In this document: positions 1 through 34,100 of the stretch, piece by piece
How the letters are laid out: every line of letters begins with the position of its first letter
Position numbering within the stretch: position 1 is the first letter of the stretch
Source of the DNA: Dicyema japonicum
Lineage: Eukaryota; Animalia; Dicyemida
DNA: 34,100 nt
Assembly: GCA_011109175.1 (NCBI GenBank)
Contig: RDEW01000154.1
Coordinates: 1-34,100, forward strand
Direction: 5' to 3'
The notes under the pieces: model-generated
Seen by the model: the letters and a program-made list of their open reading frames with translations, nothing else
What the model was told of the DNA's origin: nothing
The model's database searches: none
Translations under genes and position numbers: made by a program

Positions 1-606
1 GGACAGGGACCGGTAATCTTTGTCCAAAAGGTAAGTGGTTATTCGTTTTAAACATTCCATTGAAGAAGTCTGCAATGAGGGTATGTAGGTTTTCACTTCC
101 ATACTTTGGTAGCCCTAGTTCTAGCTTGTCTGGTCCCGGACTTTTGTTGTTTTCAAGCTTAAAACAGGCTTGTCGCACTTCTGCGAGAGTTATTTCCACT
201 TTCAATTTCCTGGAATGAACAGTGAATGCTGCAATTCTGTTGCTGTCTGACTTAAACAATTTCTTTAAGTAACGGAGAATTAATTCTGTAGCTTCTGCAG
301 AGTCTATCCATCTGCCATTTTCGTCGTTAATGATTAGAGGTTGTCTGCGTTTGCGCCCACGGAGTATTCTGATCGCCTCATAGTACCTTCCATTGTCCTT
401 CAGATCTTATTATTTTTTTCTCCTGTTATGTGTATCGTGTGGGCATTTGGTATTTTTCTTCTTGGTTAGGTGTCTATTCAGTGGCATTGTGACGGTGATC
501 ATTTTGTGGTCACTGTCAATATTCGACCTGCCATATGACCTTGCATTGGTGAAAAGAGTTTTATCTTGACTCGACAGATTATGTAGTCAATCTGATTGTA
601 GATGGC
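1..606 (-). mobile_element. RTE-like APE non-LTR retrotransposon remnant (endonuclease C-terminus, linker, RT N-terminus)
   Basis: Minus-strand translation gives YNQIDYIICR, then with a frameshift SYGRSNIDSDHKMI (APE C-terminal motifs), and later ITLAEVRQACFKLENNKSPGPD (RT N-terminal motif). Stops and frameshifts are present. Confidence 0.75.
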
Positions 607-1062
607 TCCCAATGATTCGGTCGCAACAGGAGTAAATCGGTAGCGGTCCCCGAGGCAAGAATATTTCTTAAGTTTTAGGTTCTCCGCAGTCGAAGGAGCT
701 GCTCCAGGTGTCTGAACCGATTTGAAAATGTTCGTGCTTGAAAACATGTCTACACAAGTTGCGTCCCAGACCAAAGATCTTCCAGACGTGAAGGGGAAAA
801 GGGCCATCCCGTCAGGTCTCTTTCCATCTCCTCGATCAAGACCCACTGGTTCAAGCTGTGCTGGGAAGCCTGTAGCCTTCAGAGCTCTAACGATCACATC
901 GTTCAGAGCAACATGATGTGGTCCTCTTCCGGCGCTTCTTCTACAGGACAGCGGGTGCAATCCCTTCGCATCGACTGTTTTCCCGCATCGGCATCGGTGC
1001 TCCTGGCAAACGTCTAGTCCCAGCCTTTGTCCGATTCCAATCCTCAAATAATCGTCGTCCAA
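607..1062 (-). mobile_element. CRE-clade non-LTR retrotransposon fragment: CCHC zinc finger plus restriction-like endonuclease
   Basis: CRCGKTVDAKGLHPLSC...LEPVGLDRGDGKRPDG...LVWDATCVD...KLKKY...FTPVATESLG are typical CRE RLE motifs. Confidence 0.85.
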
Positions 1063-1167
1063 AAATAATATATTAAAAATTAAAAAAATTAAAGATATTA
1101 AATATTTAAAAAATTAATAATTTAAATCGTATATTATTCAAAATCAAAAAATCGAATTTTTACTTAG

Positions 1168-1336
1168 TCCGGCATGCGGGAAGGTGGCCCTGCAAATACA
1201 GTCAGCCGCCCTGTACGAGCTTGTGTGGGTACGAGGAAGGAGCACCGGGAAAGAATGAGGATTTTGGCGGAGCGCATCGGGATCACGTGATAGTTAGTTT
1301 TGGTTTTACCGTGGTCTTGGGTGTTAAATAAATAAA
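1168..1336 (+). mobile_element. 5'-truncated LINE 3' end, same family as 2640-3210
   Basis: Close nucleotide match to 3046-3207; ORF ends ...ERIGIT* and is followed by the conserved 3' UTR and an A-rich tail. Confidence 0.75.
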
Positions 1337-2639
1337 TTAAACAAGCTTATGACTTTGGCTTGACATTATGGCACCGGCGGACGCGATGGCATGCGACAGT
1401 AAATTATAGGAAGAGAAAACTGGGATGTCTAAAGTGAACTACCCATTCTCTTAATTGTGGAAAGTAAAAGTAGTTGGTCTAATGGTCCGGTGAATTGATC
1501 AAAGTAAATGAGGTTACACAAAATATAAATAGTCAGTTAAGTAACCCCGGTCTCATTAATATGTAGAAGATCGCTGGCTATTAAGTAGGGCGCTGCCAAT
1601 GCCGGTGGCTGCCATAGATCGGACAGTCTTGGCATTGTAGAAGAACATTTTACAAACTCGGGACATTCAAAAAGGGTGATTTGCTGTCAACTCAGAGAGG
1701 TTACAAAAGGAACAGAAGATAAACTTTTTGATGAGTGTGAGTCCTTTTTTAGACGACCAGGTTCCGAAGTGAGATGTTCACTGATGACGGCGTCACTCTT
1801 TAAACCAAACAACGTAGATACGTAAGACCTCAGCCTGAATGTACAGCAGCGAGATTCGAACTAGAAGCCATCAGGCCTTCTGCCTGACACTCTTTACTTA
1901 CCCTTAGTAAGTAATGTTGATGTGTCAGTAAGATGATATGTAATGTTATGTTGCTGTGTCAGTAAAGATTGATATGTTTATTCACGAATCCCCAGGAAAA
2001 CCTCATTAGCGTGGTACCATAAAACTTGACTTTTAACTTCCTGAGCAATTCTAACTTGTGTATACAATGTAAGATTAAATAATCGTGGTCATTGAGATTT
2101 ATGTGATATTATTTAGTGACAAGCAAGAATTTGAGCGACCAGTCATCATTCATCGTGCGATTTTTGGGTCATTCGATCGGAAGTTTGCCATTCTGTGTGA
2201 AAGTTATAATGGAACTTGATTTTGGTGGTAAAACTATGATAGGCTCTTTCCAATGCATTGTTATCTCGGTTGGAGAGTCATCTAATGATTATGCTAGTCA
2301 GGTTGAGTTATGGTGGGCATATTTAGGCTTAGCAGAAATTTAGGAATGAAGGGTTCAACCGTTATTTGGATTATTATTGAGATGATAATTATAATTATAC
2401 AGCCAGTTTGTATTTTATTGATTTTAGGGGGTAGACAAAGGTGTAATGGAACAGTTGTTTAGAGATGTAAGGATTATGGTGAAAGGCTTAATGTTTGTAT
2501 TAATGATGTGATTGATAAATTTGAAAGGATTAATAAAATTTGTGATTAGTGTATTTTTTAATATTATTAAATAATAAATAAAATATTACAGTTCTCTCGC
2601 ATCATGGTTCTGTGTTTATATTAAAGAGTCGCATTTATC

Positions 2640-3210
2640 TTCGGACAAAAGGTTGGGGACGAAGACTGTCACCTTAAGATTGGACAACGTTGAAATCACC
2701 TTCAGCAAATGTCAGAAGATCCTGGGCGTGACACTGGATACGAACTTATGTTGGTCACCACACGTGGCAAACATTGTTCTGAAGTGCGAGAAGAAAATCA
2801 ATCTATTGAAATGTTTATCCGGAATATGGAAGACCGGTACCCACCGGGTCTTGATGAATATTTACAAACAATACATTGAACTATGCTTCTGGTACGCTTG
2901 TGCTTGGTGAAGACCTTCATTATCATGGACTAATATTAAGAAAATCGAGGACGTACAAAAGAAGGCTTTCAGAGTCACGGAGCGGTGGACTTGTTGGAGA
3001 CACAGAACCGGACCGACTACTCTGGAGGCTTTCATAAAACTAAACTCCGGCATGCGGGAAGGTGGCTCTGCAAATACAGTCAGCCTCCCAGTACGAGCTT
3101 GTGTGGGTACGAAGGAGGAGCACCAGGAAAGGATGAGGATTTTGGTGGAACGCATCGGGATCACGTGATGGTTAGTTTGGTTTTACCGTGGTCTTGGGTG
3201 TTAAATAAAA
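2640..3210 (+). mobile_element. 5'-truncated APE-type LINE: RT C-terminus/thumb, short 3' UTR and A-rich tail
   Basis: KILGVTLDTNLCWSPHVANIVLKCEKKINLLK...LMNIYKQYI...YACAW, ending RACVGTKEEHQERMRILVERIGIT*, then ttaccgtggtcttgggtgttaaataaaa. Confidence 0.85.
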
Positions 3211-3476
3211 ATTTATCTGTGGGGTCGATTACCACTCCGATACATATATGTCATACAACTCGAGGGTTTTCCAAAATGGCGGATAGAAGAATAATATTTA
3301 GAAATAATACGTCTACTTTGAACTTGGGGAACTGGATAAAACCTATTTCAGGTATATATGGGATTATCAAAAAATGTGGAGCGTTAAAGCAATATGCCTA
3401 TGTGTGGGGACATAATGAGGTATTGCAATATCCGCTTATTTTAGTAACAAGAAAGGTCCATCACATTCTAGAATAT

Positions 3477-4093
3477 TCATTGAGTGCATTTTGTTGTTTG
3501 TGAATACATAAGAGTTGATAGAGTTGTATATATCAATCAAGACTTCTTTTGCTTTACATCTTTATAAACACAAAAAATTAATCAAAAATGATTCCCGCCG
3601 ACATAATCGACGTTGAGTTTCCTCAGCAATTGAATAGAGATCACTTACTTTTGGAATGAAATGGTAAAAAGCTTCAGTGCATGACTGGTATACTTTACCC
3701 CCACGTGTGTTCAATAATAGTGGNTTCATTGAGTGCATTTTGTTGTTTGTGAATACATAAGAGTTGATAGAGTTGTATATATCAATCAAGACTTCTTTTG
3801 CTTTACATCTTTATAAACACAAAAAAAATCAATCAAAAATGACTCCGCCGACATAATCGACGTTGAGTTTCCTCAGCGATTGCAATAGAGATCACTTACT
3901 TTTGGAATAAAGTGGTAAAAAGCTTTAATGCATGACTGGTCTACCATACCCCACGTGTGTTCAATAACCGACATAATCGACGTTGAGTTTCCTCAGCGAT
4001 TGCAATAGAGATCACTTACTTTTGGAATAAAGTGGTAAAAAGCTTTAATGCATGACTGGTCTACCATACCCCACGTGTGTTCAATAATAGTGG
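3477..4093. repeat. Local tandem duplication (about 245 bp x2 plus about 125 bp partial copy)
   Basis: 3477-3723 is repeated at 3725-3967 across a single n at 3724; the 3' part is repeated again at 3968-4093. Confidence 0.9.
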
Positions 4094-4340
4094 CAAACGA
4101 CTCGACGATTTTCCGGACTTTCTAAGAGCTTAGTTTTTATGGACTTAACAGAGCTTAGTTTTTGGAAGTAGTGAAGTAGCGGTCATGACTAGACTGGTCT
4201 CTCCCGGATAACAGTTTTAAAATGTAATGGCTGATGGCCTAAAGCTTGACTGGACCACGTGTGCACAGTACGGGATATTGACCCAACGATTTTCTTGAGT
4301 CTTCGGACCTTAATTTTTTGAGTTTTGGTTACATATGGTG
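3590..4340 (-). mobile_element. Degenerate CRE-clade 3' end
   Basis: Minus strand gives RPSAITF, SLVMTATSLLP, PLLLNTRG and VISIAIA-GNSTSIMSA, which match ISVAIVRGNATSIMSA of the CRE copy at 29247-29591. Confidence 0.55.
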
Positions 4341-4389
4341 GATCCAATAGCTCTTCTATCGGGTAAGTTGTGAGAGAACCTTATACTAA

Positions 4390-6520
4390 AAAACTGAAAA
4401 ACTTTATTACAAAACCGGATTAGGAGTTAGGTATAGGGGCTTTATCTAATCCGCATTTCAGCCTGGACACTTCAGACGACCCCCATCTCCATCAATAGTA
4501 TGCGTCTTTACGTAGGGATCCATAAATCCTGTTTTCCTCTATTTTCTCCATTGGAGCAAGCATCTTGTTTTTTTCGGTGCTTAAGACGTCGCCTAGTCTT
4601 TCCCCAGGGCTAACTTCATGGCAGATTTTCTAGACTTCTCCAACAGTGATTATTTCCTTTCCTTCTTAGTGGATAGATACCATGTTTCCACCCATACAAT
4701 AGCTTCGGTAGGATTATCCTCGTGAAGAGGAAGATTTCCGTATTGACAGCCAACTTGCGCGTGCAGAAGATCTTCTGACGAGCAGCAAGGCCTCTTGGCC
4801 TTCTTTGAACATACTCATGCTAACGTGGTCATGGCCTGGAGCATTTGCTGTGCATATTCTGATTGCATCCATGACATCCTCGAGGGTGATTCTTATCTCG
4901 TCATTCTTGAGGTCGTTCAGAGAATAGTTACAAAGTTCTTGCGATGCCTCCATCACTTCACTGGGATCAACAACATTGGGTTGACTCCTGGATTTGGTCT
5001 AATTGTCTTTTGAAGATTACCGGAGCTTCTCCTGCAGAGTGCGATCCCCTCCAGGTTGTTCAAGACGATCTTCCTTTCTTCGTTCCTTTGGCCAGTTAAT
5101 TTTTTGTAGATTCTCCAGGGATCTTTGGCGTCTACCTTTTCCGGTTCCTTGTGAGGTAATTCCGGTAATGTTCCCAGTCAATTCGCGAAATGCCATATTT
5201 TATGAACACGTCTTCTGTGACATCTGGAGATAGATGTAGAACCAGTTCCTGCAGTATATGACCACTGCCTATGTCCCACATAGTCCTGGTCTATCCACAT
5301 GGTTTTAAAGTGATGGTGATATAAGGAACACACCAAGCATGTCTCCTCCATGGTGAGAGAAATTGTCGGGCTCATCCGATGTCATGATCTCGAATCCAGC
5401 TCTCTAAGCCAAAATTTTTTGTCTTCGTCCATCCCCATTAGTTTTATAACATCCGTAACTCACGTTCTTGGCGTCTATGTCGTCCACCAGAATTGACATT
5501 TCATTTTTTTCAAAAATTCTATTATCTGTGCAGAACAGTTTCTGATATCCTTTGAATATAAACTCCGATCCTTATCCACGAGCCACAGCAACGCATCTCA
5601 ATGGACATGAGTTCGCATTGTGTGGCCGAGATGATATTCGGGTTCCGTGCTTGAAGGTCCTCATGGCATGGGTGGTTCCCGCACCAACCACAGCGCTTTC
5701 CGCCCAGAATATTTCTATAGAGTTGAATCCTTCCATTTTATAGTGTTGGTATTTTTTACATTTGTCTCGTTGACCACCAGAACGTCAATATTGGTGGCTG
5801 GCAAAAGTAGTGTCAGATCATGATGCCTTTTACTCAGTGATCGGGCATTAACCGACACTATCTTCATACCTTTCTTAAATCCACACTAAGGATTTTTCTC
5901 AGTTCTTTTAGCTTCTAATATCACAGGGGACCCTCCATATCTGGTTCCGTGCTTAGGAGATCCACATTTGACAAAATTTGTTTTTGATCTTGGATCTACC
6001 TTGAATTCGGAGATATCGTGTTTCCCTGCACATCGGAAACACTTATCCTTACCCGATTTGCGTCAGCGAACATCACGAACTTAACATCACGAACTTGGAT
6101 GTAAAACTCATCTATAGCATCTTTTTAATATGATATTCCGTTTTTGAACATATTTCCAATTTTCCGAAACCCACTAAACTTTGTCCTTTTTATTCATCTG
6201 GTCGATAATCGCCTGTAAAACTCATCTATAGCATCTTTTTAATATGATATTCCGTTTTTGAACATATTTCCAATTTTCCGAAACCCACTAAACTTTGTCC
6301 TTCTTATTCATTGGTCGATAATCGCCTGGAAAGATATGATATTTGACCGACTCTCCAGTTGAGAAATTAGATTAGGGAGTCTGGCACCAATTTCTTGTAC
6401 CCCGAACAGCCCTTGGGCCACTTCTACTGCGTTATCATTGTTTTGTCCATCCGGCTCAATAGCATGCAGGTCTGTAGGTAATGTCCCATTCTGATTAATT
6501 GAAACAAACGGTTTCACAAG
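4390..6520 (-). mobile_element. Internally deleted LINE: decayed ORF1 with zinc knuckles, APE endonuclease, RT N-terminus fused to thumb
   Basis: CFRCAGKH near 6040; MKIVSVNARSL...DVLVVNET from 5867; IDWEHY; ITLEDVMDAIRICTANAPGHDHV directly followed by IILPKLLYG and ETWYL-like thumb sequence. Confidence 0.8.
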
Positions 6521-6603
6521 AAATAATTATATTAATAATAAAATAAATAAACAGTGATTTAGTTAGCTAATTTTAAAATAATGTATGCAATCCTAACTAA
6601 AAT

Positions 6604-6960
6604 TATACTTAAAATACATCTGCTCTCATCTGAAGGACCTAACAGTAGAAATTTCGTGGGATCACACAGAGAATATAATAAACGAAGCAGCTTATACTTA
6701 AAATACATCTGCTCTCATCTGAAGGACCTAACAGTAGAAATTTCGTGGGATCACACAGAGAATATAATAAACGAAGCAGCAAGCCAGTACCTCGTCACGC
6801 GGGAGATTGCCAGAATGGGTCGGACGATACATACAGAACTAGCAAAGGAATTAAAAGAAATCCAAGCTCTCGTTGGAGACTCTTTGGACATGTCCTGAGG
6901 TTGGTCCCGATATTTCTGCATCAGATCCAACTTCAGCAGAATACCCAGCAATAGAGTCTC
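6604..6960 (+). mobile_element. LINE ORF2 linker fragment with an 88-bp local duplication
   Basis: EISWDHTENII resembles EIVWDH at about 10320 and the post-APE DW motif; 6604-6691 is duplicated at 6693-6780. Confidence 0.4.
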
Positions 6961-6989
6961 ACTCAGAATGAATACGTTACTTAGTTTAC

Positions 6990-7810
6990 TACCAATTTTT
7001 GGGTAACCAGAAAATTCATCTAAAATGATTCATTCGAATAATGATTCATTCAAATTTTGTTCTTTTTTCAGACACTCGATAAATTTCCATATATTAGGGT
7101 GGTGCGATCTAACTTGTGTTTGAAAGGATCTATGCCAACCTTTAAAAATATTAATATAGAATCATTCCTACCTTCTACGGAATTATTTGTCTTCTGCAAG
7201 AATATAGTTATACACATTCCACATTTTTAGTGAAAAATGAGGTGGACGACGAATATTATTGATAACTAGACGGCCTATGTTTTAAATATATAAAATTTAA
7301 ACCTATCCAAGTGTCTTCAAAGTATTAGACAAACATGACGATTTATACGATTTGTTAATTAGACGAATTGATATTAGATGAATTGTTAATTAGACGAATT
7401 GTTTAGAAGAATTAACCGTGAACCCTATTTTTGAGCTGAGATGTACAACCAGTTTATATTCCTCGATCTCCAATGAACATAATTCTAAAAAATTTGACAA
7501 AACCGCGTACCCATTGCTTCTAATTTCATAAGCTCAGCGTATTTATTTGGGAGAGAAACTGATTGCTCATTTAATGCTTGTGATAAATTTTTTTCAATTC
7601 AGATCAATTTTGCAAATTAGACCTATTTTTGTAATTTTTCTATCATTGAATAACTAGTTTCATTCAAACAAGTGACTTTGACATTTCCAATATACAGAGG
7701 TACTTACATGGATTGTATTCCCTCAGCACTCTTACTGAACCACATACATTAGTAGAAAGTTTTAAATTTGTATCATATAAGATTTTTATGAAACCATTTA
7801 GCAGTTATGA
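6990..7810 (-). mobile_element. MULE (Mutator-like) transposase remnant with two short introns
   Basis: Removing GT-AG introns 7275-7302 and 7140-7171 gives YFEDTWIGRLVINNIRRPPHFSLKMWNVY and, after a frameshift, TNNSVEGWHRSFQTQVRSHHPNIWKFIECLKKEQ. Confidence 0.72.
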
Positions 7811-8479
7811 ATCATNAATTTTTCTATCATTGAATAATTAGTTTCATTCAAACAAGTGACTTTGACATTTCCAATATACAGAGGTACTTACATGGATTGT
7901 ATTCCCTCAGCACTCTTACTGAACCACATACATTAGTAGAAGGTTTTAAATTTGTATCATATAAGATTTTTTATGAAACCATTTAGCAGTTATGAATCAT
8001 ATGCACTCTGTATGCTTGTGGGATCACGCGCAGTCTCTTAATTACGTAAGATAGTTAGTCCCGTCACTGACCCGGAAAAATTCTGTAGAATTTTGGTAGT
8101 CTTGGAGTGAAATCTTCATTATCAACAAACATGGAAGATTTGAGATATCTAAGTAATTTTCGAAATATAAAATTGTGTTAATTCAGAATATTCAAGTAAG
8201 CAGCACTTATCCTTATTGTTACCATAATTGAAAGCAATTACCATTTTTCTGCAGATAGTCCATAAAGTCCCTTAAATTAGCCCAAAATTGTTCCTGAACT
8301 ATTTTTGGCTAATTTAAAAAAAAATTTTTGGGAATTAAAAAAATATATTTAAAATGGGGCACGTAATGCCCCAATTAAAGGTTTTCCCAAAATAGAGGTT
8401 TGCCATATAGCTCGATAAATAAACAAAAAGGACATTATTTTTTATGTAATCAGTAATTTTCTCTCCATATTCATTTTTT

Positions 8480-9240
8480 ATTCCTATCACACTTTTTTTC
8501 TGAATTCATAAAAATTATGAAGATAGTCTGGAGTCAATAATGTTTGCCTGTAGGTTTTTCATCAAAATTAAAGTTTTTGACATTGATAGGTTCACAGTCT
8601 ATATTCTCATCGAGATCTTCTTCAATTTCAAATTCATCAATAACATTATTAAATATTTTTCGGATGATTCATTTATGCAATTTAAGTGAGAGAGATTGTA
8701 GAAAAAAATTTTTGCCAGCTGTTAGAAATAATTTCAGCAGATAGTCCATGCATATGAGATTATAGTTACCAATTGCCGAAAATTTAATTTGGATAGAGAT
8801 TCGATAAACAAATTCTGATCGTATTGAAAACATAAGAAATCGATTAGACAGTTTAAATAATTATCTTTGAAATTTATAATGAATCGAGCATCCAATGGTT
8901 GAGGAAATGTCGTATTTTTTGGCAGAAATACAAGTTAATATTACTAAACGTTGATGTTTTGTGGCAGGCAGCGTTATCCAATAACATTAAGATTTTTTTG
9001 AAAATCAATTTTTCATTAATTTTTTAAAGCCGGGATGAAAAAATCAATGCAAAAAATTTGAAATGAAACGTGACTTTTAAAATATTTATTTTTTAAATCG
9101 GTTTAATAAAATCATACAATTAATTTTTTATAATAAAAAATAAATGCTCTAAAATAAAGTGCTAAATTTAATTTTCTTCAATTTCTTGGACGAATGCCCA
9201 AAAAATTGTGGCAACCCAAAAAACAGCCTTTTCCGTGATA
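8480..9240 (-). mobile_element. pogo/Tigger (DDE_1) transposase remnant
   Basis: KILMLLDNAACHK, VFLPKNTTFPQPLDARFIINFK and AW..SAEIISNSWQK motifs, with frameshifts; acidic C-terminal tail. Confidence 0.72.
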
Positions 9241-9244
9241 GAAA

Positions 9245-9475
9245 ACTGGATCAAAGGCGATCTAAATTCTACACCTACACCCTTGGAAGACCTTATAAGA
9301 AGAAAAGGAGGCTAAACTTAACGATACCAGAAGAGCANATAAGAAGAAAAGGAGGCTAAACCTAACGATACCAGAAGAGCAAGACCACCGGGCCAAGCTA
9401 AGAGCTCTATTGAAATTCGCCGGGATCACATTATTTCTTGTTTTTATCTTTAACTGTGGTCTTTGGAAATAAATT
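9245..9475 (+). mobile_element. LINE 3' end, diverged subfamily
   Basis: EQDHRAKLRALLKFAGIT resembles KEEHQERMRILVERIGIT; the 3' UTR contains taactgtggtctttgg and ends aataaa. Confidence 0.55.
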
Positions 9476-9539
9476 TCAATTTGTCATACTTTTGGTAGAA
9501 AATGTATAGAGCGCCTCAAAACGGAGTTTTCCCCAATAA

Positions 9540-9589
9540 TAGAGGTGCCCCACCCCGGAGGTGCGTCCCAAATAGAGGTCGGACTATAT
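9540..9589 (-). repeat. Probable terminal sequence of a Tc1/pogo-type element
   Basis: Minus strand starts TA-TAGTCCGACCTCTATTTGGG upstream of the pogo transposase remnant; no matching opposite end was found. Confidence 0.35.
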
Positions 9590-9829
9590 TACCTTGAAAA
9601 CAATAGTACGATAAGGAAAATAGCCAATTATCAAGATTTATGAATATCTCAAAAATATAATCAAGTAAAAATGTTAAGCACCATTAAAAATTAATATACA
9701 AGAGAAAGATCATCTGATTCACCATAATATAAAGTGAAATTAGATTTATTTAAATTGTAGTCATAGATGATTCCTAACGAAAATTTGTTTTCTATAAATT
9801 TCCAAGTAGTCGTCATCTCATCGAATAAA

Positions 9830-10560
9830 CATTTAACTAATTTAGATAAGTCAAAAGATGACAAACATAGCACGGTTTTCTGGTGTCTTGACTTGCAAAG
9901 AAATCCAGAGCGAATAAAGTTAGTCAGTGAGCTGAGGAAGCCTGTTGTAAACCGATCTTTATTGAAACCATTCTGGATCGGTTTATCGGGAGTACTTTCA
10001 GTGATTTTTGCGAGGATGAGCTTTTCCAGAATTTTTGACATAGAGCAAAAGGGGGAAATATGAATGAAAGAAGCTAAGTCTTTTTTCGTTTTTCGGGCTT
10101 CAATCCTGGGCGGATGACTTCAAGTTTCCACATCGTTGGGATTAAGTTATAGTTAATCGACCATTTATATATTTTGGTTAGGGTACCGATTCCCTCATTG
10201 CCTAGGTTTTCAGTAGGATGATGGAAATTCCGTCTGGACCATGTGAATGTGTTACTTTTGTTTGGCTTAGAGATGAATTACCTCCTTTTCAGTGAAATAA
10301 GTTAATTGGTCTCTTCCGACCGTGATCCCACACAATTTCTATACGGACGGGATCTTTTTCCTCTTCTCTTCTGAAATTACTTCAAGTTGTCTCTATGATA
10401 GACTCGAGTGCTCTGGGGGCAATTTCTTTATCTGTATATTTTTCCAGTAATTTTATTGCTCTTGACTGGATCTCTTGAATATGGTTTTTATGTGAGATTT
10501 TCCCCTAGTATTTTATTAAGACGTTTAGGAAATCAATTATTTTAATGTGGAATAAAATAA
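9830..10560 (-). mobile_element. Degenerate LINE RT N-terminal half
   Basis: HGPDGISIILLK, PTMWKL, SMSKILEKLIL, IQNGF and SFDLSK, which breaks off just before the expected AFD. Confidence 0.7.
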
Positions 10561-10744
10561 ANCAATTTCTTTATCTGTATATTTTTCCAGTAATTTTATT
10601 GCTCTTGACTGGATCTCTTGAATATGGTTTTTATGTGAGATTTTCCCCTAGTATTTTATTAAGACGTTAGGAAATCAATTATTTAAATGTGGAATAAAAT
10701 AAAATTTTATTTAATTAATAAAAACACCATAATATTCATTTTTA

Positions 10745-11125
10745 GTGTGCGTCATAAGGTTCACTATTTCTGGTGGCGTCGGATATAATCATAAACTATA
10801 TCTAAAAAGAACCTTTTGCTCTTTACCAACCAGAGGACATCACACTGAAGGGTGTTCTTTCAATTTTGGAATATTTTATAGATTGAGACTGTTGACCTCA
10901 GGAGACGTGGAACAAAACCCATGCCCAAAGAAGTTAACAATCCAGAGCGTAGACATAAACGGGATAAGAGGAAAGATTGGCGAACCTTAAATACCTTGGA
11001 GAGGAACAGAGTAGATATCTGCCTTCTCCAGGAAACGAAGATTTTCAAAATACATTCCTGCTCCTCTCTTTAATGGACACAACACAATAAGATCCGACGT
11101 CCATCTGGCCAAAGAGGGGGTCTAC
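10745..11125 (+). mobile_element. 5' part of an APE-type LINE ORF with a 2A-like peptide
   Basis: LRLLTSGDVEQNPCP followed by KLTIQSVDINGIRGK and, after a frameshift, RNRVDICLLQETK (APE motifs I and II). Confidence 0.72.
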
Positions 11126-11929
11126 NGTGTGATACGATGAATATTTTTTGTGACGTTTTTTAATACAATCTTTATTACCTGTTATAAATGTTGAGATTTT
11201 TATCATTATTTACTTTTTTGACGACATGTAAAACGCTTGNTTGGAGATTGAAAGTTACTAATGGAGTTGAAAAAATATTGCAAACCTTCCACCCGAATGT
11301 CATTTGGGATGCCTTTTTGCAATTATTTCATTTTGATTGTGTGATACGATGAATATTTTTTGTGACGTTTTTTAATACAATCTTTATTACCTGTTATAAA
11401 TGTTGAGATTTTTTTCATTATTTACTTTTTTGACGACATGTAAAACGATTGTTTATTACTTCATCTTCCCAAATGTTCTACAGAGCATTATAGCATGTTT
11501 GCAATACAAGATTATATTTTTGCTATTGTCTTCGGTCACCAATACCAGATTACATTTGGGTACAGTATTGTCATTCATATTTTTCGTATTTCCGGAATGA
11601 AGATTTTTGCATGGACCAGAGACACAAAATTTTTTTTCTTTGCAACTTCGCTCCCAGACTTATTTTTTAATTTTTTTGTAAACGCGAATTTGAATACACG
11701 TCAATTACAGTGAGTAACAAAGAAGATTTATCATTATAACTCTTGAAACCACAAAATAAAAACATAGGAAATACCTTTTTAGTCGATAAGCTCGACTCGG
11801 AATTGTTATAAGTGCTTTAATACAAGGAATCCATTTGTCAACTTCGGAATAATATATTTTTATTATAAGTCTACAATTATGCACTAAATGAGCAAAACAT
11901 GGAATAGATAAGAAGCATTGCGAGTAACG

Positions 11930-12230
11930 ACCTACAGTTTCCCAGTCCTATTTATTGATAATTTAGCATTTTAATAGTTCTTTCAACAGATGCAGAGGTT
12001 GTCTGACACTGCGTAAGAGAAAAATGCCTTGTCAAAATGTAGTCTTGTGTATCATAATATGCCCGATTGATTGAGTAGTCACAACACTCCGAAAGTTAAT
12101 GAAGATCTATTATTTGCGAATTATTTCTGTTAATTGAAACTTAATATCCGGATTGTTGACATGTTTAGCATTTGATACTAAAACTCCATCTGACTGAAGT
12201 GCGTTAACAATTTCAAAAATTTATTATTAG
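11930..12230 (-). mobile_element. hAT-like DNA transposase C-terminal remnant
   Basis: QCQTTSASVERT resembles the TS..VERSFS motif of hAT-type C-termini; family assignment is by recognition only. Confidence 0.4.
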
Positions 12231-12935
12231 GAAACATGAGTAGTTAATTACTGAGTCCAGTGGATATGATCAAGTGGCTGTTACCTCTGACTACTGCCAG
12301 GGATATCCATTGGAAAAGCCACTCGGTTTCCCGACGCTCCCTCGAGGCTTTGTCAATAGACACCCAAGTTTTGTCAATAGACATCAAGTTGTCAAAGACA
12401 CCCCTCGTCTAGACGACCACTGGCTGTACATGGAAACGGTTTAGGAGGCTGCTGTATTTCTTTATTTTTGAGTTTTCATATAAACGTGCGGCCTCTCCCA
12501 CTTTTAAAAATTATTTCAAAATTTATGAAATAATATTTAACTGCTTGAAACCAACTTCGGAAAAGCTCAGATAATTTCGTATTCAGCGAACGTATAGAAT
12601 AAAAGGAGTTATTTGACTACTACAATTAACAAAAACAATCATATAACCTTTAACAATTAAATTTTTTAAACTAACTTTCTTATTTGATATTAATTATTAA
12701 ATTATTTGTTGAGCTAAAATTTTCACAATATTGCGGCTAGTAAATTTTGAAGGAAGTAGATCTTCGGTTCCCATTTAAAACGGCCTCCGATAAATTTTTT
12801 CAGTTTTCTGAAAAGTTCATCAATAAACTTCACGTGATATTTTACAAAGGTCCTCGACATCTTTAGGTATAAAAATCATCTTTTTTAAATTTTATAAAAA
12901 TTGATTTAAGCGGTCCTATTGGTAAGCGGAACAAT

Positions 12936-14159
12936 TTACCAAGTCCTNTTCTCTGGTCGAACTGCAGTGACTGCCCCAAAGCTACCTGCAAAGATGCTCG
13001 CTATTTCAGTCGAGTCAGAGGTTTTAGAACCGTCCGCACGACACAGCGTACGCGCAGATGACTCTTCCCCTCTGCCCAACAGGCGCTTCAGCTGACTCCA
13101 GAAGTCCGGCCATGCGGGGTTCACCCTCTCGCAGGCCCTCCTCCATTTGTCGCTCTGGAAGTCAACGAGCGCCATCCTGATTTCCCTTCTCAAAGAGTTC
13201 ACTTTCTTCTGGTAGTTGATCCGGTTGTATGTGCTCCTCGCTTTGAATCGCAGGTACCTCTTTCTAAGTGTTATCTTACTTAAAATCAGGCCTGCAATCT
13301 GTGCGAAATCTTCACCATGCGGACGTAACCGGAAGTTAGTTCGCATGTATTCCTCGAGGACACCACCCAGGGTGGAATACAATTCTTTTACGTACGCTTC
13401 ACTACAAACTTGCCCTTTGAGAGAAGGGAGTTTTCTATCCATGAACGACTCCAGGTTATCCCAAGTGCAAGAGCCCAAATCATAGCCAATTGGGGCCTGA
13501 GGTCGAACAGGTTCGTGAAGCTCGGTGAGTAGGGGACGGTGATCGCTTCCGATGTCCCTAAGAACACAAGGTACGGAGAGCATACCAATTAATGAAGGGG
13601 AGGCTACGGCCATACCCAAGAAGTCCTCTCCTCCTCGTGTATCTTTGTGATTGGGGTCAGTCGATGTAGTGATTGAGAGTCCAAGATTCCAGGCTAATTC
13701 CCGGAGTGCTGATCCAGCCCTATTATTAACAAAACAGCCAAAATCTGAATACTTAGCATTCAGATCACCAAAAATAACGCAGTGGGGATATATGTCAAAG
13801 GCAGTTTTAATGTGGTCCTTACACAACCACAACTGCTTGGCATACATTGCCCCTATAACAACGCTAAAGCTAGATAATCTAATTTGTAAAAATATTAACT
13901 CGCAATGAGGACAATTTGAAATACCTTGGACGACTGCTGCTAGACTCGTCCTCCAATAGATACTAGTGCCCGAACCTCTATGTGTGTCATTCCACAAGAG
14001 ATGACAACTAGTATAGCCTTTAAAGTCTGCAGCAGCCGTATCCTTACACTTGGTCTCGTTGAGGACCAAGATGTTTACCTCCAGGGAGTCCAGAAGATCC
14101 TCGATGGCCTTCCTTCTTCTCCGGAGGGACCTAACATTAACTGAAATGATGCGTAACAT
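12936..14159 (-). CDS. LINE ORF2, 5' part: APE endonuclease and linker, truncated before the RT
   Basis: About 408 open codons with ISVNVRSL, LVLNETK, IFGDLNAK, IGSDHRPL and PDFWSQLKRLL; one n near the broken end. Confidence 0.9.
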   Translation of the reverse strand: MLRIISVNVRSLRRRRKAIEDLLDSLEVNILVLNETKCKDTAAADFKGYTSCHLLWNDTHRGSGTSIYWRTSLAAVVQGISNCPHCELIFLQIRLSSFSVVIGAMYAKQLWLCKDHIKTAFDIYPHCVIFGDLNAKYSDFGCFVNNRAGSALRELAWNLGLSITTSTDPNHKDTRGGEDFLGMAVASPSLIGMLSVPCVLRDIGSDHRPLLTELHEPVRPQAPIGYDLGSCTWDNLESFMDRKLPSLKGQVCSEAYVKELYSTLGGVLEEYMRTNFRLRPHGEDFAQIAGLILSKITLRKRYLRFKARSTYNRINYQKKVNSLRREIRMALVDFQSDKWRRACERVNPAWPDFWSQLKRLLGRGEESSARTLCRADGSKTSDSTEIASIFAGSFGAVTAVRPEXRTW

Positions 14160-14918
14160 CACTTCGGCGCACTTACCTTCCTATCACAGAGCGCAATGTC
14201 CCTAAGCGCATTAGGGAACTTTGAACCTGTGCTGCTACAGTATCGACTTACCACGCGGTGGACAGCGCTTACATCACTGACCACTCCAGAGGAGGGTGCC
14301 TGCCTTCTCCCCTGTGGTACCTTCTCCGTCGCCTCCTGATACAGGGGGCACTTGGTATGGCTCGCCATGTGTCCTTCCTGGCCACAATTCACGCATTTTA
14401 GAGACCTGACTCTGGATTGACAGGCCTTCCGTGAATTTGGACCCCCGCAATTTAGGCACTTCTCTTTATAAGTGCAGCGGGAGCGAATCCCTGGCATCTG
14501 TAGCACTGGATTGCTACCGGTCGCTCTCGGGCCACACCAAATCTAAAGTAACCTATCTTTAACTTCTCAAGGCAGATCCTCTCTGCTTCTGCTCCGGACC
14601 TTATCCAGACCTTGAGAGTCCGTAGCCTCTGACTCCCACTTTTGAAGCGCTCGATCTTGTGCGCCGTGGGGTAGTCCTTTTTGATGAACTCTAGTACATC
14701 CTTATCAACAAAGTCCAGAGGGACCCCAAAGACTAGTACAATCGAGTCCGTTACCTTGGGGATGACCCGAGACATGTTATGTGCCCCGGGCCCAAAAGGT
14801 ACCTTCTTATTCACCTCACCTTCAAAAGCTGAGGCGTCCACGTCGTTTCTGAATCCCACCAACAAGTGGGATTCTCCACGTCTGACGATCCTTCCTTTGG
14901 CATAGGTAGCCAGAGTGG
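14159..14918 (-). pseudogene. LINE ORF1 (gag-like, three C-terminal zinc knuckles), 5'-truncated and frameshifted
   Basis: CYRCQG, CLNCGGP..C and CVNCGQEGH....CP; frameshift in the first knuckle near 14500; stop overlaps the ORF2 ATG. Confidence 0.85.
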
Positions 14919-15066
14919 TTGTAGGAAAAAAAGTCAAGTGGAAAAAAAGTCAAGTCCGTAAGCGGAAAAAAGTCAAGTTGTCTTTTTTTAGTTTATATCG
15001 CATTTTTGTGATACTACTAGCATCTTTTAATTTTTAAAAATTTTTTCAATATTTGACTTTTTTTCC
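14916..15066. repeat. TIR-like end with GGAAAAAAAGTCAA motif array
   Basis: Three motif copies at 14923-14977 and an inverted copy at 15053-15066; 14971-15051 is the exact reverse complement of 18047-18127. Confidence 0.8.
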
Positions 15067-15415
15067 ATTTTTGAAAATTTTTTCCGTTTATAAATTAAGA
15101 TTTCTATTCATGATCGTTTCATTTTAAAGTAAGCGAGTTTAGAATAACAAATTATTTAAATAGTTAATTCTGGCTAATGTTAATGCATTAAAATGTCCCG
15201 CCACAACTAAAACTACACGTGGTGGAAATAAATTCTAAAAATAAAACAGATTTTTTCTACTTTTAAAATTTTTTAAAATGTTATAAACATATGATTTTTA
15301 TTTAACGTGAATCAAAAGAATATTTAATATTCCATGCAATTGCTTTTAGGGCTTCTCCTACTGTTTTTTTCCGTCCTGGCGATCCAGACATATATTTAAA
15401 AGTTTTTTTTGTCCA

Positions 15416-15613
15416 TCAATCGTTTTTTTGATTTGTTCTTGTTGAAATTCTTTTTCCAAAGGAATCCTGGTCAATAATAGTTTTCTTCATTTTTTCTTCT
15501 TTTTGGAATGACGATATAATATTCCATATCGATGGATGACGATATCCCGTCAAATTGTATAATTTATTGTTCCACCCTTCACAATAGTTNTTGTCTCTTA
15601 TTTTTTGCGGCAA
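15416..15613 (-). mobile_element. MULE transposase C-terminal fragment
   Basis: NYCEGWNNKLYNLTGYRHPSIWNIISSFQKEE fits the RTNN..EGW.N...HP.IW..I..LQKE motif. Confidence 0.7.
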
Positions 15614-15664
15614 GCATAATATTTAAAATACGCCTAATTATAACCTTAAAATCCGTATATTGAT

Positions 15665-15847
15665 TAAGTCAAAAAGATTAAACCAAAGCGAAAAAAGTCA
15701 AAGTCAAAAAGATTAAACCAAAGCGAAAAAAGTTAAGTCAATTTTATTATTACCTTGAAATTCTTAAATTGATTTAGTCAAAGCGATTATACCAAAGCGG
15801 AAAAAAAGTCAAGTCCGTAATTTCGTTAACGGACTTGACTTTTTTTC
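15665..15847. repeat. Further GCGGAAAAAAAGTCAA motif array ending in a 19-bp perfect inverted repeat
   Basis: Arms 15800-15818 and 15829-15847 with a 10-nt spacer, immediately before the N gap. Confidence 0.8.
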
Positions 15848-16062
15848 NNNNNNNNNNNNNNNNNNNNNNNNNNNNNNNNNNNNNNNNNNNNNNNNNNNNN
15901 NNNNNNNNNNNNNNNNNNNNNNNNNNNNNNNNNNNNNNNNNNNNNNNNNNNNNNNNNNNNNNNNNNNNNNNNNNNNNNNNNNNNNNNNNNNNNNNNNNNN
16001 NNNNNNNNNNNNNNNNNNNNNNNNNNNNNNNNNNNNNNNNNNNNNNNNNNNNNNNNNNNNNN
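15848..16062. other. Assembly gap
   Basis: Run of N. Confidence 1.
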
Positions 16063-16796
16063 TAGTTTTGTCTACCAAGAATGTCTAGGTGTTTGTTTCG
16101 GTGTAGGCGGTTACTGACATGCATGTTTCTTAACCACCTCCTTTGCTGGCAATTAAAGGTTTTCAATGGGGGAAAGGTGAGTTAATATTTGACAAGGAAT
16201 AATTAATCTATGAAGATTGGAAACGTAATCTCTTCAAGGCTAGGAGATCCTCGGGAGCGGAGTTGGTTAGTCTTGGAATTGCTATCATTCCCAGTAATCC
16301 CGATTGTTTCTTGGAAACTGGTGCTTGATTTTTTTCTTTTTCCTGATAAAAAATTAATCTGTTATTGACTCAAGGACATGAAGATCATCATTTGGCAGGT
16401 GTTCCATATTTTTACGATATAACCACAGCCTATAAAAATTTTCCATTTTTAGCAAAAAAAGCTTTCTTCTTTCCATGTTCTCCAGTAACATCTTTCCGAC
16501 TATAAAGAGGCTGAGTTCATTTAGTTCCAATCTTTACTTTCACGCTGTTATGAGGTGAGTTCTTGAGGTTTTTACCAATCATCTGACGAACTTATCCGCT
16601 TCTTCATAAACAGGGTGCTCAAAATCCAAAGATCCAACGTCACATATGGAAAATTGCCTTATGTCTAAAAATCGATAGTTTTGACAATTGGTTGTCCCCA
16701 AAATTGTCTAACGGTTGGGGACCACAGCTGTGTACAAACATACGAAGACACAAAATTAGTATTATATGTAGATAGTGTCTCCTTGACATGCTTAGT

Positions 16797-17834
16797 CTAG
16801 CATTTCCGTGAGTCCTCAAACATCAATTTCGACATTGAACTTACATAGTCTTGTANGCTGATTGATCTCAAACCAAGTTCATTCAACGCGTCTTGCTTTT
16901 GCGCGTTAAAATATGAAATCAGATTAAAAATTGGACGCACGTGGGCGACTGACGACTTGAGTTTAACCACTCCTATCTTCGGCACCTTTAGCCGAACTAG
17001 TGTAGTTAGTCCTCCGTATACCTGTTCATTCTTCTTTTCTTTCGGCACGTGCGCTCTTGATTGATTCGAGCCTGCAAAATGCTTTTTAGGGCACTTTGCG
17101 GTTTCTGGACCCGAATCACGCACGTTCTGCGGTTTGGCAGAAACCGCAGACTTCCTCTTTCTCCCTACTGTAGTCCAACCTACAGTAATCGGGAGACGGT
17201 CCTCTTGTCTTCCTTCGTTGAGGGCAGGCACAGCCTGTTGGACCGCTGGCTGTGTGACGGATTCAGCCCTGCCCTCGGTTCTCGGTCCTTGATTCCTTTC
17301 AAGAGGCTGAGTCTTGCCCTCAACCTCCATCCTCCTCGTCCCATGCACAGCTTGTTCAACCGCTAGCTGTGCTGGGATGTTTTCCTCAGTCCTTGGATCC
17401 ATTACAGGAGGCTGAGTCTTGCTCTCAACCTCCATCCTCCTCGGTGCAGGCACAGCTTGAACAACCGCTTGCTGTGTGGGGATGTCCGCTGCAGTGTGGA
17501 AAGCAGCCCTGCCATCGATCCCCATATTCACTCTGAAGGACAGAAGGATCGAGTCGCGAACGACCCTCCTGAGCTTCTCGATTCCTCGGACTCCTCTAAA
17601 ATACAGTCCAATATTGGGCTTATTTGTGAAGAGTCCTTGTACCACGTGGGCCGCTGTGTCGCAGACCACACGTGAGATGTCCTGATAATCGTCCAAACTT
17701 CTTACGGAACGTGTTGTGCTACTAACTTTAACTGCCGCCCGTTTAGATCCTTTTGTGCTAACTTTTTGAACCATTTTCGTCCTTGGAACTTTTGCTCCAG
17801 TTGATTTTCTAGCAGTTTGTTTTGTTCGTGCCAT
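16797..17834 (-). CDS. Hypothetical protein with an N-terminal histone H3 tail mimic and no histone fold
   Basis: 345 open codons from ATG starting MARTKQTARKSTGAKVPRTKMVQK; internal 35-aa repeats; GRKRK basic cluster; one n at 16856; candidate 24-nt intron at 17682-17705. Confidence 0.65.
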   Translation of the reverse strand: MARTKQTARKSTGAKVPRTKMVQKVSTKGSKRAAVKVSSTTRSVRSLDDYQDISRVVCDTAAHVVQGLFTNKPNIGLYFRGVRGIEKLRRVVRDSILLSFRVNMGIDGRAAFHTAADIPTQQAVVQAVPAPRRMEVESKTQPPVMDPRTEENIPAQLAVEQAVHGTRRMEVEGKTQPLERNQGPRTEGRAESVTQPAVQQAVPALNEGRQEDRLPITVGWTTVGRKRKSAVSAKPQNVRDSGPETAKCPKKHFAGSNQSRAHVPKEKKNEQVYGGLTTLVRLKVPKIGVVKLKSSVAHVRPIFNLISYFNAQKQDALNELGLRSISXQDYVSSMSKLMFEDSRKC

Positions 17835-17933
17835 TATTTATCGATGAATGAATGAAAATTATCGATGGAATGGAAGGAAAAATTTTTATTAGGCAAAAAC
17901 AAATAGTTAGAAATTAGGGAAGAACTAAACTAA

Positions 17934-18192
17934 GTGGAGTGCGGAAAAAAAGTCAAGCGGAAAAAAGGTCAAGCGGAAAAAAAGTCAAGTCCGTAAGGGG
18001 AAAAAAAGTCAAGCGGAAAAAAAGGATCTGCCTTGAGAAGTTAAAGTATTGAAAAAATTTTTAAAAATTAAAAGATGCTAGTAGTATCACAAAAATGCGA
18101 TATAAACTAAAAAAAGACAACTTGACTTTTTTTCCGCTTGACTTTTTTTCCGCTTGACCTTTTTTCCACTTGACTTTTTTTCCGCACTCCAC
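17934..18192. mobile_element. MITE-like unit or transposon end made of inverted 16-bp motif arrays
   Basis: GTGGAGTGCGGAAAAAAAGTCAAG at the left end and its reverse complement at the right end; 4-5 motif copies per side; no target-site duplication seen. Confidence 0.65.
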
Positions 18193-18479
18193 TCTGGCTA
18201 CCTATGCGAAAGGAAGGATCGTCAGACGAGGAGAATCCCACTTGTTGGTGGGATTCAGAAATGACGTGGACGCCTCAGCTTTTGAAGCTGAGGTGAATAA
18301 GAAGGTTCCTTTTGGGCCCGGGGCACATAACATGTCTCGGGTCATCCCCAAGGTACACGACTCGATTGTACTAGTCTTCGGAGTCCCTCTGGACTTTGTT
18401 GATGAGGATGTACTCGAGTACATCAAAAAGGACTACCCCACGGCGCACAAGATCGAGCGCTTCAAGAGTGGGAGTCAGA
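18189..18479 (+). mobile_element. Second copy of the LINE ORF1, running into the gap
   Basis: About 95% identical (14 mismatches in about 290 nt by hand count) to the reverse complement of about 14628-14918. Confidence 0.9.
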
Positions 18480-19066
18480 NNNNNNNNNNNNNNNNNNNNN
18501 NNNNNNNNNNNNNNNNNNNNNNNNNNNNNNNNNNNNNNNNNNNNNNNNNNNNNNNNNNNNNNNNNNNNNNNNNNNNNNNNNNNNNNNNNNNNNNNNNNNN
18601 NNNNNNNNNNNNNNNNNNNNNNNNNNNNNNNNNNNNNNNNNNNNNNNNNNNNNNNNNNNNNNNNNNNNNNNNNNNNNNNNNNNNNNNNNNNNNNNNNNNN
18701 NNNNNNNNNNNNNNNNNNNNNNNNNNNNNNNNNNNNNNNNNNNNNNNNNNNNNNNNNNNNNNNNNNNNNNNNNNNNNNNNNNNNNNNNNNNNNNNNNNNN
18801 NNNNNNNNNNNNNNNNNNNNNNNNNNNNNNNNNNNNNNNNNNNNNNNNNNNNNNNNNNNNNNNNNNNNNNNNNNNNNNNNNNNNNNNNNNNNNNNNNNNN
18901 NNNNNNNNNNNNNNNNNNNNNNNNNNNNNNNNNNNNNNNNNNNNNNNNNNNNNNNNNNNNNNNNNNNNNNNNNNNNNNNNNNNNNNNNNNNNNNNNNNNN
19001 NNNNNNNNNNNNNNNNNNNNNNNNNNNNNNNNNNNNNNNNNNNNNNNNNNNNNNNNNNNNNNNNNN
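18480..19066. other. Assembly gap
   Basis: Run of N. Confidence 1.
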
Positions 19067-19554
19067 ATCTGAAGAAGGAAGAGAAATTTTCAACCAATTG
19101 ACCATATAGCACCACATAGCGCCTCACGGACGTATGCATATGAAACTTCCAAAGTTCTAGATTGTATCTGAGGTTATAAAATATTAATGAGGACCATAAA
19201 GACCGTGATGATCCGAAGTAGTGTAGAAACTATCAGGATTATCCAAGTGCGGTATTTATTCTTAGAATTCGGCACATCAAAACACACCAAATTTTATTTC
19301 CATGACAACGACTATGGAATCGACTGAGGCGTTTCAGTTCAACTGATGCCTTGGTCAAAAATCTCACGTCTCAAACTTAAAAGTATTCATATTTCCCCCA
19401 GAATGCCAAATCTAATCTCACTTTCTCCAGAGACTTCCGAGAACGTTCTAGCCGTCTATTTCCCTTGTTTTCGAAAGGTAATATATTTAAATAGCTATGG
19501 CCTTCAATCTTTTCCTGTTATTATTTAGTATGGTATATGCTATTTTATTTTAAT

Positions 19555-19630
19555 TTTTTTAATTAACAAAAGACCACGGTAAAACAAAACTAATTATCAC
19601 GTGATCCCGATGCATCTAACAGAGACCTCA
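19555..19630 (-). mobile_element. Very short LINE 3' end
   Basis: tgcatcgggatcacgtgataattagttttgttttaccgtggtctttt on the minus strand, the same terminus as 3150-3207. Confidence 0.75.
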
Positions 19631-20320
19631 CTCTACAATTACTCAATAAACGAACTTAATTATGCTGAGAATAAAACTACAATCGAGGAGGTCAAAAAGC
19701 AATTAAAGGCATGTAAGGCCAATGCTCCGGGCTTCGACCACGTCAACGTGCAAATGCTAACGATCGTAGGCCACACTACTCGTCTTGCAATGTCTATTCA
19801 ACGCAAGTATAAATTATCGATGTATCCCAACATGGTGGAAGAAGTTTACAGTCAGAATGATTCTCAAACCTGTAAAGTCGGAGAGGGAACCTCATAATTT
19901 TAGACCGATCAGCCTTATATGCTCAATATCCAAGATTATTGACTATTCTACTTAACATCAATCCAATTTTATCCGCATTACATTTAACCAACAATCAGCT
20001 ACTCTTGTCCAACATGGGGCACTAAAATATCGTATACGAATAAAAAAATCAATTCCTTCCAAGAAACAGTCACGAGGGCCTTACAAAGACTCTCATTGTT
20101 GATAATCCAACTTCGTTGAAAGAACATGTAAGAAGGACGGTGGCCTATTTGAAAACTCCAATTTTCCAAAAAGTAGATCATCCATACAGGAAGTGTATCG
20201 GCTCTTGGGAGAAACACTGAGAAAGAATAAGACGGCTGATTAAGGATACCGGAATCACCTGATTGCCAATATTCCATTATATTTTGCCGTTGATTCTTGG
20301 TTTTTTAATAAATAAATAAT
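19630..20320 (+). mobile_element. LINE remnant: RT N-terminus joined to thumb and 3' end, RT core missing
   Basis: TTIEEVKKQLKACKANAPGFDHV, FRPISL..SISKII, then YSCPTWG and ERIRRLIKDTGIT*, followed by an aataaataaa tail. Confidence 0.7.
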
Positions 20321-21106
20321 GGCCGACATCAAATAATAATGTCGAACTACCTTTTTAATGAAAATAACTTCAGATGATATCGGATCTTACTGTCGTCGGT
20401 TAGAATCCATAGGATTGACTTTCAGTGAAGGCTCATTCTCGTCAAATAGATCCCACCCGTAAGGGGACTCCTCCTTCTGGAACGATAAAGTTGTTGAAAG
20501 GGATCTTCCATTTTTTTGTGAACAAATCAACTCATGAAAATTATCATGAAAAATCTTCCGCCTAAGAATGAAGTGATGTCAGCGACGGAAGGAGCTGTAT
20601 TGAAAATAGAAGAGGAAGGACCTACTTCTACACTTCTCTTCAAAAGCTGAAGCCTGTAATAGACTATTGGAGGATGGATTCGATCAGCACAAACAGATTT
20701 AATCCCTTCCTTGGATTAATTAGTCATGATAGTACTGTGCTTAACAAATATGAAAATCTTAAGGTTAATATATAAAATTTCAATATTAGGTTCTTTTAAG
20801 CGCAAAGCTAGTGACATAGCTTGATTGAACTAAACGTCTTAATATTTTCTAGAAAAATGACTCTATCATAAACTATTTTGCAGGGTTAATGAAATGCCTG
20901 CTAAAAACGCTTAATCCAATCTTATGAAGTGGAATCCAGCCTTGGAAAAAATAGAGATCTTAGATACTGAATCTGAGATGAAATGACATCTCAGAAGGTT
21001 CCTTTATTATTAATTTGCTTTTAAAAGAAGAGGAGCACAGAAAAAAGTGAATTTTAAATCATTCGAAAAACATTTTAATAATTCAAAACGTTAAAATGGC
21101 TTATTT

Positions 21107-21830
21107 CTATTGACGAATAAAAAGTATCCTTTTCCCTTGGAAGGATTGATATTCCACACTGAAACAATTACAATAAATACTTGTGGCATCAACTCCCTGA
21201 TGATTATAAGGAGCCACAGTAAATAAAATGTTAAAGGCATTTCGAACAGCACGGCTGGTATTTACAGGCCGTTTATAAAAACTATGATTATATACGCTAT
21301 AAGTAAGGTTCACTATTTACCATCCATCCAAAATTGTCGAAACCATGCTAGGCTTATATCCGATGCATGCCATAAATTTAACATCCGAATCCCCTCGAAT
21401 GCCTATTTTCATCAAATTAACCTTCATGTTGCTATTTAGGCCAACGACTAAAGCTTCCTAAGAAGATTATAGTCACAAGAACTGTCAGAGATGTTTGACA
21501 TTTCATATAAGCTGCGAGTTTGTATGTAAAATGGGAAACTGAAAGAATTGCATGAGTTTGTTTCTGATAAAACTCACTATTTTTTATTACAACGGATACT
21601 TTTTTATGTTTAATGCTTCATTGTGCAAATTGAAAACTTCACTTTCTATCCCAGCCAGTCCAACTGCTATATACTCGGTGATTTCAAATATTCTGTAGCA
21701 AGGACGATTGCCGGCTATAAATTAGCAAAGAGTCACGTTCAGGAATATCATTAGCTCCAAGAGCATCAGAAGCAATTATTACGCAATCGGAATAAATAAA
21801 TGCAATAATCGCGTTACTAGTAATTTCCAT
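21107..21830 (-). CDS. Divergent proteasome beta-type (Ntn-fold) subunit, most like beta-3; spliced
   Basis: Exons 21830-21737, 21714-21600, 21576-21483, 21457-21321 and 21296-21107, joined by GT-AG introns of 22, 23, 25 and 24 nt, give a stop-free 209-aa ORF with DCVIIASD, RIFEITEYIAVGLAG and TEALVVGLN. A possible extra 21-nt in-frame intron lies in the last exon. Confidence 0.72.
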
Positions 21831-23159
21831 TTTATGTAATTTGTTATTTTATCAATTTATTTTTCTAAATTGACCGCCAAAAAATAAAATGTTGTCTACT
21901 GATTTTATCTATGATTTATTTGAATAAAAACATAATTAAATTAAAAAAAATAATTTAATAAAAATACAAACAATTATTAATATGATTTGTATCCTGGGGA
22001 GTTTTATTTATGGTTTTTGTAGAATCACACTTTCAGTAGTGGTTTTGACAATTCTTTTCAAAACTGGTGTATATGCAGGACAGGTGAACTCTTTTAGACA
22101 GTTAATTAATGCAACGTCTTTAGACTGATACAACTTTAGCTTTAGTTTTCCAATGTGTGGGGGATAAATGACGAGTAAAAAGACATTGGTTAACTTCTTT
22201 GAACGTCACTTTTTTACGGTTTTGAGATTGGATTCTGCTCAATGCCTTTGCTAAGGATTTTCCACTAAACTAATATTTTTCTTTTTTTAAAGCCTTTATA
22301 CGATAGCTATAATATTTGTAGCTCCGCATAGGCAGGACACACAGTTTATTTAAGTACAGAACAGTAATTTTTAACTAATCGTAGAACCAAGGAATGATCT
22401 TCAATTCTTTTTCTTGTGTGTGGGTCCTTTCTAGACAATCAAGTTCCGCAGTGAGTATCCACTGATGACGTCATCACTCGTCAAACCCTCTTGTAAACAG
22501 AATAAGAATAGTTATAAAGGTGATTCCAGAACTATTATTGATATATTCCCGTAATGTTGATGTACTATCTGAGATGGCATTTTGAAAATGGGGGTTTCAT
22601 TCTTTAAAGACTGTCACATAACTACAATCGGGATTCAGGGACGATAATAATCGAATTATCGGGTTTTTAGTTTCTTGTGACTTGATGATGCTTGAATTAA
22701 TTGGGAAGTCATAAAATATATTATTATTCGCTATTTATTTCCTTTAGGGTAGGCGAATGGCTCTGTGGTACTTGTCGGTGGATAATCCCTAAGGATGATC
22801 TTGACATACTTACGCGCGGATTAATTTTTCTCATAAAAATCAGTGATGAACGGAGAACTACCCGACCACATCCTCAGCCTCTTAGATTATTAAAAATTTC
22901 TAAGAGTGTTTTGTGGCACTTTTTTTTTCAAGTGGTCTAGTCTTCGAGGACTGTATGTCTTTTTTCTGAAATCCGTTATCTTCTCGGTCTTTGCATAAAA
23001 GATAAATAGCCCGACGAGACCTAATTACAAATATTAATTGCTAAAAATAAGAAATTTTTTTTTATAAAAAACTTAAAAAGCAATTAAATTATGAAAATAA
23101 TTACTAATTCTTTGATCATATTGATTAAATTATTTTTATCAAATGGCAAAAATGCAGTG

Positions 23160-23330
23160 CCCAGTGTCAGCCTGGCACGAAAAAGGATCATTTGCTCTCC
23201 CTCAAAGGGGATTCAACAGCTGCAAGTAATGAACGTCTTTTACCTTTTATGCTGATTCCGAATGTACTCTGTTTCTGTAGAAGTGAAAATTGGATACACC
23301 TAAGTAGTTATTTGCTATATTGCCTGAATA
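23160..23330 (+). repeat. Dispersed repeat of about 170 bp, inverted copy at about 32140-32310
   Basis: Shared ggcacgaaaaaggatcatttgctctccc and cgtcttttaccttttatg..gattcc...ctctgtttct...tggatacac blocks. Confidence 0.75.
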
Positions 23331-23339
23331 AAAAAATAT

Positions 23340-24040
23340 TAGCTATATGGCGTGAATGAGAAAACCCACTTACGGACGGTTGTAGTATTAATCGACATAC
23401 AGAAGACCTTCAACTCTATTCGAGGTCGTTATTGATTAAGAAGATCTCATGTCGAATATACACGCGGAGATAAAACTGTGGCTGTGAATTTTTTTAGAGT
23501 TGACGCGGAAGAGTTATTGTTAATGGAATAAATTCAAGGTAGCGTTTTCTTTTTAACAAGGGTCCACAAGGATCTCTTCTGTCTTCAATTATACACGATA
23601 TGCAACATTTGAGGGCTATAATACCACACTTCTATTTTATGGGGAGAATCTTATATATCCGCTACGAGTAGTTCTTCATCAGTGGCTGCTGTAGTGATCA
23701 GTTACACCTTAGCTGAGTTTACGACTGGCTATCGGCCAACATTTTTCTGAATCGACATCCAAATCACAGTTCACCCAAGACGAGAGATACAGGAGTAGAC
23801 CTGATATCCGCATTCCATTTACAAAATGCCAGATCTTTGGGGTTACTTCGAAGCGGAAACAACGTTTTCTCATCATACTGAGTTAGACATGGCCTGTTGA
23901 CTTTGCAAGTGGAATGTCTTTAAAAATTTGCATAGAGTCCACTGCATCTTCTTCCATAACACGACAATGGATCAAATGCTACTCACTTTTCAGATGAGTC
24001 GACCAGAAGAAATGGCTTAGGATTTCTTCGTTCTTCAAGG
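23340..24040 (+). mobile_element. Degenerate LINE RT core and thumb
   Basis: VVLIDIQKTFNSI, GPQGSLLS and IPFTKCQIFGVT (compare ITFSKCQKILGVT at 2690); many frameshifts. Confidence 0.6.
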
Positions 24041-24344
24041 AACTAGAAACACATTAGTTTTCCGTACGGAAATATACGATCAGTTTTGAAGAGAGACACC
24101 ATTTGATCGAGGTCCACAACAGAAATTCCTATGAGTTTATCAAATAAATTAAAGATAAGATCATCGAAAGTCTTGAAAATTGAAAAATTAATATGTTTGA
24201 ATGTACTTTCTCCAATTATTTGAACAAACATTAGTGATCTAATTCTTTTCTATCTTCAAAACATTCCAATTCCGAGGCCTATGAATGCATTAAAAAGGGG
24301 ACGAAATTTTGCATCCACCATAAACTGATGAAGGCGTTATTTTT

Positions 24345-24490
24345 TTAAATTATTTAACCCAAGACCAGGATAAAACCAAACTAATTATCATATGATCCCG
24401 ATGCATTTTTACAGAGATTTCATCTTTGCCCGGTGTTCTTCTTTCGTGCCCGCGCATGAACCTACAGGCTGTCTAAATTTTCATATGTGT
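24345..24490 (-). mobile_element. LINE 3' end
   Basis: CAGTKEEHRAKMKSL and tgcatcgggatcatatga followed by the conserved 3' UTR. Confidence 0.7.
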
Positions 24491-24619
24491 ACTAGAACTG
24501 TGCTTTAATGGAGCAGCTTCTGAAAGCAGCCAGTAATTGATAATTGTTAATTTTTGCCTATAATTAATAAATATAAAAAATAAATTTAAAAAAAGAAAAA
24601 AAAGGTCAATTCTGTAACG

Positions 24620-25010
24620 TTTATTTTAATGTAACAGTAATGGCATGTATAAGTTAACATACAACGTAGGAAACGTTAAGCCAACAACCGCTGACTTAAA
24701 TGCACACCTTTAATGGCCTAATAAATGTCATAGCAGTCTATGTGACCTTATCCGAAGCTATTTGAACATTCCAAGTTTTTGAATAATGTCTCTATTGCAG
24801 ATATTATTACGAAATTTGAAAGTACACGGTTCACAATTCAACAAGCACATGATGGTTTAGAATCGTCGGAATTTGGAAATGACAACAAATTTATTGAAGA
24901 ATGCATAAATAAAAGGCATCAAAAAATAATATTTCAAACATAATTAAAATGACTAATTCACACATGTCTCCTGCCGAGTATTCATACTCCTGAATTGTCG
25001 TGTTTGGTTG
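24620..25010 (+). mobile_element. Probable hAT-like transposase remnant, possibly related to 11930-12230
   Basis: IITKFESTRFTI...EFGND..FIEECINKR...MSPAEY pattern; recognition only. Confidence 0.35.
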
Positions 25011-26104
25011 AACAATGTTTCTCTGAGATAAAGAGTTTTCTAAGATCCAACATAAATTTTCTACCAGAAAATTTAGAAAATTATGTAATTTGTATGTGCA
25101 ACAAAAAATTTTAGTGTTTTTATTGTTTAGTTATAAAGTTAAATTATTGGGTTAATTTTTTTAGTTTTTAGGTTAATAAAGTTAAATTTTTTAGGTTAAA
25201 TTTTTAGGTTAAAAAATCGCCCTATTGATCGCAAATCATCTGGGAAAATGTGTTTTTAATTCTGATGGCTGTAAGTCTTGAGTGAAAAAAAAACGTTAAG
25301 TGTTTGTGATCAATATTTATAATGGAATGCTTAACTCAAAGCTAGAAGAAAAAAAACTTGTGCAATACGGATGATTCTACAGGATAAACAAATAACAATA
25401 GTTCGTATGATGCACTCATTTGGAGACGCAGCAGACAAGACAGAGTTCAAGAAAATCGGAATTTACGACATAAAGAAAAATCAGAATATACGCCGAGAGA
25501 GTAAAAAAGGACCCACTATCCTGGATTGTAAACGTGTCAAAAATTGGAGAATGGAATTGAGTAAGATAGTTTGTTATACGGGTTATATCCTTCATAGAAT
25601 TTCTGGCTTTGTTACTAAAGACTGAAATTCCATTATAACAGCAAATACAGGGGGATTTTACTGTCCGTTTTAAGAGTTGATTGTACACGTGGAAGCACAT
25701 TCTTGTGACTGGTGGATCCTCGACTTGAAAAATGTCTTTAAATGTAATTCTTGACTTGATGTCTTTATTTCTAAGAAAAAGAGAGAAAGGGTTACCAAAG
25801 TATGAAAATGTCTACAAAAGTTTATTTCTAAGGTATCTTTTTTCCATAGACGAATCAACCCTTGAAATACAATTTTCTAATCAACAAAATGATAGAAGAT
25901 ATTAATTAGCAGTCCTACTTATATGAACTCTTCCGTTCCTTTTGTCTCATCCCCTACTTGACAATGGTACAGGTAGGTCACACTCGAAAAAGATCGACAT
26001 AATAGAAGTAGCAGAAGCGAAACGGTATTCCTAGGAATTCCCTTAGGATGATGTTACACAAGGAGCTTTTTGAGGAATTCAAAGATCTAAACGATTCTTG
26101 AAAA

Positions 26105-26425
26105 AACTTAATAATAATAATAACACCAGAGACTACGGTTACACGAACTAACTAATCACGTGATTTCAGCACGCAGTAGAAGGATTTCATCTTGGCCCCA
26201 TGCTACTCCCTCGACCCCACACAAGCACGTATCGGTCGAGTGACAGGACCTTCGCAGTCACGACGGCGCGTTCATTCGTATCAAGGCTTTAAGTGGCAAT
26301 GGTGGTTGGAACTTCTAGAAATCCAGCATTCCGTAATTTTGGAGACACTTTTCGGCTAGCCTCGATCTTCAAGACATTCGTCCAAGAGATGAGTGGTCCC
26401 CTTTAGATTCGGGAAAAAGTAGAAT
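26105..26425 (-). mobile_element. LINE 3' end with (TAT)n tail, diverged subfamily
   Basis: ISWTNVLKIE, PIRACVGSRE, aaatcacgtga and taaccgtagtctctgg followed by tattattatta. Confidence 0.65.
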
Positions 26426-27037
26426 TAAAGAATTTATTAATCTATTAAAAGAAAATTGGAATTTGTTGACATAATTATTCTTAAGAACATTCTAGAAGAA
26501 TTAATAATTACTAATTTTCCCTTAATTTTTCAATGCTCTTGTACCTCACTATAAGTCAGATGGGATTCGAAAAGTACGAGTACGACTAATAATAACTTAC
26601 ATAATAAATCTTGGAATTTCTGTGTAATTTACAAAGTCAAATTTTTCCCATATTAAAAAAAACCCAAATATAGCGGACGTTCTTTTAGATTGTCGTTAAT
26701 GCTAAAAGTTTGTGAAAGACCCCAATAAAGATTCCAGGCCTCTAAGGCAGTTTCAACTCCTCCTTACGTTCAACCTATTCACTACATCGTTGTCAAGTCC
26801 CCCATGTTGAATGACCCAAGTTAAAAATGCAAATTTTTAGAAAGGCGCCAACAATGAATGAAAAAAATATCGATGCAAACCACGAGAGACCATAGAGACT
26901 ATCCTCAACGATGATCTATCGAAAATATAAAAATGGATCTGGAAACTCTCCGTAAGAAAACGCAAACAGATGGGGCGAGGGGATTAGTTCTCCCTCTGTA
27001 AAAAATCCTCATAAGATAAATTCAAATAAAAGTAAAA

Positions 27038-28690
27038 TTATAAGTTAGATTCCACTTGACCTCCCTTCGCCGATAAAGTAATCGAGGCAATAACCATTTG
27101 AATTTTATCTACAATAAAAATGACAAAACTTATGGTTCTTTCAATTTTTGGAAATCCGTGGAGATATAATAAAAAGATATAAATTGGAACAGCAGTGAAC
27201 TTTATCACAGTTCCCAATACTGCAAAATCAGTAAACATGTAACCTGATTCGAACGGGGACACAGTTATGGAAGCTATAACAAGACACGATACTAAAATTA
27301 TGAATATTATTGGAATTGCTAGAGGCACCAAAATGAGTTCTAAATTACTTTAATGGGTCTGTCTACGGCCGGTCTGACCTTCCTGAGGTACAACAGTGCA
27401 ACGGCAACGGAAATGGTGGAAGCGTAGTTCATTATCCCCCAGTAATTCAATAGCAGCACAATGTTATCTGAAATCGTGTAAAGCATCGTGAGAAGGCCCT
27501 AAGGTGAAATCAGTATCATTACACATGCTAAGACAGCAATCAAGGGGGTTTTGAACTTAATGCTGACCGTGCTTACCACTTCAGGCATATGGTTGTGTCG
27601 GGCAGCAACGGAAAATAACCTAATTTTGTGAAATTTGTTGTCAAACCGAGAATATCCGTAAAATTGACTATTTAAGGCTCCAAACGTAGAGAGGGAGACC
27701 CCAGCTGACAGGAGATATTTGTAAATGACATTGACTTTGCCTCCCAAACTCTAAATTCATGGATTTGCCCAATACTAAGGCTATCGCTTCGGATTGGATT
27801 ATCTCGTCAAAAGTGAGAACCGCGTAATATGAAATTACGGTAAAAACGTAAATTACTGTGCACAAAGAGATGGAAATAATAATCGTGATTGGCATATCTC
27901 TGATTTTATAAAAAAAGGCAAACTTCTTCAAATTCTTCATTTCTTTTGAAACCGTGTTTAAATGTTGCCTAAAGTAAGAATAAACAGAACCATCCGTGGT
28001 AAGCAAACAGGCCACCATAGTGGGCTAAAGCGATCTGTCCAATGTTACTTGTGGTACCTTTAAATCCCATTTTGAGGGTGTCGAAGTGACCTCATGATAG
28101 AAAATTCCAAGTTACCAGTTATTAGGAAATAAAATCCAGTGCTGATTAAAGATAGAAGAACGAGGATTTTTATGACATTGCAAACATTCTGGACGATAAG
28201 TGAGACCCGGGTGCTAAGGCAATTGATTGCTGTAACGGCAACTGAAAAAAAATTATGAGCATTTACTCGTGCAAAGGTTGGCCAACAAAATCACAATTAC
28301 TGATTTGAAAGAACATGAGGGATAGATTGGTTTGAGCAAATAAACGGAGAAAGTAATGGCTATAATAGCCGAAATTGCTGGCCTGATGACGATAAGTTCT
28401 ATCCATATTCTCAGAAAGGCTGCAAAAGGACCAAAAGCTTTCATAGCGTAAACGTAATCTCCACCAGAACTAGGGATCATAGCCCCTTATTCAGCGTAGC
28501 AGAAGGCTCCCATCATGGAAATCAATCCGGAGTTGACCCAGATAAGTATTGAAAGACCAATACTGCTGGTCTGTTTCAGCATGCTCGATGAGGTTATAAA
28601 AATTCCAGATCCAATCATTGACCCTACAATTATGGTTATAGAATGGAGTATTTTCAGATGTCGATTCTCACTTACTGTATTTACTGGCAT
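27038..28690 (-). pseudogene. LAT-family (SLC7 light chain) amino-acid transporter with 10 tiny introns and two apparent lesions
   Basis: GSMIGSGIF, CYAE*GAMIPSSGGDY, KPIYPSC (heavy-chain disulfide Cys), GLFAYHGW, STFGALNS and RPIKVPL. Removing 10 introns (237 nt) leaves 1416 nt, or 472 codons. In-frame TAA at 28487-28489; non-AG acceptor at 27329. Confidence 0.85.
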
Positions 28691-29100
28691 TTCAAATATT
28701 TGATTAATTCTATTTATTTCAATTTAAGTTTATAAAATTTTTAATAAAAAAATTAATAATAATAATTTGTTTTTTTACGAGAGACATAATATTTATATCT
28801 CGGCTAGATAGAGAAGTAAACTGGTGCAATAGAGATACGGCATCACCTTAACCATCCGATCGATTGATCATGTGGCTGATTTCCACACCAGTTGCATGAA
28901 ACTCTTCCCGTTCTTTCTTCCTCATCCTATACTTGACAATGGCACAAATAGGTCATCTCGAAACGACAAGATGTTCCTCCTGATGGTTTGGTGGGTGAGA
29001 CCCTAGAGTTCAATGAGTCTTTTTCGAGTGATCTTTTGAATATTCGAGTATCATTTCAATAAGTAATCTTTTGGATAAATTTTATTTAGTTTAATTAACA

Positions 29101-29640
29101 GGTCGAAGGAGTGCAGGACGATTCCCAAGACACAAGGCGATCAACGGAATTGTCAAGCGAGCCCTGGAGTCTGCGGGATACCCAGCCATACTAGAACCTG
29201 TTGGTCTGGACACATCACAATTTTCCCATTCGAAGAGGGGAAACCTTTGGTCTGGGACGCTACTTGTGTCGACACGCTTTGCCCGTCCAACATTGTCGGG
29301 AGCGCGGTAGACACACTGTATTCCGCGGAAAAAACGATGATGGCAAAGGAGAAGAAGTACGAAGCGCTACGCGACCGATTCGCGTTTTATCCGATAGTGG
29401 TCGAGACAACTGGAGGAATAAGTGGAAAATCGCTTCGCTTCCTAAAGAAACTTGGACGCTTAGCTACACTAAAAAGCCACGACGCACGTGAGACCCGGTG
29501 GCTACTCCAGTTGATCTCTGTTGCAATCGTGAGAGGCAACGCAACGTCGATAATGTCGGCGGGGTCCACTTTGGATGGATGGCAGTTTTAAATATGCTTT
29601 ACTGGGGATAAATTAACTGATTATTTTATTTATTTGATCG
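29101..29640 (+). mobile_element. CRE-clade retroelement 3' end (RLE domain)
   Basis: [62 protein letters not shown] and ISVAIVRGNA. Confidence 0.88.
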
Positions 29641-29689
29641 TTTAATTAATTAAAATTTGGGTCAACAATTTCGGAACAAAATTCTTTAA

Positions 29690-29800
29690 AAATTTGACAC
29701 AATTAAAGTCACCACCAAGCCGAGCATTAAATAAGTTTTCTTTGAAATGTTGCTATTTTTCGGCATAGATCATACATGAGGTGATCTAGCTTGGAATTTA
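29690..29800 (-). mobile_element. APE endonuclease remnant
   Basis: IYA....F..NL....LGGDFNCV. Confidence 0.35.
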
Positions 29801-30659
29801 AGCTTACTTCTGTCAATTGTGTCATCTTAGAAAGAGAATTTTGATAGTAATTAATTTTTGAAAAACTATCAACATCTCTTCCACAGAGATCTTGGTGTTG
29901 AAAGTTATGTGTATGAGGATAATAGATTCTTAGAATGGGAGATCATTCAATTTGAGTTTAGTAAAGAAAGGTTAATTTTAGGTCAATGTTCTGATTGCCA
30001 TTTGAATAGAAACGAATTATCAGGAAACTGCTTAATGCCTTGCTCATAGTGGATGTCAATGCAAGATACTTTAAATAAAAATCATTTTCTAGTTTGTGGA
30101 CTCAGGAGACATTGAAAACCTGAAGTTTAAAACAAAATGTTAGATGAACCAGGATCCTTTTCGAATCCGATCCAGCCAAAATTTAAAGGAACTTGAAAGG
30201 TGATATCTAATGAAAAGTGATCGTCGTCGGTACAGGAAAGCCGTGGGTGCTCTGGAGGAACATAAGAAAAACCTCTCGATCCTGTTGAGGTGTCAAGTAT
30301 TATTAACTCTAGGGCCGTGTGGAGAAGTGTAACGAGAGTTAGGAAAATTTCTACATGGCTTTAGTTTGAATCTCGCATTCCGGTTGAAGGTTCCACGCAT
30401 GGCTTTATGAATGACGTCGTTATCAGTGAGCATTCATTGCGAAACCGGATTGTCTATAGAGGACATACAAGCGACACAAACAAAAAAGAGGTGAAGACCA
30501 TTCCTTGGTTTTTCCTCTACAATTAATTAACTGTTCTTTACTTAAATGTGTGTCATGCCTAGGAGGAGCTTTATTTATAGGGTTTCCCGACCACTAAAGG
30601 CAACTTTCCCGACGAATAACGACATTTTCCGAATCAATATATTAGCCATAAATTCAAAG

Positions 30660-31560
30660 TGTATGATTATTGGTTAAATTTCGTTGAATCGAGCTTGATC
30701 GTTAGGCTGTTTCCTCTGACTATAGCTGTCGAGATACGCTTAAGAAGCTATTCATTCTGACGTAGATCCTTCGTGACCCTTCGGATCATTGAGTCGATCC
30801 GACGGACTAGATCGTCCGCTTGTAGGCCAAAAATTTCTTACGTCTCAACAGCAAATATGACAAACAAATGATTCTCAGAAATGTTTCGGTACTTCCTTTA
30901 TTTCTGATCCTTGGCTTGCTTAGAAGCATGACTGTGTCAGAGACTGAAGGGCCAAATTATGATGTCCGCAACGGTAGGACGTGTGAAGCCAAGGATGCAA
31001 TCTTCCAGGTACCATAAATTTAGGGGAGTAGAAATATCTTGTCAATATGCTCGATCGACAATAAAAAAGGAGACCAGGTGGGTAACCCTCCTGTACTCTC
31101 ATCTCAGAAGGAAAGATTTTATTTAGAAAAAACGATGGCAGTCAGATTCTTTCCATCGATTTCCTTTATCATTTGAACGAAGCGATTTAATCCCAGAGGA
31201 AGGTTGAGATGAGTGAAGTTAGTGGAGTCCCCAAAGGTATAAATAACTCTGTGGCTAATTCCTCTCAAGATTCCCTAAAGATAGTCAAGCGTGCTTTCAA
31301 TCGACTTGAAAAGACGGTTTTCATAAAGGAGAAATAGACTTCCATTCCAGGCCCAGTGCAAGCACCGGGAAAGAGAGAAGCATCATCCAATATCTCGTTG
31401 AATCACTGAGAATCGCTTTTTCAATACAGCTAGCAAGGAAAGAAGGAAAATTAGTGAGCCTTAGTGATCCCAACAGGGAGTGTTCGAAATTACTTTTAGA
31501 AACTTCTCTGGAGTCATAGTTCCGATATTACCGAGATTTCCATATTACATCCCTGAGATG
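30660..31560 (-). mobile_element. Degenerate CRE-clade element: RT motifs joined to the RLE C-terminus
   Basis: RVQEGYPPGLLF (QG motif), NLWYLEDC (YLDD), then KYRNISENHLFVIFAVET and RISTAIVRGNS. Confidence 0.62.
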
Positions 31561-32139
31561 ACTTCAACCGGTGACAAACACACATCCAACTATCCATTGG
31601 TCTTGCAACTTTTTTGCATATCCTGACACAAGAGAGAAGGTAGATCACCAACAAGTGTCACAAACGACACCAAACTTTCTACCATTACCATATCGGTCAG
31701 GTTTTTTCACATTTTTTTTAGCACTAATCGTTTTGTTATCTCCTATTTTTGGCTTGGTAACTGTCTAATGCATAAACTAGTATCAAAGGTACACGCAAAT
31801 GTCGGAAAGGCATTTAGAAAAAATTGTGCTTTTTTAACAAACTAAAAAACCAAAGGTAACCAAACTAACTACTCCTTGATCGTTTCAGAACTTGTCTTCA
31901 GGTTACGACATTGTCCCTCGAGGAAAAAATAGTTGGATCTTTTTGTCCCGGCCAGACATTTAGCGTCTCCTCAGTAAAGTGGGTCCAATGACGCCATCGG
32001 AGGGAAGTAAAATAAATTTTGGCCAACTCGTCATATATCAACACATGTCTCCACGCGGAAAGATTGTAAAGTGCTTATTAGTGTGCAGTATGAAAAAGCA
32101 TTTCTTATTTATTTCTTATCCCTGGATACACCGAGAAAA

Positions 32140-32310
32140 AAGTTAAAGTAAACAACTAATTAAGTGTATCCAGTTTCCACTTCCATAGAAACAGAGTCCA
32201 TCCGGAATCAACATAAAAGGTAAAAGACGTCCATACTTGCAGTTGTGGAAACATCTCCAGTGGAGTGGGGGAGAGCAAATGATCCTTTTTCGTGCCGGCC
32301 TGGCACTAGG
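32140..32310 (-). repeat. Second copy of the 170-bp dispersed repeat
   Basis: Reverse complement resembles 23160-23330. Confidence 0.75.
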
Positions 32311-32984
32311 CGTCACCTAAACAGGTGGATCACATGATGCCACTCTATTTGGAAGAGAGGAGGAACAGACGAATAAACGGAAAACTTCAACCAATTAACC
32401 ACGCAGCATCACATGCACCACGCGGCTAAAGTGCTTTGACGTCAAGAATTTCTTGATTTATGAATTCATTAAAATAAAACTGTTTCGAAAATATTATAAA
32501 TTCTAAATAAATTAATCAATCAAATACGTGACCTAGATTATACACATCGACGTGTCATTTAAAAAATTATTAAAAAGCACTGCCGAAAAAATAAAAGTAG
32601 CTAAGTTTCGTTTGTGCCGTATTCCGAATCATCATCCTCTCCGTCAGCCTTCACCGTTATCATTTTTGCTCGCTAGTTTTTTGGTAATCCAAGTAGTCCG
32701 CGAAAGTTAGTCTCATACCAACCGCCGATAGATCTTTGCATATACATTTTTTACATACATATTTAGCATATGAATGTTTTTGTTAATATTTTTTCCTCAA
32801 TCACGAATATCAAATATAAATCAGACTAAATGGATATTCTTCATTGACAAGTACTCGTAAAAATGTATTTTACATATAATAATAATTGTAGACAAAAAAT
32901 TATTCATTTGGCATTCATTATGGCAAAAGTTTTAATAATAAGCACAGCCTCTGTTAGGATAAAAAATAACTTAATCATAGAATT

Positions 32985-33029
32985 TTTGGCCGGTCCCAAA
33001 ATCGGCGGATTCGAGAAGATTTTACTGTA
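32985..33029 (-). repeat. Solo pogo/Tc1-like terminus
   Basis: Minus strand reads TA-CAGTAAAATCTTCTCGAATCCGCC, a CAGT start after TA; no partner end found. Confidence 0.3.
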
Positions 33030-33634
33030 TATGGATTTTTAGGTATACTGAAAAAACGGTTCAAATGAAACGGATGGCTAACTACTACTGAATTGAAAAA
33101 AAAATAATAATGACTCAAATGAATAAAAATATATTAAATTATTTTAATAAAAATTTATATTTTAATACGGTCAACCATCACCATCAATAAACTTTACTAC
33201 ACACGTGAATATTGTTCCTTGTTGTCCTGCGCTTGGTTTATTTTGTATCGTCTCAAATAAGATAAAGTAGTATTATTTATAGTAATTTTCTTCAATAATT
33301 GAAAGTGCAAGATTTATCAAACCTTTATCAACTAAATCTTTGATTCATCAATTCATTATGTTGCTTTTAATATGAAGAAATTATGTAATCCATACTTCTT
33401 TTTTTTAATGGAATTTATTATTTTCTGACAGAAATTCAATATTTTTTTTGTTGATTGTATTCGACGAATTTTTTATTAGATTTATTATTTACCCTTTCAA
33501 CGAATATTTTCATTGAGTGAAACGAAATTATTCCAAAGACCATGGATAAAACCACACTAAATAATTCCCTTTCTAGAATGGACAGCCATTTAAAACAATT
33601 TTTTATTCTACTTTGGTGGACTATCATCGTTTGC

Positions 33635-33976
33635 GAATTTCCAACACCTATGTGCATCATGTTCTTCTTGTGTCCACTAATTGATTAATTGTAATGCCCA
33701 AGTGCTCATATGAACCTGATTCATCAGATCAGCGATGTCTATCACATGGATATTCTACGATGATTATCTTAATTATGTTATTGGGGGTCTTATTAGATGT
33801 CTGAACGAATTTCCAACACTTATGAGCATCAATGTTCTTGTATGTCCACTAATTGATTAATTGTAATGCCCAATGCTCATATGAACCTGATTCATCAGAT
33901 CAGCGATGTCTATCAGATGGATATTCTACGATGATTATCTTAATTATGTTATTGGGGGTCTTATTAGATGTCTGAA
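33635..33976. repeat. Local tandem duplication, about 165-170 bp x2
   Basis: Near-identical copies differing by a few small indels. Confidence 0.85.
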
Positions 33977-34100
33977 TAAACGATCCTTTCCCATATGAGC
34001 AAACTACGATTCTCCGCCAATTAATGTACAAAATACTAAGATCAATCGTTAATGAAGAACTATTACCCACGAATATCGTTTATTCAANGTAATGTCCAAG

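Follow-up and report, generated by a model that had tools for sequence, protein, structure and literature searches.

Why would a protein without a histone fold begin with the tail of histone H3? A 345-codon open reading frame (ORF) raises this question. It runs on the minus strand from 17834 to 16797, as the reading-frame listing and its translation show, within the 34.1-kb stretch of DNA analysed here (the window), and its product reads Met, then ARTKQTARKSTGAKVPR. A first-pass annotation had interpreted it as a candidate histone mimic: an H3 tail of roughly 27 residues on a non-histone protein, able to act as a decoy or recruiter for chromatin proteins. Our analysis points to a different origin. 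The ORF is probably the 5′ part of the gag-like ORF1 of an APE-type LINE that obtains its start codon from histone genes and retains the resulting leaders, nested one before the other.

Several of the annotated features are borne out. Residues 1-12 are those of canonical H3 in the translation. The carrier lacks a histone fold, as had been claimed: Pfam finds no domain anywhere in the 345-codon ORF, and tblastn with the complete H3 protein against the whole 34.1-kb window recovers the tail only and no histone-fold exon. A single-sequence AlphaFold2 model, of low confidence (pLDDT 42), likewise contains no such fold and predicts helices at residues 47-70 and 82-103, with the remainder disordered. 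The described 35-aa repeats are present with a period of 105 nt (17291-17380 and 17396-17485, 84% identical), and the GRKRK cluster lies at residues 225-229.

The origin of these parts becomes apparent from comparison with other sequence data. We compared positions 14000-18043 with Logan contigs from four public runs, of which three belong to organism A and the fourth to a relative, organism B (runs are given below as X1, X3, X5 and X6). Contigs from the four runs match the window piecewise only. The ORF is a mosaic of an H3 start, a second histone start, an orphan body and an unrelated end. The coordinates of these parts and of the surrounding elements are collected in Table 1.

Table 1. Parts of the H3-tailed reading frame and neighbouring elements in the window.
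Feature	Position	Strand	Description
ORF2, APE-type endonuclease	12936..14162	-	Pfam Exo_endo_phos 5.4e-12 and Exo_endo_phos_2 2.6e-8; copy ends near 12936
ORF1 zinc-knuckle part	14159..14506	-	Pfam zf-CCHC_6 1.9e-7 and zf-CCHC; frame differs from that of 14452-14937 (frameshift)
LINE ORF1 core, left copy	14452..14916	-	starts TLATYAKGRIVRRGESHLLVGF...; codon 291 joins here in other copies
Foreign end of the ORF (last 54 codons), not part of the family	16797..16958	-	11-12 nt of filler; very high-copy repeat 16835-16947; low-copy DNA with the stop
Orphan body, probable N-terminal region of a LINE ORF1	16959..17698	-	codons 46-291; two predicted helices, 35-aa repeats, GRKRK
Two 105-nt (35-aa) tandem units in the body	17291..17485	-	family D3, 84% identity
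Second histone leader	17699..17779	-	junction base 17779; 5′UTR GAAA 17775-17778; ATG and 25 codons (MVQKVSTKGSKRAAVKVSSTTRSVR) plus 1 nt
H3 leader	17780..17834	-	ATG, codons 1-17 (ARTKQTARKSTGAKVPR) and first base of Lys18
H3-gene 5′ flank and 5′UTR	17835..17932	-	TATA-like, AT-rich stretch some 50 nt before the ATG; putative promoter extent
Foldback (MITE-like) unit, 261 bp	17933..18193	.	57-nt terminal inverted repeats (I3, 98%) of the 16-nt motif CTTGACTTTTTTTCCG; families D1 and D2
ORF1 core, second inverted copy	18194..18479	+	enters N gap; tblastn 94% amino-acid identity to left core

At 17780, the first base of codon 18, 38 X1 contigs together with contigs from X5 and X6 leave the window and read on as K-Q-L-S-A-K-S-A-R/L-K, which is genuine H3. 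Because these contigs continue as KQLSAKSA.., the organism's own H3 reads ...STGAKVPRKQL..., so the identity with the ORF spans 17 residues. The N-terminal tail ARTKQTARKSTG... is therefore a genuine one, residues 1-17 being the organism's own H3 as read from the contigs. The identity also extends upstream of the coding sequence: one organism B contig shows 0 differences in 63 nt over 17780-17842, including 8 nt upstream of the ATG, and at least 17835-17866 is common to the organism B H3 contigs, which part from the window at 17861 or 17866 (27-32 nt upstream of the ATG). The H3 leader has a summed depth of about 430,000 in the Logan contigs, a value that, like the other depths given here, may partly reflect expression and not copy number alone, since the kind of library behind each run is undocumented. 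The H3 tail thus derives by descent from an H3 gene, a fragment of which is present together with the adjoining 5′ flank and with host-like codon usage. Removal of Met would expose the K4, K9, S10 and K14 contexts of the tail. A chimeric join, which the first-pass annotation had itself listed as an observation that would speak against its reading, is present, in that contigs part from the window exactly at codon 18.

The residues that follow come from elsewhere. Fifteen X1 contigs, along with contigs from X5 and X6, match 17699-17774 and exit at 17699 (about codon 45) as KKKKRSQNYH, and X3 contigs give genuine 5′UTRs before the ATG at 17774, one of them carrying the window's last four bases, GAAA. 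Since contigs continue past 17699 and 5′UTRs of its own exist, codons 20-45 represent the beginning of a second gene of very high copy number (depth about 520,000 in the Logan contigs), of whose 5′UTR only 4 nt are kept in the window. This second leader is in frame with both the upstream H3 leader and the downstream body. The basic patch of KKKKRSQNYH, followed by an aromatic residue, resembles the entry into an H2B fold. Judging from these 10 translated loose-end residues, the second leader is most likely H2B. Atlas feature matches for residues 20-46 fall mostly in PF00125 clusters (a weak lead), and the 26 residues of the second leader had no match among PDB sequences, a result that is uninformative for a variable tail. 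The proposed mimic of about 27 residues accordingly does not hold, in that its H3 part is only 17 residues long and residues 20-45 start a second, H2B-like gene. Of the later positions that had been placed in register with H3, those up to residue 17 stand, but K23 and K27 are coincidental, lying in the second leader that begins at the internal Met20.

Base composition separates the two leaders from what follows. Third-position GC (GC3) amounts to 0.11 for the H3 leader and 0.23 for the one that follows; its jump to 0.52 in codons 46-291 marks the boundary between leaders and body; the leaders are host-like in composition and the body is LINE-like, with 0.50-0.57 in the neighbouring LINE ORF1 and ORF2. 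GC outside the transposon ORFs of the window is 30-36%.

The body is also multi-copy. Its depth in X1 is 38,000-75,000, compared to about 257 in the adjacent low-copy interval 16063-16786, an excess of about 150-300x of which part may be expression, and 17-21 distinct contigs cover each variable body site. Some family members skip 186 nt in frame, from 17277 to 17464. X1 depth climbs 3′-ward from 38,600 (17510-17644) to 75,700 (16970-17104) and about 100,000 in the ORF1 core, which is the pattern expected from 5′-truncated LINE copies. Where the window differs from the family majority in the body, 4 of the 8 listed sites are synonymous, which we would read as weak evidence for constraint.

Searches for relatives of the body returned none. 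A word-indexed search of 5.8 billion proteins, restricted to candidates of 190-604 aa, gave no relatives of the body, and the ORF as a whole drew its H3-tail match only. An exhaustive HMMER search of 1.84 billion representatives gave 0 homologues of the body, and two metagenome scans found no relatives of the ORF or body. Atlas feature matches of the body are mostly to CCHC or LINE-gag clusters at scores of 0.5-0.55 (again a weak lead).

What the body belongs to can be read from its other copies. Family contigs exit the window at 16959, the end of codon 291, and re-enter it at 14916 after 15 nt. This joint is carried by 3+1 contigs of X1 and 2 of X3, all with short sides of 20-26 nt, and 4 loose ends show the first 9 nt of the core. 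With a linker of 15 nt and no stop codon in 4 of its 5 variants, the frame is continuous from codon 291 into the ORF1 core, opening into TLATYAKG....

The core itself has no in-frame ATG in its first 47 codons (54 if counted from the TTG chosen by the ORF finder). A comparison of the window's two cores gives 8 synonymous and 4 non-synonymous differences; among the codons before the first in-frame ATG, the counts are 4 synonymous versus 1 non-synonymous. An in-frame stop stands just upstream of the core in both of the copies that are flanked by foldback units. Since the core evolves as coding sequence without an ATG of its own, the start must come from upstream.

With a gag-like ORF1 that carries CCHC knuckles and lies upstream of an APE-endonuclease ORF2, the element has features of an APE-type LINE. 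In the left copy the ORF1 stop overlaps the ORF2 start, and that copy stops before the reverse transcriptase (RT), while the right copy enters an N gap. RT-like fragments at 19601-19955 are decayed and cannot be assigned to the element with confidence; the window holds neither an RT domain of this element nor a complete copy.

Taken together, these observations suggest an element whose ORF1 lacks its own ATG and probably its own promoter. As the core has no start codon, the element is most likely expressed via the ATG of a histone gene. It would land in frame within the first codons of such a gene and use the gene's ATG, and probably its promoter, so that transcription and copying of the element would include the leader. 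If the element later landed in a different histone gene and was slightly truncated at its 5′ end, a further leader would be stacked in front, giving the order H3, H2B-like, ORF1. The present reading frame would accordingly consist of an H3 flank, ATG and 17 codons; 4 nt of 5′UTR, an ATG and 25 codons; and about 246 codons of the ORF1 N-terminal region. In intact relatives, the body would continue into an RRM-like core with CCHC knuckles, followed by ORF2 as it is in the window's left copy. Translation would begin at the H3 ATG, histone genes would be the element's targets, and histone starts would be its regular source of start codons rather than an occasional accident. The probability that both leader junctions are in frame by chance is about 1 in 9. 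The window contains no histone gene and one leader-bearing copy only. The H3 tail is most likely a by-product of start-codon borrowing. The first-pass interpretation as a whole is therefore partly supported: the tail on a non-histone protein is genuine, but its carrier appears to be the broken 5′ part of a multi-copy LINE ORF1 and not a host gene.

The copy in the window is dead, being cut off after codon 291 beside a core that is frameshifted and an ORF2 that is truncated. The frameshift of the left core falls within the first zinc knuckle, and about 2 kb, including an N gap (15848-16062), separate this core from the body. The contig that holds the body (16063-18479, 2.4 kb, between the N gaps 15848-16062 and 18480-19066) is joined to the contig with the core by scaffolding alone, which may be an effect of intact copies elsewhere. 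Within the foreign end of the ORF, 20 X1 contigs exit at 16947 in the opposite direction, and depth is 524,000 in 16835-16969 versus about 165-257 in 16063-16834. In itself the window copy is an unremarkable dead fragment; the family from which it comes merits further study.

It is tempting to speculate that the histone tails do more than supply a start. In one version, the gag of this LINE family would carry authentic H3 and H2B tails as a result of in-frame landing and make use of them, for example for S-phase expression, import by karyopherins or chaperones, chromatin docking or as a decoy for silencing writers and readers, which would amount to mimicry of histone tails by descent in a mobile element; we consider this unlikely, although it stands highest among the ideas that go beyond or against start-codon borrowing. 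Ranked below it is functional mimicry, in which putative H3 and H2B tails would be kept on the ORF1 protein for import, chromatin tethering or the capture or recruitment of writers and readers through K4, K9, S10 and K14. Such mimicry could hold on top of start-codon borrowing. The 17 residues of the organism's own H3, with a free A1 after removal of Met, speak in its favour, as do the two in-frame leader junctions, and histone tails are known nuclear-import signals. However, codon usage in the leaders is that of the host, they have the look of passive captures of recent date, K18 has been lost at the junction, and the copy at hand is dead. We regard functional mimicry as a doubtful addition to the simpler borrowing of a start codon.

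The mosaic of H3, second leader and body could instead have been stitched together from high-copy repeats by a short-read assembler. The body lies on a 2.4-kb contig between two N gaps that consists almost entirely of high-copy sequence, and many contigs branch at every boundary. Among the contigs listed, none bridges the junction between H3 and second leader or that between second leader and body, so that these joins rest on the assembly itself. Nevertheless, where the pieces meet they have no sequence in common by which a k-mer assembler might be misled, both joins preserve the frame, and X1 contains 72-73% of the sampled 31-mers of the stretch. An assembly artefact therefore seems improbable, and we continue to favour a real fusion created by start-codon borrowing.

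A third account would make the H3-tailed gene a passenger, captured in the manner of a Pack-MULE between terminal inverted repeats at 14916-15054 and 18044-18192. Inverted repeats do occur at these places and carry a subterminal motif of 16 nt; the short ORF spanning 15416-15613 may resemble the C-terminus of a MULE transposase, and 14945-15889 is very high copy. However, the inverted repeat extends at least 287 nt past 14916 and 18192, as far as the N gap, and this extension is coding sequence of the LINE ORF1. Because it runs on into ORF1, the flanks are mirror images and not a target duplication, and we rejected the MULE-passenger reading on the ground that the repeat continues past the proposed ends. 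In addition, 15416-15613 has no Pfam match, the body joins ORF1 directly in other copies, and X5 contains the LINE and histone parts with zero depth across 15080-16969, including the MULE-like part. Capture of this kind is very improbable. The least probable account of all is that of a host gene, whether for a chromatin protein restricted to this lineage or for an H3 variant that lacks a fold and has further exons spliced on downstream. In its favour, the frame stays open over all 345 codons and its body has no homologues that would mark it as a transposon. Against it, the sequence occurs in multiple copies and in many variants that have diverged, the ORF ends in foreign sequence on its 3′ side, transposon sequence flanks and interrupts it, and other copies show the in-frame ORF1 joint; the spliced H3 variant in particular was rejected, as tblastn finds no histone-fold exon in 34 kb.

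If start-codon borrowing is the correct explanation, the element has partial precedents. Target-specific non-LTR elements are known from multicopy host genes: R2 and R1 in 28S rDNA, SLACS, CZAR and NeSL in spliced-leader genes, and Utopia in U2 snRNA genes. In several R2 lineages, the upstream target sequence stays on the RNA. LINEs in such multicopy RNA genes (rDNA, snRNA, spliced-leader) are the textbook users of host transcription. Similar to R2, R1, SLACS, CZAR, NeSL and Utopia, the element described here has no evident 5′ promoter of its own, carries upstream host-gene sequence and has a tandemly repeated, highly expressed gene family as its partner. Unlike in those cases, the partner would be a protein-coding histone gene transcribed by Pol II, and the join a translational fusion that gives the ATG. 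The leaders also stack here, H3 before H2B-like, which sets the element apart from the target-specific LINEs. Furthermore, R2, NeSL and Utopia are of the restriction-like-endonuclease type, whereas this element is APE-type with a CCHC gag-like ORF1. Our full-text literature searches found no histone-targeting LINE and no H3-tailed ORF1 described.

The likeness to other ORF1 proteins and to known histone mimics is similarly partial. In the classification of ORF1 proteins by Khazina and Weichenrieder from 2009, Type I LINEs (I, Jockey and CR1-like) reportedly have a gag with RRM-like domains and CCHC knuckles. Like the ORF1 proteins of that type, the one here has CCHC knuckles, followed by the overlapping start of an APE-endonuclease ORF2. 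It differs in its N-terminal extension of 290 residues, which has no detectable relatives and puts histone tails first, and in a core that lacks an ATG.

Short histone mimics are familiar from influenza NS1 (ARSK), G9a (ARKT) and SARS-CoV-2 ORF8 (ARKS); they are convergent motifs of 4-6 residues, often internal or C-terminal. The ORF shares with these an H3-like ARTK/ARKS context on a non-histone protein. In contrast to the NS1, G9a and ORF8 motifs, the tail here comprises 17 residues at a true N-terminus and was copied from an H3 gene along with its 5′ flank. L1 5′ transduction, ORF0-exon fusions and Pack-MULE and Helitron capture likewise place host fragments at the 5′ end of mobile elements, where they can be translated as chimeras. 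In comparison with LINE 5′ transduction and with capture by Pack-MULEs or Helitrons, the pieces here are specifically the starts of histone genes, and they are in frame.

A borrowed histone promoter and start codon would, if real, be a new expression strategy and would yield a gag protein with real histone tails. Retrotransposition could then be tied to S phase, and the transposon RNP would present a modifiable H3 or H2B tail. For annotation, the locus carries a warning: even an ORF that is intact and begins with a perfect H3 tail can turn out to be a piece of a dead transposon.

The surroundings of the two cores show a coincidence of breakpoints. The foldback unit at 17933-18193, with a depth of 140,000-490,000, lies between the H3 flank and the inverted ORF1 core, and a related unit at 14917-15067 abuts the left core. 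The arms of inverted repeats I1 and I2 lie at 14628-15054 and 18044-18479 and are 94-99% identical. The core thus occurs twice in the window with a foldback unit, and not the body, directly upstream, and the break falls at the same base in both (14916 and 18193). In the coordinates of intact copies, the foldback/core break and the end of the body (16959) are at most 15 nt apart. These coincident breaks count against the favoured reading, as they could mean that body and core are separable modules. The linker and the start of the core form an 8-bp hairpin (GCATAGGT / ACCTATGC), which may mark a place where the sequence is prone to break or is processed. Searched against Rfam, the interval 12500-20500 gave no HDV-like or other ribozyme and no family at the hairpin; we had considered an HDV-like ribozyme at the 5′ end of the core, and dropped the idea as its pairing was not found by eye.

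Finally, the depth profile of X5 is unusual in its own right. Every bin from 15080 to 16969 is at zero in a run in which LINE and histone parts are present, which is odd for DNA of the same species.

The linker that joins the LINE ORF1 body to the gag-like ORF1 core is the site of three independent breakpoints. In intact copies, the members of the ORF1 body family (body copies, 16959-17698) in which body and core are still joined, the 15-nt linker and the first 17 nt of the core form a hairpin of 8 bp with a 9-nt loop (GCATAGGT / ACCTATGC). This site may be a hotspot for processing or recombination. Within the body itself, some family members among the contigs of X1 and X3 (two of the public sequencing runs whose Logan contigs were compared with the window) carry an in-frame skip of 186 nt (62 codons, 17277-17464) over the 35-aa repeat region, and the number of 35-aa repeats therefore differs between copies.

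Features of the window within and outside the H3-leader ORF (17834-16797, minus strand)
Feature	Position	Strand	Remarks
15-nt linker and ORF1 core start	16944-16958 (linker missing in window) and 14900-14916		Hairpin in intact copies
Foldback (MITE-like) unit	17933-18193 and 14917-15067		57-nt terminal inverted repeats around 89-nt core
Short repeat, ~113 nt	16835-16947		Peak depth of stretch
Very high-copy region	15080-15847		X1 depth 96,000-326,000
35-nt tandem units	15666-15735		Inside 15080-15847
Palindrome	around 15780-15847		Inside 15080-15847
65-codon ORF	15416-15613	minus	Inside 15080-15847; CEGWNNKL...HPSIW motif
Decayed fragment, LINE endonuclease of another element	5287-5867	minus	Carries stop codons
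ORF, amino-acid permease match	27668-28018	minus	PF13520, 1.9e-6

The foldback unit adjoins both ORF1 core copies at the identical base, and its terminal inverted repeats are made of tandem 16-nt motifs (CTTGACTTTTTTTCCG). At the junction, the adjacent 7-9 nt are far more divergent (CCGCACTCC vs CCTACAACC) than the flanks, which share 94-99% identity.

Part of the foreign C-terminus of the H3-leader ORF is encoded by the ~113-nt repeat, whose summed word depth in X1 (~524,000) is comparable to that of the histone leaders. Past 16947, other copies diverge from the window (n = 20 X1 contigs), and Rfam gave no match for the repeat. As for the H3 leader, X1 has 38 contigs that run on into H3 sequence (loose ends, 17750-17779), and most of them encode Leu (CTC) in place of Arg26 (CGC in X5 and X6), which raises the possibility of diverged partial copies. 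Many of the H3-like 5' fragments in organism A, the source of three of the runs, may thus be such copies rather than working H3 genes.

Across the very high-copy region, depth in X5 is zero, yet the LINE and histone parts are present in that run. The motif of the 65-codon ORF is reminiscent of MULE-type transposase C-termini; Pfam returned no match in this ORF.

Elsewhere in the window, the decayed endonuclease fragment shows 29-39% identity to the ORF2 at 12936-14162. The permease-matching ORF probably represents one exon of a transporter gene of the host and is the sole clear host-gene signal we found within the window.
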